A stretch of 57,772 nucleotides of DNA from Eubacteriales bacterium (GTDB lineage Bacteria > Bacillota > Clostridia > Oscillospirales > CAG-272). The position numbers and the translations under genes were made by a program. The stretch covers positions 1 to 57,772 of the forward strand of contig JAZQXE010000086.1 of the NCBI GenBank assembly GCA_045632705.1. The letters are read 5' to 3'. The notes under the pieces are model-generated. The model did no database searches. It was not told the origin of the DNA and saw nothing but the letters and a program-made list of their open reading frames with translations. Of this stretch, positions 1 to 57,772 are shown one piece after another (position 1 is the stretch's first letter; the number at the start of each line of letters is the position of its first letter).

Positions 1-287
1 CGCCCCTGCGCTCCTTTTTAAAGGTGGAGCTGCCAAGCATACTCCCCGGCGTTCTCAGCGGATTTATTATGGCGTTTACCCTTTCTCTTGACGACTTTAT
101 CATCAGCCACTTTACAACAAGCGGCTTTGAGACTCTGCCGATATTCATCTATTCGATGACCAAGAAAAAGGTAAAACCCGATATGTACGCGCTCTCCACG
201 CTGATATTCGTAGCTATACTGGCGCTGCTTATCATTTCAAATATCATTTCTTCAAAATCCGAAAAGAAAAGCAAAAAGAAAAGATAG
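1..287 (+). CDS. potC: Spermidine/putrescine ABC transporter permease, C-terminal fragment (gene continues beyond the 5' window edge)
   Basis: The reading frame is open from nt 3 to the listed GTG at 24. The tail is a hydrophobic ABC-permease sequence (LPGVLSGFIMAFTLSLDDFIIS...). It lies directly upstream of a PotD-like binding protein. Confidence 0.7.
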   Translation, partial: PLRSFLKVELPSILPGVLSGFIMAFTLSLDDFIISHFTTSGFETLPIFIYSMTKKKVKPDMYALSTLIFVAILALLIISNIISSKSEKKSKKKR

Positions 288-326
288 ATCAAATTCGTTC
301 ATCTCGAAGGAGAACAAGTAAAGAAA

Positions 327-1550
327 TTGAAAAAGATCCTTTCTATATTTTTCGTGTTCCTGCTCGTTTTCTCGTCGGCGTGCATCTCATCAAGCGCCCT
401 GACGGTATCCGATCAGACGGACTACACTAAGCACTCGTCAACTACTCTCAACGTCTACAACTGGGGTGAATACATCTCAGACGGCAGCGAGGGGACCTTT
501 GACGTAATAGAAGAGTTTGAAAAACTGACGGGGATCAAGGTAAACTACGAGACCTACGACTCTAACGAATCAATGTATGCAAAGCTCAAGAGCGGAGCTA
601 CCAACTACGATATCGTTATTCCCTCCGACTATATGATAGCACGTCTGTGCGAGGAGGATATGCTCGAGGAGCTGGATCTCTCAAACATTCCCAACAGTAA
701 ATACATCGACTCAAAATACAAAGGGCTCTATTTCGACCCCGACGACAAATACAGCGTTCCCTATACCGCGGGATACGTTGGTCTTATATACAACACCGAG
801 GTCGTAACGGAAACGCCCGACTCCTGGAGCATTCTCTGGGACGAGGAATATATCGGTAAGATACTGATGATAAACAATCCGCGCGACGCGTTCGGCATCA
901 GTCAGTTTATGCTCGGACAGAGCGTCAACACGCAAAACGAGGACGAATGGTACGACGCCCTGCTCAAGCTCAAGGAGCAAAAGCCACTTGTCAAGGGTTA
1001 CGTCATGGACGAGATCTTTAACAAGATGGAATCGGGTGACGCCGCCATCGCCCCCTACTATGCCGGTGACTTTTTGACCATGTACTGCGAAAACGACAGT
1101 CTTGCTTTCATTTATCCAAAAGAGGGCACGAACGTTTTCGTTGACGCTATGTGCATACCGAAGGGCGCAAAGAATAAAGAAGCGGCTGAGCTCTTTATCA
1201 ACTATATGCTCGAGCCCGAGGTAGCGATAGCAAACGCAGAATATATCTGCTACGCATCCCCCTGCACCTCGGTATATACGGACCAGGGCTATATCGACAC
1301 GATGACGGAAATACACCCCGACGCGATGGAGATACTATACGGTACGGACGAGGTCAAGGCACAGTACTATGAGAACCTCCCCCAAAGCACCCTTTGGCTT
1401 ATGAATCATCTCTGGGAAGAACTGAAGGTAGACTCAGCGTCCGGAGTTGGCGTTTACGTTTTCAGCGGCTTGATAGTCGTTGGGCTCGTCGCACTGCTCA
1501 GCGTCAACGCAGCAAAAAAGAAAATGCGTGCCCGCTACTACGAAGATTAA
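327..1550 (+). CDS. potD: Spermidine/putrescine ABC transporter substrate-binding lipoprotein with an extra C-terminal hydrophobic segment
   Basis: 407 aa. N-terminal signal/lipobox-like MKKILSIFFVFLLVFSSAC and a PotD/PotF-type periplasmic binding body (LNVYNWGEYI, YDIVIPSDYM, FVDAMCIPKGAKNKEAA). TTG start; the SD AAGGAG lies rather far upstream (about 14 nt), so the start is uncertain. Confidence 0.8.
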   Translation: MKKILSIFFVFLLVFSSACISSSALTVSDQTDYTKHSSTTLNVYNWGEYISDGSEGTFDVIEEFEKLTGIKVNYETYDSNESMYAKLKSGATNYDIVIPSDYMIARLCEEDMLEELDLSNIPNSKYIDSKYKGLYFDPDDKYSVPYTAGYVGLIYNTEVVTETPDSWSILWDEEYIGKILMINNPRDAFGISQFMLGQSVNTQNEDEWYDALLKLKEQKPLVKGYVMDEIFNKMESGDAAIAPYYAGDFLTMYCENDSLAFIYPKEGTNVFVDAMCIPKGAKNKEAAELFINYMLEPEVAIANAEYICYASPCTSVYTDQGYIDTMTEIHPDAMEILYGTDEVKAQYYENLPQSTLWLMNHLWEELKVDSASGVGVYVFSGLIVVGLVALLSVNAAKKKMRARYYED

Positions 1551-1607
1551 CTATGAGGAGCAATACCTGCGGGTATTGCTCCGATATTTTGCAAAGAGGA
1601 CGAAACA

Positions 1608-2258
1608 ATGAAAAAAAGGCTTCTTACGATATACAAGGCTACCGCAGAAAAGAACAAGCTCCCTCTTCGACTTCTTCTTTCTGCCGGTGGTATCGTGACT
1701 ATGGGCTTTTGTATGTCCATAATAGAAAAGCTCCGCTTCGGCACTGACCCATATACTTGTCTTAACAACGGACTCTCACTTGCTACGGGACTTTCTCTCG
1801 GCACTTGGGGACTCATAGTTTCACTTGCCCTTTTCGTTATAGTAATTGCTCTGCGAGCTGACAAGATAGGATTCGGCACTCTTTTTAATATGGTGGGATT
1901 CGGCTATTCGATAGACCTTTTCAGATTCGTATGGAGCAAATGCGGCGTTAGCTTTGAGATAGAATCGTTCATTCTGCGCCTGGCGTTGCTTTTACTGATG
2001 CTTTTTGTGTTCATTCTCGCGGTATCGTTATACCTCGCCTCCGACCTCGGATGCGCCCCCTACGACGCGGTACCCGAGATAATTTCGGAAAAGAGCAAGA
2101 TACCCTTCGTTGCGGTCAGAATGTGCTGGGATATATGTGCCGTCGTTGGCGGAATACTGCTTGGAAGTGCTGTCGGTGTCACGACCGTCGTATGTGCCGT
2201 CGGTGTCGGCCCGTGTGCGCAGCTTACCAAAAATGCGGTAAACAAGCTCCTCAAATAA
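1608..2258 (+). CDS. Polytopic membrane protein, YczE/YitT-like (function unknown)
   Basis: 216 aa with several hydrophobic helices. SD AGAGGA upstream of the ATG. The family call is by overall resemblance only. Confidence 0.55.
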   Translation: MKKRLLTIYKATAEKNKLPLRLLLSAGGIVTMGFCMSIIEKLRFGTDPYTCLNNGLSLATGLSLGTWGLIVSLALFVIVIALRADKIGFGTLFNMVGFGYSIDLFRFVWSKCGVSFEIESFILRLALLLLMLFVFILAVSLYLASDLGCAPYDAVPEIISEKSKIPFVAVRMCWDICAVVGGILLGSAVGVTTVVCAVGVGPCAQLTKNAVNKLLK

Positions 2259-2269
2259 ACGCAAGGTAA

Positions 2270-2314
2270 AATGACGAAAATCGGAAAACAAACGCCGTTT
2301 TTCGTCATTTTTTG
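2270..2314 (+). terminator. Rho-independent terminator after the membrane-protein gene
   Basis: Arms AATGACGAAAA (2270-2280) and TTTTCGTCATT (2299-2309), followed by a T-run. Confidence 0.7.
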
Positions 2315-2382
2315 TTTGCATTTGAGGCAAAAAAATGATATAATAAAAGTAATAAGCAATATTACTCATTTCAGAGGTAACG

Positions 2383-4878
2383 ATGAAACGATTTAAAGTA
2401 ACGGGAATGAGCTGTGCCGCGTGCAGTGCGCGAGTAGAATCTGCGGTAAACAAGCTCGAGGGCACGCAACTGTGTACCGTAAATCTCCTGACCGGATATA
2501 TGAGCGTTGAAGGTAACGCAAGCGAATCGGAGATAATAGACGCCGTCACACGCGCGGGTTACGGTGCCAAGTTGCTCTTAAATTCAGACAAGCCGCTCCC
2601 CGAGGACGCTCAAAAAAACGCCGACAACGACAAAAAAAGCATCATTTGGCGCCTCGTTGTGTCCTGCGTTTTGCTTCTTTCGTTAATGTATATATCAATG
2701 GGGCACAATATGCTCTCGCTTCCTCTGCCGGCGCTCCTCTCTGACTCCCCTGCTCTCATCGGAATATGTCAGTTCTTTCTTTCGCTGGCAATATTGCTCA
2801 TAAACTGCAGATTTTTCATCTCGGGAGCAAAAGGCGTGCTGCACGGAGCGCCCAATATGGATACGCTCGTTGCTATCGGCTCGGGGGCGTCCTTCTTCTA
2901 TAGCTCCTGCCTTTTGATCCGTATATTCACGACAGCGCCCTACGAAGCACAAATGCATCTGCTGCACGGACTGTACTTTGAATCTGCAGCAATGATACTC
3001 ACTCTCATCACGGTGGGAAAGCTGCTTGAAGCAAGTTCAAAGAAAAAGACGACCGCCGCACTCAGTGGGCTTGTGAAGCTTTATCCTAAAAACGCAGTTC
3101 TGCTCGTTGACGGCAAGGAAATATCGGTAGATATCGACAAAGTGAAAAAGGGAGACGTTTTCGTCGTCCGGGCAGGTCAAAGCATACCTGTGGACGGTGT
3201 CGTTATCGAAGGAAACGCCTCCGTCGACCAATCCTCTCTCACGGGAGAGTCGGTCCCCGTTGAAAAAGGGATATCAAGCGAGGTCTACACCGCAACGACA
3301 AATACGAACGGATACATTGTGTGCAGAGCGACGAACGTCGGAGAAGACACGACGCTCTCACAGATAATAAGAACGGTCAACGACGCCGTCACGACGAAAG
3401 CTCCGATAGCGAAAGCGGCAGACAAGGCGGCAGGGGTATTCGTACCCGTCGTTATAACAATAGCCGCAATAAGCACGGCGGTATGGCTGATATGCGGTGC
3501 GGATATCGGATACGCTCTTGCCAGAGGAATATCCGTACTCGTTATAAGCTGCCCCTGCGCACTCGGGCTTGCAACCCCCGTAGCGATCATGGCGGCAAGC
3601 GGACGAGGAGCGGCAAACGGCATTCTCTTTAAAAATGCATCCGTGCTTGAGCTTGCGGGAAAGGCTCGGATAGTTGCGTTTGACAAAACGGGAACGCTCA
3701 CCAAGGGCGTACCTACCGTTACCGACGTTATCCTGCTCGGAGCAAGCGACGAGGAAACTCTTCTGTCGCACGCCTACGCACTTGAATCAAAGAGCGAGCA
3801 TCCGCTCGCACGCGCTGTCGTCTCGTACGCAGAGGCAAGAGGCGCAAGCTGTCCCGAATGTTCGGAGGTCAAGATACTGACGGGTACGGGCATATCCGCT
3901 ACCGTCGGAGGTGAGGAGTGCTTTTGCGGTAACGAAAAGCTCGTTGAGAGTGTAGCCGTCGTAAACGACGAAGCAAAAGAAAAAGCCGTACTGCTCGCAA
4001 AGGAAGGCAAAACGCCCCTGTTTTTCGCAAAAGGCGGCACGCTCATCGGTATAATAGCCGTTTCGGACGAGCTGAAGGAGGACAGCGCGCAAGCCGTCAA
4101 GTCGCTGCGCGAGGCAGGCATTGAAGTCGTGATGATAACGGGAGATAACGAGAACACCGCGCAGGCGGTAGCAAGCAAGCTCGGTATCAGCTCGGTCATG
4201 GCGGGAGTTCTGCCTACCGAAAAGGAAGCGGCAATAAGAAAGCTAAAAGAAAACGGCACGGTCGTTATGGTCGGAGACGGTATAAACGACGCCCCTGCAC
4301 TCTGCTCTGCCGACGTTCCGATAGCGATAGGCGCAGGCTCTCAAATAGCGCTGGACAGTGCCGAGATAGTGTTGCCGGGCAACAGCGTATACGACGTCGT
4401 CCGTACGATCAAGCTATCACGCAAGACTCTTCGCATAATACGGCAAAATCTTTTCTGGGCGTTTTTCTACAACGCTCTCGGAATACCGCTGGCGGCGGGT
4501 GTGTTCGTTAGTCTTACGGGATGGGAGCTTGAGCCGATGTTTGGCGCAGCGGCAATGAGCATGTCGAGTCTGTTCGTAGTGCTAAACGCTCTGCGGCTCA
4601 ATTACGTTGATATAGGAAACGATAAAAAAGGATCAAGATCCACCCACATAGAAAGGAAGAAAAAGAAAATGAAAAAGACGATGAAGATCGAAGGTATGAT
4701 GTGCCCGCACTGCGAGGCAAGAGTCAGATCTATACTCGAGGGTATAGACGGCGTTGAGAGCGCAGAGGTCAGCCACAAAAACGGTACCGCTATCCTCACG
4801 CTGACAAACGACGTAGAAAACGACGTCCTCGTATCAAAGGTCAGCTCCGAGGGTTACCGCGTGACCGACTGCAAGTGA
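2383..4878 (+). CDS. copA: Copper-translocating P1B-type ATPase with N-terminal and C-terminal heavy-metal-associated domains
   Basis: 831 aa. N-terminal HMA GMSCAACSARVE, TM CPC motif SCPCALGLATP, phosphorylation site DKTGTLT, GDGINDAP hinge, and a C-terminal second HMA MMCPHCEARV. Confidence 0.95.
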   Translation: MKRFKVTGMSCAACSARVESAVNKLEGTQLCTVNLLTGYMSVEGNASESEIIDAVTRAGYGAKLLLNSDKPLPEDAQKNADNDKKSIIWRLVVSCVLLLSLMYISMGHNMLSLPLPALLSDSPALIGICQFFLSLAILLINCRFFISGAKGVLHGAPNMDTLVAIGSGASFFYSSCLLIRIFTTAPYEAQMHLLHGLYFESAAMILTLITVGKLLEASSKKKTTAALSGLVKLYPKNAVLLVDGKEISVDIDKVKKGDVFVVRAGQSIPVDGVVIEGNASVDQSSLTGESVPVEKGISSEVYTATTNTNGYIVCRATNVGEDTTLSQIIRTVNDAVTTKAPIAKAADKAAGVFVPVVITIAAISTAVWLICGADIGYALARGISVLVISCPCALGLATPVAIMAASGRGAANGILFKNASVLELAGKARIVAFDKTGTLTKGVPTVTDVILLGASDEETLLSHAYALESKSEHPLARAVVSYAEARGASCPECSEVKILTGTGISATVGGEECFCGNEKLVESVAVVNDEAKEKAVLLAKEGKTPLFFAKGGTLIGIIAVSDELKEDSAQAVKSLREAGIEVVMITGDNENTAQAVASKLGISSVMAGVLPTEKEAAIRKLKENGTVVMVGDGINDAPALCSADVPIAIGAGSQIALDSAEIVLPGNSVYDVVRTIKLSRKTLRIIRQNLFWAFFYNALGIPLAAGVFVSLTGWELEPMFGAAAMSMSSLFVVLNALRLNYVDIGNDKKGSRSTHIERKKKKMKKTMKIEGMMCPHCEARVRSILEGIDGVESAEVSHKNGTAILTLTNDVENDVLVSKVSSEGYRVTDCK

Positions 4879-4901
4879 CCATCAAGCGTACAAAACTTTC
4901 A

Positions 4902-4938
4902 AAATATCGGATGGGAAACGCCCATCCGATATTTTTTT
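4902..4938. terminator. Bidirectional intrinsic terminator after copA
   Basis: Arms AAATATCGGATGGG and CCCATCCGATATTT with loop AAACG, flanked by A- and T-runs. Confidence 0.8.
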
Positions 4939-4978
4939 ATATCCATTCCTTTTTTTGCAACAAGTTGTCAATAATATA

Positions 4979-5007
4979 TTGATTGGAAGACATTTTTGAT
5001 GTACAAT
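4979..5007 (+). promoter_or_regulatory. Candidate sigma-A promoter for the dockerin protein gene
   Basis: TTGATT (4979-4984), 17-nt spacer, TACAAT (5002-5007), about 45 nt upstream of the ATG at 5051. Confidence 0.4.
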
Positions 5008-5050
5008 ATATACAATTATGTTCAATGCCTCAATATTACTTGGAGGAATT

Positions 5051-8000
5051 ATGAAAAACAAAGCCATTTCACTTATCGTGTCTCTTTCCTTTTTGCTCTC
5101 GTCAGCGCCCCTTTACACGTCAGCTGACGCTGTCAATGCGAAAAGCACAACGGATACGCTCCACTCAATATCCGAGCTGAATCTCGAAGCGGACGCGCTC
5201 GACTCGCATAGCGGCGTCACCTCGCTCAGTACGCTTGAAAGCGACTACCGACGCTCGTACAGAATAGACAACGAGGAGTTTATAGACGAGGGATACATCT
5301 GGTATCCGAGAACAAAAAAACTCTCGAGCGGCAAATACATAATGTTTTTCCAGGATGGAAGATGGGGTCCTAATATATACTATACCCTCTCCGACGACGG
5401 ACTCAATTGGGAAAAGCCGACGTATCTGTTCAAGGCTCATATAACCGAGGACGGTAAATTCTTGAGAAATTACGCGACCGCAGACGCTATTGAGCTTGAA
5501 AACGGAGACATACTCGTTTCGGCTATCTTCCAGCCCTCGAGAATAAGCTCCGACACCCCTGCCGTCAGCCGTTGGGATATGCTCAATCGCGGAATCATCA
5601 CCAAGATATCGCACGACGGCGGTCAGAGCTTTGAGGACGAGCAGATAATCTACCACGGCAGATGCTGGGAGCCGAGCTTTTTGCAGCTTCCCGACGGCTC
5701 GGTGCAAATGTACTTTACTCAGTCAGGTCCCAAGGACGCCGTCTACGGCTCTGCTCTCGGCTCGCACGTTTCAAGCGGCGTTGGTATGTTCACGTCCTGC
5801 GACAACGGTGCAAGCTGGACGCCGACCACCCTCACCTATCCTTACGTTACGAAAAGAATAGTGCAAAATCCGATATACGAGTATAACGGCATCACGATAC
5901 TGACAGACCAGATGCCGGTTTCCGTTCTCTTGCACGACAACGAAACGATCGTAATGGTCGTTGAAAGTATGCGCCCCGATCAAAGCGGACACAGTACGAG
6001 TATCATCCGCTCTCACGATTTCTTTGAAACGACGCTGGAGGAAGACGAATACGGTCCCTCCGACAGAGACGACTTCATAGTATCGGGAGCCGCCCCTTAC
6101 ATAGCGCAGTTCCCCTCGGGTGAGATCGCGATATCAAACTTCCACTCACACAAGCACAAGGTATATCTCGGAAACGAGCTCGGCACGGAATTTGATTTTA
6201 CGCGCGCCTATATTCCCTTAAAAAATCAGACGGTAGCTATGTGGGGAGACCTGTTTGTAGCAGACAGCCACACCCTCATTGCAAGCGCAGGTGATACGAT
6301 AGTTGAAGCCGGCGTAGAGCTGAATCTCACATCAAGCGGAATGGGCTTTGGTACTATGGTATTAAATCATAGGATCGACGCAAAGAAGCTCACGGCAACC
6401 ATCGACGCGTCAAGTACAGAATGGGCAAACAACACCGACGCTCTGTTCGTCGGAAGCGAGTCTCAGGCACAAGTTTCCGTCCGCTACGCTCACGACGAAA
6501 ACTACGTATACGCTCTGGCAGAGGTACTCGACGACGACGTCTGCTCCTCTGACGCTATCACGTTATACCTCAAAGGCGAAAGCTCGGACGAGGTTATAGT
6601 CGCTATGGTAAACTCAAAAGGCGAGTACACCGTAAAGAAAAACACCTCCTCCGCTCAGCAGAGCGTCAGCGGTGTCGCATGCAGCGTAAAAAAATACACC
6701 TCGCAACTCAAGGGATACGCCGTTGAGCTGGCGCTCCCCATCTCGCTTTTCTCGGGTGAGGGGACGCTCAGAACCTTCGTCAAGCTGACGAACAAGGACG
6801 GGGGTAAAACCTACGTCGATACCTTTGACGGCGTGAGTGAATCTGACGATAGCACATGGCACATGATAGTACTTTCAAGTACTCTTGCTCTCCCCAACGT
6901 CTACTCAAGCGAAAGCGTTAGCGTATGGGACGGAGTAAGTGCCAACGTCGGCTGGTATGCAAAAAACACGGAGGCTGATGAATTTTTCATAAATTCAGCC
7001 GAAGAGCTCTACGGCTTGTCACTTCTCTGCTCTTACTTTGACAGCGGAGCAAGCCTGCTCAGAAATTCAAGACTCTACTACGACTCGGAGTATAACGTAA
7101 TACTCGACAAAGAAAAAATAACCGACGCTACCCCCTACGTCAAGGGAACGAAGCTCGTCGGAGAAACGATCCGACTGACCTGCGACGTTGACCTTGACTC
7201 ACACCGGTTCTTGCCTATCGGAAGCACGGGCTCGTTCCAAGGACTTATCTTTGATGGAGGCGGCCACACGATAAAGAATCTCTACGTAAACGCCGAGACG
7301 GCAATGCACAAAACGCTCACCACACAGTACTTCTTCGGTCTTTTTGCGGCAACCGCTTCAAACTGTACAGTACAAAATCTGCGCATTGAAGATCCCGTAT
7401 ACGACGTAAACGTACCGAGCAGCGCAAAGAGCATCTACCTCGGAGGCATATCCGCTTATTCAACGGGCAATACGGCATTTTACGACTGTATAGTCGATCA
7501 TCCGAAGATAATTTACCGTCCGGCAGACGGGATCCAACCCACCGCGTGCCTTTTCGGAGGTCTCATCGGTAAATACGAGACGCCCCAAAGACACGAAAAC
7601 GTAACGGTTTACGACTACGAGATAGTAGACGAGAAAGATCTCGGAAACTGGACGAGCGACTCGTCACTTCTCTTTGGAAGAATAACGAAAACGGGGGTAA
7701 GCGCAAGCTTTTACAAGTGTAAGGTCTACGAAAAAGAAGAAATACTCATAAGAAAAGAAACTCCCGTCTGGGACGGAGTGAGCGCCAACGTCGGATGGTA
7801 CGCAAAAAACACGGAGGCCCCGGCCTTCTACGTTTCAAACGGCGAGGAGCTGTACGCACTCTCTCTGCTTTGCTCATCCTTTGATCCGAAGGGCAGTTTG
7901 TTTGGCGATGCGAAGCTCTATTACGACGAAAACTACGACGTTATCTTTGACAGATCAAAGATAAACGAAAATACCGCCTACGTTACAGGAACGAAACTCG

Positions 8001-8767
8001 TCGGAGAGATAGTCAAGCTCAGCGCAGATATTGACCTTGGCGGACACGTATTCCTTCCGATAGGAAGCTCCGGCTCATATCAGGGCAAATATTTTGACGG
8101 ATGCGGTTATACTATCAAAAACTTGTACGTCGATCCAACGACCGCATTACACAAGGCACAGCCGAATCAGTATTATTTCGGACTTTTTGCGGCTATCGCG
8201 TCAAACTGTACGGTACTCAATCTAAACATTGAAAACGTCGTATTTGATATCAACGTCAACGCAAATGCAAAATACGTGTATGCGGGAGGTCTTTCCGCTT
8301 TCATAACCGGCTCTACCAAATTTACTAATTGCACCGTCGCGGGACTTACCATTAACTACTCACCCGCCGAGGCCTTCTCTCCCACAAGTTGTATGATAGG
8401 AGCTATGGTCGGTAAATTCCACACCGCTCAAACAAACTCAAACGTACACGTTTGGGATCTGGTATTAAACGACTCATACGGACGCGGCGACTACGAGAGT
8501 CACGAGAGCCTCTACTACGGCGTCTGCGTCAACACGACGCTGCCTCCGAGCTTTGAAAATTGTTCGGTCAAGCGTAAGATGCAGGCTGATTACGGTGACT
8601 ACAACGGTGACGGCAGCATCACAAATGAAGACCTGAGCATTCTCATCAGAGCCCTCTCGGGATGGAACGTCGCCTGCGAGGTGTATGATCTCAACTCGGA
8701 CGGCAAGGTCTCAAACAGAGACGCGCTCAGGATCATTGTTCTTCTCTGCGACCCTACCACACCGTAA
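5051..8767 (+). CDS. Secreted multidomain protein: Asp-box (BNR) beta-propeller glycosidase-like domain, CBM9-like domain, two 281-aa GLUG-type modules, C-terminal dockerin
   Basis: Start moved to ATG 5051 (GGAGG at 5042-5046), which gives the signal peptide MKNKAISLIVSLSFLLSSAPLYTSADA. Asp-boxes SDDGLNW, SHDGGQSF, SCDNGASW. Duplicated modules start at 6923 and 7766. Dockerin DYNGDGSITNEDL...DLNSDGKVSNRDAL. Confidence 0.85.
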   Translation: MKNKAISLIVSLSFLLSSAPLYTSADAVNAKSTTDTLHSISELNLEADALDSHSGVTSLSTLESDYRRSYRIDNEEFIDEGYIWYPRTKKLSSGKYIMFFQDGRWGPNIYYTLSDDGLNWEKPTYLFKAHITEDGKFLRNYATADAIELENGDILVSAIFQPSRISSDTPAVSRWDMLNRGIITKISHDGGQSFEDEQIIYHGRCWEPSFLQLPDGSVQMYFTQSGPKDAVYGSALGSHVSSGVGMFTSCDNGASWTPTTLTYPYVTKRIVQNPIYEYNGITILTDQMPVSVLLHDNETIVMVVESMRPDQSGHSTSIIRSHDFFETTLEEDEYGPSDRDDFIVSGAAPYIAQFPSGEIAISNFHSHKHKVYLGNELGTEFDFTRAYIPLKNQTVAMWGDLFVADSHTLIASAGDTIVEAGVELNLTSSGMGFGTMVLNHRIDAKKLTATIDASSTEWANNTDALFVGSESQAQVSVRYAHDENYVYALAEVLDDDVCSSDAITLYLKGESSDEVIVAMVNSKGEYTVKKNTSSAQQSVSGVACSVKKYTSQLKGYAVELALPISLFSGEGTLRTFVKLTNKDGGKTYVDTFDGVSESDDSTWHMIVLSSTLALPNVYSSESVSVWDGVSANVGWYAKNTEADEFFINSAEELYGLSLLCSYFDSGASLLRNSRLYYDSEYNVILDKEKITDATPYVKGTKLVGETIRLTCDVDLDSHRFLPIGSTGSFQGLIFDGGGHTIKNLYVNAETAMHKTLTTQYFFGLFAATASNCTVQNLRIEDPVYDVNVPSSAKSIYLGGISAYSTGNTAFYDCIVDHPKIIYRPADGIQPTACLFGGLIGKYETPQRHENVTVYDYEIVDEKDLGNWTSDSSLLFGRITKTGVSASFYKCKVYEKEEILIRKETPVWDGVSANVGWYAKNTEAPAFYVSNGEELYALSLLCSSFDPKGSLFGDAKLYYDENYDVIFDRSKINENTAYVTGTKLVGEIVKLSADIDLGGHVFLPIGSSGSYQGKYFDGCGYTIKNLYVDPTTALHKAQPNQYYFGLFAAIASNCTVLNLNIENVVFDINVNANAKYVYAGGLSAFITGSTKFTNCTVAGLTINYSPAEAFSPTSCMIGAMVGKFHTAQTNSNVHVWDLVLNDSYGRGDYESHESLYYGVCVNTTLPPSFENCSVKRKMQADYGDYNGDGSITNEDLSILIRALSGWNVACEVYDLNSDGKVSNRDALRIIVLLCDPTTP
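6923..8590 (+). repeat. Intragenic tandem duplication, two copies of about 843 bp (281 codons each)
   Basis: Both copies begin VWDGVSANVGWYAKNTEA and share LPIGS.GS.QG..FDG.G.TIKNLYV, Y(F/Y)FGLFAA.ASNCTV.NL.IE and GG(I/L)SA(Y/F). The offset 7766-6923 is 843 nt. Confidence 0.85.
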
Positions 8768-8784
8768 AAACGGAGGTATGATGA

Positions 8785-11085
8785 ATGTTAAAAAAGATAA
8801 CGCCCATAGTTGAGGTGTTGATACTTGCTTTTATGTGTGCGCTTTTCGTCGTAAACGGTTTTTCTGACAGAAACGAAAGCGTTTCACCGTCGGCACAAGC
8901 CACCGAAACGAACATCCACGGCGGACTGCACTCCATATACGAGTTAAACGGTGAATCCGACCCGATCGACTCGCATAGCGGAGTAACGAGCGTCAGCACC
9001 CTTGAGCTTGACTATCGAAACTCATATTTCATTAAAAACGAAGAGATGTTGGAGAGCGGTTACCTCTGGTATCCGAGAATGAAGCGTCTCTCCGACGGAA
9101 GCTATATTCTCTTCTTTCAGGACGGAAGATGGGGCCCCAACGTCTACTACACCCGCTCCCCCGACGGATACAACTGGGACGAGCCGACGATACTCTTTGA
9201 GAGTCACCTTAGCTACAACAACAGATACAAGCGCCTTTACGCTACCTGTGACGCCATTGAGCTTGAAAACGGCAATATCGTGGTAGCGGCTATCTTCCAT
9301 CCAAACAGAGTCACAAACTCAGACGTGCCGAGCAGATGGCTGATGAGCGAGAAAGGTATAGTCACAAAGCTCTCACGTGACGGCGGAGATACCTGGACCG
9401 AGCAGCAGATAATATATTACGGCAGATGCTGGGAGCCGAGCTTTTTACAGCTTCCCGACGGCTCGGTGCAGTTGTACTTTACCCAAAGCGCTCCCAAGGA
9501 CGCAATGTACACAAGCGCTATGGGAAGTCACGTATCAAGCGGCGTTGGACTGATAACCTCCCGCGATAACGGAGAGACCTGGACTCCCATAACGACTACC
9601 TATCCTTACGTCACCACGCGTATTGCGCAGCAATACATCTATACAAACGAAAACGGCATTGAAATAATGACCGACCAGATGCCCGTAGCGATACTGCTCC
9701 ACGATCAAAAAACGATTGTAATGGCGGTGGAAAGCCTCAAAGGCTTTGGCTTGGGACATAATACGTCAATAATCCGCTCGCACGACTTTTTCTCAACCTC
9801 CCTTGCCGAAAACGAGACGGGCCCCTACGACAGAGATAATATGCTACTGCCGGGCCCCGCACCCTATATCGTTCAATTCCCCTCGGGAGAGATAGCGGTA
9901 TCGAATACCAAAAAGGTATATATCGGAAACGAGCTCGGTACGGAGTTTAACACCGGCCGCGGATTTAATCTATATCCCTTCCAGAGTCAAGCAACGTGGG
10001 GTGACCTTTTCGTCGTTGACAGTCACGTCCTCACCGCTACCGCGGGCGACACGATAATAGAAGGCAACGGTCAGACAAATCTGAGATCGAACGGCATCGG
10101 AGTCTCGCGTCTTATTCTCAACCACCGTATAGACGCAAAGACCGCAACGATGACGGCAGACGCTAACACTCTCGATTGGTACGACAATACCGACGCGCTC
10201 TTCGTCGGAAGCATCAACCAGGCGCAAACGTCGATACGCGTTGCACACGACGACGAAAACGTATATTTCCTCTTTGAGCATCTTGACTATAACCTTCAGG
10301 AAAAGGACGAATTCGTATTTTTCGTATACTCCGAGAATAACTCGCAAAAATACAGAGTAAAGGCAAACGTCAGGGGAGTATACGAGTTTGCGCAAGTATC
10401 GGGAGGCACCCGCATACTCACCTCCCTCTGCAATTCAAGCGCCAAGGTCTACGGAACGGTAGGCAACTCCTCCGATACGGACGAAGGACTGATCATTGAG
10501 TTTTCCGTACCAAAGAGCCTTTTTGGCACAGCTGACGCATTGCGCGTATTTATGAAAATGTACGGAAACGACGGAGGCGAAACGTTCGCGTGGGACGGAT
10601 TTAACGGACTCACCGAGAGCAATACCTCAACTTGGCATATCGTAAGGCTGAGCGATGACGTGGCAAGCACTACTCCTCCCGTAAACGACGGTGGGAATGA
10701 TGCGGACACGACCAACCCCCTCGATACCGACTATCCGAAAGACACAACGGACTCAACTACCGTAACCGATACGGGCGCGGATACAGAAACGTCAACCGAC
10801 ACCGAGACGTCAACGGATAGCACGACGGACAAGGTCACGGATACGGACAAGGCGCCGGACACGGACAAGGCGCCGGACACGAGTGCCTCTACCGACGACG
10901 CCACCGATACTACGGGTACGGAGTCAAGCGAAAAGGCACCGACCGACTCTTCGGGACAGACAAACCTCCCCGATAAATACCAAAGCACCGACAAAACGGC
11001 TGAATACGTCGTCATCGCCGTATCCTGCGCCGTAACGATAGCTGCGCTCATCGTCGGAGCTATCATCACTAAAAAGAAAAAGTAA
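8785..11085 (+). CDS. Paralog of the Asp-box propeller + CBM9-like protein, with a Thr/Asp-rich linker and a C-terminal transmembrane anchor
   Basis: 766 aa, SD GGAGG upstream. Long blocks are shared with the upstream gene (CWEPSFLQLPDGSVQ.YFTQS.PKDA, IIRSHDFF, QFPSGEIA.SN, LNHRIDAK). The tail is ...YVVIAVSCAVTIAALIVGAIITKKKK. Confidence 0.85.
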   Translation: MLKKITPIVEVLILAFMCALFVVNGFSDRNESVSPSAQATETNIHGGLHSIYELNGESDPIDSHSGVTSVSTLELDYRNSYFIKNEEMLESGYLWYPRMKRLSDGSYILFFQDGRWGPNVYYTRSPDGYNWDEPTILFESHLSYNNRYKRLYATCDAIELENGNIVVAAIFHPNRVTNSDVPSRWLMSEKGIVTKLSRDGGDTWTEQQIIYYGRCWEPSFLQLPDGSVQLYFTQSAPKDAMYTSAMGSHVSSGVGLITSRDNGETWTPITTTYPYVTTRIAQQYIYTNENGIEIMTDQMPVAILLHDQKTIVMAVESLKGFGLGHNTSIIRSHDFFSTSLAENETGPYDRDNMLLPGPAPYIVQFPSGEIAVSNTKKVYIGNELGTEFNTGRGFNLYPFQSQATWGDLFVVDSHVLTATAGDTIIEGNGQTNLRSNGIGVSRLILNHRIDAKTATMTADANTLDWYDNTDALFVGSINQAQTSIRVAHDDENVYFLFEHLDYNLQEKDEFVFFVYSENNSQKYRVKANVRGVYEFAQVSGGTRILTSLCNSSAKVYGTVGNSSDTDEGLIIEFSVPKSLFGTADALRVFMKMYGNDGGETFAWDGFNGLTESNTSTWHIVRLSDDVASTTPPVNDGGNDADTTNPLDTDYPKDTTDSTTVTDTGADTETSTDTETSTDSTTDKVTDTDKAPDTDKAPDTSASTDDATDTTGTESSEKAPTDSSGQTNLPDKYQSTDKTAEYVVIAVSCAVTIAALIVGAIITKKKK
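10690..10990 (+). repeat. Low-complexity Thr/Asp/Ser-rich coding region with short tandem units
   Basis: Encodes TDTETSTDTETSTD... and DTDKAPDTDKAPDT. The nucleotide unit GACACGGACAAGGCGCCG is repeated around 10843-10880. Confidence 0.7.
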
Positions 11086-11117
11086 AAAGCATCGTTTATA
11101 GCGTCAAAAACAAAAAA

Positions 11118-11148
11118 AGTGAAGAACGTACCGTTCTTCACTTTTTTT
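11118..11148 (+). terminator. Rho-independent terminator after the anchored paralog
   Basis: Arms AGTGAAGAACG and CGTTCTTCACT with loop TAC, then a T-run. Confidence 0.8.
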
Positions 11149-11237
11149 CTTTACCCGCCGCAACTGTACTGTTTATCGTACAGTTATTTGTGTATACTTA
11201 AAGCATAAAGAAGATAACGCGAAAGGACACGGACGGA

Positions 11238-11510
11238 ATGATCATACTTTCACTTTCAATATGCTCGCTCTTTGAGCTTGAGCTTTTACATACAGTTTTG
11301 TTTACCGTTTTGTTTTCAACCCTCGGATACTCTGCGATCATCTATCTGAAGCTGAAATTCTCACTTTGGGAGGACGAGCGTGAATATATCGAGCTCTCAC
11401 TCTCAAAAGTAAAAACGATACTGCACGGCATCGGCTCGTTTTTTATGCCGAGAAGAAGCACGCTCTGGCGTTTGTTTTGCAGATGTATTCTCGCTTTTAT
11501 AAGTGATTGA
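11238..11510 (+). CDS. Hypothetical small hydrophobic protein (doubtful)
   Basis: 90-aa ORF in an otherwise empty interval. Weak SD and no recognisable family. Confidence 0.25.
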   Translation: MIILSLSICSLFELELLHTVLFTVLFSTLGYSAIIYLKLKFSLWEDEREYIELSLSKVKTILHGIGSFFMPRRSTLWRLFCRCILAFISD

Positions 11511-11521
11511 CTCAAAAAGAA

Positions 11522-11563
11522 AAACAGCCGTGAAAAGCAATACGCTTTTCACGGCTGTTTTCG
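11522..11563. terminator. Bidirectional terminator downstream of the lactate permease gene
   Basis: Arms AACAGCCGTGAAAAGC and GCTTTTCACGGCTGTT, with T-rich tracts on both strands. Confidence 0.8.
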
Positions 11564-11575
11564 TTATTATTTACT

Positions 11576-13252
11576 TTAGAACGACGTGGGAGCGAAACCG
11601 AAGACGTAGACGAGCACTACGACGGTAACGAGAGCAACCAACGTATACACGATCATAGGAATAACGTTGGTCTTGATTATCTTACCCTCTGCACCCGTAG
11701 TACCAACGGTCGCACACGCCGCAACGACGTTGTTGATGCAGGTTATGTTACCGATAGCACCGCCGACTACCTGGAGTGCAACGACTGCAACGGTAGAAAG
11801 TCCGAGTTGTGCCGCGGTATCGTACTGAAGATTGGTAAAGAGGACGTTCGATACGGTATTTGATCCCGAAATGAACGCACCGAGCACACCGATAAAGGGT
11901 GCGATAACGATATACGCCTTACCTGCAAGATCTGCGAGGAACTTAGCCATTATCGTCATCATTCCGTCTACCGACTCGGTAGCGGAGTTCTTCATTATCT
12001 GAACGAGCGCAACGCCGAATGCGATAGCGATAGCGGCACCCGCGATCTGCTTGAGCGAGTCTACCCACGCCTCTTTTACTGCCTTAGCCGACATCTTGTG
12101 TATCGGAATAGTAAGAATAGCAACGAGCATAAAGGGAATGATACCGGGAAGCCAGAGCGGCTTGAATGCATAGGATGCTCCCGAAACACCGAGTATATCC
12201 TTTACGTTTATTGCCATACCCGAGAGGATAGCCTTTACTCCGAGAGCGTCTATTCTCGTAACGACGAGAATAATAGCAATAAGAACGTAAGGGATCCAAG
12301 CGCGTACCAGAGACATCTTAACACCCTCGTCCTCGCTCTTGTCCTCAGCGCTTACTACCTTGCTCTTCCATGACTCATCCCACTCGGACTCGTCTGCAAA
12401 GCTCCAAGCCTTCTTCGGAACGAGGAAGCCTGCCTTTGCGGCAAGAATGGTAAGGATAAGACCGATTATAGCGGAGAACAGAGACGGGAATTCGGGACCG
12501 AGCACTGCCGCGATGATAACGTAGGGAACTGCAAAGCACAGACCTGCGAAGAATGCAAACGGGAATACCTCAAGTGCGGGCTTGAAGCTCTTTTCCTTGC
12601 CGTAGAACTTGGTAAGTATCGCAATACCTACGAAAGGAAGGAAGAGTGCAAACGCCATGTGAGGAATAGCAGACCAGAGCGTAAGCTCCGACTGATAAGC
12701 GTCAACGCTGATCGACGAGCCTGCCAAAGTGTCCTTGAGCTGATTGATGCTCGTGATAACGGGAGTACCGACCGCACCGAACGATACGGCTGCACTATCG
12801 TAGATGAGAGCAACGGTAGCAGCTGCAAGAGGGGGGAATCCAAGGCTCACGAGAAGAGGACCTGCAAGTGCTGCGGGAGTTCCGTATCCTGCGCCGCCCT
12901 CGATAAAGGAGCCAAACATAAATCCGATTATGATAGCCTGGATACGCTTATCGGAAGAAACGCTTCTGAATCCAAGCTTGATAGCTGACATAGCACCCGA
13001 TTTTTTCAGCGTATTCATAACGAGAATAGCACCGAAGATAACGAGAGTAGAGTCGAGTGAATTCAAAAATCCGGCAAACGTCTGTCCTACTACGTCAATA
13101 ACATCCATCTTCCAGACCGCGACACCGAAAATTGCACACATTGCCCATGCAAGCGGCAACGCTCTCTTTGCGGGCCAGTTGAATCCTGCCATAAGTACGA
13201 TAGTAACGAGTATTGGTAAAAACGCAAGTAAAGCCAAAAGTGTCGTTGACAT
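11576..13252 (-). CDS. lctP: L-lactate permease (LctP family)
   Basis: Polytopic protein starting [36 protein letters not shown], typical of LctP/LldP. Start placed at ATG 13252 (SD AAAGAGGA 7 nt upstream) rather than the ORF-track 13282. Confidence 0.85.
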
Positions 13253-13431
13253 TTTTGTATCCTCTTTCATTTTATAATTCATAGGTCAAGGCAAAAAGCC
13301 ATAGTAATTACCATACCTATAGATTATACTACCTCGTCATTTTTTAGTCAATTCATATTTTTATAGTTTTTTTACAAATGGGAATAGCATTTTTAATATA
13401 TAATGCACAAAAGGCAAAAAACTTTAACGAG

Positions 13432-14766
13432 TCATCTGCCAAGTTGTGCAATATATGCCCAAGTAGAAGCTCCGACTATTCCGTTAGCCTCAAGCCCTCC
13501 GAAGCGTTGTGCCGCCACGACAGCGTCGTAGGTAGCCTGACCAAACGAGCCGTCGACGCTTACCTGTGGAATAGGCGCTCCGTTTTCGGCGGCGCGGTTG
13601 ATGAGAGTCTGCAAGTCCTCCACCTCCCTGCCCTGACTGCCGATAGCCACAGCAGTGCCGGGGTATATTTCTATCGCGTCAATATCAAAGCGCTCGGGGA
13701 TCACCCTTACCGCTTGCTCGTAGAGTGAGTCTAACACCAACCACGTCGCACGGTCTACGATACCGTTTTCCTCAAGACCGTTTTGCGATTGAACGTAGCG
13801 CACCGCCCTCTCCGTCTCCTCACCGAATATTCCGTCAACTGCTACCGCAGGATACGAAGCGTCAAAGAAGGCAAGAGTGGCGAGATATATCTGAAGGCTC
13901 CTGACGTACGCCCCGCTATCTCCGATAGACAACCGCGAAGCAAAGAGAGCTGTTGCCTCCTCGGGAGATACCCCCTCACTCGTAACCTCCGACAGACGCT
14001 TGACGGCGTTGTATATCGCCTTTATCTTATACCAGCTCGCCTTGCCTACTATTCCGTCTACGTCAAGACCAAACACAGACTGAAAGTCCCGCACGGCGTT
14101 TTCCGTCTGCGGACCGTAAACCCCGTTAACTATCGGTATCTTTGATATCGAGGGGTAGTTATCGGATATTCTGTTCAGCTCGTACTGAATTATGCGCACT
14201 TCCTCAAAGACGTCACCGAGCCTCAGCGGCACTCCGGGGTAGGACGAGCCGAGCTCGCTGACGGGCGCGTTATAAATTATGTCTATATCCTCACCGTAGT
14301 AATTTTGCAATATCTCGTATGCAAGATACCCCTGTTCTGCAAGTTCAAGGCTCCCCCATTGCGAAAGTCCTCTGCATTGCACCTCTATGCCGTCGCAATA
14401 GGCGGCAAACAGAGGTTCAACGCTACCGCGTCTGACTATGTAGTCGTTAAACGTCTGGTCAACGATACGCGAGACGTTGTCAAATATATCCCTGCCCTCA
14501 ATATAGCTCTGGTCGTAGGCGGTGGAGTTCGTAATATCAAAGTCGTACCCTCTTGCCCTGTAATACTCCGTATAAACACGGTTGAGAGCAAAGGAAGTCT
14601 GTGCGAGAATATTCGCCCTGAGCGCCGCGTCGGGCCAGGTAGGATACACCTCGCTTGAGGCGACGTTTTTTATATAATCCGCAAACGGTACGCGGACGTT
14701 GAGAGCGTCGGAATCGGGCGAGCCGAGATGTACCGTGATATATTCGGGAACAACCGCAACTGCCAT
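13432..14766 (-). CDS. Peptidoglycan-binding protein: SpoIID/LytB-like N-terminal domain plus three PG_binding_1 repeats
   Basis: 444 aa. N-terminal YIKNVASSEVYPTWPDAALRANILAQTSFALNRVY resembles the SpoIID signature. There are three repeats of the LQ..L......DG.FG..T..AV..FQ type. Confidence 0.7.
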   Translation of the reverse strand: MAVAVVPEYITVHLGSPDSDALNVRVPFADYIKNVASSEVYPTWPDAALRANILAQTSFALNRVYTEYYRARGYDFDITNSTAYDQSYIEGRDIFDNVSRIVDQTFNDYIVRRGSVEPLFAAYCDGIEVQCRGLSQWGSLELAEQGYLAYEILQNYYGEDIDIIYNAPVSELGSSYPGVPLRLGDVFEEVRIIQYELNRISDNYPSISKIPIVNGVYGPQTENAVRDFQSVFGLDVDGIVGKASWYKIKAIYNAVKRLSEVTSEGVSPEEATALFASRLSIGDSGAYVRSLQIYLATLAFFDASYPAVAVDGIFGEETERAVRYVQSQNGLEENGIVDRATWLVLDSLYEQAVRVIPERFDIDAIEIYPGTAVAIGSQGREVEDLQTLINRAAENGAPIPQVSVDGSFGQATYDAVVAAQRFGGLEANGIVGASTWAYIAQLGR

Positions 14767-14770
14767 ATCG

Positions 14771-15331
14771 TCACCCCTCTGCCGCTCGCATCGTGATCGG
14801 TTGTACCGATCTTACCGAACTGAACACGGGTACGTTTTCTACCACCAGCTCCTCGAGTCCCTCTCTGTACGCGCGCACCGAGTAATCGGCAAACGGCTCA
14901 CGCCTGCCCTCCGAAAGCGAGTTTTCACGCGGAGGCGCGGGCAAAAGCATATCTCCCGCAATTCCGTCGGCGTTGGTCACGTCGGTATAAAAAACGTGTC
15001 TGCCCTCGGGAAAGTCCTTGTACACCTCTACGTTTACGTTGACAAGCGGTATGCTCCCCTCTCCCGCACTCACCCACACGCGCAGTACGCCCTCTCCCGT
15101 ATTGCTTTTAAGAAACTGCGCATAGCTCGTCTCGGCGTCGGCGGCGTGCGGCGCGTCGAGCACCTGCGGGGGATCCTTTACTATTTCCCTTGTCAAATCT
15201 TCCCTCACTCGAGCGTCCGCTCCGACGCTCTCGGAGTCGGACGCACTCGTCTGCGACGAAGCGTGCGCCGTGGATGTCAGCTCGCGCGTGTGAGGAGAAA
15301 ATATTTTTTTGTTTTTCTTTGAAATATACAC
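14771..15331 (-). CDS. Hypothetical protein, carboxypeptidase-regulatory-like beta-sandwich C-terminus (operonic with the PG-binding gene)
   Basis: Start placed at GTG 15331 (GGAGG 6 nt upstream). C-terminal LRVWVSAGEGSIPLVNVNVEVYKD...YTDVTNADG. There are only 4 nt before the downstream gene. Confidence 0.5.
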   Translation of the reverse strand: MYISKKNKKIFSPHTRELTSTAHASSQTSASDSESVGADARVREDLTREIVKDPPQVLDAPHAADAETSYAQFLKSNTGEGVLRVWVSAGEGSIPLVNVNVEVYKDFPEGRHVFYTDVTNADGIAGDMLLPAPPRENSLSEGRREPFADYSVRAYREGLEELVVENVPVFSSVRSVQPITMRAAEG

Positions 15332-15573
15332 AAAACACCTCCGAAAACAATTGAAGTACACTAATAATCTTATTCCCGCGTCAGCTTTTCGTTACATTTT
15401 GTGCGAGTGCGTTTACACAAAATCCGATAAATGCGTCTTCTGTACGAGCAAAAAGCAAACAAGTTGATTTTTCTTACTTAAAATCTCTGCCTTATACTTG
15501 CAAAACGCTCGGTTTTATTATAAAATCATAGTGTATGAACTTCAAAAAATTCAAAGCGAAAAGGAATTTTAAA

Positions 15574-17466
15574 ATGGCAAATTACATCATAAACGAAAAA
15601 GAACTCGAGTTCATCATAGAGTGTGAGGGTACCGCTATCGCAAAGATCAGCAAAATGGCGGGTGCCACCGACTCCTTTTGCGAGATAGAGGAAGGCGTCT
15701 GGCGCTGGACGAGAGTTACCGACGTTCCCACCGATACTATGAGAATGGAGCTCGATACCTGCTTTGCTCCCGAATACACGATGATCCCCGCGCTCAACTA
15801 TAACGGCAACGGCTGGGGTGACAGCGTAGAATATACGGGCGACAGCATAAACGGTATGCCCTGGAAATATTCGTATCACAGAACGACCATTCCCTCGTGT
15901 ACCTACACCGAGGGTAAGAAATATGCAACGGCACTTATGGCAGAGGCAGACGACGAAAACTCCTGCTCTCTCTATCGCCCCGAGGGTGCCGACTTTGAGC
16001 GTCACGCACTAATCTGGCCCGAGCAGGAAGGCCCCAAAGTGCTCTACCGCCACGTATGGCACACACACGACTATATGGGCAGTATCGAGCCCCGTTGCAA
16101 GTTCGTTGGTATAATTATGACCTTCCCCGTTCTCCGTCAGCGTCATCAGTGCAAGGATCTTCTTGATTTTGCATGGCGTTACTACGGACACGAGATGAAC
16201 TGCGAGTTCACTCCGGAGCAGATGTGGACTCTCTCTATCGCGTTTATGAAATCACTCTGGACTCTCGAAAAGGACGGATTCGTCGCTTTCAACAGAGGAC
16301 TTCAGTGGTATAAGGATCAGTGCTTCTACGCAAAGAGAGACGCGATAAAGTACGAGATAGGCTGGGTAGGACAGAGCGCGTCCGCTTCAAATGCGCTTCT
16401 TGAAAACTACTTGCGCACAAACGACAAGGACTCACTCGAAAAGGCGGAAATGTGCCTTGACGCTTGGTGCAAGTTCTCAAAGTTTGAGGGTACCGAAAAG
16501 GGCCTTCGCTACATAAAGTTCGACGGTGCTCCCGTTGACCAGACTCGTGACATTCCCTTTGACGCCTGCAACCTCGGACAAGGGGCGGCTCAGATGTTTG
16601 AGGCTTACGACCTTATGAAGAAGATCGGAAAAGACAAGCCCGAATATCTCGAATACGCGTACGACGTTTGCCGTTTCGCGCTCGCTAACCAAAAAGAAAG
16701 CGGAGAATACGCAAAGAGCTGGAACCGCGACGGAAGCGTAAAGCAGCAGGACGGTACGATAGGTTGTTTCCTCATCCCCGCTATGCTCGAAGCTTACAAG
16801 CGCACGAGCGACAAGGCGTACCTCGACAGCGCAGTACGTGCGTTTGACTGCTACTACAAGGAGCTTGCAGACTACGGCTTTACAACGGCGGGAGCTCTCG
16901 ATACTTACTGTATAGACAAAGAATCCTCATCTCCCCTGCTCTCTGCTGCAATAGCTCTCTATGACGTTACGGGAGATAAGAAATACGTCAGCTGTGCCGA
17001 GGATATCGCATGGTATCTCTCAACCTGGATGATGCACTATACCGTTAAATATCCAGAGAACACCGTTCTCGGTGAGATAGGCTACGATACGCTCGGAGCG
17101 ACCGCAGTTTCTACCGCGCACAACGCCATAGACCAGTACGCGCTCCACGACGTACTCTCATTCCTCCGTCTTTACGAGATAACGGGATACGTACAGTGGA
17201 AGGAGAGAGCTCTTGCATTCTTCTACGGAGCAAGCCAGCTCATATCCGACGGTACTCTCTGCATCGCGGGAAGAGTCAGACCCGCTGGCTCTCAGGACGA
17301 GGCTATCTTCCATACCCGTTGGGGACGCCCCGGACTCGCTCCCTTCAATCCTTCGCAGTGGCTCGTTATGTGGCCCTGCGCGTTCAGAATGGAGATACTC
17401 CGTTACTCTGACAATTGGGACGTGCTCAGAGGGGGTCTCGACTCTATCGAGGGCAAAATAAACTAA
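15574..17466 (+). CDS. Uncharacterised cytoplasmic protein of about 630 aa, possibly an (alpha/alpha)6-toroid glycoside-hydrolase-like fold
   Basis: Long ORF with normal composition and no signal peptide. Start placed at ATG 15574 (SD AAAGGA). The fold guess rests only on repeated helical W/Y-rich segments. Confidence 0.6.
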   Translation: MANYIINEKELEFIIECEGTAIAKISKMAGATDSFCEIEEGVWRWTRVTDVPTDTMRMELDTCFAPEYTMIPALNYNGNGWGDSVEYTGDSINGMPWKYSYHRTTIPSCTYTEGKKYATALMAEADDENSCSLYRPEGADFERHALIWPEQEGPKVLYRHVWHTHDYMGSIEPRCKFVGIIMTFPVLRQRHQCKDLLDFAWRYYGHEMNCEFTPEQMWTLSIAFMKSLWTLEKDGFVAFNRGLQWYKDQCFYAKRDAIKYEIGWVGQSASASNALLENYLRTNDKDSLEKAEMCLDAWCKFSKFEGTEKGLRYIKFDGAPVDQTRDIPFDACNLGQGAAQMFEAYDLMKKIGKDKPEYLEYAYDVCRFALANQKESGEYAKSWNRDGSVKQQDGTIGCFLIPAMLEAYKRTSDKAYLDSAVRAFDCYYKELADYGFTTAGALDTYCIDKESSSPLLSAAIALYDVTGDKKYVSCAEDIAWYLSTWMMHYTVKYPENTVLGEIGYDTLGATAVSTAHNAIDQYALHDVLSFLRLYEITGYVQWKERALAFFYGASQLISDGTLCIAGRVRPAGSQDEAIFHTRWGRPGLAPFNPSQWLVMWPCAFRMEILRYSDNWDVLRGGLDSIEGKIN

Positions 17467-17483
17467 ACAATATAAAAGCGTCA

Positions 17484-17520
17484 AAAAGGCGGAGAATGTC
17501 AAACATTCTCCGCCTTTTTT
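17484..17520. terminator. Bidirectional intrinsic terminator
   Basis: Arms AAAAGGCGGAGAATG and CATTCTCCGCCTTTT with loop TCAAA, between convergent genes. Confidence 0.85.
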
Positions 17521-17579
17521 ATTGATCACAAGTTCTATTTATTGTTTTTCCCGCATTTTACATTTTACGTTCAGCGTAC

Positions 17580-18530
17580 TTATGCCGTGGGCTTACCCTC
17601 GACAAAGTTTTTTATCCACTCTATCGAGGGATTTTCTTTAAAATGTACAAGATCATACCTATAGTAAGCGCTTTCCTTTTCGTTATTAACAATAACTTCC
17701 ATGCTAGTTACAACGTCTTCAAACGGTACAATTTTACCGTTTTGATTATAGTACGTTTCGGTGACTTTAACTTTGTTTTCTCCACACTCCAAGTAATATA
17801 TAACTAAAACGCGAGTTGAACCGATTGATTCGTACTCTTCGGTAATTATTTTAACGTCAACGTCTTCTTTTTTTCCTGTCTCAACAATTGCAATATCGCT
17901 ATATACCTCGTCATCGCTTGAAAAACGCCCATCTTCATCCAAGGTTCCAAACACCAAAAGAAAATCATTTTGTGAAAAAGGTTCGTTGGCATCATAATCA
18001 ATTATCGGGTCTTTATATTTAAAATACACCGCCACCCGATTATCAACGATAAATGTTGCTTTGACTACCAAAATTTCAGACTGCTCACTATTTAATACCG
18101 GATTTTTATCGTATAACTCAAGATCCGGTAGAACGTATTTAGGTTTGCTATTCGAGTTAGCCTCTCTTCGGGCTAAAAGTAATAAATATTTTTTAGGCCA
18201 GTCATTGTTCATGACCATACTTTTGATCTCATCCCAGGTTTCCGGGAGGTCATATACCTTATAATTTGGTCCCGGTCCTCTACATGCTGCGTTATATGCT
18301 TTTTCATAGTCAACGCTCGGATCATATCCGATGAGATTGAGAACGTACGTTCCGTCCTCGCGTCGTACCGCTTGACCGGATAGCTTTTCAATAGGATCAA
18401 CTACACTGCCGCTATCAACGCTCGTGTCGGCGGTATCTATTGTAGAGTCATCCGTTATCTCTGCCGAACATCCTATCAGCACTACTATTGCCAAAATGCA
18501 CATCAGTATTATCGCTATTTTCTTTTTCAT
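17580..18530 (-). CDS. Orphan lipoprotein, function unknown (AT-rich gene)
   Basis: 316 aa. Lipoprotein signal MKKKIAIILMCILAIVVLIGCSAE. Sampled lines are about 33-37 % G+C, clearly below the neighbours. Confidence 0.7.
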   Translation of the reverse strand: MKKKIAIILMCILAIVVLIGCSAEITDDSTIDTADTSVDSGSVVDPIEKLSGQAVRREDGTYVLNLIGYDPSVDYEKAYNAACRGPGPNYKVYDLPETWDEIKSMVMNNDWPKKYLLLLARREANSNSKPKYVLPDLELYDKNPVLNSEQSEILVVKATFIVDNRVAVYFKYKDPIIDYDANEPFSQNDFLLVFGTLDEDGRFSSDDEVYSDIAIVETGKKEDVDVKIITEEYESIGSTRVLVIYYLECGENKVKVTETYYNQNGKIVPFEDVVTSMEVIVNNEKESAYYRYDLVHFKENPSIEWIKNFVEGKPTA

Positions 18531-18811
18531 TGTTGATCCTCCTCAGGTATTTATTTTTGATACAGACAAAAACAGCGCACAAACCCGACATCAACTGCGG
18601 CTTGTGCGCTTCACATGCTGTATTGTAGTTTTTCTCCCGACAAGAGAGTGCATGGTAACAGCACAACGCCGCGCGGCGTCGATATGATTGTCTTGTTTAC
18701 CATATTTCATCCCTCCCTTGTATTTCTACTTGCATTTTACCATTTATTAGATTTTTTGTCAACGCTTTTTGTGCAAAGCAGGGCAAATGCACAAAAGCTA
18801 TAAAAAAAGAA

Positions 18812-18864
18812 AGCGCCGCTGTGGGCTGCGCGCCCACGCCCCGCGACCTTTTCCAAAAAGGTCG
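18812..18864. repeat. GC-rich double-hairpin element in an AT-rich spacer (REP-like)
   Basis: GTGGGC-TGCGC-GCCCAC (18821-18837) followed by CGACCTTT-TCCAA-AAAGGTCG (18844-18864). Confidence 0.45.
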
Positions 18865-18912
18865 ATCAAAACTTTTATTAAAAATTAAAACATACCCCCT
18901 GAGTAATCGTGC

Positions 18913-18946
18913 AAAAAGAGGAACCTTCTAAAAGGTTCCTCTTTTT
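18913..18946. terminator. Terminator downstream of the CotH gene pair
   Basis: Arms AAAAAGAGGAACCTT and AAGGTTCCTCTTTTT. Confidence 0.8.
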
Positions 18947-18958
18947 AAAATTCTTTCT

Positions 18959-21175
18959 TTAAGATTCCTTTACGATATACTCGTCGATCACAAACTCGGA
19001 GCACATATCCATAGGTTTAAATCTGATATAAAAAGATATATTTCTCGTTACCTTAAAGGTTTCTCCCGGTTTATATACGGTATTAGACCAGAGGGAAGTC
19101 GTCCAACCACAGTAAGCGTATCCCTCACGGATATAAGGATAATCGGGAACGGTTATTTCGCTTCCCTTTTTCACTATCATCACAGTGTCGCCGAATTTAA
19201 CGACACACTCGTCGTTTTCGGGATTGGGAAGGTCGGAAACTCTGATATAAACAGAAGAGATCGAACGTACCGTGCCCGCAGATCTATACGCGATGATATA
19301 GAAGACGTTGAGCGCTCCGTTGCTCATATCGAGTTTTGAAACGTCGACCTCGTAAATAGCCTCGGTGGATGAGGACATTGCCTTTTGTCCGAGTTTGGTG
19401 CTTCCGTTAAGGTACACGTCGACCTTGGCAACTGTGGAATGAGTGGTAGATATACGAAGACGTATCTTTCCCGTCGCGTTGCTATTCAACATATAGTCTG
19501 CGCAAACGCCGTACACCGTCTGTTTGTCTTTTTCAAGATCCACTCCGTCGTAGCTGACGGAGGTATATATCTTTTCGCTTCGCGTGTTTCCGCTCGCGTC
19601 TATATTAGCGTCTATCTTGGCAAAATTCGTATCAAGCCAATTCAGTCGTTTTTTCAGCCAATCCTTCATAAAGACGTAGTCCTCTGCAGGAGTAAAACTG
19701 TGACCGTTGTTAACGTTGGGGCGGTTGACCCTCAGATATCTGACACCGTCAAACTCGTATCCCCTCTGTGCTTCCTCTGCTATATAAGCGTAATAAATAT
19801 CGAACGTCTGCAAGAATACGTCGTTAAGCTCGCGAAGCTCATACCAGCGCTCCTGACAACGTGAAGTAAACCAGGGGTCCCCAAATATCTCGAGCCACCA
19901 AGCGTTGTTTCTGTCCTCAAGCCAGTAGTTAGGCTCAGCCCATTTCTCAGGCACCGTCATTACGCTTCCCATCGTCTGATCGAAGTCCCAACAGGGTCCC
20001 CAAACGATCTTGCCGTTTTCTATATAGAAGAACAGAGAGCGGTTGCTGAATTCGTTGTTCAAGAAGAAATTCCATACCAACCAATAATCGACCATAGAAT
20101 CAACGTCAACGTACTCGCTGTAATGCTTTCCCTTGTCGTTGTAGAAGGTCGGAGAAAACAGGGCGTCCTCAAAATCCTTTATCAGCGTCCTTACGTAATT
20201 GAGCATATATTCGTTGGTAAGCCGCGAGGGACTGTCTACCGATATCGGCACCTTGTGCTCCGTGTACCAGTTGACCGTCTCCGATCCCATAGCTCCCTGA
20301 CAAGACTCGATCAAATACCCCGAGGTAAGATCAAGGTCGTCAACGTCGTAATAGCCTGACAGGTCAACGCTGAGAGTTGACGACGAATATTTGAAGCTGA
20401 ACTTCTGAGTAGTGATCCAGGAGAGATTCTCCTCCATCTGAGTTGAAAGTGCGAGCGTCTTTTCCTGGCTGAATCCGTGGTCAGAGGCGTAATTCTCCGC
20501 CATATCCTCGGCAAAATCCTCCCAGCTGAATATCTCGAGTCTGTCTTCAGCTACTCTGATAGATTCTGCGAGGAGATACGCTCCGCGATACTGTCCGTTG
20601 TAATATACGTTTACCCACTGTGAATCAACGTGAGTCAGTCCCATCATAGCGGAATAATCGTACGCCGCCTTGTTTCTCTGATAGCTGGGGTCTCTCCAGC
20701 TGTTTATGAGCACCCAGTGTCTGCTCTCGCCCATTCCGAGAACGTCTGCCTTTTCATCCAGCTTTATCTTGTAGGAATATTTGAGCTTTTCCTTCATATC
20801 AGCGATATTGTAGCTCATATTTCCACGGCATCTGATGAGCGCGCTACCGCCGTCAGAGTCCGTGTAGTTGCTCGTATATACGGAGTATCTGTCGTTGTTT
20901 TCTATTCTGACGTTACACTGCGTGTAAACGGTCTTACTCGTTACCTGAAAATTGTTTTCGGTAGTTATATATACTGACGGTATTTCCTCGTCCTCGTAGC
21001 TTATCGAATCGGGATCCACGCTCTCCTCAGGATATACCTGTGCTTGCGAATCGTCAGTTACGGTACTCGTGTCCGTACTGTCTATGCCCGCGTTGTCCGT
21101 TATACTCTTGCAGGACGGCAAAAGACACGCCGCAACGAGCAATAGGCATATAGCAGAGCTTATCTTTCTTTTCAT
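18959..21175 (-). CDS. CotH-family (atypical kinase fold) lipoprotein with a C-terminal Listeria-Bacteroides-type repeat
   Basis: 738 aa. Signal/lipobox MKRKISSAICLLLVAACLLPSCKS. CotH-like core GMGESRHWVLINSWRDPSYQRNKAAYD...VYYNGQYRGAYLLAESI. C-terminal GYAYCGWTT...YKPGETF...FYIRFK. Confidence 0.75.
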   Translation of the reverse strand: MKRKISSAICLLLVAACLLPSCKSITDNAGIDSTDTSTVTDDSQAQVYPEESVDPDSISYEDEEIPSVYITTENNFQVTSKTVYTQCNVRIENNDRYSVYTSNYTDSDGGSALIRCRGNMSYNIADMKEKLKYSYKIKLDEKADVLGMGESRHWVLINSWRDPSYQRNKAAYDYSAMMGLTHVDSQWVNVYYNGQYRGAYLLAESIRVAEDRLEIFSWEDFAEDMAENYASDHGFSQEKTLALSTQMEENLSWITTQKFSFKYSSSTLSVDLSGYYDVDDLDLTSGYLIESCQGAMGSETVNWYTEHKVPISVDSPSRLTNEYMLNYVRTLIKDFEDALFSPTFYNDKGKHYSEYVDVDSMVDYWLVWNFFLNNEFSNRSLFFYIENGKIVWGPCWDFDQTMGSVMTVPEKWAEPNYWLEDRNNAWWLEIFGDPWFTSRCQERWYELRELNDVFLQTFDIYYAYIAEEAQRGYEFDGVRYLRVNRPNVNNGHSFTPAEDYVFMKDWLKKRLNWLDTNFAKIDANIDASGNTRSEKIYTSVSYDGVDLEKDKQTVYGVCADYMLNSNATGKIRLRISTTHSTVAKVDVYLNGSTKLGQKAMSSSTEAIYEVDVSKLDMSNGALNVFYIIAYRSAGTVRSISSVYIRVSDLPNPENDECVVKFGDTVMIVKKGSEITVPDYPYIREGYAYCGWTTSLWSNTVYKPGETFKVTRNISFYIRFKPMDMCSEFVIDEYIVKES

Positions 21176-21179
21176 ATAC

Positions 21180-23363
21180 TTACTCCTCTTTTAGTGATAT
21201 ATCCATCAGTGAAAAGATATCGGTTCGTTTCCATCTGATATAGAATGACATATTTTTGCTTGCCGTTATAGTGTCGCCGGGCGCGTAGAGCTTGTCGCCT
21301 CCGCTCGTCCAACCGCACTTAACGAATCCCGCTCTCTTTTCCGTAATATCGGGGAAAGTGATCTCCGTGCCCTTTTTGACTACTATCTTCTCGTCTCCGA
21401 ACTCAATGACACATTCGTCAGCGTCGGGCACGTCGAGAGAGGATACGCGGATGAGCACGGACGTGGTAAGGGGATTTGAATACGTGCAGAGATAAATTAC
21501 GTTAACTGCCCCCTCCGTCATATCGAGCTTTGCCGTATCAATATAGAAATGCACCGTCTCTTTACTGTTTACACGTTGCGTGCCGAGCACGGTCTTGCCG
21601 TTGAGATAAGTGCCGATAGAAACCGTCTCGTTGAACTTTGAGGTGACGCTGAGCTTTATCTTTCCGCTCGTATCGGGATGGATAACGTAGTCGGAAGCGG
21701 TACCGTAAACCGTCAGGGTATCGTTTTGCAGTCCTTTTCCCTCAAGCGACACGGAAACGGAAAATTTATCGCTACGGATATAGCCGCTTGAATCTACGTT
21801 AGCGTCTATTTTGGCAAAATTCTCGTCTATCCACTCCACTCTGTTCCTGAGCCACTTGCGTATAAGCTCGTAGTCCTCGGTCGGAGTGAGGCTGTGACCG
21901 TTGTTGGCGTTGGGTTGTCTTATCGTATAGTATCTGACGCCGTTGCGCTCGTAGCACTTCTCGGCTTCCGCTCCTATATAGTCAAAGTATACGTCTACCG
22001 ACGATATCAAATCATCCGTAAGCTCTCGCAGGTCGTACCAGCGTTCCTGGCAAAGAGAGGTGAACCACGGGTCTCCGAATATTTCCTTGAACCACGCGTT
22101 CTTTCTGTCGTGTACCCAATAGTCGCCCTTTGCGTCTGCCGTAGCGACGGTGGTTACGTTTCCGATAGTCTGGTCAAAATCCCAAATGGGACCGAATACT
22201 ATCTTTCCGTCCTCTATGTAATAGTAAAGCGAACGCGCACCGAACTCGTTGTTGCAGAACATATTCCACACCATCCAATAATCAACGAGTGAATCAACGT
22301 CCAGATAATCACTGTAATGCTTACCCTTGCTATTAAAGAAGGTGGGAGAGAACAGGGCGTCCTCAAAATCCTGTATGAGCGTCTTTACATACTCGTACAT
22401 CTTCTTGTTTGTGTGGAGCATATACGGCGAGTCAAGCACGACGGGGACGTCCTTGTCCGTGCGCCATTTTGAACCGTCCGTATCCATTCCCGAGCAATAT
22501 TCAATGAGGTATCCCGAGGTAAGATCAAGGTCGTCCACGTCGTAATAACGGCTAAAGTCAATTATCTTGCGCTTTCCGTCGAGCTTTACGCTCAGCTGCT
22601 GCGTCGTTATCCAGCCAAGGTCCTTCTTCATCGCTTGTTCAAGCTCGTAAGTAACCACGCTGTCAAGGCCGTAGTCGTCTGCATACGCGTCTGCAATATC
22701 TTCGGCAAAGTCCTCCCAGTTAAACGTCTCAACTCTGTCCTCTGCTATTCTGATACTCTCGGTCATAAGATAAAGACCGCGGTATTCACCGTTGTAGTAG
22801 ACCGTCACCCACTGCGAATCGGTATGAGCAAGTCCGAGTGCCGCCGCCATATCGTAGGCGAGCTTGTGTCTGAGATTGCTCGTATCTCGCCAGTTGTTTA
22901 TCAAATACCAATGTCTGCTCTCGCCCATTCCGAGAATATTTGCCTTTTCGCTGAGCTTGACCTTGTAGGAATATTTGTTTTTTGCTTTCATTTCGGGATT
23001 GTTATAGGTAGCGTTTCCGCGGCATCTTATCTCAGCCGCAGCACCGTCCTCATCCGAAAAGTCGTCACTAATATACGAGTAACGCTCACCGTATTCTATC
23101 CTGAACGTGCAGTCGGAGTATTTCTCCTTGCTCGTTACCTGAAAGTTATCCTTGGTGCTGATATAAACGGCAGGTATCTCCTCGTCGGGATATACGATAT
23201 CCTCGTAGGATATCTCCTCGTCAAACGACGTTTGCGCATCGGTATCAGGGGAGTCCGTTTGCGACGTATCCTCATTCAAAATAGCCGCATTGCCGCAAGA
23301 CAGCAAGGAAAAAGCCAGCGCCGCCGCAAGAAATCTCAATGCAATTTTTCTCATAATTCTCAT
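21180..23363 (-). CDS. CotH-family lipoprotein, tandem paralog
   Basis: Alignable over its full length to the downstream gene (GMGESRHWYLINNWRD, FGDPWFTSLCQERWYDLRELTD, GFVKCGWTS...FYIRWK). Start placed at ATG 23363 (GGAG 7 nt upstream), which gives the lipobox ...FSLLSCGNA. Confidence 0.75.
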   Translation of the reverse strand: MRIMRKIALRFLAAALAFSLLSCGNAAILNEDTSQTDSPDTDAQTSFDEEISYEDIVYPDEEIPAVYISTKDNFQVTSKEKYSDCTFRIEYGERYSYISDDFSDEDGAAAEIRCRGNATYNNPEMKAKNKYSYKVKLSEKANILGMGESRHWYLINNWRDTSNLRHKLAYDMAAALGLAHTDSQWVTVYYNGEYRGLYLMTESIRIAEDRVETFNWEDFAEDIADAYADDYGLDSVVTYELEQAMKKDLGWITTQQLSVKLDGKRKIIDFSRYYDVDDLDLTSGYLIEYCSGMDTDGSKWRTDKDVPVVLDSPYMLHTNKKMYEYVKTLIQDFEDALFSPTFFNSKGKHYSDYLDVDSLVDYWMVWNMFCNNEFGARSLYYYIEDGKIVFGPIWDFDQTIGNVTTVATADAKGDYWVHDRKNAWFKEIFGDPWFTSLCQERWYDLRELTDDLISSVDVYFDYIGAEAEKCYERNGVRYYTIRQPNANNGHSLTPTEDYELIRKWLRNRVEWIDENFAKIDANVDSSGYIRSDKFSVSVSLEGKGLQNDTLTVYGTASDYVIHPDTSGKIKLSVTSKFNETVSIGTYLNGKTVLGTQRVNSKETVHFYIDTAKLDMTEGAVNVIYLCTYSNPLTTSVLIRVSSLDVPDADECVIEFGDEKIVVKKGTEITFPDITEKRAGFVKCGWTSGGDKLYAPGDTITASKNMSFYIRWKRTDIFSLMDISLKEE

Positions 23364-23555
23364 AATGGAACTCCAAGCGATCAAGAAATATCAAAAACAA
23401 TATAAAAAAACGAAACCGGACGGCAAACCTCTTCCGAAAAAGTATTTTTTTCAGAAAAAATCTCCGTCCGGCTTTGCCGTATCTTTAAAAATTCAAATCA
23501 ATATGTCTGACAGAGCTCTTTTTCGTGGTGTATCTGAAAAGACCAAAGTTCTCTG

Positions 23556-25394
23556 TTATTCAACGGTAACCGACTTTGCGAGATTTCTCGGTTTGTCAAC
23601 GTCGCATCCTCGCTCGGTAGCAACGTAATAAGCAACGAGCTGCAATACCGTTGCCGCAGGAAGAATTGAAAATACCTCTTCCGTCTCGGGGATGACGAAG
23701 CTGTCCGCACATTCACCAAGAGCCCCGCGTGCTCCTTCTCTGCACACACCGTAAACTACGGCGCCTCTTGCCTTGACCTCTTTTATGTTTGAAAGCGTCT
23801 TTTCATAAAGAGAGCTGACGGTAGAAATTGCAATAACGGGTGTACCGTCGGTAATAAGGGATATCGTGCCGTGCTTGAGTTCTCCCGCTGCATAAGCCTC
23901 GGAATGAATGTAGGATATCTCCTTGAGCTTGAGCGATCCCTCCATTGCGAGAGCATAGTCGATACCTCTGCCGATAAAGAAGAGGTCTGTCGAGTCGATA
24001 TACGCAAGAGACGACTTTCTTATCTTTTCAGCCTCTGCTATGACCTCGGCTACTGCCGCAGGAATTCTATATAGAAGCTCGGAAGAAAGCTCTTTCGCTC
24101 TCTCTGCCGTAATATTGTTTCTCAAATTAGCCGCCGCAACACTAAGCAACGCCAAAAGTGCGACCTGAACGGTATAAGCCTTCGTGCTCGCTACCGCGAT
24201 CTCGGGACCTGCCCAGGTATAAAGAACGTTATCAGCCTCGCGTGCAATAGACGAGCCCATTACGTTTACGATAGCGAGGGTATGCGCGCCCTTTTCCTTT
24301 GACATTCTGAGAGCCGCTAGGGAGTCGGCGGTCTCACCCGACTGGGATATGATAACGACAAGGTCACCTGAATCTATGAGAGGATCGCTGTATCTGAATT
24401 CGCTTGCGATCTCAACGCTCGTGCTTATTCTGCAAAGTCCCTCAAAGAACATCTTTGCGGCAAGACCTGCGTGCATAGCGGTACCGCACGCAACGATGTG
24501 TATCCTCTTTATCTCTTTGAACATTTCAAGGTCAACGTTCTCAGCGTCAAAGCAAGGGAGTCCGTCCTTGATACGAGGTGATATCGTCTTCTTGATAGCC
24601 TCGGGCTCCTCGTTTATCTCTTTTATCATAAAGTGAGGGTAACCGCCGCGCTCTGCCGCCTCAACGTCCCAGTGCGCCGTATTTACCGCCTTCTTTATCT
24701 CTTTGTCTTCTGCGTCGTAGATAGTTATATTTTTCTTTTCAACTATCGCTATCTCACCCTCGGTGATCTGATAGTAATCTCTTGTATGGCGAAGGATAGC
24801 CGTAATATCAGAGGCAACGTAGTTTTCCGTTTTGCCCTTTCCGATTATGAGGGGGGAATCCTTTTTGGTTGCCCAGATGCGAGTGGGATCATCCGCAAAA
24901 AGAACCGCAAACGCGTACGCGCCCTTTATCTCGGACAGAGTCTTTCTGATCGCCTTTTTCTTGTCAAAGCCGCAAAGCTCGTAATTTTTGTCAAGGAGAA
25001 GTGCCGCAACCTCGGTGTCAGTCTCACTCTTGAAAACGCTGCCGCCCGCAACAAGCTCCTTTTTGAGCTCAACGTAATTTTCAATGATACCATTGTGGAC
25101 TATCATCAGTCTGTCGGTGCCGTGAGGGTGGGAATTCGTATCGGAGGGCGCTCCGTGCGTTGCCCATCTCGTATGGCCTATTCCACAATGTGAATTTGAT
25201 AGTTCAGGGTGTCCCGTAAGCTTTTCCTCAACGTTTTTGAGTCTTCCCTGTGCCTTTACCGTAACGAGTACTCCGTCCTCGGTAAAAGCAGAAACTCCCG
25301 CGCTGTCGTAGCCTCTGTATTCAAGGGCGTAAAGTCCCTCAACGAGTCTCTTGGTGGAAATATCGTCTCCAATATATCCTATAATTCCGCACAT
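23556..25394 (-). CDS. glmS: Glutamine--fructose-6-phosphate aminotransferase
   Basis: 612 aa. N-terminal MCGIIGYIG (Ntn Cys), two SIS domains, C-terminal ...AKSVTVE. Confidence 0.97.
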   Translation of the reverse strand: MCGIIGYIGDDISTKRLVEGLYALEYRGYDSAGVSAFTEDGVLVTVKAQGRLKNVEEKLTGHPELSNSHCGIGHTRWATHGAPSDTNSHPHGTDRLMIVHNGIIENYVELKKELVAGGSVFKSETDTEVAALLLDKNYELCGFDKKKAIRKTLSEIKGAYAFAVLFADDPTRIWATKKDSPLIIGKGKTENYVASDITAILRHTRDYYQITEGEIAIVEKKNITIYDAEDKEIKKAVNTAHWDVEAAERGGYPHFMIKEINEEPEAIKKTISPRIKDGLPCFDAENVDLEMFKEIKRIHIVACGTAMHAGLAAKMFFEGLCRISTSVEIASEFRYSDPLIDSGDLVVIISQSGETADSLAALRMSKEKGAHTLAIVNVMGSSIAREADNVLYTWAGPEIAVASTKAYTVQVALLALLSVAAANLRNNITAERAKELSSELLYRIPAAVAEVIAEAEKIRKSSLAYIDSTDLFFIGRGIDYALAMEGSLKLKEISYIHSEAYAAGELKHGTISLITDGTPVIAISTVSSLYEKTLSNIKEVKARGAVVYGVCREGARGALGECADSFVIPETEEVFSILPAATVLQLVAYYVATERGCDVDKPRNLAKSVTVE

Positions 25395-25404
25395 AATATA
25401 TCGC

Positions 25405-25590
25405 TTTATCTGCCTGACTGCGTAGCAGAAAGATCATCCTTTGTATTTTTTCCATCGGTCAGCTTTGTTTTGAGCTTACGCTCATATTTGGACTCACCGT
25501 ACGGCAAGGCTGTGCCGCGGAGGTATCCGCCGAAATTTCGATAAACCTCCGACCTCGTCAACCGCATACGCGGCCTGGCGCTATCCAACG
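25405..25590 (-). ncRNA. glmS ribozyme: glmS ribozyme (GlcN6P-dependent self-cleaving riboswitch)
   Basis: The minus strand reads A|GCGCCAGGCCGCGUAUGCGGUUGACGAGGUCGGAGGUUUAUCGAAAUUUCGGCGGAUACCUCC.... This matches the conserved AGCGCC cleavage site, the GACGAGG core and the GGAGG-UUAUCGAA-UUUCGGCGGAU-CCUCC core. The predicted cleavage is between 25582 and 25581. It lies directly 5' of glmS. Confidence 0.92.
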
Positions 25591-25603
25591 TGGGATTTAG
25601 CAG

Positions 25604-25651
25604 TCAAAAAATAAAGCAAGCGAACATATTAAAGATAACCATCGCTTGCTT
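25604..25651 (-). terminator. Intrinsic terminator of glmM, separating it from the glmS ribozyme
   Basis: The minus strand has AAGCAAGCGA...TCGCTTGCTT followed by UAUUUUUU. An additional hairpin GGGATATCCGC/GCGGATATCCC lies at 25657-25683. Confidence 0.7.
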
Positions 25652-25749
25652 AATATGGGATATCCGCAGGCGCGGATATCCCATTACCATTATATTAAAT
25701 TTTGTTTTAAAAGTCAAGTGTATAGAGAATTATTTACACTTTATGGAAA

Positions 25750-27105
25750 TCAATACGTACTAAGCAGAGACTCAAGCTCTCTTGCCGTATCCTTTACGAT
25801 CTCAAGAGTAGAATCGTAGTCCTTTCCCTCTGCCATGACTCTTATCAGAGGCTCGGTTCCGGAGGGACGTATGAGCAATCTTCCGCTCTCTCCTATCTTC
25901 TCGCTCGTATCCTTGATCAGCTTCTTTACCTTGTGGTCGGTATAGAAGGCTACCTTTGCCTCGTTGGTCACCTTGATGTTGACCATTGCCTGCGGATATC
26001 TGACCATTACGCTCTTAAGCTCGGAGAGCTTTTTGCCGGAGCGGCGCATGTGAGAGAGAAGCTGTATAGAGGTAAGCTGACCGTCTCCGGTCGTAGAATA
26101 GTCCTTGAATATGATATGTCCCGACTGCTCGCCTCCGAAGTTATAACCGTTTAGAAGCATACGCTCAAGAACGTATCTGTCGCCTACCTTGGTAGCCTCA
26201 AAATCGAGTCCGTTCTCTTCGCAGAATTTACCGAATCCGAAGTTGGTCATAACGGTACCGACTACCGTATTTTTTGCGAGCTTTCCTCTTTCCTGCATAT
26301 CTTTGGCGAGGATAGCCATTATCATATCTCCGTCGATAAAGTCACCCGTCTCGTCTATGCAAAGGAAGCGGTCGGCGTCTCCGTCGTAGGCGATACCTGC
26401 GTCAACTCCGTTTGCGAGAACGTAATCGCGCAGAGCCTCCATGTGCGTTGATCCGCATCCCTCGTTTATGTTATATCCATCGGGAGAATCAAAGAGGATA
26501 TGAGCCTCAGCCCCCAGAGCATCAAAGAGCTTTGCAGCGCTGACACTTGCTGAGCCGTTTGCGCAGTCAACTGCTATCTTGAGTCCCTCAAGAGAGTGGG
26601 AGGTCGTTGAGCAAAGGTGCGTGACGTAGTCGTCTACGGCGTGATCTGCGTAGCTGAGCTTGCCTATTTCCTTGGCGTTTGCCACGTCTACCTTCGAGTC
26701 CTTGTCAAGAACGAGAGACTCTATCTTTTCCTCGAGAGTATCGGGGAGCTTGTATCCCTCCTCGGAGAATATCTTTATACCGTTGTATTCGCTCGGATTG
26801 TGAGACGCGCTGATCATAATTCCCGCATTCGCCTTGTATTTTCCGACAAGGTATGCAACGGCGGGAGTCGGAACGACTCCGAGATGTATAACGTCAGCGC
26901 CGACGGAACAAAGTCCCGCCTCGAGCGCACACGCAAGCATATTGGAGGAAAGACGCGTATCCATTCCTACTACGACCACGGGATGAGAGCGTCTGCCGCT
27001 TGAAAGCACGCTTGCCATAGCGCGTCCTATCTGCATTGCACGCTCGCAGGTCAAAAATTCGTTTGCTATTCCTCTGACTCCGTCAGTACCAAAAAGTCTG
27101 CCCAT
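25750..27105 (-). CDS. glmM: Phosphoglucosamine mutase
   Basis: 451 aa. MGRLFGTDGVRG, active-site SASHNPSEYNGIK, GDGDADR. Confidence 0.95.
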   Translation of the reverse strand: MGRLFGTDGVRGIANEFLTCERAMQIGRAMASVLSSGRRSHPVVVVGMDTRLSSNMLACALEAGLCSVGADVIHLGVVPTPAVAYLVGKYKANAGIMISASHNPSEYNGIKIFSEEGYKLPDTLEEKIESLVLDKDSKVDVANAKEIGKLSYADHAVDDYVTHLCSTTSHSLEGLKIAVDCANGSASVSAAKLFDALGAEAHILFDSPDGYNINEGCGSTHMEALRDYVLANGVDAGIAYDGDADRFLCIDETGDFIDGDMIMAILAKDMQERGKLAKNTVVGTVMTNFGFGKFCEENGLDFEATKVGDRYVLERMLLNGYNFGGEQSGHIIFKDYSTTGDGQLTSIQLLSHMRRSGKKLSELKSVMVRYPQAMVNIKVTNEAKVAFYTDHKVKKLIKDTSEKIGESGRLLIRPSGTEPLIRVMAEGKDYDSTLEIVKDTARELESLLSTY

Positions 27106-27174
27106 AATTCACCTCACGGTTATTTTTATATAAACGCTGCAATACAGGGACGAGATCGCCCCTGTATCGATATT

Positions 27175-27837
27175 TTATCTCTTTTTTACTATTTCGTCAC
27201 CCTTGTGGATAGAATCACAGTCAACGTATCCGCGCACTCTGACAAGCGGATATATCGTTGTGTTCTTTCCGATCACGGAACCCGGACACAACACGGCGTT
27301 GCATCCTACCTCGACGCCGTCACCGAGTATTGCACCGAATTTGCGAAGAGAAGTTTCAACTCTCTCGCCATCGCAAAGCACGGTAACGTTCGTCTTATCA
27401 CTCTTTACGTTAGAGGTAACGGAGCCTGCACCCATGTGCGAGCGGTGACCGAGTATCGAGTCGCCAACGTAGTTGTAGTGCGGCACCTGAACGTTGTCAA
27501 AAAGGATCGCGTTCTTGAGCTCACACGAATTGCCGACCACGCTGCCGCGTCCGACGATAACGCTGCCCCTGATAAATGCACAGTGTCGAACCTCGGCATC
27601 CTCACAAATGATGGTGGGGGCGTCAATGTATGCGCTCGGGAATACCTTTGCGCTCTTGGCGATCCACACGCCGTCCTTTACGCACTCGTATACGTTCGGA
27701 TCAAGCGTCTGTCCGAGAGCGTAAACGAACTCCTTTATTTTGCCGAGCGCCTCCCAGGGATATTTAGTATCCTTGAGAAGGTCAGAAGCTATCGTTTTTG
27801 AAAGATCGAACAGCTGTTCGGTCGTTGCTATATTCAT
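27175..27837 (-). CDS. Stand-alone left-handed beta-helix (hexapeptide-repeat) acyltransferase, GlmU C-terminal-domain-like
   Basis: 220 aa with hexapeptide periodicity (IRGSVIVGRGSVVGNSCELKNAILFDNVQVPHYNYVGDSILG...). No nucleotidyltransferase domain. It is adjacent to glmM. Confidence 0.7.
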   Translation of the reverse strand: MNIATTEQLFDLSKTIASDLLKDTKYPWEALGKIKEFVYALGQTLDPNVYECVKDGVWIAKSAKVFPSAYIDAPTIICEDAEVRHCAFIRGSVIVGRGSVVGNSCELKNAILFDNVQVPHYNYVGDSILGHRSHMGAGSVTSNVKSDKTNVTVLCDGERVETSLRKFGAILGDGVEVGCNAVLCPGSVIGKNTTIYPLVRVRGYVDCDSIHKGDEIVKKR

Positions 27838-27928
27838 AATAATACCTTTGATACCTTTCCCAAACCGCCGTCCGCAGACCTCGGTTTTACGTATATCATT
27901 GTTATTTTACCACTAATTTATACGAATG

Positions 27929-28546
27929 TCAACTTTTATGATGCTTTTCAGTCTTTTTTGAGTACTTCTTTTTTGTGCCGTTCTTTTTCTTCTTCACGGC
28001 GGAAAAACCAAACTTGCCTATCTTTTTCCCAAGCTCAAAATATTCACCGTGCGCGTAAGCGGCAAGTCCCGCGCGTCCGATATCAAGCCTGTCGTTTGAG
28101 TCAAAGAGCGACTCGTCTACTCTGACGCCCACGATATCGGCGTAAAAAACGTCGTGAGTGCCCATCGGCTCGATCGCGCTGACCTTACATTCAATAGAAA
28201 CGGGCGCCTCTCCGATAGAAACGCATCCGACGTTTTCACTCGGCTCCGCGCTGAGTCGGCACTCCTTGAACTTATCCTTTTTAGCTCCCGTGTACATACC
28301 GCAAAAATCCGCCGCCCAAACAAGCTCCGAGGAGGTGAGGTTGATGACGAATTCCCCGGTCTCCTTGATTATTTTATACGAGTGTCTTGACGGGCGAAGC
28401 GAAATATACGTCCGCGGAGGTATGGTATTGAGTATCCCCGTCCATCCGACCGTAACTATGTTTTTGCCTTCGCCGCTTCCGCAGGAAACCATAACGGGAG
28501 GTACGGGCGCGAGCAGAGCTCCGGGCTTCAGTGAGCGTTTAGCCAT
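27929..28546 (-). CDS. Flavin reductase-like (FMN-binding split-barrel) protein with a Lys-rich C-terminal tail
   Basis: Start placed at ATG 28546 (GGAGA upstream). LLAPVPPVMVSCG...NIVTVGWTG is typical of flavin reductase family proteins. Confidence 0.7.
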   Translation of the reverse strand: MAKRSLKPGALLAPVPPVMVSCGSGEGKNIVTVGWTGILNTIPPRTYISLRPSRHSYKIIKETGEFVINLTSSELVWAADFCGMYTGAKKDKFKECRLSAEPSENVGCVSIGEAPVSIECKVSAIEPMGTHDVFYADIVGVRVDESLFDSNDRLDIGRAGLAAYAHGEYFELGKKIGKFGFSAVKKKKNGTKKKYSKKTEKHHKS

Positions 28547-28760
28547 TTTTCTTGTCTCCGTTGCGCTGTAATTTTTCCTTGGTGCCGTCTTGCCTTTGAA
28601 TATAAGTATTGTCAAGTATACCCGTCATCGACGCGCGCCACTCGAGTATATATTCCTCTCGCAGGCGTGCCTGCTCCGCTTTTTCCGCATCCGTCAGCTC
28701 CTGCTCGCGCGACTTGCGGGCGAGATAATTTATTCTGTCTATCTTTTCCTGTGTCATCAT
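28539..28760 (-). CDS. DUF896 (YnzC/UPF0291-like) small protein
   Basis: MMTQEKIDRINYLARKSREQELTDAEKAEQARLREEYI matches the DUF896 pattern. The ATG at 28760 overlaps the upstream stop (ATGA). Confidence 0.7.
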   Translation of the reverse strand: MMTQEKIDRINYLARKSREQELTDAEKAEQARLREEYILEWRASMTGILDNTYIQRQDGTKEKLQRNGDKKNG

Positions 28761-29947
28761 TTGCCTCCGTTTCGTATATCTTCCCTGCACCGCGCACAAA
28801 GAACGAACCCCTCCGCCTCAAGTCTATCTACCGAGGCGTCCGAGTATTGCTCGTACTTTTCGTCAAGCTCTCCGAGCAGTACACAGCCGTTTTTATGTAT
28901 AATATAGGAATACGTGTCAAGCACGAGCGTCCGCGCCTGCCCCGTCGTATCCGCAGCACCGATATCAAGCGTACCGTGTGCAAACACCGCGCTCCAATAC
29001 GCCGCGTCGTTCTTTGCACCGACTCCGAGCTTCTCTCCGTCGGTCGCGGCTATAACGTGTGAGATATCAGCCGTGACAAAGACCTCCGCCCCCGACCTTT
29101 CCCAATTATCGACCGTACTCGGCGCAGGGTGACCGTACGCGTTGTACGCCGAGCAGGAGATCACCGCATATTCGGCTGATACCGCCTCCACGAACTCCTC
29201 ACCGCTCGCGTAAGCACTACCGTGATGTCCTACCTTCACGACGTCCGAGGTAACGTCGTAGTTTTCGCCAAGTATCCTCTGCTCTGCGGAAGATCCGCAA
29301 TCTCCCATAAAGAGAAAGCGCCTCTCACCGTAACCGAGCATAACGACGGCACTATTATCGTTTTCATCCTCAAAGGCCACCTTTCCCGGCAGCAGCATCT
29401 TCACCTCTGCCTCACCGAGTGAAAACCCAACGCCGCGCTCTGCCCGCTCTACGCTGACGCCCTTTTCCTCCGTCAACGAGAGAAGCTCTGAAAAGTAAGA
29501 GCCGTCCGCTCCCTCCGAGTTCATATAGAGAGTGTCTACGGAAAATTCACCGAGCACAGCCGCGGCACCGCCTATATGGTCGGCGTGCGGATGCGTGATG
29601 ACAAGCGCATTGATACGCTCGTATCCGAGAGCTCTGACGTACTCGCAGACCTTTCCCGAATGTTCCTCGTCAGCCGTATCTATCATAAGGGTATACTCAC
29701 CGCCCACCTCGATAAAAGAGCAGTCCGACTGCCCGACGTCAAGATAATGAACGGTCAACAGTCCCTCTCCGCGATATACCTCCCCGCTCCGAGCGCACCC
29801 GAAAACGAAAAAAGGAAGAATAACTACGACAACGGACAAAAGAAAAGCTGTTAAACGGTGAGTTTTGCCTTTAAGAGTGATAAAAGCCCCATTCACCGCC
29901 AACACCTCCGCTTCTGATAATATCCTTTTTACAGTATACCACCGCAC
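28757..29947 (-). CDS. Membrane-anchored MBL-fold metallo-hydrolase, ComEC C-terminal-domain-like
   Basis: N-terminal TM LTAFLLSVVVVILPFFVFGCA. LTVHYLDVGQSDC...VITHPHADHIGG...VGHHGS. The exact start is uncertain. Confidence 0.75.
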   Translation of the reverse strand: MRWYTVKRILSEAEVLAVNGAFITLKGKTHRLTAFLLSVVVVILPFFVFGCARSGEVYRGEGLLTVHYLDVGQSDCSFIEVGGEYTLMIDTADEEHSGKVCEYVRALGYERINALVITHPHADHIGGAAAVLGEFSVDTLYMNSEGADGSYFSELLSLTEEKGVSVERAERGVGFSLGEAEVKMLLPGKVAFEDENDNSAVVMLGYGERRFLFMGDCGSSAEQRILGENYDVTSDVVKVGHHGSAYASGEEFVEAVSAEYAVISCSAYNAYGHPAPSTVDNWERSGAEVFVTADISHVIAATDGEKLGVGAKNDAAYWSAVFAHGTLDIGAADTTGQARTLVLDTYSYIIHKNGCVLLGELDEKYEQYSDASVDRLEAEGFVLCARCREDIRNGGK

Positions 29948-30032
29948 TTTCGTTTTGTAAACATTTTTTTATCTTTACAAAAACGAAACGCCGCACAGAA
30001 AGCGGACTTCTCATAAGGAAGTTAGATATTCC

Positions 30033-30114
30033 TTGTAGGGGTCGACGTCCTCGGCGACCCGTTATTGTAGGGGTCGACGTCCTCGGCGACCCGTTATTGT
30101 AGGTGTCGACATCC
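30033..30114. repeat. 2.6 tandem copies of a 32-nt unit, each containing a GC hairpin
   Basis: TTGTAGGGGTCGACGTCCTCGGCGACCCGTTA at 30033-30064 and 30065-30096, plus a partial degenerate copy at 30097-30114. The internal stem is GGGTCG/CGACCC. Confidence 0.85.
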
Positions 30115-30147
30115 TTTTGAGAACCAGCCTAAGCGCACATTTTTTCT

Positions 30148-31947
30148 TTAATTGAATTGCGAGTGATAAAGAGAATAATAAAATCCTTTTTTCCTTATCA
30201 GCTCTTCGTGATCTCCCTGCTCTATGATAGTGCCGTCCTTAACCACGAGTATGACGTCCGCGTTTTGAATAGTTGAAAGTCGGTGCGCGATGATAAAGCA
30301 GGTCTTGTTCTCCATGAGTGCCGTCATCGCGTTCTGTATCTGCATCTCGGTGCGTGAGTCTACGTTTGACGTAGCCTCGTCAAGAATAAGCACGGGCGCT
30401 TTTGACAAAAAGGCGCGCGCGATCGTTATGAGCTGCTTCTGTCCCTTTGAGATATTTACTCCGTCATCCGAAAGCACGGTATCGTATCCGTCGGGCAAGC
30501 TCTCAATAAACTTATCTATCCTCGCAGCCCTTGCCGCCGCGTAGACCTCCTCGGGCTTTGCGTCTTCTCTGCCGTAAACTATATTGTCGTATATAGTACC
30601 GCAGAAAAGCCAAGTATCCTGAAGCACCATATTATAAGCAAGACGAAGATCGGTACGCTTAAGATCCTTTGCGGGTATTCCGTCAATGAGTATCTCTCCG
30701 CCTTTAATATCGTAAAAGCGCATAAGCAGATTGATGATAGTCGTCTTTCCGGCTCCCGTCGGCCCGACGATAGCGATCTTTTGACCTTTTTGCGCTTTTA
30801 CCGAGACGTTTTTGAGTACAGTCTTTTCCTCGTTGTAGCCGAAGCTCACGTTTTTCAGCTCGACGTCCCCCTTGACTTGTCCGAGCTCTTTTGCATCGAT
30901 CGGATCCGCCTTTTCCGGTTCCTCGTCGAGAATGGCAAAAACGCGCTCCGCTGCCGACAGTGCGGACTGTATCTCGTGGAGGATGTTGGAAAACTCGTTT
31001 ATCGGCCCTGCAAACTTTCTCGAATATTGAACGAACTGCGCAACTCCTCCGAGCGTAATAAAGAAAGCGGAGGTGGCGAGTATCGTGCCGTTTTGTGAGA
31101 ACATATAAAGGATGCCTCCGATGACCGCAACGAGCGTCAGCGAAAAGTTGTTGATAAAATTGATAGTCGGGAAAAGTAACGCGGCGTTGTATTCCGCCTT
31201 GTAATAGGCGTCCATCGCCTCTTCGTTTATTTCGTTAAAGCGAGCGGAAACGACCCCCTCCGTTCCGTACGCCGATATCGTCCTTGATCCCGTCAGCATC
31301 TCCTCGGCAAAGCCGTTGAGCTCTCCGTACTTCTTTGCTCGACGGCTGAACAAGGGGCGTACCTTTTTCGAGCGGTATCGCGTAAAAAGCAAGGAAGCGG
31401 GAACCGTCAGCGCAAAGATGAGTATCATTGGCCTTGATATCTGCCACATAAAAACAAGCGAGCCGACAACGGTATACAGGCTAGTCATTATCTGGATAAG
31501 GTCGTGAGAGAGGGTACTGTTTATCGTATCTATGTCGTAGGAGAGGTGGCTGATGATATCTCCCGTCGCGTGAGTATCGAAATAATTGACGGGCAAGGTC
31601 GTGAGCTTTTCAAACACCTGACGTCGCATCTTGTATATTATCCTCTGGCTCAAAGCTATCATAACGACCGAGAGAAGATAAGAGAGCAACGCGGAAACGA
31701 CGTAACAGCCGAGCATATAGCCGACGTTCAACTTGACCGCATCAAAATCAACGCCGCCCGCAAGCTCGATAGCGTCTATCGCCGCACCCGAATATCTCGG
31801 GCCTAAAAGAGACAACTGATTCGCACCGAGCGTAAGGATAAGCGCAACGCTGAAAAGCGGCCATTGTGCTATGACGTATTTGCTTAATCTGAAAAACACC
31901 TTTTTGGGTCGTTTTGCCATTTTGCTCTTGTCACTCAAGGAAAGCAC
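30148..31947 (-). CDS. ABC exporter, fused permease/ATPase half-transporter (heterodimer partner B)
   Basis: Six-TM domain plus NBD with Walker A GPTGAGKTT, signature ISKGQKQ and Walker B LILDEATS. The start is ambiguous (GTG 31947, TTG 31938 or ATG 31920). Confidence 0.9.
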   Translation of the reverse strand: MLSLSDKSKMAKRPKKVFFRLSKYVIAQWPLFSVALILTLGANQLSLLGPRYSGAAIDAIELAGGVDFDAVKLNVGYMLGCYVVSALLSYLLSVVMIALSQRIIYKMRRQVFEKLTTLPVNYFDTHATGDIISHLSYDIDTINSTLSHDLIQIMTSLYTVVGSLVFMWQISRPMILIFALTVPASLLFTRYRSKKVRPLFSRRAKKYGELNGFAEEMLTGSRTISAYGTEGVVSARFNEINEEAMDAYYKAEYNAALLFPTINFINNFSLTLVAVIGGILYMFSQNGTILATSAFFITLGGVAQFVQYSRKFAGPINEFSNILHEIQSALSAAERVFAILDEEPEKADPIDAKELGQVKGDVELKNVSFGYNEEKTVLKNVSVKAQKGQKIAIVGPTGAGKTTIINLLMRFYDIKGGEILIDGIPAKDLKRTDLRLAYNMVLQDTWLFCGTIYDNIVYGREDAKPEEVYAAARAARIDKFIESLPDGYDTVLSDDGVNISKGQKQLITIARAFLSKAPVLILDEATSNVDSRTEMQIQNAMTALMENKTCFIIAHRLSTIQNADVILVVKDGTIIEQGDHEELIRKKGFYYSLYHSQFN

Positions 31948-33649
31948 CTCCCATCTGGGAATCGCTTATTTCTTTATACTCGGCACAATTTTCGATCAGC
32001 TCCTCGTGTTTTCCGCAACCGATCACGCTGCCGTTTTCGATAACGAGAATAAGATCGCAGTTCTTGACCGAGCTTACTCTCTGCGCGACTGTAATAACGG
32101 TAGAGTCGGGAATATCCTCCGACAGCGCGCGACGCAGCTCGGCGTCCGTCTTGTAGTCAAGAGCGGAGGAGGAGTCGTCGAGAATAAGTATCTCGGGGTG
32201 CCCCGCAATAGCTCGCGCTATCAACAGACGCTGACGCTGACCGCCCGACAGATTCGTTCCACACGTCGTAACCGCGTAAGAATACCCGTCTCTAAAGGAG
32301 CTGATATACTCGTGCGCCTGTGCGGTCTTTGCCGCTTTGACGATATCCTCTTTTGATATATCGCGTCCGAATCTGACGTTCTCCTCTATCGTGTCCGCGT
32401 ATATAAAATCGTTCTGGAATACCACTCCGAACATCGCGGCGAGCTTTTCTTTAGAATAAGAGCGCACGTCCCGGCCGTTTATGCGGATAACGCCCGAGTC
32501 AACGTCGTAAAAACGCATCAAAAGGCGCAATATCGTAGATTTTCCGCTTCCCGTAGCACCGATAATGCCGAGCGTTTCACCCTTTGAGAGCGAAAAAGAT
32601 ACGTTCTTTACGTTGTTCGTTTTTCCGAGATACGAAAAGCTGACGTCCTCAAAGGAAATATGCAGCGACTCGTCTCCCTTGCCATCATCACAAGCGACGA
32701 CAAGCTCGTTCTTCTCCTCCATAACGCTCGAAATACGTTTGGCGGAGGCGGCACACTTGGTGTACATAACGAACATTCTCGATAGTGACATCATCGCCAT
32801 TGAAATAAGCGTAAAATACTGCATAAACGCTATCACCGTAGTAGCAGAGGACGTTCCCTGCGATACGAAATAAGCGCTGAAAGCAACGACCGCAACAATG
32901 CCGACGTTCATAAGAAGCGTCATTATCGGATTTACTATTCCCATAATAACGCCCGCCTTCGTCTCCCTTTTGCGAAGCGCCGCGTTCGCCTTGTCGTATC
33001 TGGCGTTTTCGTAATCCACCTTTGAGAGTGCCTTTATCACTCTTATTCCCTGCGCATCCTCTCCCACGACTCTGACCATACCGTCCACCGCCGCGCCAAC
33101 GTCGGAGTACAGCGGTACACCCATCCTCGATATCCCGTAAACCACGAAAAAGATCAGTGGAAGCGTCGCTATCATAACGAGCGCAAGCTTTCTGTCCATC
33201 AAAAGCGTAATGACCGAGCCTCCGAGAAGCAGAATGGGAGCTCTTATTCCCATACGCTGTATCATACCGACGAAGTTCTGCACGTTATAGGTGTCCGAGG
33301 TTATCCTCGCCTCAAGGGACGGAATGGTAAACGCATCAACGCTCCTTGAAGAAAGTTGTAACGTCCTTGAAAACAATTCCATTCTCATATTTTTAGAGAA
33401 CATCATCGTAGTTTTTGCCGCCATTCTGTTAGCGGTGATATTTCCGACCGAGGCGATGACCGCACACATAGCCATGAGAACGCCGTATAGCAAAATGCTC
33501 TTTACGTCGTTTCTCGTTATTACGTTTTCAAGTATGTAGCTGAGAAGAAAAGGTATGATAAGCTCCGCCACGGTACCCACTACCTTTATGGTAGTGCCCA
33601 GCGCAATGCGCGAGCGCAGGGGCTTTAGAAATTCAAATATCCACTTCAT
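31931..33649 (-). CDS. ABC exporter, fused permease/ATPase half-transporter (partner A)
   Basis: Walker A GATGSGKST, signature LSGGQRQ, Walker B ILILDDSSS. The start overlaps the marR stop. Confidence 0.9.
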   Translation of the reverse strand: MKWIFEFLKPLRSRIALGTTIKVVGTVAELIIPFLLSYILENVITRNDVKSILLYGVLMAMCAVIASVGNITANRMAAKTTMMFSKNMRMELFSRTLQLSSRSVDAFTIPSLEARITSDTYNVQNFVGMIQRMGIRAPILLLGGSVITLLMDRKLALVMIATLPLIFFVVYGISRMGVPLYSDVGAAVDGMVRVVGEDAQGIRVIKALSKVDYENARYDKANAALRKRETKAGVIMGIVNPIMTLLMNVGIVAVVAFSAYFVSQGTSSATTVIAFMQYFTLISMAMMSLSRMFVMYTKCAASAKRISSVMEEKNELVVACDDGKGDESLHISFEDVSFSYLGKTNNVKNVSFSLSKGETLGIIGATGSGKSTILRLLMRFYDVDSGVIRINGRDVRSYSKEKLAAMFGVVFQNDFIYADTIEENVRFGRDISKEDIVKAAKTAQAHEYISSFRDGYSYAVTTCGTNLSGGQRQRLLIARAIAGHPEILILDDSSSALDYKTDAELRRALSEDIPDSTVITVAQRVSSVKNCDLILVIENGSVIGCGKHEELIENCAEYKEISDSQMGGAFLE

Positions 33650-34086
33650 TTGTTTTCCTCTTGACTTTCTATTATCTCTCTCGCCCTTGACTGCATACGA
33701 CTCAAAACGGAATCGAATATCTCAAGCTCCTCTTTCGGTATCCCCTCTGACAAAAGTGCCATCCACTCCTCCGAGACCGCCTTTACCTCGGGAAAGACGG
33801 CAAGCATCTTTTCCGTCGGATAGACGGAGAATTGCCGTCTGTCCTCCGGCAACGCCTGCCTGTTTATATATCCTCTCTCTTGCAGATAATTGAGATTCCT
33901 CGCGACCGTGCTCTTGTTAACGCACAGGTCCTGCGCTATCTCGTCCTGCGAGCGTCCGGGCTGACGGCAAATACATAAAACGTAAGAATAATGACAGCTC
34001 TGCAACTCATCCCCCGATATCCTGCCGCATCTGTATATCGCCTGGGAACGACTGATATTGTTGAGCATTTTCATAAATTTTGACAT
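33646..34086 (-). CDS. MarR-family transcriptional regulator
   Basis: Winged-helix segment QDEIAQDLCVNKSTVARNLNYLQERGYINR. Start placed at ATG 34086 (GGAGG upstream) rather than 34140. Confidence 0.8.
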   Translation of the reverse strand: MSKFMKMLNNISRSQAIYRCGRISGDELQSCHYSYVLCICRQPGRSQDEIAQDLCVNKSTVARNLNYLQERGYINRQALPEDRRQFSVYPTEKMLAVFPEVKAVSEEWMALLSEGIPKEELEIFDSVLSRMQSRAREIIESQEENK

Positions 34087-34140
34087 TAGATCCCCTCCTC
34101 CGAGTAAAAGATCAGCGCAAATTTCTCCACGCGCAAGCAA

Positions 34141-34162
34141 AATAGTTGCACGCGCAACTATT
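34141..34162. promoter_or_regulatory. Candidate MarR operator (9-bp inverted repeat)
   Basis: AATAGTTGC-ACGC-GCAACTATT, about 55 nt upstream of the marR start. Confidence 0.4.
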
Positions 34163-34248
34163 TTAACAAATTCCCCACGTCAAGTCAACCCCTCCTCCTG
34201 TAAAAATACGCTCCCCCCCTCACTTCACACTACGATACTATGTCTCCG

Positions 34249-34277
34249 TTGACAATAACACGTTTATCGTGTAAGAT
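34249..34277 (+). promoter_or_regulatory. Candidate promoter upstream of cas12a
   Basis: TTGACA (34249-34254), 17-nt spacer, TAAGAT (34272-34277). It lies at the G+C to A+T composition switch. Confidence 0.3.
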
Positions 34278-34376
34278 CGTATATGAAGAAGATTATTTTA
34301 AAAAAAATTTATATCTCACAAGCAGAAGTACTGTTTATCGTACTCTGCACATGGTAAAATAGTCATAGAAACAAAA

Positions 34377-34397
34377 AAGAGACTCAAAGAGTCTCTT
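34377..34397. other. Hairpin AAGAGACTC-AAA-GAGTCTCTT at the left edge of the CRISPR-Cas island
   Basis: Perfect 9-bp stem. It is preceded by an A-run, so it reads as an intrinsic terminator on the minus strand. It is related to the hairpins at 40346-40377 and 40415-40432. Confidence 0.6.
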
Positions 34398-34423
34398 GAA
34401 AATAATAAAACGGGAGTTTGATT

Positions 34424-37400
34424 ATGAAAAACATTTTTAGCAATTTCACTCACTGTTATCCATTGCAGAAAACTTTAAGATTTTCTTTGATCCCCCAAGG
34501 CAAAACAGAAGAAAACATTCAAAAATACGGACTTCTCGAAAACGACGAGTTAAAAGCTATGCTTTACCCCGAAGTAAAAAAAATATTTGACAAATATCAC
34601 AAAGCATATATAGATGAAACGTTATCAACTTTTGTTTGTGATTTTGAAGAATTGTTTGATACGTTTGATCTCTATGTTAATAACAAATCAAAATATCAAA
34701 AAGCATACAAAGAAACCTCGGACAAGTATCAAAAAATGATTTCAGAGCACCTTAAAGGCTCGAAGCTTGCAAAATCAGAAGACAAATTCAAGGAATTAAA
34801 CCCGAGTAATATAATCAAAAGTATCGTTTCTTCCACGAACAAAATTTCATTAACAGACGAAGAGATCTATGCTGTAAAGGCATTTGATAATTTCTCAACA
34901 TATTTTAGCGGATACAGCGAAGTTCGCGAAAACATATATTCTACGAACATTGCCGGATCTGTGGCATACAGAATAATCTGCGATAATTTTCCTAAATTTT
35001 ATTGGAACTGCAAAAAGTACAATTCAATACCCGATGACAAAAAATTAGAATTTAATAGTGAACTGAAGTCATTGACGTCTTTAGCGCTTGACGAAATATT
35101 CTCAAAAAATTATTTTATCAACACAATCACTCAGCAAGGATTGGAACTTTACAATACAATTATAGGCGGAAAAACCAATAATGAAACTAGTACAAAGGAA
35201 GTAGGTTTGAACGAACTGTGCAACCTATATCTAAAGGATCAAAAAATCAAATTTTCTCCTTTGTACAAACAAATTCTGTCAGATAGAGAAACCGCATCTT
35301 TTATTCCCACAGCTTACAAAAACGATATAGAGGTAAAAACGGATATCGTCACTTTGTGTGATTACATATCCGAATCCAACATTGACAGTTTGCGTTCCGC
35401 ATTTCTGTCCGATAGCCTATGCCTTGATAAAATATACATTGACAAAAAGCAGTTACCCTTCCTTTCGCAGTTGCTCTTCGGGGGAGATTGGGGACGGATC
35501 GGCAAAGCTCTTGAAACACACACAGTCAACAACTCCGAAACCAAATCATCAAAAAAAGCAGAAAGCATCACAAGCAAGGAGCTGTTTAACTTATCTGATA
35601 TAGTTTCATCGCTTGAGTCCGAAGATTATTCCGAAAACATTTTAGAAGATGCTTTCGCTGCATTTGAAGAAGCGTTCGCTTCGGTCGTTAAATATTACAA
35701 TAGCGAAAAAGCATTTCTATCAGACAATTCCCGCATTGAATCTTTTGACAATATCAAATCAATTTTAGACGAAATACAAAAAGCAGAAAAAATCCTAAAG
35801 ATATTCAATGCTCCCGATGATGTTGAAAAAGACGATTTGTTTTACTCTGTATTTGATGAGGAATATTCAAGATTTAGGAGCAACATCACAGTATATAACA
35901 AAGTAAGAAACTACGCTACCAAAAAGCCATACTCCCAAGAAAAATTCAAACTCAATTTTAACAATTATCAGCTTGCCACCGGATGGGATATCAACAAAGA
36001 AAAAGAATGTTCAACGTTCTTGTTGACAAGAAACGGCAAGTATTATCTCGGCGTTTTGAAGAACAGAACTATATTTGAAGCAAAAGACGACGATGGTAAT
36101 ATCACAGACGATTGTTTCTCAAAAATAATATACAAACAGATTCCCAACGCAGCAAAATATCTGAGCATAAAGCAGATAAAGCCGCAAAACCCTCCAGCTT
36201 CTATACTCAAACTCTTTGAAAAGGGCTGCGAATTAACAAAAGAAGACCTGTGCGCAAAAATAAATTACATAGTAAATGATTTTCTTCCCAATTATGCTCC
36301 AATTCACGACACCGACGGAAACCCCTATTTTAATTTTGAATTCAAAGCTACCGAGAACTATTCATCTTGGAAAGAATTTTGTGATTCCGTCGATAAACAA
36401 GCGTACAGTCTTTCCTTCAAACCGGTATCGGAAAAATCGATATTTTCTGCTATAGACGAAGGAAAACTGTTTTTATTTGAAATATACAGCAAGGATTTTT
36501 CCGAAAAATCCTTCGGAAAGCCTAACCTGCATACATTATATTTCCGAGAGCTTTTCTCAGAAGAAAACATCAAAGACCCCGTATTCAAACTAAACGGCGG
36601 CGCAGAATTGTTCTATAGACCTGCAAGCATCCGCAATCCTTTTGTGCATAAAAAGGGCTCTGTCCTGATAAACAAAAAAGATAAAAAAGGCAACGTCGTG
36701 GACGAAGCGTCGTATATGGCAGCTACGGAAGATGCAAATACCGATATGACAATAGAGGAACTAAAAAACAAGCATCCGTCCCTTCTGTTCAGATATGCTC
36801 CGCATGATATCACTAAAGACAAAAGATTCTCAACCCCCTCGTACAAATTTCATGTGCCGATAACTCTGAACAACGCAACAGATGTTAAGTATCCAAAATT
36901 CAACTCTGCGGTGCTTGATGCAATTAGCGAAAATACCGATGTTAATATAATCGGCATTGATCGAGGCGAACGCAATCTGCTGTATATCAGTGTCATTGAT
37001 CAAAACGGAAACATTCTTGAGCAAAGATCCCTCAATAGCCTCAACGGTATCAACTACCACCAAAAACTCGCTATTATTGAAAAAAATCGTGACAACGAGA
37101 GGAAAAACTGGCACACCATAGAAAATATAAAAGAAACAAAAGAGGGGTATCTTTCTTTAGCCGTACACGAAATTTCAAGTCTTATGCTCAAGCACAATGC
37201 AATCATCGCTCTTGAAGATTTGAATTTCTCTTTCAAACACGGCAGGTTCCATATTGAAAAACAAGTATATCAAAAATTCGAAAAAATGCTGATAGACAAG
37301 CTCAACTATCTCGCAGACAAAAGCAAAACAAGAGAGGAAGGAGGCATAGCAAACGCTTATCAGCTTACAAATCAGTTTGAGAGCTTCCAAAAATTAGGCA

Positions 37401-38104
37401 AGCAAAGCGGATTTTTATTCTACGTCCCAGCGCGCTATACATCAAAAATTGACCCCGCAAGCGGTTTTGTAAATTTGTTTACCAACGACCATTTGAAGTA
37501 TTCAAGCTGTGCCACTGCTGCCGATTTCATAAGCAAATTTGATTCTGTACGATACGTATCTGAATACGATTGCTTTGCATTCGATTTTGATTACTCGAAA
37601 TTCAATTTGAAGAGTACCGACTACACTAACAAATGGACAGCTTACACCGTTGGAGATGATAGAGTAAACACCAAAATAGAAAACGGACATTATAAGCACG
37701 AACGGACCAACGTTACAAAGGAAATGGTCGACTTGTTCAACACCTACAACGTTGACATCAACCAAACAGATATGAAGCCGCAAATTCTTAAAATCGATCA
37801 AAAAGAATTTTGGAAAAAGCTCCTGTGGTTATTACGTTTGACTTTGTCTTTGCGCCATGAGGATGACAAGGACGATTTTATCCTCTCTCCAATTTGTGTT
37901 AATGGCAAATTCTACGATAGCAGAAATTTCGCAAATACTCCGGATGCAAAAATGCCAATTGACGCAGACGCTAACGGCGCATATCACATTGCACTCCAAG
38001 GTCTGAGATTGTTGGGACGAATATCAGATGGCAAAATAACAGCCGACGAATCAGGAAAGCAAAACTACAATTGGCTGAAATTTGCACAAACAAGAAACAG
38101 TTAA
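34424..38104 (+). CDS. cas12a: Type V-A CRISPR effector nuclease Cas12a (Cpf1)
   Basis: 1226 aa from ATG 34424 (GGGAG 7 nt upstream; the ORF track begins at TTG 34418). N-terminal YPLQKTLRFSLIPQGKT. WED/RNase His in YKFHVPITLN. RuvC-I IGIDRGERNLLY (Asp codon 36959-36961). RuvC-II AIIALEDLN (Glu codon 37214-37216). RuvC-III DADANGAYHIALQG. Nuc-lobe LSLRHED..DFILSPI. No HNH insert. Confidence 0.95.
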   Translation: MKNIFSNFTHCYPLQKTLRFSLIPQGKTEENIQKYGLLENDELKAMLYPEVKKIFDKYHKAYIDETLSTFVCDFEELFDTFDLYVNNKSKYQKAYKETSDKYQKMISEHLKGSKLAKSEDKFKELNPSNIIKSIVSSTNKISLTDEEIYAVKAFDNFSTYFSGYSEVRENIYSTNIAGSVAYRIICDNFPKFYWNCKKYNSIPDDKKLEFNSELKSLTSLALDEIFSKNYFINTITQQGLELYNTIIGGKTNNETSTKEVGLNELCNLYLKDQKIKFSPLYKQILSDRETASFIPTAYKNDIEVKTDIVTLCDYISESNIDSLRSAFLSDSLCLDKIYIDKKQLPFLSQLLFGGDWGRIGKALETHTVNNSETKSSKKAESITSKELFNLSDIVSSLESEDYSENILEDAFAAFEEAFASVVKYYNSEKAFLSDNSRIESFDNIKSILDEIQKAEKILKIFNAPDDVEKDDLFYSVFDEEYSRFRSNITVYNKVRNYATKKPYSQEKFKLNFNNYQLATGWDINKEKECSTFLLTRNGKYYLGVLKNRTIFEAKDDDGNITDDCFSKIIYKQIPNAAKYLSIKQIKPQNPPASILKLFEKGCELTKEDLCAKINYIVNDFLPNYAPIHDTDGNPYFNFEFKATENYSSWKEFCDSVDKQAYSLSFKPVSEKSIFSAIDEGKLFLFEIYSKDFSEKSFGKPNLHTLYFRELFSEENIKDPVFKLNGGAELFYRPASIRNPFVHKKGSVLINKKDKKGNVVDEASYMAATEDANTDMTIEELKNKHPSLLFRYAPHDITKDKRFSTPSYKFHVPITLNNATDVKYPKFNSAVLDAISENTDVNIIGIDRGERNLLYISVIDQNGNILEQRSLNSLNGINYHQKLAIIEKNRDNERKNWHTIENIKETKEGYLSLAVHEISSLMLKHNAIIALEDLNFSFKHGRFHIEKQVYQKFEKMLIDKLNYLADKSKTREEGGIANAYQLTNQFESFQKLGKQSGFLFYVPARYTSKIDPASGFVNLFTNDHLKYSSCATAADFISKFDSVRYVSEYDCFAFDFDYSKFNLKSTDYTNKWTAYTVGDDRVNTKIENGHYKHERTNVTKEMVDLFNTYNVDINQTDMKPQILKIDQKEFWKKLLWLLRLTLSLRHEDDKDDFILSPICVNGKFYDSRNFANTPDAKMPIDADANGAYHIALQGLRLLGRISDGKITADESGKQNYNWLKFAQTRNS

Positions 38105-38106
38105 AT

Positions 38107-38670
38107 ATGGAAAATCCATTATATATTACCTCACTCAACGATTTTATTTTTTGTCCTGTCTCAATTTATTTTCATAACATAGACGGCGCTGCCGATATAC
38201 TGACATTCCAAGATGAATATCAGTTAAACGGCAGTGCCGCCCATGAAAAAACTGACAACGGTGATTACTCTGATAAAAAAAGCGTGTTGCAAGCAATACC
38301 AATATATTGTCAAAAGTATGATTTGCTTGGAAAAATAGACGTTTTTGATACAGAAACTGGCATTTTAACAGAACGAAAAAAGAAAATTGACTTCATATAT
38401 GACGGATATGTGTTTCAACTTTATGCGCAATATTTTTCTCTGAGTGAAATGGGATACAAGGTCAACGAAATCCGTCTATACAGTTATGACGACAACAAAA
38501 CCTATAAAATACCTTTACCAAGTCAAAATGAAGAAATGTTTTTTAAATTTGAAAAAGTAATAAATGATATCAAAACTTTTTCGTTTGAAGAGTTTGTACA
38601 ATCAAACATTCTTAAATGCAAAAAATGCATATACGAGCCTCTTTGTTCATTTTCAAAAAAGGAGGATTAA
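38107..38670 (+). CDS. cas4: CRISPR-associated exonuclease Cas4
   Basis: Start at ATG 38107, 2 nt after the cas12a stop. N-terminal Cys in FIFCPVSIYF, a C-terminal CKKCIYEPLC cluster and a RecB-like core DVFD...ERKKK. Confidence 0.9.
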   Translation: MENPLYITSLNDFIFCPVSIYFHNIDGAADILTFQDEYQLNGSAAHEKTDNGDYSDKKSVLQAIPIYCQKYDLLGKIDVFDTETGILTERKKKIDFIYDGYVFQLYAQYFSLSEMGYKVNEIRLYSYDDNKTYKIPLPSQNEEMFFKFEKVINDIKTFSFEEFVQSNILKCKKCIYEPLCSFSKKED

Positions 38671-38673
38671 CCT

Positions 38674-39639
38674 ATGATCTCTGCTCCTGAATTTGACAAA
38701 AAACAAATTTTGTTTGTATTCTTTAAGGAAGGAGAAAAAATATCTTTTTCAAACGACAATCTCATCGTAAAAGACTGCGAAGGAAAAACGAAACTTCAGA
38801 TAACATGCTATAGACTCTTTATTGTTTATGCAATAGGTCACTTTAGCGTCACCTCTGCCTTGATTCAAAATGCACAAAAATTCGGTTTTTTCATTGTGTT
38901 TATGACAAGCAATTTTCGTATTTATGATGTTATAGGTGCAAATAAAGACGGAAATACTCTCCTAAAGAAAAAACAATACACATATAATAGTTTAGACATA
39001 GCAAAGCATATTACAAAAAACAAAATATCCAATCAAGTTGTTTTGCTACAGTCCATTCGCAACAAAAGCGATGCTCAAAAAGAAGCTATAATAAAACTGA
39101 AGGAGTATTACTCGCAAATTGACAATACCACAGCACTCAATGAAATAATGGGGTACGAAGGTCTTGCCTCCAAAATTTATTTCAAAAATTATTTTAACAA
39201 TATCGAATGGAAAGGACGCGAACCGAGGATAAAAAGAGACTACATAAACAGCACACTCGATACCGGTTATACACTATTGTTCTCTTTCGTAGATTCTTTA
39301 CTTTTGATATTCGGTTTTGATACATACTGCGGGGTAATGCACAGGCAGTTTTATATGAGAAAATCTCTTGTGTGTGATATTGTAGAACCGTTTAGGTGTA
39401 TAATAGACAAACAAACAAAAAAGAGTATCAATCTAAAGCAAATAAAAGATGCCGATTTTGTAGTGATAAATGGTCAGTATAAAATAAGCTATCAAAAATC
39501 TGCCGAGTATGCAAAAATACTTTTTTATCCTTTGATTGAACATAAAAACGATATATTCTTGTTCGTTAGAGACTATTATCGGTCTTTCATGAAGGATTCT
39601 GAGATATCAAAATATCCTATATTTGATATCTCAGATTAA
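38674..39639 (+). CDS. cas1: CRISPR-associated integrase Cas1
   Basis: 321 aa. Conserved MGYEG, GVMHRQ and DIVEPFR catalytic-region motifs. Confidence 0.92.
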   Translation: MISAPEFDKKQILFVFFKEGEKISFSNDNLIVKDCEGKTKLQITCYRLFIVYAIGHFSVTSALIQNAQKFGFFIVFMTSNFRIYDVIGANKDGNTLLKKKQYTYNSLDIAKHITKNKISNQVVLLQSIRNKSDAQKEAIIKLKEYYSQIDNTTALNEIMGYEGLASKIYFKNYFNNIEWKGREPRIKRDYINSTLDTGYTLLFSFVDSLLLIFGFDTYCGVMHRQFYMRKSLVCDIVEPFRCIIDKQTKKSINLKQIKDADFVVINGQYKISYQKSAEYAKILFYPLIEHKNDIFLFVRDYYRSFMKDSEISKYPIFDISD

Positions 39640-39654
39640 ATATATGGGTGTGGT

Positions 39655-39930
39655 ATGATAATAATAAGTTATGACATTTCAGACGACAAAAAAAGAAATA
39701 AATTCTCAAAATACATAAAAAGATTTGGTCACAGACTACAATACTCCGTATACGAAATAGACAATAGTGATAAAATACTAAACAACATTATGACAGATAT
39801 AAAAAACAAATTTGAAAAAACATTTGACCAATATGATAGTATTTATGTGTTCAAAATGAGTGAAACTTGCCGAATAGAGAAATTCGGGTATGCAAGAAAC
39901 GAAAACGATGAGTTGATTATTATAAAATAA
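39655..39930 (+). CDS. cas2: CRISPR-associated protein Cas2
   Basis: 91 aa. MIIISYDISDDKKRNKFSKYIKRFGHRLQYSVYE, a ferredoxin-like Cas2 signature. Confidence 0.9.
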   Translation: MIIISYDISDDKKRNKFSKYIKRFGHRLQYSVYEIDNSDKILNNIMTDIKNKFEKTFDQYDSIYVFKMSETCRIEKFGYARNENDELIIIK

Positions 39931-40058
39931 CTTGCAAACATAAGTCTTAATATGTTATATTGTTCTTGTATAGGGGATTGTTATTCACTAAAACTCACTT
40001 TTTTGTTTATTATTCACTAATATACAAATTATTTATTGTGTATAAACACAACGCAAGG
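39931..40058 (+). promoter_or_regulatory. AT-rich CRISPR leader
   Basis: 128-nt A/T-rich spacer between cas2 and the first repeat. The degenerate repeat is at the far end of the array, which places the leader here. Confidence 0.65.
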
Positions 40059-40344
40059 GATTAATAATCCCTTATAATTTCTACTATTGTAGATTGCGCC
40101 GTCGAGGAATACTATCTTTTTAGATTAATAATCCCTTATAATTTCTACTATTGTAGATACAGTCCTGACTTGTATCACTCGTATGATTAATAATCCCTTA
40201 TAATTTCTACTATTGTAGATAAGAGAACAAGGACAAGAAAAGGAATATGATTAATAATCCCTTATAATTTCTACTATTGTAGATGAGTCAGTTAATCTCC
40301 CTGCGCTTGAAGATTAATAATCCCTTATAATTTCTATTGTAGAT
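40059..40344 (+). CRISPR. Type V-A CRISPR array, 5 repeats and 4 spacers
   Basis: 36-nt repeat GATTAATAATCCCTTATAATTTCTACTATTGTAGAT at 40059, 40123, 40185 and 40249. The terminal copy at 40312-40344 lacks ACT (33 nt). Spacers are 28, 26, 28 and 27 nt. The repeat 3' end forms the Cas12a handle UCUAC-UAUU-GUAGA. Confidence 0.97.
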
Positions 40345-40345
40345 T

Positions 40346-40377
40346 CAAGAGTCTCTACATAGAGACTCTTTTGTTTG
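40346..40377 (+). terminator. Hairpin and T-tract immediately after the array
   Basis: Arms AGAGTCTC and GAGACTCT with loop TACATA, followed by TTTTGTTTG. Confidence 0.6.
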
Positions 40378-40414
40378 AGAGTAGTGTAGTTCTATATGTG
40401 ACTAAAACAAAAAA

Positions 40415-40432
40415 AGTCTCTATATAGAGACT
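40415..40432. other. Perfect 18-nt palindrome of the same family
   Basis: AGTCTCTATATAGAGACT, flanked by a duplicated GACTAAAAC. Confidence 0.6.
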
Positions 40433-40438
40433 AAAACG

Positions 40439-40476
40439 GAAAGACGAGAAGTTTAGAGAACTCCTCGTCTTTTTTA
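40439..40476. terminator. Hairpin and T-run between the CRISPR island and rsmG
   Basis: Arms GAAAGACGAG and CTCGTCTTT followed by TTTTT. Confidence 0.6.
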
Positions 40477-40499
40477 GTATTACGTTTTAACCGACCGCG

Positions 40500-41225
40500 T
40501 CAGAGCGGTTTTTTCTTTATTCTGCCGTAGGCACGGGGGTATGCCTTTGGCGTTTGCGAGATCTTTTCTATCTCGATGATATATCTGTGCTGGATCTCGT
40601 CTCCGACGTTGAGCGGAAACTCGCAAACGCGGCAGAGCCTTCCGCCCAGCGTCTTGATAGCGTTTTCGGCTGCCGCAAGCTCCTCCTGCGCTCCTCTGCC
40701 CTTCATGGCAAAGAATCTGCCGCCTACCTTGACGTAGGGCAAGCACAGCTCACAGAGAATATCGAGAGAAGCGACCGCACGCGCGGTTGCCGCGTCGTAT
40801 TTCTCTCTGTACTTTTCGTCATTTGCTCCGTCCTCTGCGCGCATTGAAATACACTTGACGTTGCATAGCTCCAGCTCCCTTGCCGTATCTGCAACGTAGT
40901 TTACCTTTTTCGCCGTTGAATCTATCGCGGTGATATGCACGTCGTCTCTGAAAATAGCAAGAGGAAGGCACGGAAAACCTCCGCCGCATCCCACGTCGAT
41001 CACGTCCGCTCCCTCCGGAATAAGCTCCGAGAGAAACGCACAATCGCAAAAGTGCTTTCTCGCGATCCCGTCGTCGTCGGTGATGGCTGTGACGTTCATC
41101 TGTTCGTTTTTAGTCTGCATAATACGGCAGAGTCCCTCGAGCTTTGCCTCGGTATTGCCGTTTAAAAGATGCGACAAGCCGTTTTGCTCAAAGGCGAGCC
41201 CGTTTACACTCAAAAAATCCGCCAT
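40500..41225 (-). CDS. rsmG: 16S rRNA (guanine527-N7)-methyltransferase
   Basis: 241 aa. SAM-binding VIDVGCGGGFPCLPLAI. GidB-like overall. Confidence 0.85.
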   Translation of the reverse strand: MADFLSVNGLAFEQNGLSHLLNGNTEAKLEGLCRIMQTKNEQMNVTAITDDDGIARKHFCDCAFLSELIPEGADVIDVGCGGGFPCLPLAIFRDDVHITAIDSTAKKVNYVADTARELELCNVKCISMRAEDGANDEKYREKYDAATARAVASLDILCELCLPYVKVGGRFFAMKGRGAQEELAAAENAIKTLGGRLCRVCEFPLNVGDEIQHRYIIEIEKISQTPKAYPRAYGRIKKKPL

Positions 41226-41226
41226 A

Positions 41227-42216
41227 TCACAAAACCTCTTTAACTGCGCAAAGTATCTGCTCTATTGCCGCGTCGATATTCTCCGCGTCAAGCGAGCATC
41301 CTGCGGCACACGTGTGACCGCCTCCGCCGAATTTGGCGCAGATAGCGGAAACGTCCGCACCGTCGGGACGGCTGCGCATAGAAATGCGAAAGCTGCCGGG
41401 CGTTGAGTCCTTTTCCTTTATCGAGCAGCTCACGATCGAGCCGCGAAGCGAACGCGCGATATTTACCGCGTTCTCAAAATGCTGATTTTCTATTCCCGCC
41501 TTGGTCGCATTGTCAAGGGCGCTGACGACAAGCTTGCCGTCAAAATAGACGCGGAGGTTGTTGTATATTATCTTTTCCGCCTCTATCTGCTCGGGGCTCT
41601 TTGAGTCAAAGCACGCGAGATTGATATGTGCCGAGCGCACGCCCATCTCGATCAGGCGTGCCGCGCATCTGTGCGTTTTCGGCGTTGCGTTTGAATACTT
41701 AAAGCATCCCGTATCGGACGTGATGGAAAGATACAGCGCGTTTGCCGCCTCGATGGGCAGAGAAGCTATCCTGCCGCGACGTATCAGCTCATCCGCTATA
41801 TCAAAAATTATCTCTCCGACCGCTGACGCATCGGTCACTCTCAGATAGTCCGCCATGACCTCTCCGCTGTCGTGGTGGTCTATCATCATCGTTATCTTAT
41901 CCTTGTATCTCTCGTAATTTTCCCTGAGCTGATTGGGTGCGGCTACGTCTACCGTCACAACGGCATCGGCGCCTATCGCGTCCGCTTGCTCGGGCGAGTA
42001 TACCTCCGTCGTTGCGAATTCTTTTAAATTCTCGGGAAATTTATCATCGGGATAAACTATATAGCACTTCTTTCCCATAAGGGACAAAATATGCGAAAGT
42101 CCCATACAAGAACCGAACGTGTCTCCGTCGGGGCTGGAATGCATCAGGAGCTTGAAGCTATCGTACGCCTCAAGTCTGTCGCACACCTCGCCGACGCTCA
42201 ACTGTTTAAATTCCAT
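41227..42216 (-). CDS. nrnA: DHH/DHHA1 phosphoesterase (NrnA-like oligoribonuclease/pAp phosphatase)
   Basis: 329 aa. HSSPDGDTFGS, DHH motif MIDHHDSG, DHHA1 GGGGHTCAAG. Confidence 0.8.
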   Translation of the reverse strand: MEFKQLSVGEVCDRLEAYDSFKLLMHSSPDGDTFGSCMGLSHILSLMGKKCYIVYPDDKFPENLKEFATTEVYSPEQADAIGADAVVTVDVAAPNQLRENYERYKDKITMMIDHHDSGEVMADYLRVTDASAVGEIIFDIADELIRRGRIASLPIEAANALYLSITSDTGCFKYSNATPKTHRCAARLIEMGVRSAHINLACFDSKSPEQIEAEKIIYNNLRVYFDGKLVVSALDNATKAGIENQHFENAVNIARSLRGSIVSCSIKEKDSTPGSFRISMRSRPDGADVSAICAKFGGGGHTCAAGCSLDAENIDAAIEQILCAVKEVL

Positions 42217-42593
42217 TATTCTTCCTCTCCGCCGTCTTCCTCGTCGCTTATCGGTGCAAACTCGATATTGTTGAGCAGCTTTGCAATATGGGCGCCGTGC
42301 TCGATACTCTTGTCTTCACAGAAGGTAAGCTCGGGAGTCATACGGAGATTCAGTTTCTGCGAAAGCGATCTTCTCAAAAAACCGCCCGCGCTGATAAGTC
42401 CTTTTTTTACTTCCGCCTTATCTCCCATAATGGAAGAAAAGTATATTTTTGCAAATTTGAGGTCGGGGGTGACCTCTGCTGCCGTGATAGTTACCATAGC
42501 CGAAGAGACTCTGGGGTCTTTTATTTCTCTGACAGATTCACTGAGCGCCTGCATGACGGCGTCGTTGATCTTTCCCTGTCTGTATTTTGCCAT
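42216..42593 (-). CDS. rbfA: Ribosome-binding factor A
   Basis: Start placed at ATG 42593 (MAKYRQGKINDAV...). VTITAAEVTPDLKFAKIYFS is RbfA-typical. The tail is acidic. Confidence 0.85.
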   Translation of the reverse strand: MAKYRQGKINDAVMQALSESVREIKDPRVSSAMVTITAAEVTPDLKFAKIYFSSIMGDKAEVKKGLISAGGFLRRSLSQKLNLRMTPELTFCEDKSIEHGAHIAKLLNNIEFAPISDEEDGGEEE

Positions 42594-42828
42594 AATGATC
42601 CTCTTTCTGCGCGGCGAGCGCATTTTTTCTTACACTTATTATACATTGTTTATGCGAAAATATCAATAGCGAGTTTACGCTCGCGCGTGCCTATACAGAT
42701 AATTAAATCCTATTTTCCTCAAAATCAAATGATCTCGCTTCGTTTTGTGCATTATGCGTCTTTTTTGTTGACAATCGAGACTCACTTTGGTATATTTTTT
42801 ATGTAATAATATTTTGGAGGTGTTCACG

Positions 42829-43923
42829 ATGAAAAAGAAAACTCTCGTAGCGCTCTTACTTGCAGCGCTCATGATAATACCCTTTGGTATAATGGCAAGT
42901 ATAGGAGCAAGCGCCGACACGGCTGCTTCCCTGCTCCCCACAGAGCCCAAGCTCACAAGCGACAAGGTCGTCTACTATTCCTACAACGGCTCTAACCCCT
43001 ACGGTGCTACCAGCGACACAAACGACGGTCTCTCCCCCTCTACCGCAAAGTCGTCCTACGGTACTCTTACCGGTAACGGTGCGATCAAGCTCCTTGAAGA
43101 GATGGGCGGTACTATCGCCATCCCCGGAAAAGCCTACGGCGGTGTTGACGGATTCACCTTTGAAAAGCTCGGCGGTGCTGTCAGATTCACCGCTATCGAC
43201 CCGACAACTAAGGTCGACTACACGGGCGTAGCTGAAACCGAAGACGGTAAAAACGGAAACCAGACGGGTATGTGGCTCTGGAAGGACCACTGCTCCGTTA
43301 ACTTTGCAGGCGACTACATATTTGAGGATATAACCATTCTCCACCGTACCGCGAGCACAAAGATGGAGCTCGTAGTTTTGACGGGTGCTAACCTCGTTAT
43401 CGGAAATAACGTTACCATAACCAAGATGAATATAGGCAGCTCGTTCGGCTCTGCTCCTTACGCGACCGCTACCGTAGTGGTTGAGGCAGGCGCTAATCTC
43501 TTCCTCCATTCCGTAGGCTTCTCCGATTACAAGGGCTCGGGAACTATCGTTCTTGACAAGGCTCTGCTCGACGACGGCAAGATAGAGCTGACCGCATTTG
43601 AGAATTTTGACGGAATCGTCCTCGACGAAAAGGGCAATCTCCTGCTCAACAACACCGTAAAGGAAGACGATACCACCGCCGCTGACGACACTACTGCGTC
43701 TGACGACACAACGAAGGGTGACGATACCACAAAGGCACCCACAACGACCAAGGCGCCTACGACGACCAAGGCTCCCACCACAACGAAAGCTCCTACGACG
43801 ACACAGGCTAACGACACCGCCGAGGCTGCTTCATTCCCGATATGGCTCATCGCAGTAATAGCGGGTGCCGTTATCGTAGCGGTAGTCGTAATAATCGTGG
43901 TTGCAAAGAAGAAAAAACAGTAA
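42829..43923 (+). CDS. Secreted, C-terminally membrane-anchored protein with a TTKAPT-repeat stalk
   Basis: Start at ATG 42829 (GGAGG at 42816-42820). Signal peptide MKKKTLVALLLAALMIIPFGIMASIGASA. C-terminal TM IWLIAVIAGAVIVAVVVIIVVAKKKKQ. Confidence 0.75.
   Translation: MKKKTLVALLLAALMIIPFGIMASIGASADTAASLLPTEPKLTSDKVVYYSYNGSNPYGATSDTNDGLSPSTAKSSYGTLTGNGAIKLLEEMGGTIAIPGKAYGGVDGFTFEKLGGAVRFTAIDPTTKVDYTGVAETEDGKNGNQTGMWLWKDHCSVNFAGDYIFEDITILHRTASTKMELVVLTGANLVIGNNVTITKMNIGSSFGSAPYATATVVVEAGANLFLHSVGFSDYKGSGTIVLDKALLDDGKIELTAFENFDGIVLDEKGNLLLNNTVKEDDTTAADDTTASDDTTKGDDTTKAPTTTKAPTTTKAPTTTKAPTTTQANDTAEAASFPIWLIAVIAGAVIVAVVVIIVVAKKKKQ
43726..43803 (+). repeat. 18-nt in-frame tandem repeat (about 4.3 copies) encoding TTKAPT
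   Basis: ACCACAAAGGCACCCACA, ACGACCAAGGCGCCTACG, ACGACCAAGGCTCCCACC and so on. Confidence 0.8.
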
Positions 43924-43943
43924 TCTGAATAAATAACCGCAAA

Positions 43944-43975
43944 AAAAGACTGTCTCACTTGAGACAGTCTTTTTG
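43944..43975. terminator. Bidirectional terminator between convergent genes
   Basis: Arms AAAAGACTGTCTC and GAGACAGTCTTTT with loop ACTT. Confidence 0.85.
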
Positions 43976-43992
43976 CTTGTCGGCGTAAGCCT

Positions 43993-46485
43993 TTATTCTT
44001 CCTCGGGTACGTATGCGAGCTTGAATACCGCTAACATAGCGTCGCGGTTGGTTATTCTGCCGTCGGAGTTGAGGTCGAACGTGTTATGATCGAATCCCCC
44101 ATCAACGTTCTCGGAGATATCCCATCCCGAGAGATAACGAACCGCAAGCGCGATATCCGCATTGGTAGCGGCACCGTCACCGTCAATATCGGCGGTAATG
44201 AGCTTGTAAGTGATATATTTTTCACCGAGCGCGTATTCGTGCGCGGCCGATCCCTCGGGCACATACACGACGACACTCACCTGGGTAGGCGAGGGGTTGT
44301 AGAATACGGAGCTTCCGAACGTGATATCGGTGTCGGGGAGGATAATGACGGAGTTAGTATAGATGCTCTTGAATGCGTTTGACTTTATCGTAGTAACGCT
44401 TCTCGGAATGACTACCTTCTCGAGTCTGGTATAGGCAAACGATTCAGCACCGATAGAGGTCAGATTTTTGGAAAACGTGACCTCTCTGAGCTTGGAACAT
44501 CCGTTGAACACACTATCCTCTATCACCGTAATACGATCGGGGATCACGATCTCGGTAATACCACAATTAGCGAACGCCATGCGTCCTATCGTTCTTAACG
44601 TTTCGGGCAACTCGATCGACGTAAGAGCCGAGCATATATAAAATGCGGAATCACCAATGCTCTCAAGATATTTCGGCAAAACGACACTCGCGAGCTTTGG
44701 ACAATTAACGAATGCGCTACTGGGTATTGCAGTCAAGGTATCGGGGAGGATAACGCTGACGAGATATTTACATCCTGCGAAAGCATTGCTTCCGAGTGAC
44801 TCAAATCCATAGTGAAGCTCTACGCTCACGATCCTCGTAGAGTTGAAAGCGTTTGCACCTATCTTTTTGAGCGTAACGGGGAAAGTGACGTTTTCAATGG
44901 AGGTGCTTGCAAATGCATTGTCGTTTATAGTAACGACGCCAAATGGGATACTGACGTTTTTAAGTGAAGTATCATTGGAAAACGCGTACTTTCCGATCGT
45001 ATTTACAGTCGAGTTCAGCTCTACGGTATGGAGATTGTCACAGCGATAGAACGCATAATTGCCGATGCTCTCCACTCCGCCCGTTATCTTTACGCTCTGA
45101 ATGGAAGCGCATCCCGCAAAGGCATACGAGCCTATCTTCGTAGCTTCAGCTCCGATAACGATATCGGTAAGCTCCTCGTCACCGAGATAAAGTCTGGTAA
45201 TACGCTGAGAATACTGATAGAAGGGGGTAGAGCCTGATGAGAAATCAATATTGCACCACGCCGCAAGATCCTGAATGGTTACACTCCTCAGCATCGTGCC
45301 GTAAAATGCAGTTTCGCCAACGGAGCTGACAGACGAAGGAATGGTAATATGCTTCAGCGACGCACAATTGACGAACGCGTTGGCGGGGATGTGCGTAGTT
45401 CCATCAGGGATAACGAACTCCTCGCTGTTACCGTTTACCGTCAGTTTTTTGGAATTGTAGACGGGATTTGACATTTGGTTTTCAAACGTTATCCTCATCC
45501 AGTCGCTGAGATCGTCCACGATAACGTCAACGATGCGCGTGCAGTTCTGGAAAACGTAATTTTTTATTACGAGAGACTCGCCGACGTCAAAGCTGACACT
45601 CTCAAGCGAGGTGCAAGAGTTGAAGGCGTACATGTCTATGCTCGTCACCTTTGAAGATATACTGAAGCTCTCCAGAGAAACGTTCTTGTAAAAAGCGTGG
45701 CCTCCGATCTTCGTTACGTTTTCCATTCCGCTTATATCGGAGAGAGAATCGCAGTTTCCGAACATTCCGTAAACGATCTCGGTAACGCCCGAGCCGATAT
45801 ATGCGCTCTTTATATCTCTGCAGGTGTTGAATGCGTTGTCTTTTACAACGGTAACGTGCTCGCCTATCACGACGCGCTCAATGCCCTGTGTAAAGTTAAA
45901 TGCATTTTGCGGAATCGTCGTAACGTTCTCGGGTATCACCAACTCGGTAAGAAGCTCCCCGTTTACGTATTTTTTGTGTTCCGTAGTAAGATTGCCGTTT
46001 CCATGCTCAACGATGTCTATCCAGCTATACACGCTCGTGATATGTATCTCTTCAAGCGCACTGCATCTTGCAAGAGAATACTGTCCGAGAGACTTAAATC
46101 CGCTCGGAAAGGATATCGAGGTTATCGTCGTGCTTCCGTAAAATGCGTACTTTCCGATATAAGTGACGTTTTCTCCTATTATGACCTTCTTTACGGGAAT
46201 ATCAAAGCTCATCCAGGGAGCAGTACTTACGCCAAGCGTTTGGGGGATAGAATAGTTGTACATCTCACCGGTTCCGTCGATAACGAGAGTACCCGCATCA
46301 TCGAGAGCATAAGTGAGGTTCGCACCCGCCTTTCCGCTATATACGACAACTGGCTCGGAGATGATCTCACCGTTTTCATCCGTCGTCTGTGCGTATGCGC
46401 AAATTCCCAAGACCGAAACGGACAGTACGAGCACAGCTACTACCGTCCATATCTTAAAAAGTCGTCCAAAAAATATTGATCTCAT
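43993..46485 (-). CDS. BspA-type leucine-rich-repeat surface protein with a C-terminal dockerin
   Basis: 830 aa with an N-terminal signal/TM. About 20 repeats of the ...I.IP..VT.IG..AF..C..L..V.. type. Dockerin DIDGDGAATNADI...DLNSDGRITNRDA. Confidence 0.85.
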   Translation of the reverse strand: MRSIFFGRLFKIWTVVAVLVLSVSVLGICAYAQTTDENGEIISEPVVVYSGKAGANLTYALDDAGTLVIDGTGEMYNYSIPQTLGVSTAPWMSFDIPVKKVIIGENVTYIGKYAFYGSTTITSISFPSGFKSLGQYSLARCSALEEIHITSVYSWIDIVEHGNGNLTTEHKKYVNGELLTELVIPENVTTIPQNAFNFTQGIERVVIGEHVTVVKDNAFNTCRDIKSAYIGSGVTEIVYGMFGNCDSLSDISGMENVTKIGGHAFYKNVSLESFSISSKVTSIDMYAFNSCTSLESVSFDVGESLVIKNYVFQNCTRIVDVIVDDLSDWMRITFENQMSNPVYNSKKLTVNGNSEEFVIPDGTTHIPANAFVNCASLKHITIPSSVSSVGETAFYGTMLRSVTIQDLAAWCNIDFSSGSTPFYQYSQRITRLYLGDEELTDIVIGAEATKIGSYAFAGCASIQSVKITGGVESIGNYAFYRCDNLHTVELNSTVNTIGKYAFSNDTSLKNVSIPFGVVTINDNAFASTSIENVTFPVTLKKIGANAFNSTRIVSVELHYGFESLGSNAFAGCKYLVSVILPDTLTAIPSSAFVNCPKLASVVLPKYLESIGDSAFYICSALTSIELPETLRTIGRMAFANCGITEIVIPDRITVIEDSVFNGCSKLREVTFSKNLTSIGAESFAYTRLEKVVIPRSVTTIKSNAFKSIYTNSVIILPDTDITFGSSVFYNPSPTQVSVVVYVPEGSAAHEYALGEKYITYKLITADIDGDGAATNADIALAVRYLSGWDISENVDGGFDHNTFDLNSDGRITNRDAMLAVFKLAYVPEEE

Positions 46486-46578
46486 TTTAAAAAATCCTCC
46501 GGGTTAAATTTCGCCAATTCAATTCATTTTACACTACACCGCCCTCTTTGTCAACAAAATATTCCCTGCCAAAAGAAG

Positions 46579-46613
46579 AAAAAAAGTACGTATGCGGTGT
46601 TACGCCGCATACG
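46579..46613 (-). terminator. Intrinsic terminator of the second ABC operon
   Basis: Arms CGTATGCGG and CCGCATACG, followed on the minus strand by TTTTTTT. Confidence 0.75.
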
Positions 46614-46621
46614 GACTTTCG

Positions 46622-48427
46622 TTATTCGTTTATCGTTTTAGGACTGTCGTTTTCGTCAAATCCCTTTGACTGAACGGTACACAAATGATGGTACTTTCCG
46701 CCCAAAGCCATAAGCTCGTCGTGCGTTCCGTCCTCAACTATGCGTCCGTGCTCAATGAGGAAGATACGGTCGCAGTTTTTGATGGTAGCCAGACGGTGAG
46801 CGATAACGAAGGACGTTCTGCCGAGCAGTAGTCGGTCGATTCCCTCTTTGAGCAGTTTTTCCGTCTTTGCGTCGATAGAGGAGGTAGCCTCGTCAAGAAT
46901 TATGAGGGCGGGATCGCTTATCATAGTTCTTGCAAGAGCTATCAGCTGCTTTTGTCCCTCGGAGAGCGTGCCTCCGCGCTCGCTGACGACCGTCTCGTAG
47001 CCGTCGGGCATACTCTCGATAAATTCATCGGCACATACCGCACGGCACGCCGCGCGTATCTCCTCATCGGTAGCGTCGAGCTTTCCGTATCTGATATTAT
47101 CGGCTATCGTACCCGAGAAAATGAAGCTGTCCTGCATCATAATTCCCATATTGGAGCGCAGGGAGCTGATCGTAATATCCTTGATGCTCCTACCGTCTAT
47201 GAGTATCTCGCCGTCCGTCAAGTCGTAGAAACGGCTGATAAGGTTGACGATAGTCGATTTTCCGCTTCCCGTCTCACCGACAAGCGCTATGCTCTGCCCC
47301 GCCTTTACGTCAAAGCTGACGCGGTCAAGCACTCTTATGTCCTTTTCGTAACAGAAGGACACGTTCTTGAACGTAATATCCCCGCGCATTTTTTCAAGCG
47401 GCAGGGCTTTTTCCGAGTCGGTTATATCGACCTCCTCGTCAAGAAGCTGGAATATTCTCTCAAGGTACGAGAGAGTAGTAAGGAGATTGTTGTAGATATT
47501 CGCCAGGCTGACGACGGGCTGCCAGAAGCGGGAGGCATACGTACCCATAGCGATTATAACGCCGACCTCGGATACGGGAACGAACACTATCGCACCGCAG
47601 ACGTAAACGCAGGAAATTACCCAGCGGCTGAGGTTGTTGGTTATCGGACCGAGGGTGTTGGTCAGATAAAGACGCTTGAACCACCAACGGCGGTATTCGC
47701 GATTGAGGCGCGAATAGATCTTGAGATTCTCCTCCTGACGTGCAAATATCTGGCTGACCTTTACTCCGTTTATATGCTCGCAGGTAAACGCCGTCAAGTT
47801 TGAGTTTTTGTTATTGAATATGAGATTTGCTCTCTTTTGCTTGCCCTTGAGATAGAATATTACACCAAAGAGGATCGGCAGACCACCGAGAATGACGAGA
47901 GCCAGACGCGGTGACATCGCAAACATAAAGATACCGATAAAGATCATATTAAGTAGATCCACTATCGCGGTTATCATACCGTTGGTGAGCATATCGGAGA
48001 CGTTGTTTACGTAGTTTACGACGCGCACGAGTATCTTTCCGTGAGGTCTGGAGTCGTAGTAAGAAAAGGGCAGCTTTTGCAGATGCGAGAAGACGTCGCG
48101 TCTGATATCAAGTATCATGCTCTGACCTATCTTTGACATCATATAGCTCTTTATCGCGTTTATAATAGGTGAGCTTGCCGTCAGAACGATAGATATGATA
48201 CCGAGCTTTATCAATAGCTGCATATCCGAGTTCGGTATTGCCTCGTCCATTGCCATCTGAAGCAACGTGGGGCTGAATAGTCCAAGCACCGCCGCAAGAC
48301 ACGCGAGCAGTAGTACTCCAAACATCCTCGGAGCGTAGGGCTTTACGTAGACGAGCGCACGTCCGAGCTTGGAAAAATCAAAGGAACGGTCGAGCTCTTC
48401 ATCTATATCGTACTTGTTTCTTGCCAT
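46622..48427 (-). CDS. ABC exporter half-transporter (permease/ATPase)
   Basis: Walker A GETGSGKST, signature LSEGQKQ, Walker B IILDEATS. The ATG overlaps the upstream stop (TAATG). Confidence 0.9.
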   Translation of the reverse strand: MARNKYDIDEELDRSFDFSKLGRALVYVKPYAPRMFGVLLLACLAAVLGLFSPTLLQMAMDEAIPNSDMQLLIKLGIISIVLTASSPIINAIKSYMMSKIGQSMILDIRRDVFSHLQKLPFSYYDSRPHGKILVRVVNYVNNVSDMLTNGMITAIVDLLNMIFIGIFMFAMSPRLALVILGGLPILFGVIFYLKGKQKRANLIFNNKNSNLTAFTCEHINGVKVSQIFARQEENLKIYSRLNREYRRWWFKRLYLTNTLGPITNNLSRWVISCVYVCGAIVFVPVSEVGVIIAMGTYASRFWQPVVSLANIYNNLLTTLSYLERIFQLLDEEVDITDSEKALPLEKMRGDITFKNVSFCYEKDIRVLDRVSFDVKAGQSIALVGETGSGKSTIVNLISRFYDLTDGEILIDGRSIKDITISSLRSNMGIMMQDSFIFSGTIADNIRYGKLDATDEEIRAACRAVCADEFIESMPDGYETVVSERGGTLSEGQKQLIALARTMISDPALIILDEATSSIDAKTEKLLKEGIDRLLLGRTSFVIAHRLATIKNCDRIFLIEHGRIVEDGTHDELMALGGKYHHLCTVQSKGFDENDSPKTINE

Positions 48428-50199
48428 TAGCCCTCACCTCCCTCACCGACAAACTCGGGAAGTCCCGTCACGTTCTGAAGCTCACAAAGCTCTCTGTAAT
48501 AGGCGTTGGTACGGGCGAGCGTTTCGTGAGTACCGATACTGAACTTGCCGTTTTCCATAATGAATATCATATCGGCGTCCTTTACGGAGCTGATCCTCTG
48601 CGCTATGATGATCTTCGTACATTCATAGGGTAGGTTTTTGAGTGAATTTTGTATATACGCCTCGGTGTCGGTATCGACAGCAGAGGTCGTATCGTCGAGA
48701 ATAAGAACACTCGGCTCTGCGGCAAGAGCTCTGGCAAGAGCTATTCTCTGCTTTTGTCCTCCGCTGATACCTACGCCGCGCTCACCGATAATGGTGTCGT
48801 AGCCGTTTTCCATTCTCCTGATAAATCCGTCGGCTCCCGCGAGAGTCGCGTATTTCTGCACGTCCTCTTCGGACATATCCGTATTTGCAAAGGCGATATT
48901 TCCGTCAACTGTGTCCGAGAACAGAAATACGTCCTGCGCGGCTATCGCAACGGAGCGGTGTATATCGGCAAGCCGTCTGTTTCTCATATCAACGCCGCCG
49001 AGCTTTATCTCTCCGTCGTTCGGATCGTAGAAGCGCGCAAGCAAGGAGACGAGCGTCGTTTTTCCGCATCCCGTACGTCCCATAACGGCAACCGTCTGTC
49101 CCGAACTTATCTTGAAGCTCACGTCGTCCATTATCTTTTTCTTGCCGTCGTAAGAAAAGCTGACGGAGCAAAATTCTATATCTCCCTTTATCTTTCCGTC
49201 TTCTTTTACTGCGTTGTATCTGTCGCAGATAAGAGGTACGTCCTCCGTTATCTCTACGACCTTTTCAGCTGAAGTAAAGAAGCGCTGCATATCGTTTAAG
49301 AGGTTGGAGACGCTGTTCATGGGAGAAGACAGCGCCCAGGTAAGCGAGTTGAACATTGCAAGCTGACCGAGGGTTATCTCCTCGTTTATGACGAGCATTC
49401 CTCCGACGAGCAGAGTCACGCTTGTGAGTGAGCCCGAGAGAAAGTTGAGCGCGGGGACGACCTTTGACCAAGCGGCAGACGCCGCTACGTGCGCCTCGTA
49501 GTACTCTTTACTGCATTTCTCGAACTTTTCTTTTTCAAATTCTTCTCTGGTAAACGCCTTAACGACGCGATTTCCGTCTATATTTTCGGACGCTGCGATA
49601 TTAAGGTGTGAGAGAGACTCACGGATGCGCTTGTACCTCTTTCTTACCGTTCTTGAATAAATAATAGAGACAGTAAGGATAAGAGGCAGAACGCAAAGCA
49701 TTATGAGCGTCAGCTTTACGCTTACGTTCAAAAGGCAAACTACGGCACTGACGAATATGACTATCGTATCGACTATCTGATAGGTGTCCCATGCGACGAA
49801 ATGGCGAAGATACTCAAGGTCTCCCGTAAGACGCGTGATCATATCGCCCGAGCGCATCTTGTCGAAATATTTGAGATCCTGATGCTGAATGTTTGAGAAT
49901 ATACTGTGACGTATATTCCAAAGCATATCCTGGCTTGCTTTTTCAAGCAAAAGGACTCGCAAAAATTGAACGCAGGAAATGACGAACTGAACAAGACACA
50001 TAGAAAGAACGAGCGGAATTATCAACTCCGTCTCTCCCCCGCGTATGCCTCGGTCAACGACGATACCGAATATCTTCGGATTTACCCACACGAATCCCGC
50101 CGCGGTGGCAGAGATCAAAAGTCCGAGTATGGTTATCGCTCGTCTTCCCTTTAGTTTTTCCCAAACAAAATGCACATAAAACATAAAAAACCTCCGCAT
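48427..50199 (-). CDS. ABC exporter half-transporter (permease/ATPase)
   Basis: Walker A GRTGCGKTT, signature ISGGQKQ, Walker B LILDDTTS. The start codon is uncertain. Confidence 0.9.
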   Translation of the reverse strand: MRRFFMFYVHFVWEKLKGRRAITILGLLISATAAGFVWVNPKIFGIVVDRGIRGGETELIIPLVLSMCLVQFVISCVQFLRVLLLEKASQDMLWNIRHSIFSNIQHQDLKYFDKMRSGDMITRLTGDLEYLRHFVAWDTYQIVDTIVIFVSAVVCLLNVSVKLTLIMLCVLPLILTVSIIYSRTVRKRYKRIRESLSHLNIAASENIDGNRVVKAFTREEFEKEKFEKCSKEYYEAHVAASAAWSKVVPALNFLSGSLTSVTLLVGGMLVINEEITLGQLAMFNSLTWALSSPMNSVSNLLNDMQRFFTSAEKVVEITEDVPLICDRYNAVKEDGKIKGDIEFCSVSFSYDGKKKIMDDVSFKISSGQTVAVMGRTGCGKTTLVSLLARFYDPNDGEIKLGGVDMRNRRLADIHRSVAIAAQDVFLFSDTVDGNIAFANTDMSEEDVQKYATLAGADGFIRRMENGYDTIIGERGVGISGGQKQRIALARALAAEPSVLILDDTTSAVDTDTEAYIQNSLKNLPYECTKIIIAQRISSVKDADMIFIMENGKFSIGTHETLARTNAYYRELCELQNVTGLPEFVGEGGEG

Positions 50200-50384
50200 T
50201 TTCGTCTGTATTCATAATAAAGTCGCAATCACGATCGCATAAACGCCATTTTGGTTTGTGTTATTTTAACAATAAAACCGCAAAATTACAATAGATAACG
50301 GGAATTTTATGAAAATAATTTATTTATAGGTAAATTATTTGGTTTTTGGTAGCGAATGTTTAATTTCCTTGCCATTCTGTTTCT

Positions 50385-50699
50385 TCAAAAAAGAGCCGCC
50401 AAAGTCTGCACGGCACGCTCAGGGCAAAGAAGCTCGTAATGCTCGGCAAGATACCACACGGAGAGTGGCGGTGTATCCGAGAGTGAAAATTCAAGCGCAA
50501 TATTCACCTCGCCTCCGCTCTCGCAAACGACCAGACAAAACTCGCCTCCGTCAGAGGATATATACGCCTCCGAGTCTGCCGCGTAACCGCCACAAGACAA
50601 TATCCGACAAACCTGTAAAAGCGACGCAATATCCGAAAACGAAAAGACGCGCCTTTTCGTTTGTACGCTTCTCATAACATCTAACCTATCCTCACTCAT
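50385..50699 (-). CDS. Hypothetical small acidic protein
   Basis: 104-aa ORF with balanced composition. The overlapping plus-strand ORF is Arg-rich, which is an antisense artefact. Confidence 0.4.
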   Translation of the reverse strand: MSEDRLDVMRSVQTKRRVFSFSDIASLLQVCRILSCGGYAADSEAYISSDGGEFCLVVCESGGEVNIALEFSLSDTPPLSVWYLAEHYELLCPERAVQTLAALF

Positions 50700-50843
50700 A
50701 CAAAATATCCTCCATACCGTTTTTGCGGCATACGAAAAGCCGCGATATTACAGTATAAGCATGCTCCGCGCGCATAGTGAGTGAGAGGGCGCTGAAAAAA
50801 ACGAAAAAGCAAGAGCCGACGACTCTTGCTTTCCATTATTATA

Positions 50844-51914
50844 TTATGACTTGAACACCCATTTCTGCTGAATGGAATAACTGAAAAAGAAAAGTATCGC
50901 GTCAACGGCAAGGCTCGCGAGAGTAAACGCCCAGCTCACCTCTGCAAAAAGTCCCGTCAGGATCCAAACGGCAGTTGAAGAAACGAGAAGCTGAAGCACG
51001 CACAAAACAGCGTATCTTACGCCCTGTTTGCCTGCATCGTTCTTTGCCTTGAACACGAAATTTTTATTCAGCGTAAAATTGAAGAGCGCGGAAACGGCTC
51101 TCGCTATCGCCTTTGCTCCAAAGGCAAAGCTGCTGCCGAAAACGACGTAAAAAAGCAGATTTGCAAGACCCTGGTCTAAAAGCATAGACGCAACGCCCGA
51201 CAAAAAGAACTTGAATACTCCGGCAAAAAGCAGCTTGTATATCTTAAAGGAATCGACGAATGGTCTGAAATGAGACTCGCTGTTGTTGTTGATATATATA
51301 GTTTCTATCGGCTCTTCAACGATATTGTGTGAGCGTCTGACAGCGTATATGAGCATATTCGTTTCGTACTCAAATCTGTCTCCGTCAAGCGTAACGTACT
51401 CGTCGGCAAGCTCGCGGCTGATACCGCGCAGTCCCGTCTGCGTATCGCTTATGTGCTTTCCGTAGAGCAATTTAAAGGTAAAGGTAGTTATCTTGTTTCC
51501 CTTTCTGCTTCTTTCGGGAACGAAATCAAGATCGAAATTACGGCATCCGAGAATAAGCGAGGGCACGCTGACCGAGTCGAGCAGATCGCTGAGCTTTATT
51601 ACGTCACCGACGGAATGTTGACCGTCCGAGTCGGCACAGATAACGCCGCGGTAACCTTCCTCTTCTCCGTATTTTTCATTCGCAAAGGCAAATCCGTCCT
51701 TGAGAGCTCTGCCCTTTCCCATATTTACTTCGTGTACGATAACGTCACACCCAAGCTCGCTCTCAAGCGTTTTGAATATATCCGTCTTTTCGGCTCTGCT
51801 GCCGTCGTTTATGACTATGATACGGCAAAATCCCGCCGCGCGCAGATCCTTTACGTAATCGATAAGCAACACGTCGGGATCAAGCGCGGGAATGAGAACT
51901 GCATTGTAATACAT
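50844..51914 (-). CDS. Glycosyltransferase family 2 fused to a GtrA-like membrane domain
   Basis: Start at ATG 51914 (GGGAGGA 7 nt upstream). N-terminal GT-A fold (IIVINDGS, ADSDGQH) and a C-terminal four-TM GtrA-like segment. Confidence 0.85.
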   Translation of the reverse strand: MYYNAVLIPALDPDVLLIDYVKDLRAAGFCRIIVINDGSRAEKTDIFKTLESELGCDVIVHEVNMGKGRALKDGFAFANEKYGEEEGYRGVICADSDGQHSVGDVIKLSDLLDSVSVPSLILGCRNFDLDFVPERSRKGNKITTFTFKLLYGKHISDTQTGLRGISRELADEYVTLDGDRFEYETNMLIYAVRRSHNIVEEPIETIYINNNSESHFRPFVDSFKIYKLLFAGVFKFFLSGVASMLLDQGLANLLFYVVFGSSFAFGAKAIARAVSALFNFTLNKNFVFKAKNDAGKQGVRYAVLCVLQLLVSSTAVWILTGLFAEVSWAFTLASLAVDAILFFFSYSIQQKWVFKS

Positions 51915-52073
51915 TATCCTATCCTCCCACTCTTTGCGTTTCACTTTCTTTTATTTTATCATCTGCGCATTAATTTTTCAAGTACGGCAAAAAACTTTTT
52001 CACCAAACTACTTTAATTTCACACGACGGTATAGTATAATATCCCTACACAACGCTTTAAAGAGGTAGAACCC

Positions 52074-52739
52074 ATGGAAACGAAGATAAAAGCAGTCATA
52101 TTCGACCTTGACGGCACGTTGCTCGATACTCTGACCGACCTTGCCGCTTCCGTCAACGCCGCTATGATACGCTACGGATATAAAGAACACTCAAAAGAGG
52201 CAATATGCTCGTTTGTCGGAAACGGAGTTGCAAAGCTGATCGAGCGTGCTCTGCCGGGAGGACGTGAATGTGCGGATTTTGACAACGTGCTTGAATATTT
52301 CAAGGCACACTACAAAGAGCACATGTACGACTCTACCGACGCCTACGACGGAATATACGGCACCCTCAAAGCTCTCAAAAAGGAGGGGTATAAGCTCGCC
52401 GTAGTTTCAAACAAATTCGACGCTGCCGTAAAGGAGCTGTGTCAAAGATATTTCTGTGAATACGTAGACGTTGCCATCGGAGAAAACGAAAGTGCGGGAA
52501 TAAAGAAAAAGCCCGCCCCCGATACCGTCAACGCCGCTTTGGAGCTGCTCGGCATTTCAAGTGGCGAAGCTGTCTACGTCGGTGATTCGGACGTGGACGT
52601 GCACACCGCAGAAAATGCGGGAATGGAATGTATCTCGGTGCTATGGGGATTCAGAGATATTGAGTTTCTGAAAGGCGAGGGCGCGCGTCATTTTGCAAAG
52701 ACCACCGACGAGCTTTTCGAGTTGATAGTAAATATGTAG
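52074..52739 (+). CDS. HAD-superfamily phosphatase (phosphoglycolate phosphatase-like)
   Basis: 221 aa. Motif I VIFDLDGTLLDT, motif II VVSNK, motif III/IV K...VGDSDVDVHTAENAG. Confidence 0.85.
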   Translation: METKIKAVIFDLDGTLLDTLTDLAASVNAAMIRYGYKEHSKEAICSFVGNGVAKLIERALPGGRECADFDNVLEYFKAHYKEHMYDSTDAYDGIYGTLKALKKEGYKLAVVSNKFDAAVKELCQRYFCEYVDVAIGENESAGIKKKPAPDTVNAALELLGISSGEAVYVGDSDVDVHTAENAGMECISVLWGFRDIEFLKGEGARHFAKTTDELFELIVNM

Positions 52740-52744
52740 ATCCG

Positions 52745-52838
52745 GACAACCGGTTAAACCGGTGGTTTGCACATCCAAATACGATGCAACAACAGGCTGC
52801 ATCCACAAAGAAACGCCTGACACTTTGATACCGCATTA
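52745..52838 (+). repeat. Left copy of the 94-nt direct repeat
   Basis: GACAACCGGTTAAACCGGTGGTTTGCACATCCAAATACGATGCAACAACAGGCTGCATCCACAAAGAAACGCCTGACACTTTGATACCGCATTA. It begins 5 nt after the HAD stop codon. Confidence 0.9.
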
Positions 52839-52847
52839 CAATTACCG

Positions 52848-52877
52848 GCAGCCGCTCACGTGCGGCTGCTTTTTTTG
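52848..52877 (+). terminator. Intrinsic terminator following the left repeat
   Basis: Arms GCAGCCGC and GCGGCTGC with loop TCACGT, then TTTTTTTG. Confidence 0.8.
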
Positions 52878-52907
52878 TAAATCAATAAAACATATCGTCA
52901 AAACCAC

Positions 52908-52936
52908 TTGACATTTTGGCAAGTGCGCGATATAAT
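52908..52936 (+). promoter_or_regulatory. Consensus sigma-A promoter of the XRE-ImmA operon
   Basis: TTGACA (52908-52913), exactly 17 nt, then TATAAT (52931-52936). It lies 40 nt upstream of the ATG at 52976. Confidence 0.7.
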
Positions 52937-52975
52937 ATAATTGCTATTTATGATGACAGAGAAAGGAAAAAGACC

Positions 52976-53287
52976 ATGGGAAAGGATTTAGGTTTGCGAA
53001 TAACGGAAACGTTGCAAAAAAGAGGAATGACTCAAAAGGAGTTGGCATTGCGTATTGGAGTAACCGAAGCTGTTATCTCGAGATATATATCCGGAGACAG
53101 AGACCCTAAACCTGACGCTTTGGCAAATATCGCAACCGCACTCAATACCACGTCGGATTATTTGCTCGGCATTGAAAATGAAGAGTTTGATCACCCAAGA
53201 ATTCGCCGTATGATTGCAAGAAATGCTTCAAAAATGACGGAAAAAGAAAGAAAAGAACTGATTGACGCATTATTTGGGGAGGAGTAA
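52976..53287 (+). CDS. XRE-family helix-turn-helix transcriptional regulator
   Basis: Start at ATG 52976 (SD AAAGGA). MTQKELALRIGVTEAVISRYISGDRDPKPDALANIATALNTTSDYLLG is a canonical HTH_3 domain. Confidence 0.88.
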   Translation: MGKDLGLRITETLQKRGMTQKELALRIGVTEAVISRYISGDRDPKPDALANIATALNTTSDYLLGIENEEFDHPRIRRMIARNASKMTEKERKELIDALFGEE

Positions 53288-53289
53288 TA

Positions 53290-53841
53290 TTGGGAATTTC
53301 TTTATCACACGCACGATACGAAAAAATCAAACAGATAATCGTTGATCTCTTTGTTCAGTATAATATTCATTGTATTCCTGTCAGTGCATTTGAGGTAGCG
53401 TTGAAAATGGGTATTCCTGTCGTCCCCTACTCAGCAATCCCGGAAAGCAAACGCCATCTTCTTTTCAAGGAAAGCGAAGATGGCTTTGTGATAGAAAAGT
53501 ACGAGGGAGAATGGTATATTTATTATAACGATCAAAAAGAATACGGAAGAATCAACAATACCATTATGCACGAAATCGGACATATTGTTTTAAACCACAG
53601 TGAAGATAGTGAGCTTGCCGAAAAAGAAGTAAAATTCTTCGCCAAGTACGCGCTTGCACCTCCGGTCCTTATCCACAAGCTTGGTCTCAAAAACGCATTT
53701 GAGGTTTACGCGAATTTTGATGTCAGCATTGAAGCGGCAGTCTATGCTTACGACTACTATCAAAAATGGCTGACTTTGGGTAGGAATGAGTATACCGATT
53801 ATGAATTACGATTGCTTCGACTTTTTGACGAGGCAGTATAA
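53290..53841 (+). CDS. ImmA/IrrE-family zinc metallopeptidase (COG2856)
   Basis: TTG start 3 nt after the XRE stop (SD GGGGAGGAG). HExxH motif in IMHEIGHIVLNH. Confidence 0.85.
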   Translation: MGISLSHARYEKIKQIIVDLFVQYNIHCIPVSAFEVALKMGIPVVPYSAIPESKRHLLFKESEDGFVIEKYEGEWYIYYNDQKEYGRINNTIMHEIGHIVLNHSEDSELAEKEVKFFAKYALAPPVLIHKLGLKNAFEVYANFDVSIEAAVYAYDYYQKWLTLGRNEYTDYELRLLRLFDEAV

Positions 53842-53934
53842 TAAATACCGAAAAAGGAGTGATGCCTCATGATCTACCGTAACATCAAGGGTTGCGCCAA
53901 CAACGCTTGATGACTTCAAACAAATACACAGAAG

Positions 53935-53968
53935 GATATGCTAAAGCACGCCACTTAGATGCAAATAT
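53935..53968 (+). repeat. Inner 34-nt direct repeat, copy A
   Basis: GATATGCTAAAGCACGCCACTTAGATGCAAATAT, 32/34 identical to 55746-55779. Confidence 0.8.
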
Positions 53969-54052
53969 GAGTGTTTTAGCCTACCCTTACTTAACTATTG
54001 CCAAAAGGCAAAATCACATTACCTCGTTAAGAGGAGAAAGGTTAAAATACTT

Positions 54053-54724
54053 ATGTCAAAAACAATAATTGACGACGGCTTTAACGCCGAACTCGTTTCA
54101 AATGCGTTCTTTGATGGCATTATGGAGATCCCAATTCTCGAAAAGCCCAAAGAAATCATTATTCCATCCGCACTCATTCCCTTCACGCAAATGAAGCGAA
54201 GTGCAACCAAAACAGAAGCTGTTCATTTTTACGAACACGATAAAAGGTTTTCCGACGTGCTTACTTGCACCAAGGAATTGCTCCCCGAACTCTCAAAGTT
54301 TTCCGCTGTCATATCTCCCGATTGCTCTCTATACCGAGATATGCCGTTGTGCTTGCAAATTGCAAACACGTATATGAACCGAGCAGTAGGACATTATCTG
54401 CAATCCAATGGATTATACGTCATTCCTAACGTTCGCTGGGGAGACGAACGCAGTTTTACGACTACGGAACTTCCGGAAAAATTCGCATTTCTCGGTGTGC
54501 CAAAAAACAGTATTGTTTCCATCGGCACATACGGTTGTATTCAAAGCCGAGAAAACAAGGAGTATTTCCGCAAAGGATTGTCGGCAATGCTTGACGAGCT
54601 TACACCGAAAGTTGTTCTTGTATACGGCGGTATGCCCGAGAGTATTTTCGGAGAATTCAAGAGTAGAACTGAATTTGTCAATTATCCCGACTGGACTTCT
54701 ACGAAAAGAAGGAGGGCGGTATAA
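54053..54724 (+). CDS. DUF4417-like protein (function unknown)
   Basis: 223 aa. SD GAGGAGAAAGG upstream. The family assignment is by recollection of DUF4417-type sequences (FYEHDKRF...ISPDCSLYRDMP...IPNVRWGD) and needs an HMM check. Confidence 0.6.
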   Translation: MSKTIIDDGFNAELVSNAFFDGIMEIPILEKPKEIIIPSALIPFTQMKRSATKTEAVHFYEHDKRFSDVLTCTKELLPELSKFSAVISPDCSLYRDMPLCLQIANTYMNRAVGHYLQSNGLYVIPNVRWGDERSFTTTELPEKFAFLGVPKNSIVSIGTYGCIQSRENKEYFRKGLSAMLDELTPKVVLVYGGMPESIFGEFKSRTEFVNYPDWTSTKRRRAV

Positions 54725-55170
54725 TGGGCTCTGGTATTTCTGGTGGATATTCCAATACAAAAGGAGCATCTTCATCAAGCGAAGCTCTTGTAAAGCAGTT
54801 AGAGCAAAGCGGTGTGAAATTCTCAAAAACGGATATGGTGTTTGTCACCAAGGATAAAACGGGACAAGTTGTATGGCTTGAAAAAGGAAGTTCAAGTGCA
54901 GGACTAAAGCATATTCTTGATGGTGATGGAAAGACGCCGGGACACGCTGAGGATTTCCAACGTGCTTTTGGGATTTCTCGATCAGAAATTCCTGCACATA
55001 TCGAAAAAGTTATCACAAACGGTACGGTGGTTAATAACCAACTAAAGCCGGTAAGAAACCGAATGGGGTATGAAAGAACATATTATTATAACGGAGAGTA
55101 TTATGTCGTTACCGGAATAGGTTCCAACGGATACATCGTTTCTGCTTACCCTAAGCGTATGCGCAAATAA
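54724..55170 (+). CDS. Small toxin-like protein with a Gly/Ser-rich N-terminus (family unassigned)
   Basis: 148 aa. The ATG overlaps the DUF4417 stop (TAATG). N-terminal MGSGISGGYSNTKGASSSS linker-like segment, then GLKHILDGDGKTPGHAEDF...YYVVTGIGSNGYIVSAYP, which is reminiscent of polymorphic-toxin C-terminal domains. Confidence 0.5.
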   Translation: MGSGISGGYSNTKGASSSSEALVKQLEQSGVKFSKTDMVFVTKDKTGQVVWLEKGSSSAGLKHILDGDGKTPGHAEDFQRAFGISRSEIPAHIEKVITNGTVVNNQLKPVRNRMGYERTYYYNGEYYVVTGIGSNGYIVSAYPKRMRK

Positions 55171-55182
55171 GGAGGATTTAAA

Positions 55183-55503
55183 ATGATTAAAATAAAAATT
55201 ATGACCGAATTTCTTCACAGCCCGATTTGGACTTACGAGGATGGCATTGTTACAGATGACCTTACATTAGTATCAGAAGACAAAGAATTGCAAGCGTTAA
55301 GTGAAAAAATCGAAGCTATGTTTTCGAGTTATTATGAATTTGACTCGCATGACCAAGCGTGCTGGTTTAATTCCGAACAAGAAAAAGCAGACAAAGAGAT
55401 TATGCTTGATTTAATCACTCAGCTTATCTCTCGCCTGAACGAGATCAACGATGGCTCATTTGTAATTGAGGATTTAGAAACAGAACGATTAAAGCAATTA
55501 TAA
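55183..55503 (+). CDS. Small acidic protein, immunity/antitoxin-like
   Basis: 106 aa. SD AAGGAGGA. It begins 12 nt after the toxin-like ORF and is visibly rich in Asp and Glu. Confidence 0.5.
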   Translation: MIKIKIMTEFLHSPIWTYEDGIVTDDLTLVSEDKELQALSEKIEAMFSSYYEFDSHDQACWFNSEQEKADKEIMLDLITQLISRLNEINDGSFVIEDLETERLKQL

Positions 55504-55514
55504 AAAGAACTCAT

Positions 55515-55703
55515 ATGAAAGAATTAGATGTAGTGCGAATGGTTCAAGAGTTCAAAGGGTTGCCGATATGCACATAAGGAATCATCGTCCACAAATACGA
55601 CGATTCAATGTATGAAGTTGAGTTTTTTAGCAAAGACGGAAATACACTTGATGTAATCACCACACCCAAAAGTATAATCGAACTCTCCAAATCATACAAA
55701 TAA
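55515..55703 (+). pseudogene. DUF4926-like gene interrupted by an in-frame TAA
   Basis: Translation is MKELDVVRMVQEFKGLPICT*GIIVHKYDDSMYEVEFFSKDGNTLDVITTPKSIIELSKSYK. A single stop at 55575-55577 splits an otherwise contiguous small beta-rich domain. Confidence 0.6.
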
Positions 55704-55708
55704 AAAAA

Positions 55709-55740
55709 CACCAAGAAACTACGCCAATAGCTTCTTGGTG
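55709..55740. terminator. Hairpin after the DUF4926 remnant
   Basis: Arms CACCAAGAA and TTCTTGGTG. The A-run lies on the plus-strand 5' side, so it looks like a terminator mainly on the minus strand. Confidence 0.35.
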
Positions 55741-55745
55741 CCCGT

Positions 55746-55779
55746 GATATGCTAAAGCACACCACTTAGATGCAGATAT
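55746..55779 (+). repeat. Inner 34-nt direct repeat, copy B
   Basis: GATATGCTAAAGCACACCACTTAGATGCAGATAT. Confidence 0.8.
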
Positions 55780-55895
55780 ATTATATCACAAAATCGCAAA
55801 AATGCAACACATTTTTTATTTTTTTCAAAAAACGTGCAATTTTCAAATTCTGTATACAACACAATTTTGAGATTTGATTCATATACCAAAACCAA

Positions 55896-55989
55896 GACAA
55901 CCGGATGAACCGGTAGCTTGAACAGCCAAATACGATGCAACAACAGGCTGCATCCACAAAGAAACGCCTGACACTTTGATACCGCATTA
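55896..55989 (+). repeat. Right copy of the 94-nt direct repeat
   Basis: GACAACCGGATGAACCGGTAGCTTGAACAGCCAAATACGATGCAACAACAGGCTGCATCCACAAAGAAACGCCTGACACTTTGATACCGCATTA. Confidence 0.9.
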
Positions 55990-56031
55990 AAAAAACGGAA
56001 GCATACTTTTAGAAAGTATCTTCCGTTTTTA
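55990..56031. terminator. Bidirectional terminator (rluD 3' end, right repeat)
   Basis: Arms AAAACGGAAGCATACTTT and AAGTATCTTCCGTTTT (stem with one mismatch). Confidence 0.8.
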
Positions 56032-56033
56032 TT

Positions 56034-56996
56034 TTATTTATCGCGCATTACGCGCAGCTTTGCGAGTATTGCTTCAAATTCGGCAGGCATATCGCACTCA
56101 AAACGCATCTGCTCGTTGCTTTTCGGATGGCGAAGAACAAGCTCTCTTGCATGCAGTACCTGTCCCGAGAGAAGACTTTTATTTTTCTTTTCAAAATCCG
56201 TATTGGGAGTACCGTACACCTCGTCTCCCATGAGTCTGTGACCGAGAGAAGCGAGATGGACTCGTATCTGATGAGTACGTCCCGTCTCAAGCACCAGCTC
56301 AAGATATGTAAACTGATAAAAGCGCTCAAGAACTCTGTAATGGGTAACGGCATCGCGCACGTGAGCGCTTGCATCGGCGTTTTTATATACTGCCATCCTC
56401 TTTCTGTCGGTGGGATGTCTGCCTATCGGCGCGTCGATAGTTCCCTCGTCCTCTTTGAAGTTGCCGACCGCTATCGCGCGGTAGACTCGCCTCGCTGAAT
56501 GTTCCTTTATCTGCTCGGAAAGGTCGATATGCGCCGCGTCGTTTTTGGCGCAGACGATAAGACCGCTCGTGTCCTTGTCTATCCTATGAACGATACCGGG
56601 GCGCAACTCACCGCCAATGCCCGACAGAGAATCTCTGCAACGGTACATAAGGGCGTTGACAAGAGTACCCGACTCGTTTCCTGCCGCGGGGTGTACGACC
56701 ATGCCCTTTGCCTTGTTCACGACGATGATATCGTCGTCCTCGTAGACTACGTCAAGCGGCAAGTCCTGCGCTTCAAGCTCGGTAAGGACGGGGTCGGCAA
56801 GCGTTACGCTTATCTCGTCTCCCACCTTTAGCTGATGCTTTTTTTGAGGGATGAGGGAATTGACTCTGACCTTTCCGTCTTCTATCTGTTTTGCCGCGTA
56901 GCTTCTGCTCATATCAAACTTCTGCGAAACGAAGCTGTCAAGTCTGCACGGCTCGTCCGTTTCAACGACCGTATACGTCAGTACGCGCTCACTCAT
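56034..56996 (-). CDS. rluD: 23S rRNA pseudouridine synthase, RluD/RluA family
   Basis: Start placed at ATG 56996 (MSERVLTYTV...). S4 domain RLDSFVSQ...GKVRVN and catalytic HRIDKDTSGLIV. It overlaps the lspA stop by 8 nt. Confidence 0.9.
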   Translation of the reverse strand: MSERVLTYTVVETDEPCRLDSFVSQKFDMSRSYAAKQIEDGKVRVNSLIPQKKHQLKVGDEISVTLADPVLTELEAQDLPLDVVYEDDDIIVVNKAKGMVVHPAAGNESGTLVNALMYRCRDSLSGIGGELRPGIVHRIDKDTSGLIVCAKNDAAHIDLSEQIKEHSARRVYRAIAVGNFKEDEGTIDAPIGRHPTDRKRMAVYKNADASAHVRDAVTHYRVLERFYQFTYLELVLETGRTHQIRVHLASLGHRLMGDEVYGTPNTDFEKKNKSLLSGQVLHARELVLRHPKSNEQMRFECDMPAEFEAILAKLRVMRDK

Positions 56997-57579
56997 CTTC
57001 ATTCTCTCCCGACGCGTCCGCTGCGTCAGAGTTGCCGCTTTCCCCCGCTGCCTCTGCCGAGTCGGCGTCTGCGGGAGCGGCCACGGTCGACTCTGCATCG
57101 GCAAGCTCTTTCTTCGTCTTTTCCGTATCAAAGAAAAGCACGTATATAAACATCAGCGCAGCGCCTATGCAAACGAGCGAATCCGCAACGTTGAAACACG
57201 GAAAATCTATCGGAACAAAGTAAATAAAGTCAACGACGTATCCGAGAGCTACCCTGTCTATCATATTTCCGATACCGCCCGATACGATGAGCGAAAGCGT
57301 AATTCCGAGAAACAGGGGGATATTCTTTCTCTTGACTATCACAAGCGCCACGACGGCAATAATGACGACCGTACTCACAGACATAAAAAGCCATCTGTGC
57401 TCGTCAAGCATTCCGAAAGCCGCACCGTCGTTTGATATACATCTGATGTGAAAGACACCCTCCCATACCTTAAGGTCGGGGGATGCGTCTATCGCAAAAT
57501 TTGCGCTGACCAGATATTTCGTTAGCTGGTCAAGACCAACTCCGAGCACTACTATCAAAGCGTAAATAAGTAATACCAT
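56989..57579 (-). CDS. lspA: Lipoprotein signal peptidase II with a 45-aa acidic C-terminal extension
   Basis: GGIGNMIDRVALGYVVDFI and FNVADS motifs. The tail is DTEKTKKELADAESTVAAPADADSAEAAGESGNSDAADASGENEDE. Confidence 0.9.
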   Translation of the reverse strand: MVLLIYALIVVLGVGLDQLTKYLVSANFAIDASPDLKVWEGVFHIRCISNDGAAFGMLDEHRWLFMSVSTVVIIAVVALVIVKRKNIPLFLGITLSLIVSGGIGNMIDRVALGYVVDFIYFVPIDFPCFNVADSLVCIGAALMFIYVLFFDTEKTKKELADAESTVAAPADADSAEAAGESGNSDAADASGENEDE

Positions 57580-57687
57580 TTCCGTTCCCTTTCATTATAT
57601 TACTTGTGCCGTAAGTGAAAAGCCGATCGGAATTATGCGTTTCAGAGAGCACTCATCCGATCGGCTTTGCATTATAGAAACAGGATC

Positions 57688-57772
57688 TTAGTTCTTGCCG
57701 AGAACAGAGGCGCAACGCTCACATATAAATCCGTCGCCGTCCTTTATTCCCTTGGAAGTCGGATCGTAGCCA
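57688..57772 (-). CDS. C-terminal fragment of an unidentified protein (possibly a DksA/TraR-type zinc-finger protein)
   Basis: The open frame from the window edge ends ...GYDPTSKGIKDGDGFICERCASVLGKN*. Only 28 codons are visible. Confidence 0.35.
   Translation of the reverse strand, partial: GYDPTSKGIKDGDGFICERCASVLGKN

Follow-up and report, generated by a model that had tools for sequence, protein, structure and literature searches.

A complete type V-A (Cas12a) CRISPR-Cas locus of an uncultured Clostridia, with a divergent PI domain and a predicted leader-repeat pairing

Do positions 34424-40344 of an uncultured Clostridia chromosome hold a complete type V-A CRISPR-Cas system, and how should a partial repeat complement in its leader be read? 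The segment lies within the 57,772-nucleotide stretch of DNA that was analysed as a whole (hereafter the window). The original prediction had described it as a complete type V-A locus in the order cas12a-cas4-cas1-cas2-leader-array, and this is borne out base for base. Judging from sequence, we give a probability of about 0.92 to its being a complete and seemingly intact adaptive immune system of type V-A (Cas12a) in a low-GC island. Profile matches, the alignment of catalytic residues, TM scores of 0.82-0.83, a canonical repeat handle and the lack of a handle complement outside coding sequence support this reading. The locus comprises cas12a, cas4, cas1, cas2, a leader, four identical 36-nt repeats and one damaged terminal repeat, with the following features:

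34249-34277, + strand: promoter-like site inferred for cas12a, TTGACA, 17-nt spacer, TAAGAT (consensus scan, 10/12 matches)
34377-34397, - strand: hairpin AAGAGACTC-TTT-GAGTCTCTT, then a minus-strand T-run (terminator scan, pattern searches, alignment)
34424-38104, + strand: cas12a, 1226 aa from ATG 34424 (TIGR04330, Pfam, FnCas12a alignment, AlphaFold2, Foldseek)
38107-38670, + strand: cas4, 187 aa from ATG 38107 (TIGR04328, 209 bits, above cut-off)
38674-39639, + strand: cas1, 321 aa, type V (PREFRAN) kind (TIGR04329, 404 bits, cut-off 300; Pfam Cas_Cas1)
39655-39930, + strand: cas2, 91 aa (TIGR01573, above cut-off; PF09827)
39931-40058, + strand: AT-rich leader, 128 nt, 22-27% GC (promoter scan)
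39969-39986, + strand: leader anti-repeat TATAGGGGATTGTTATTC, 18 nt (pairing shuffle test, minimum free energy, covariation)
40059-40344, + strand: CRISPR array, four repeats and a degenerate terminal repeat
40059-40094, 40123-40158, 40185-40220 and 40249-40284, + strand: repeats
40095-40122, 40159-40184, 40221-40248 and 40285-40311, + strand: spacers of 28, 26, 28 and 27 nt
40347-40378, + strand: intrinsic-terminator-like hairpin AAGAGTCTCT-ACAT-AGAGACTCTT, then TTGTTTG (terminator scan)
40415-40472, no strand assigned: two more hairpins, 40415-40432 and 40440-40472 (terminator scan, pattern searches)

The four open reading frames follow one another at 34418/34424-38104, 38071-38670, 38674-39639 and 39655-39930. 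The cas4 frame opens at 38071, overlapping the end of cas12a; its start is ambiguous and most likely lies at ATG 38107, the translation and start-codon listing offering no obvious ribosome-binding site for this gene. Cas4 carries its four Cys, D..ExK and QxxxY motifs. The full adaptation module described behind the effector is indeed present, with cas4, cas1 and cas2 all intact and full length; the Cas4 and Cas1 models are subtype-specific, while TIGR01573 is a general Cas2 model.

These genes occupy an island of 6.2 kb (about 34250-40480) with a GC content of 0.31-0.39, against 0.48-0.50 outside. GC falls at about 34250 and regains the host level at about 40480, and the island is flanked by a MarR/ABC-transporter operon on one side and rsmG on the other; it was probably acquired horizontally. 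The predicted cas12a promoter coincides exactly with the left edge. The hairpin at 34377-34397 sits in the cas12a 5' untranslated region, with the start codon 27 nt downstream, and pattern searches identified it as one of three related hairpins confined to the island ends. At the other end, the terminator-like hairpin starts 2 nt past the terminal repeat, and the two further hairpins lie in the gap that separates the array from rsmG, a convergent gene.

With TIGR04330 (Cas12a/Cpf1; cut-off 300) the effector scores 1016 bits and covers positions 1-1287 of the 1288-position model, while the best of the other type V models, Cas12e, reaches 79 bits for a cut-off of 200. In addition, 26 PDB Cas12a sequences match it at E<=1e-183. 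Pfam recognises REC1, REC2, RuvC_1 and NUC and no HNH domain, as had been predicted, and all motifs quoted for the single open reading frame of about 1226 aa, with its three RuvC segments and Nuc Arg region, were located:

Cas12a aa 808-816: KFHVPITLN
Cas12a aa 843-851: IGIDRGERN
Cas12a aa 929-934: ALEDLN
Cas12a aa 1141-1147: LSLRHED
Cas12a aa 1151-1157: DFILSPI
Cas12a aa 1180-1190: DADANGAYHIA

The codons proposed for the catalytic triad give D846, E931 and D1180-A-D1182, and these residues align to FnCas12a. Residue-level alignment to FnCas12a PDB chains equates D846, E931 and D1182, the second D of DADANG and hence the third catalytic Asp, with FnCas12a D917, E1006 and D1255 (RuvC); R1144 with R1218 (Nuc Arg); and H742, K751 and K798 with H843, K852 and K869 (pre-crRNA RNase). 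All seven are invariant or nearly so among 44 homologues. The histidine of KFHVPITLN, put forward as the WED His, is present and invariant (H810), but it is not the RNase histidine, since H742 (in FVHKKGS) aligns with FnCas12a H843. An AlphaFold2 model (pLDDT 83.2) superposes in Foldseek with a TM score of 0.83 on FnCas12a-crRNA (5ng6), 0.82 on LbCas12a (5id6) and 0.83 on MbCas12a (6iv6). By profile and alignment, the effector is thus an ordinary yet distant member of a well-known family.

The repeat GATTAATAATCCCTTATAATTTCTACTATTGTAGAT occurs in four exact copies, at 40059, 40123, 40185 and 40249 (0 expected in shuffled sequence). The 19-nt Cas12a-type handle attributed to it, AAUUUCUACUAUUGUAGAU, does form a hairpin with 5 bp and a 4-nt loop (-4.8 kcal/mol, z = -5.4); AsCas12a arrays are used with this very handle, and a natural Flavobacterium array has it too. 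The hairpin folds in the intact repeats and is gone in the terminal repeat (40312-40344), where 3 nt are missing and TCTACTATTG has become TCTATTG. Such degeneration agrees with published type V-A behaviour (PMC13187072).

The leader holds a predicted promoter, with a -35 element TTGCAA (39932-39937) and a TG-extended -10 element TATATT (39956-39961), whose layout recurs in six other V-A leaders. About 7 nt past the -10 element, where the pre-crRNA is predicted to start, lies the anti-repeat, an inverted copy of the repeat 5' half. With its predicted partner at 40059-40076 in repeat 1, 17 of the 18 positions pair (15 Watson-Crick and two G.U; shuffle p<0.0005), for a minimum free energy of -32.4 kcal/mol against -16.1 +/- 2.9 in shuffles. 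The helix stops at the Cas12a processing site, leaving the crRNA handle free, and recurs with compensatory changes in seven lineages, some of them related. This modelling predicts a helix between the start of the leader transcript and the part of repeat 1 that is cut away, its 5' half, reaching as far as the processing site.

A less likely reading, in our view, is that the leader element and repeat 1 act as a DNA inverted repeat and do not pair as RNA. They might, for instance, give the Cas4-Cas1-Cas2 integrase, or an architectural protein of the host, a place to dock or to measure from, which would flag the leader-proximal repeat as the one to receive new spacers. In the seven lineages the element keeps a set distance of 90-102 bp from repeat 1, and it covaries with the leader-proximal repeat end, where integration starts; Watson-Crick covariation alone fits DNA symmetry and RNA pairing alike. 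There is also a precedent in other CRISPR types, where motifs in the leader, ahead of repeat 1, guide integration, for example in IHF-folded leaders (bioRxiv 10.1101/2023.05.26.542337). However, the mismatches of the 17-bp core, in what is a small sample of seven lineages, some related, amount to nine G.U on the crRNA strand and no A.C. An A.C in the core is a G.U of the opposite strand, so this asymmetry is expected of RNA pairing and not of two equivalent DNA half-sites. The start of the element 5-8 nt past the conserved -10 box and the end of the helix at the processing site also argue for RNA pairing.

The effector is divergent: the closest among 5.8 billion proteins searched is 47% identical to it. 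Its PI domain scores 25.4 bits, under the Pfam cut-off of 27. The PAM-contact residue is K525, and the shortened lysine helix reads AAK578-YL-SIK583-QIK586. In the profile alignment, the LKL (loop-lysine helix-loop) has 5 residues fewer than in characterised Cas12a and lacks an equivalent of FnCas12a K671, whose counterparts we take to be K607 in AsCas12a and K595 in LbCas12a. The shortened helix is a conserved motif, KQIP.A.KY[FL]S.KQI.PQNPP, shared by about 15 clusters (50% identity level); by this alignment, the PI domain is of a minority subfamily with a shortened PAM-reading loop.

The best full-length matches, the uncharacterised metagenomic Cas12a P0002 and P0003-P0033 (43-47% identity), share a WED-III insertion with this protein, as does the synthetic ancestral reconstruction ReChb (PDB 8qwd, 42%), and all reach 68-76% identity over RuvC-I and the bridge helix. 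Except for P0002, they have a canonical PI domain, just 20-26% identical to the one here, so our Cas12a appears as a mosaic relative to its nearest relatives. Conversely, the 'Alt-PI' Cas12a (the P0047/P0053/P0069 group, whose hosts are common gut Clostridia, and P0136-P0149) share the PI type and its motif, while whole-protein identity is just 37-40%. Their loci have the same operon order, leader promoter and anti-repeat, and a near-identical repeat, GATTTAATAATCCTTATTAATTTCTACTATTGTAGAT; they differ in having longer arrays with spacers that match phage, which the array described here does not.

Indeed, no protospacer was found for the four spacers in IMG/VR, INPHARED phages, PLSDB plasmids or the window itself, and with only four spacers the recent activity of the array is thus unproven. 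Phage MT836402.1 holds four protospacers matching spacers from arrays of relatives with the same PI type, with 5' flanks TTTC, TTTC, TTTG and CTTC. Taken from relatives whose PI domain is 36-44% identical to the present one, these flanks suggest that the PAM is most likely 5' T-rich, (T/C)TTV.

We can propose the following course for immunity. The leader promoter would yield a pre-crRNA, which the H742/K751/K798 site would cleave 5' of each handle, with no need of a tracrRNA. The crRNA would direct Cas12a to DNA with the T-rich PAM, where the single RuvC site D846/E931/D1182, with R1144, would cleave both strands, and Cas4-Cas1-Cas2 would add new spacers at the leader-proximal repeat. The terminal repeat would give no spacer-less 'extraneous' crRNA, because its 3-nt deletion has removed the hairpin.

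The locus could also be a remnant, inactive or in decay, that arrived recently and does not serve immunity, or has ceased to, its PAM recognition being crippled by the 5-residue deletion. The few unmatched spacers, the sub-threshold PI domain, the foreign GC content, which suggests recent arrival, and the missing K671 equivalent, FnCas12a losing most of its activity upon K671A mutation, lean that way. We nonetheless find this improbable: none of the four cas genes is truncated or has lost a catalytic residue, the four repeats are identical, and the conserved helix motif is no private lesion. Moreover, relatives with the short helix carry long arrays in which the spacers at the leader end differ from strain to strain, and their spacers match a gut phage perfectly, with T-rich PAMs.

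The absence of an anti-repeat from flanking non-coding DNA had also been stated; this holds for the handle and fails for the repeat 5' half, complemented at 39969-39986. That this 18-nt partial complement adjoining the array is the tracrRNA of another type V subtype is barely credible and was rejected, since it pairs solely with the repeat half that Cas12a removes and not with the handle retained in the crRNA, it lies on the array's strand, in the array's own transcript, and the effector is an equivalog-level Cas12a. The predicted tracrRNA-independent, self-processing mode is consistent with that assignment and the intact RNase triad.

Compared with the characterised V-A systems of Francisella novicida, Lachnospiraceae ND2006, Acidaminococcus BV3L6 and Moraxella bovoculi, the locus shares the operon order, the 36-nt repeats with a UCUAC-N4-GUAGAU handle, the RuvC, Nuc and RNase residues, the lack of a tracrRNA and the bilobed fold, yet identity is just 32-36% and the PI domain is of another type. 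A ~40-residue insertion between K751 and K798 is absent from both FnCas12a and LbCas12a.

Pairing of leader RNA with the first repeat, conserved among related systems, is also known from type II-A (Liao et al. 2022) and type VI-B-like systems (EMBO J 2026, PMC13187072). In these guide-repeat systems, formation of the hairpin breaks up the structure that makes the repeat functional, which blocks an extraneous crRNA from the first repeat (PMC13187072), whereas the helix predicted here keeps the handle hairpin intact and covers solely the excised 5' half. As V-A is a repeat-guide system, its extraneous crRNA would arise from the last repeat; in VI-A, the repeat-guide control subtype, no leader-repeat hairpin was found (PMC13187072). 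Repeat-derived elements outside arrays are likewise conserved in V-A loci, as standalone repeat-like units (Shmakov et al. 2023) and CreR mini-arrays (Liu et al. 2023). Most of these sit upstream of cas12a (Shmakov et al. 2023; Liu et al. 2023), and CreR combines an intact handle with a pseudo-spacer against the cas12a promoter (Liu et al. 2023), while the present element is inverted, without handle and in the leader, the window holding no standalone repeat upstream of cas12a. Altogether, the locus appears to depart from textbook Cas12a in two respects, its PI type, with a short LKL and no K671 equivalent, and its predicted leader-repeat pairing.

The locus at 34424-40344 (+) holds, as the original prediction had claimed, a complete and apparently intact type V-A CRISPR-Cas system: the family models were matched, the catalytic residues aligned and the crRNA handle is canonical. 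The motifs and codon coordinates quoted in that prediction were likewise all correct on translation. The protein-coding genes of the locus are the following:

34424-38104, + strand: cas12a, 1226 aa
38071/38107-38670, + strand: cas4, 187 aa counted from the ATG at 38107
38674-39639, + strand: cas1, 321 aa
39655-39930, + strand: cas2, 91 aa

Between cas2 and the array lies an AT-rich stretch of 128 nt, the leader. The full adaptation module expected behind the effector is there: cas4-cas1-cas2, of the type V (PREFRAN) kind, adjoins both effector and array, and all three products scored above the cut-offs of their models, namely the type-V-specific TIGR04328 for Cas4 (209 bits) and TIGR04329 for Cas1 (404 bits), and TIGR01573 for Cas2 (47.5 bits). 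Cas4 retains four cysteines and the D..ExK and QxxxY motifs, and Cas1 its acidic and histidine residues, which we take to be the Fe-S and nuclease sites. By itself, such a system would be no surprise to a specialist. We see a probability of roughly one in three that it represents a lineage combining two features that are undescribed in the literature we searched: a helix of the leader with repeat 1 that extends up to the Cas12a cut site, and a PI domain that has no equivalent of K671 yet seems to select a (T/C)TTV PAM.

The family assignment of the effector is firm. The profile-HMM search by which the original prediction was to be checked matched the Cas12a/Cpf1 equivalog model TIGR04330 over its full length, with 1016 bits against a cut-off of 300 (residues 5-1224 on model positions 1-1287 of 1288), and the next best type V model was that of Cas12e, with 79 bits against a cut-off of 200. 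The Pfam scan identified REC1, REC2, RuvC_1 and NUC, and no HNH domain. Moreover, 26/26 Cas12a sequences from the PDB match the window protein (E<=1e-183). The catalytic residues were paired by HMMER alignment of the window Cas12a to FnCas12a chains, and the Asp/Glu/Asp triad fell in register with that of FnCas12a.

Catalytic residues of the window Cas12a and their FnCas12a counterparts in the HMMER alignment
RuvC: D846 = FnCas12a D917
RuvC: E931 = FnCas12a E1006
RuvC: D1182 = FnCas12a D1255
Nuc: R1144 = FnCas12a R1218
pre-crRNA RNase: H742 = FnCas12a H843
pre-crRNA RNase: K751 = FnCas12a K852
pre-crRNA RNase: K798 = FnCas12a K869

H742 and K798 do not vary among homologues, at least 90% of which have K751; the window Cas12a is predicted to have a WED-domain RNase site for the self-processing of pre-crRNA. 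The histidine of KFHVPITLN, previously pointed out as the WED histidine, is indeed present (H810) and invariant in the family, but it is not the RNase histidine, which is H742.

An AlphaFold2 model of residues 1-1200, for which a 45-sequence alignment was the input (mean pLDDT 83.2, pTM 0.68), suggests that the window protein adopts the bilobed Cas12a fold. In Foldseek, this model aligned with FnCas12a-crRNA (5ng6, TM 0.83), LbCas12a (5id6, TM 0.82) and MbCas12a (6iv6, TM 0.83), with E values of about 1e-66 to 1e-78. The top matches among 5.8 billion clustered proteins are unnamed metagenomic sequences that are 47% identical to it, and the closest solved structure is ReChb, a synthetic ancestral reconstruction with 42% identity. 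Looking up the window proteins by exact sequence in public assemblies gave no record. By its sequence, the window Cas12a is a distant, uncharacterised orthologue in a very well-known family. With it, the family gains another intact orthologue that shares no more than 47% identity with any public sequence and could enter a nuclease screen, a use that would be valuable and unsurprising.

The PI domain is where the protein departs from the characterised orthologues. PF22222, the model of this domain, reached 25.4 bits, under its cut-off of 27. When the protein was aligned to FnCas12a, LbCas12a and ReChb, by single sequence and by profile alike, a 5-residue gap fell at the canonical 'MLPKV', where the window segment reads ...IPNAAK578-YL-SIK583-QIK586-PQNPP... 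(aa 578-586 of it are encoded at 36155-36181). By alignment, K525 (=K613, WED), K578 (=K667) and K583 (=K677) are kept, and M668, P670 and K671 of FnCas12a are without counterpart. This segment is the loop-lysine helix-loop (LKL), in which K667, K671 and K677 were described as three 'pins' (Stella et al. 2017, bioRxiv 10.1101/122648). In FnCas12a, K671 alone contacts PAM bases, and the K671A substitution costs most of the activity (bioRxiv 10.1101/122648). With the K671 equivalent missing by alignment, the window Cas12a does not carry the whole set of three LKL lysines and WED lysine; the three-lysine LKL is a conserved detail of the characterised orthologues and is not defining for type V-A. 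Under an alternative placement of the gap, K583 could come to lie within one position of K671.

The shortened helix recurs elsewhere. An exhaustive phmmer search with the PI fragment over 1.84 billion representatives returned 33 proteins at E<=1e-3, 15 of them at E<=1e-10; the first 16 matches listed are of Cas12a length or shorter fragments, and some of the weaker matches are unrelated longer proteins. The homologues that carry this alternative PI type (alt-PI; our P0002, P0047, P0053, P0069 and P0136-P0149) have in common the motif KQIP.A.KY[FL]S.KQI.PQNPP, and are overall only 37-47% identical to the window Cas12a. The uncharacterised metagenomic proteins that are closest to it elsewhere (P0003-P0033) yet have a canonical PI domain and are 20-26% identical to it in that stretch. 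Since the alt-PI type recurs in distant backbones while the nearest relatives have the canonical one, the PI type is distributed as a mosaic. Judging from these comparisons, the shortened helix is a minority PI type and not a private lesion. It is found in none of the solved Cas12a chains whose alignment was displayed through the segment (FnCas12a and ReChb).

The window's own four spacers have no protospacer in INPHARED phages or PLSDB plasmids and no self-target within the window. When IMG/VR was searched with the 22-nt prefixes of the four spacers, the purine-rich spacer 3 alone gave a match (22/28 nt), which we attribute to chance, as the sequence there is of low complexity and flanked by AAGA. 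The arrays beside alt-PI Cas12a proteins (the P0047/P0053/P0069 group; comparison loci L002, L015 and L018) do yield protospacers. Indeed, four different spacers from three alt-PI strains match the phage MT836402.1 (L017, from human faeces), three perfectly and one with a single mismatch, at positions 6729, 8316, 10448 and 10530. The 5′ flanks of these sites are TTTC, TTTC, TTTG and CTTC, all of the form (T/C)TT[CG], and the probability of finding NTTV at 4/4 sites by chance is about 5e-6. These flanks argue that the shortened helix is compatible with the usual T-rich PAM. By homology, the PAM of the window Cas12a may then be (T/C)TTV, its PI domain being about 36-44% identical to theirs depending on the stretch, with the same motif. 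If true, a PI domain that selects (T/C)TTV without a K671 equivalent would mean that the PAM is read in another manner. The alt-PI subfamily would offer a natural test of how far PAM reading depends on K671, and its PI domains could be used to build chimeras.

The window is an entire contig of 57,772 bp, in which the genomic setting of the locus is that of an island. GC is 0.31-0.39 over about 34250-40480 against 0.48-0.50 outside, and because of this low GC the 6.2-kb module looks horizontally acquired. On either side are ordinary chromosomal functions of an anaerobic Firmicute:

flanking genes: ABC transporters behind a MarR regulator; RsmG; DHH phosphoesterase; GlmM
flanking genes: dockerin and BspA-repeat proteins; SpoIID-like protein
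25446-25593, - strand: glmS ribozyme (Rfam RF00234, 71 bits) with a 612-aa ORF behind it

From its position behind the ribozyme, the 612-aa ORF is presumably glmS, and the ribozyme is consistent with a Firmicutes host. An empty insertion site was not found in relatives: the nearest RsmG proteins among 185,579 species genomes (68% and 63%) come from two MAGs named 'Eubacteriales bacterium', of which one contig (L005) ends about 210 bp after rsmG and the other (L006) loses synteny past this gene. No integrase or transposase adjoins the island. Its two ends, and no other place, have hairpins of a related kind (34378-34396, 40350-40367 and 40415-40432), with AGAGACT/AGTCTCT stems beside runs of A or T; the hairpin on the left and the first on the right are inverted relative to each other and have the common flanks AAACAAAA...CTCTTGAA. 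We rejected them as the ends of a mobile element, given that the right motif had no match in other loci, that the left hairpin with its flanks had none in IMG/VR and that integrase and transposase are lacking. The hairpins are probably terminators, with a role at the island boundary still conceivable.

Elsewhere in the window, a second stretch of lower GC (0.40-0.43) lies at 52916-55503. Its genes are for an HTH protein (CapH/RmrA-like), an M78 peptidase (CapP/ImmA-like) and, after these, a DUF4417 protein, with two small ORFs without family match; the HTH and M78 proteins resemble a regulatory pair such as mobile elements or defence systems have. An intergenic tandem repeat at 30033-30115 (2.6 copies of a GC-rich, partly palindromic 32-nt unit, 96% match) is flanked by a metallo-beta-lactamase-fold gene and an ABC-transporter gene. 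Finally, the 378-aa ORF downstream of the DHH gene, for which neither Pfam nor PADLOC gave a match, contains short in-frame tandem repeats (33-36 nt units) at 43127-43191 and 43729-43809.

The array consists of four exact copies of the 36-nt repeat GATTAATAATCCCTTATAATTTCTACTATTGTAGAT (starts 40059, 40123, 40185 and 40249; shuffle expectation 0), with spacers of 28, 26, 28 and 27 nt in order, and of a fifth repeat at 40312-40344 that has lost three stem bases (TCTACTATTG to TCTATTG). The last 19 nt of the repeat, predicted to form a Cas12a-type handle hairpin, do fold in this way (5-bp stem, 4-nt loop, -4.8 kcal/mol, z = -5.4), and the repeats present the handle form AAUUUCUAC-N4-GUAGAU in the repeat-spacer orientation. 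Engineered Cas12a arrays employ an identical handle as one of their direct-repeat variants (PMC11055879), and a Flavobacterium array has it naturally (PMC5395568). A search of JGI metagenome contigs for the exact repeat turned up only a related one, of the ATTTAATAATCCTTATT type.

In the terminal repeat, the 3-nt deletion leaves a handle hairpin that no longer folds. In type V-A systems, a spacer-less 'extraneous' crRNA would arise at the last repeat, and mutated terminal repeats were reported to avoid it (PMC13187072); the damaged fifth repeat fits such an avoidance. Processing of repeats 1-4 by Cas12a would release crRNAs of about 40-44 nt beginning with AAUUUCUACUAUUGUAGAU, and none would come from the terminal repeat. 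A terminator-like hairpin (40347-40370), itself followed by a T-run, starts 2 nt past this repeat.

The original prediction also held that no tracrRNA is encoded. This stands for the handle, to which nothing outside coding sequence is complementary, but not for the repeat as a whole: the leader contains an anti-repeat to its excised 5′ half. A tracrRNA-dependent subtype (V-B, V-E, V-F or others) is very improbable, in view of the low Cas12e score (only 79 bits against 200), the RNase triad and the lack of a handle complement. Rfam matched no RNA family over the window except the glmS ribozyme. Allowing 3 mismatches and searching either strand of the window, we found the handle in the array and at one antisense site inside cas12a only. 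This pseudo-handle at 37910-37928 (-) is 16/19 identical to the handle and folds alike; we rejected it as probably due to chance, since it complements the conserved FYDSRNF codons and its nucleotide sequence is not conserved in relatives.

Autoregulation of cas12a by a repeat-derived RNA was also considered. About one V-A locus in two has repeat-like units upstream of cas12a (Shmakov et al. 2023), and in Moraxella such units act as the CreR autoregulator (Liu et al. 2023). CreR combines a degenerate repeat, an intact handle and a pseudo-spacer to the cas12a promoter, whereas the window has no such element upstream of cas12a. Indeed, neither a repeat-like unit nor a handle-like sequence with up to 5 mismatches was found there, and when the repeat was aligned locally to 34141-34423 the top alignment had p = 0.86-0.92, so that we dismissed a CreR or standalone repeat at this place.

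The anti-repeat of the leader proved to be part of a conserved arrangement. Comparison of leaders revealed a conserved promoter (-35 TTGCAA at 39932-39937; TG-extended -10 TATATT at 39956-39961) and, 5-8 nt past the -10, an element that copies, in inverted orientation, the 5′ half of the repeat of the respective locus. The array transcript of the window is predicted to begin at about 39967-39970, and its element (39969-39986, TATAGGGGATTGTTATTC) can pair with the first repeat at 17/18 positions (15 Watson-Crick and 2 G.U), which was matched by 0/2000 shuffles. The RNA 39966-40094 folds with -32.4 kcal/mol, compared with -16.1 +/- 2.9 for shuffled sequences (z = -5.6), and in both the single-sequence and consensus folds the long-range helix is present and the handle hairpin is free. 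It is at the site where Cas12a is predicted to cut, 5′ of 40076, that the helix stops.

The element was found in six further lineages with different repeats (L002-type, L014, L021/L022 from IMG/VR, L023, L025 and L026), 90-102 nt upstream of repeat 1 and with a shuffle p<=0.009 in each case. In the seven-lineage alignment, the share of pairing cells is 90.5%, and it drops to 35-48% once either arm is shifted against the other by 1-3 columns. Changes on both sides are seen in eight pairs, a number reached by 2/500 shuffles, and the covariation score of 0.310 (0.169 +/- 0.029 for shuffles) was reached by 0/500. RNAalifold independently predicts the same 17-bp helix. The cells of this core comprise 103 Watson-Crick pairs, 9 G.U (crRNA strand), 0 A.C and 7 A.A or U.U. 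Two equivalent half-sites in the DNA would be another way to account for an inverted copy; the asymmetry between G.U and A.C favours pairing in the transcript, in a sample that is small (seven lineages, some of them related). Of two more distant V-A loci, L020, whose repeat is GC-rich, lacks the anti-repeat (p = 0.94), and the leader of Butyrivibrio hungatei pNP144 gave an ungapped 12/17 pairing (p = 0.43).

Some of the comparison loci are unusual in other respects. In L021 (IMGVR_UViG_3300039356_000253) and L022 (IMGVR_UViG_3300045988_159908), two contigs classed as viral, the array starts about 325 nt past cas12a and there is therefore no space for cas4-cas1-cas2 in between; their Cas12a proteins are 36-37% identical to that of the window, and leader promoter and anti-repeat are kept. 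In L027 (Synergistes jonesii JMKI01000031.1, 9607-10614), a transposase gene follows the leader promoter where the array is expected. This suggests an array that was interrupted or lost; a repeat is still visible in L028, a sibling contig.

We found no description of a V-A leader-repeat helix in the literature searched, which is no proof of novelty. Leader-repeat hairpins are known in type II-A and VI-B-like systems, where repeat 1 loses its structure through them and the extraneous crRNA is blocked, and there is none in VI-A, a repeat-guide subtype (PMC13187072). V-A is also of the repeat-guide kind, for which one would not expect any leader-repeat structure. A blocker of extraneous crRNA is not what we see here: the explanation does not apply, as the V-A subtype is a repeat-guide one and its helix leaves the handle hairpin (40080-40093) alone. 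A covarying helix that misfits the blocking role points instead to another role of the leader RNA, in crRNA biogenesis or in spacer integration. The helix might determine how much of the newest crRNA is made, shield the transcript at its 5′ end, or work in trans on the other crRNAs through their 3′ tails. Altogether, while the II-A and VI-B-like hairpins disrupt the first repeat, the window helix would pair 39969-39986 with 40059-40076 and leave the handle intact.

Follow-up and report, generated by a model that had tools for sequence, protein, structure and literature searches.

Probable decayed right ends of an IS200-type insertion sequence bracket a foreign islet with a putative toxin gene in a clostridial genome

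Insertion sequences of the IS200 group (IS200 of Salmonella, IS608, ISDra2) have no terminal inverted repeats and insert next to a fixed tetranucleotide. In IS608, a subterminal hairpin lies a few nucleotides from the tip and a guide tetranucleotide is complementary to the cleavage site (PMC3201880, PMC3597680). Ends-only remnants of IS200/IS605 elements, including PATE-like elements that keep both end hairpins, have been described in Halanaerobium hydrogeniformans as transposase-less leftovers scattered in the genome (PMC7290912). Foreign DNA may also be bracketed by two direct IS copies after a cointegrate or Campbell-type crossover, in which case the copies are hybrids with identity highest in the exchanged tract, or by the attL and attR sites of a tyrosine integrase, which form direct repeats with an exact core and mark the two ends of an island. 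Here we compare these systems with a locus in a 57.8-kb stretch of clostridial DNA (57,772 nt; the window).

A repeat search of the window identified a 97-nt direct repeat at 52745-52841 and 55896-55992, with 93% identity and a spacing of 3151 bp, bearing out the 94-nt repeats 3151 bp apart described in an earlier note on this DNA. Its exact 64-nt core (52775-52838 and 55926-55989) occurs twice in the window with up to three mismatches tolerated, and shuffled sequences gave no matches. The proximal 30 nt differ between copies at six positions, which under a uniform spread has a probability of ~0.001; two of these six differences fall in the hairpin loop. The repeats lie between the genes for a HAD-family hydrolase (52074-52739, plus strand) and an RluD-type pseudouridine synthase (56034-57131, minus strand), the latter probably starting downstream of the listed ORF start, judging from the 316-320 aa of its relatives.

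The identity of the repeat emerged from comparison with other Clostridia. Positions 52824-52877 match Monoglobus DNA that directly follows the 3' end of a tnpA annotated as IS200/IS605, whose product scores 145 bits on the NCBIfam model transpos_IS200 (cutoff 55), and the alignment with the Monoglobus right end (RE) extends over all 94 nt and the terminator. Intact relatives of this element span ~760 bp and comprise a left end, tnpA (encoding a Y1/HUH transposase of 159 aa) and a 140-nt RE module, an arrangement like that of the IS200 group. A pattern scan recovered 118 RE matches from numerous genomes of Clostridia; single genomes had several, and matches often lay at the ends of contigs. Where the contig continues (55 assessable copies), tnpA is full in 43, partial in seven and absent in five; tnpA or a remnant of it, in convergent orientation, thus adjoins 50 of the 55. 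Within the family, the tip is exactly where flanking sequences begin to diverge, and multiple copies share ends while their flanks are unrelated. Insertion is 3' of TTGG, the family's fixed tetranucleotide, directly after host terminators, and solo or decayed RE modules are also present elsewhere. The earlier note had set a common dispersed element against its own reading of the repeats as integration junctions, and such an element is what these 118 copies represent.

On the window plus strand, the order of the RE is tip ([A/G]TCA..AC), subterminal hairpin, two small hairpins, ACCGCATTAC box and inward-facing intrinsic terminator. Its four helices are 94% paired across the family, compared with 37-52% in slid controls, and 18 helix pairs have changed on both sides where shuffles gave 7.6, none of 500 shuffles reaching 18. 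Helix 1, the subterminal hairpin recognised by TnpA, is 94.6% paired with six pairs changed on both sides. A guide and a cleavage site form a pair that flanks it, as in IS608, and changes in the tip are matched by changes in the guide (CAAG/CTTG, CAAA/TTTG, CATA/TATG). G.U pairs place the family terminator on the strand antisense to tnpA. The family differs from the IS200 group in its long RE (140 nt) with an inward-facing terminator. The left end of a canonical copy gave a weak match to STnc490, which we take to be the IS200-borne art200 RNA. The window repeats are RE sequences of this family, and we consider it likely, judging this jointly with the islet history set out below, that each is a decayed non-coding RE module of a clostridial IS200/IS605-family insertion sequence of the IS200 group.

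Family alignment moves the starts of both copies 5 nt to the left, to 52740, directly 3' of the HAD stop codon TAG, and to 55891. Copy 1 (52740-52879, minus strand, the IS top strand being the window minus strand) scores 125 bits in an nhmmer search against the family profile and shares ~80% identity over 135 nt with RE modules from copies that bear tnpA. Starting with the tip ATCCGGAC at 52740, it continues with the subterminal hairpin (52747-52753 paired with 52759-52765 in the alignment) and an aberrant core and closes with the box and the IS-borne terminator on the plus strand (stem 52847-52870, T run to 52877). The conserved ACCGG/CCGGT stem pointed out earlier is real and corresponds to the hairpin recognised by the transposase. 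Copy 2 (55891-55989, minus strand, by alignment) has the tip ACCAAGAC, the hairpin and the same aberrant core, is truncated at CCGCATTA, lacks the IS terminator, and is fused directly to the native bidirectional HAD/rluD terminator (55990-56030; A run, hairpin and T run, by folding), the equivalent of which occupies the same place in relatives. The plus-strand terminators previously reported 3' of both copies were thus recovered by folding, at 52847-52870 with a T run and at ~55996-56025. The first is the insertion sequence's own inward-facing terminator, which presumably now ends the HAD transcript.

Both copies are decayed. The two internal hairpins (helices 2 and 3) are lost, the subterminal hairpin is retained with one mismatch according to fold and alignment, and guide and tip match in copy 2 (CAAG/CTTG) and in copy 1 only via G.U pairs. 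Tips and hairpin base deviate from consensus in both copies, and the deviating tips allow no statement on current activity. The core common to both is just 52% identical to the family consensus, and this variant was found in no other genome beyond the window's two copies. A tblastn search of the window with the family TnpA returned nothing, including beyond the terminator of copy 1, and a left-end profile built from 30 copies gave a best match in the window of E = 2.4. In contrast to the IS200 group, therefore, the window copies have neither tnpA nor left end, and in contrast to PATEs and MITEs, which combine both end hairpins with the absence of tnpA, they keep the right end only, so that canonical mobilisation should not work. 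The finding is largely ordinary in this respect, representing leftovers of a common clostridial IS200-type element.

Relatives compared at this site (67-72% identical in the HAD protein, the nearest 72%) have the gene order GT2, HAD, terminator, rluD, lspA, with a HAD-rluD gap of ~52-64 nt or 160 nt and neither RE nor islet. Because the empty site has no repeat copy, the whole stretch 52740-55989 is an insertion. The earlier note had suggested looking for an empty site with HAD, one repeat, terminator and rluD; these relatives show it with zero repeat copies, and the same arrangement, predicted as an intermediate by the history below, was not seen among them. Between the two RE modules, the islet proper (52880-55890, plus strand) has a GC content of 36-43% compared with 45-53% in the flanks. 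A homologous islet in locus L158 is 73-81% identical at the nucleotide level over ~2.7 kb, and here, as in L162 and L165, it has no RE module.

Homologous recombination between RE leftovers is the entry route of the islet that we tentatively prefer among those considered. An IS copy would first have landed behind the rluD terminator, the kind of site preferred by the family, and lost all but a solo RE through decay. Ordinary homologous recombination between this resident RE and a sister RE, brought in beside the islet on a DNA segment or circle, would then have left one hybrid RE on each side, with the exact 64 nt as a crossover and conversion tract ending where homology ends. A history of sister copies is suggested by the common aberrant core, 50 of 51 positions being identical in the central region against 26 of 34 in the tip and hairpin region. 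As in the cointegrate or Campbell-type case, two direct and hybrid copies would bracket foreign DNA, but the homology is a 94-nt remnant rather than a whole IS, and no donor locus with the islet adjoining an RE was found among the genomes searched. Homologous exchange over 64-94 nt is moreover inefficient, which counts against this history.

It is unlikely that two separate IS insertions flanked an islet already present between HAD and rluD, with subsequent loss of left ends and tnpA and gene conversion producing the 64-nt identity. Copy 2 does lie right after the T run of a host terminator, a site favoured by the family, the minus-strand sequence beside the copy 1 terminator is T-rich (TTTTATTGATTTAC), and the tips differ in guide subtype (TTTG and CTTG). 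Such a history requires two insertions, two deletions and one conversion, however, and leaves unexplained why the foreign DNA is bounded by IS ends on either side; the shared core variant seen nowhere else also makes an independent origin from different IS copies unlikely.

A transposase acting in trans could instead have recombined two right ends on single-stranded DNA, cutting at both RE tips to release a circle of islet plus one RE and pasting it at the tip of a solo RE already resident, which we regard as improbable. IS608 TnpA assembles in vitro into complexes that contain two RE copies and are able to cleave (PMC3597680), copy 2 retains the CAAG/CTTG complementarity between guide and cleavage site, and the order on the IS top strand (host terminator, copy 2, islet, copy 1, HAD stop) is that expected from insertion at the tip of copy 2. 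If true, decayed IS200 ends would be docking sites moving defence or toxin islets without a left end or integrase. Against this stand the window's lack of tnpA, the off-consensus tips and hairpin bases, and the divergence of zero in 64 versus six in 30 positions, which goes unexplained. A second RE within the stored stretches (up to 8 kb) was present at only one of the 118 family loci, at least one of those two being a complete IS with tnpA and the other cut by the contig end, so that RE-cargo-RE is not a recurrent structure.

An exact 64-nt repeat closing a 3151-bp loop could also come from an assembler, with one solo RE in the chromosome and a 3.15-kb RE circle or variant strain threaded in at the 64-mer. 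The geometry matches a loop in an assembly graph, with differences only outside the shared segment, but a 3-kb circle without a replication gene is unlikely to be abundant and the k-mers or reads of modern assemblers exceed 64 nt, making an artefact or population mixture quite improbable.

The earlier note's main reading, attL and attR of an integrase-mediated island in the 3' end of a small gene, is now barely credible: direct repeats with an exact core do bracket low-GC foreign DNA, as at tyrosine-integrase sites, but the islet encodes no site-specific recombinase, no tRNA, tmRNA or Rfam gene overlaps the repeat, the empty site of the relatives (67-72% identical in HAD) has no copy of the core, the same sequence is a dispersed IS end at 118 unrelated sites, and homologous islets occur elsewhere without it. 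Equally hard to sustain is the idea of two copies of a stand-alone gene for a structured small RNA, for although the family helices do show compensatory changes, the window copies fold more stably than shuffled sequences (z = -3.3 and -5.8, mostly owing to the terminators) and a canonical family member matches BjrC1505 at 24 bits (below the gathering score of 50), the module is tied to tnpA, its helices are those of a transposon end and a terminator, helices 2 and 3 are missing in the window, the window copies have no Rfam match, and no conserved promoter was identified. What stands of the earlier structured-RNA proposal is covariation in four helices; the GAUGCA/UGCAUC, CAGGC/GCCUG and CAAAG/CUUUG pairings on which it drew are confined to the window variant and have no comparative support.

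The cargo resembles, at its head, CapH/CapP-regulated defence operons (bioRxiv 10.1101/2022.04.27.489752) and the ImmR/ImmA and DdrO/IrrE pairs, in which an HTH repressor gene is followed by an M78 peptidase gene and a palindromic operator lies over the promoter, a likeness that concerns the cargo only. A predicted consensus sigma-70 promoter (52908-52936, plus strand, TTGACA-17-TATAAT, 12 of 12 matches) is overlapped by the palindrome CACTTG-N9-CAAGTG and is kept in L158, L164 and L165. It precedes genes, all on the plus strand, for a CapH-like XRE-family HTH repressor (52976-53287; Pfam HTH_3 8.5e-15, PADLOC capH 3.4e-15) and a CapP-like M78/ImmA/IrrE-type metallopeptidase (53290-53841; Pfam Peptidase_M78 6.9e-6, PADLOC capP 1.5e-9, phrog_87 metallo-protease), the pair being upstream of the effector genes and PADLOC matching these regulators only. 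In contrast to CapH/CapP operons, the genes downstream are not CBASS but DUF4417 and a swappable pair of putative toxin and immunity genes. The DUF4417 protein (54053-54724; Pfam 1.1e-51, phrog_940 "nuclease" 2.7e-46) gave an AF2 model with pLDDT 82, a best PDB fold match not above TM 0.44 and no resemblance to a recombinase fold. Its stop overlaps the start of a putative toxin gene (54724-55170) whose product is weakly PBECR1-like (Barnase/EndoU/RelE-type nuclease; Pfam PBECR1 0.0018, below cutoff), a position occupied in other genomes by DUF6883 or Ntox50 toxin domains. A 106-aa ORF (55183-55503), without family match in Pfam, PADLOC or PHROGs, accompanies the PBECR1-like gene in both L158 and L163 and may encode the cognate immunity protein. 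It is followed by a DUF4926-like pseudogene with a stop after 20 codons (55515-55703, plus strand), an apparent orphan immunity remnant that shares 83% nucleotide identity with the region of L162 holding the DUF4926 gene. Searches of the five ORFs of the cassette against Pfam, PHROGs, NCBIfam and PADLOC identified no domain of an integrase, transposase or relaxase, in agreement with the earlier description of a cassette without a recombinase between the repeats. Low in GC and absent from syntenic relatives, the islet is foreign cargo of regulators with a putative toxin and immunity protein.

Within the islet there may also be an antisense sRNA, the most interesting of the side observations. 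The predicted unit (55697-55808, minus strand) has a -35 element at 55807-55802, a TGn-TATAAT element at 55788-55780 and a terminator at 55743-55706 followed by a T run. It includes the downstream copy (55746-55779) of a 34-nt internal repeat, the upstream copy of which (53935-53968, plus strand) lies in the DUF4417 5' leader, and the antisense duplex has a predicted energy of -78.5 kcal/mol compared with -41.6 +/- 3.1 for shuffled seeds.

Two stretches of the window, 52745-52841 and 55896-55992, form a direct repeat of 97 nt with 93% identity at a spacing of 3151 bp. The 64-nt core is exact and occurs twice in the 57.8 kb even with three mismatches allowed, and never in shuffles; the proximal 30 nt carry six differences between copies, two of them in the loop of an ACCGG/CCGGT stem, and a plus-strand terminator hairpin lies 3' of each copy. 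No integrase, transposase or relaxase domain was detected in the five ORFs between the copies by Pfam, PHROGs, NCBIfam or PADLOC. In these respects (two direct repeats with an exact core, a terminator after each, no recombinase between them) the description in the earlier note was reproduced in the window. Exact scans with the window's own core variant gave no matches in viral contigs or metagenome contigs. In Rfam searches of the repeat region nothing matched at the repeats and a chance-level STnc240 match fell on the host terminator; ARAGORN placed no tRNA or tmRNA at the repeats. The whole-window Rfam search returned a single glmS ribozyme/riboswitch (RF00234, 25446-25593, minus strand, 71 bits against a gathering threshold of 37), which is unrelated to the repeats.

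The identity of the repeats emerged from a BLAST of the region against plasmid records, in which window positions 52824-52877 matched two Monoglobus pectinilyticus records, both immediately past the 3' terminus of a tnpA annotated as IS200/IS605, and on the opposite strand. The Monoglobus TnpA scores 145 bits on the NCBIfam model transpos_IS200 (cutoff 55). The 94-nt repeat plus the first terminator align with the ~140 nt from the tnpA stop codon to the end of the element, that is, the non-coding right end (RE), and the same alignment was obtained with copies in Ruminococcus albus, Vescimonas and further Monoglobus loci. A degenerate pattern derived from the RE alignment was scanned over a collection of species-representative genomes and recovered 118 stretches, all in Clostridia. 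A genome often holds several, and they frequently lie at contig ends, which fits an IS present in repeated copies; the same pattern had no matches in viral contigs. Profile searches and tblastn made the tnpA neighbourhood assessable for 55 modules, in which a convergent tnpA followed the RE in full length in 43, broken in 7 and not at all in 5. The first window copy is ~80% identical over 135 nt to many family RE modules, and by homology both repeats are assigned to the IS200/IS605 family.

With all family copies oriented as the window plus strand (the minus strand being the IS top strand), flanks were found to diverge exactly before [A/G]TCA(N)(N)ACC, which therefore marks the transposon tip. 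The tip tetranucleotide covaries with a tetranucleotide across the hairpin (CAAG/CTTG, CAAA/TTTG, CATA/TATG), the same guide and cleavage-site arrangement that is known for IS608 (PMC3201880, PMC3597680). In a 54-sequence alignment, the four helices tested, namely the end hairpin and its extension, a pair of small CCCCT...AGGGG hairpins and the terminator, are 94% paired against 37-52% for slid controls, and 18 pairs changed on both sides against 7.6 in shuffles, none of 500 shuffles reaching 18. Two terminator positions are G.U in 38/54 and 10/54 sequences where the other strand would have C.A, which together with the T run indicates that the terminator works on the strand antisense to tnpA, where it stops transcription arriving from outside the element. 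The left end of the family (~145 nt, 32 copies aligned) always lies 3' of TTGG, and this site in nearly every case follows immediately on the hairpin and T run of a host rho-independent terminator, the insertion being co-oriented with the upstream gene. A 10-nt RE box, ACCGCATTAC, recurs inverted in the tnpA 5' UTR: its top-strand form GTAATGCGGT is near-invariant and the inverted copy ACCGCATTAC sits ~15-25 nt upstream of the tnpA ribosome-binding site (for example at 6561-6585 and 5995-6012 in family locus L010). It is possible that GTAATGCGGT and ACCGCATTAC pair 5'-3', either within the tnpA mRNA or when the transposon is single-stranded. Breakpoints at or within a few nucleotides of the ACCGCATTAC box were seen in the second window copy and in a mini-remnant in locus L143.

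Measured against this family, the window copies are degraded. Copy 1 (52740-52879) begins directly after the HAD stop codon and retains everything through the IS terminator, its homology ending 1 nt before the position of the tnpA stop codon in complete copies. Copy 2 (55891-55989) breaks off at CCGCATTA, and the A run of the native HAD/rluD terminator follows at once. In each copy the end hairpin is mismatched at its base and the tip is deviant (ATCCGGAC and ACCAAGAC); neither internal hairpin survives in either copy, and their central stretch is only 52% identical to the family consensus, under the family minimum of 63%. The GAUGCA/UGCAUC, CAGGC/GCCUG and CAAAG/CUUUG pairings proposed earlier for a structured RNA are confined to this variant and replace the family helices rather than conserve them. 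The window contains neither a tnpA nor, by left-end profile, an IS left end, so these copies are not functional ISs, and with a single end present they are not PATEs; the accurate label is solo right-end remnants. Comparable solo or mini RE remnants occur in L143, L152, L118 and L075. Nothing at this site lies outside known kinds of element, and the result is of use as a correction, not as a discovery: perfect-core direct repeats around islets are easily misread as att sites or new RNA motifs, and solo ends of this IS200-type family, whose terminator looks functional, are open to being mistaken for sRNA genes or for elements of a 3' UTR. The solo modules consisting of RE plus terminator in the window (52877-52880) and in L152 (about 4642-4650) share their last nucleotide, which lies 1 nt short of the tnpA stop of complete copies, and an IS3-like end in L079 (about 1150) begins at the same inner boundary point. 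This shared boundary may mark a hotspot for deletions or insertions, or may be a coincidence; as evidence for a mobile 140-nt mini-element it is too thin, the third case, L079, continuing into the IS3-like end.

The chromosomal setting was reconstructed from the closest relatives, whose HAD proteins are 67-72% identical to that of the window; exact-protein look-ups of the window HAD and RluD gave no match. Gene order is kept as GT2/GtrA, HAD, (terminator), rluD, lspA and ileS, apart from L001, in which an aldose epimerase gene and not rluD lies downstream of HAD. In loci L001-L005 the gap from HAD to the next gene is ~52-64 nt and holds a bidirectional terminator only; L006-L008 have 160 nt between HAD and rluD, again with no RE module. 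These gaps identify 52740-55989, with the two repeat copies, as inserted DNA, which has a GC content of 36-43% where the sequence outside has 45-53%. The terminator brought in by the IS would now shield HAD from the promoter of the islet.

Along the IS top strand (the sense strand of rluD) come, in turn, the rluD terminator, RE2 (copy 2), the islet, the IS terminator, RE1 (copy 1) and the HAD stop. RE2 occupies the family's insertion spot just behind a host terminator, and the RE1 tip abuts the would-be other side of the same target. The copies are identical at 50/51 positions of the central stretch and at 26/34 of the tip and hairpin part, their differences being confined to the outer third (P ~0.001 if the six differences were spread uniformly). 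A core this aberrant and yet nearly identical makes copy 1 and copy 2 sister copies of one odd lineage. The simplest history, which we infer tentatively and at somewhat under even odds, is that a single IS inserted behind the rluD terminator and was reduced by decay to a solo RE ending at CCGCATTA, and that one homologous crossover then took place with a segment or circle on which the islet lay next to a sister RE module that was complete. Such a crossover would leave on the left a copy with its tip from the resident RE and its IS terminator from the incoming one, on the right a copy with the incoming tip and the truncated junction of the resident RE, and an identity tract extending to where homology stops; all three predicted features are observed. 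In this one case a short IS scar was probably the homology patch that admitted a regulator-toxin-immunity islet to a housekeeping intergenic region.

Two independent IS insertions followed by decay and conversion are the best-placed alternative to the crossover history, but an unlikely one. Somewhat less likely still is a TnpA-mediated exchange between two REs on single-stranded DNA: its chemistry is plausible, because complexes of IS608 TnpA with two REs form and cleave (PMC3597680), but a second RE was present in only 1 of 118 family loci, each covered by a stretch of at most 8 kb, and at that locus one copy or more is a complete IS with tnpA, the other being interrupted by a contig end. An assembly loop is improbable. 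The attL/attR reading of the earlier note, a classic integrase site with a perfect core, has very little left in its favour now that the repeats align with an IS end and the interval encodes no integrase, and its other reading, a stand-alone sRNA gene, is just as remote. A canonical IS copy gave Rfam matches below threshold, to BjrC1505 on the RE (24 bits against 50) and to STnc490 on the left end (26 against 56). The published description of BjrC1505 is of an alphaproteobacterial sRNA in single copy, and the resemblance was taken as generic, a matter of a few hairpins plus a terminator.

The islet itself (52880-55890) opens with genes for an XRE repressor and an M78 peptidase (52976-53841; PADLOC CapH and CapP models); the promoter in front of them is a perfect consensus match, and the palindrome CACTTG-N9-CAAGTG overlaps it. 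From its sequence this pair is likely a switch responsive to DNA damage or ssDNA for the downstream toxin module (54053-55503), which comprises a DUF4417 protein also matching phrog_940 'nuclease', a putative nuclease toxin that is weakly PBECR1-like, and a 106-aa ORF as a small putative immunity gene. A hidden recombinase was sought in DUF4417 and rejected: its AF2 model is a confident (pLDDT 82) alpha/beta domain with no convincing PDB neighbour, with no PDB sequence match and only weak TIM-barrel-like fold matches (TM <=0.44). DUF4417 and a variable toxin domain are translationally coupled; the domain 3' of DUF4417 is PBECR1, DUF6883 with DUF4926, or Ntox50 depending on the genome, and the DUF4417-toxin-immunity cassette stands in unrelated chromosomal contexts in L158, L159, L161, L162 and L163. 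Variable toxins in unrelated contexts are how a polymorphic toxin/immunity cassette behaves. A DUF4926-like pseudogene (55515-55703, stop after 20 codons) is 83% identical in nucleotides to the intact gene 3' of the DUF6883 toxin in L162 and is probably an orphan immunity remnant of toxin replacement. A homologous islet in the Clostridia MAG locus L158 (73-81% nucleotide identity, from the promoter at ~52900 to ~55835) lies between unrelated genes and has no RE module; L162, L164 and L165 hold partial versions, and phage relatives of ImmA and DUF4417 (37-48% identity) likewise have no RE module. In L165 (52-1152) an XRE-ImmA-DUF4417-like module is directly downstream of a 366-aa ORF whose C-terminus resembles by eye the specificity subunit (HsdS) of type I restriction systems; this would suggest a defence-island context. 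The cargo may merit its own study for its CapH/CapP-like switch, DUF4417, exchangeable toxin/immunity pairs and possible antisense RNA.

The possible antisense RNA concerns a unit of a hairpin and a 34-nt box that is present twice in the islet, in the DUF4417 5' leader (box 53935-53968, hairpin 53888-53918) and just past the operon (55746-55779 and 55706-55743), so that the 34-nt direct repeat brackets the DUF4417-toxin-immunity genes. Its origin as a left-end relic, suspected from the common GCTTTAGCATA, was rejected by the left-end profile. On the minus strand the downstream copy has an extended -10 promoter, TGATATAAT (55788-55780), with a -35 TTGCAT, and a terminator (55743-55706) with a T run; this unit is predicted to give a ~75-nt antisense sRNA, running from about 55773 to 55699, that is complementary to the operon 5' leader. 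The antisense/leader duplex is computed at -78.5 kcal/mol against -41.6 +/- 3.1 for shuffled seeds. The pair is also present in L162 (582-610 and 2018-2046), which has a different toxin, and in L158 (about 4745-4775 and 6343-6371), where four lineage-specific substitutions are mirrored in both copies. The 34-nt unit could be an antisense regulator or antitoxin RNA, or alternatively could be a repeated leader used in cassette exchange.
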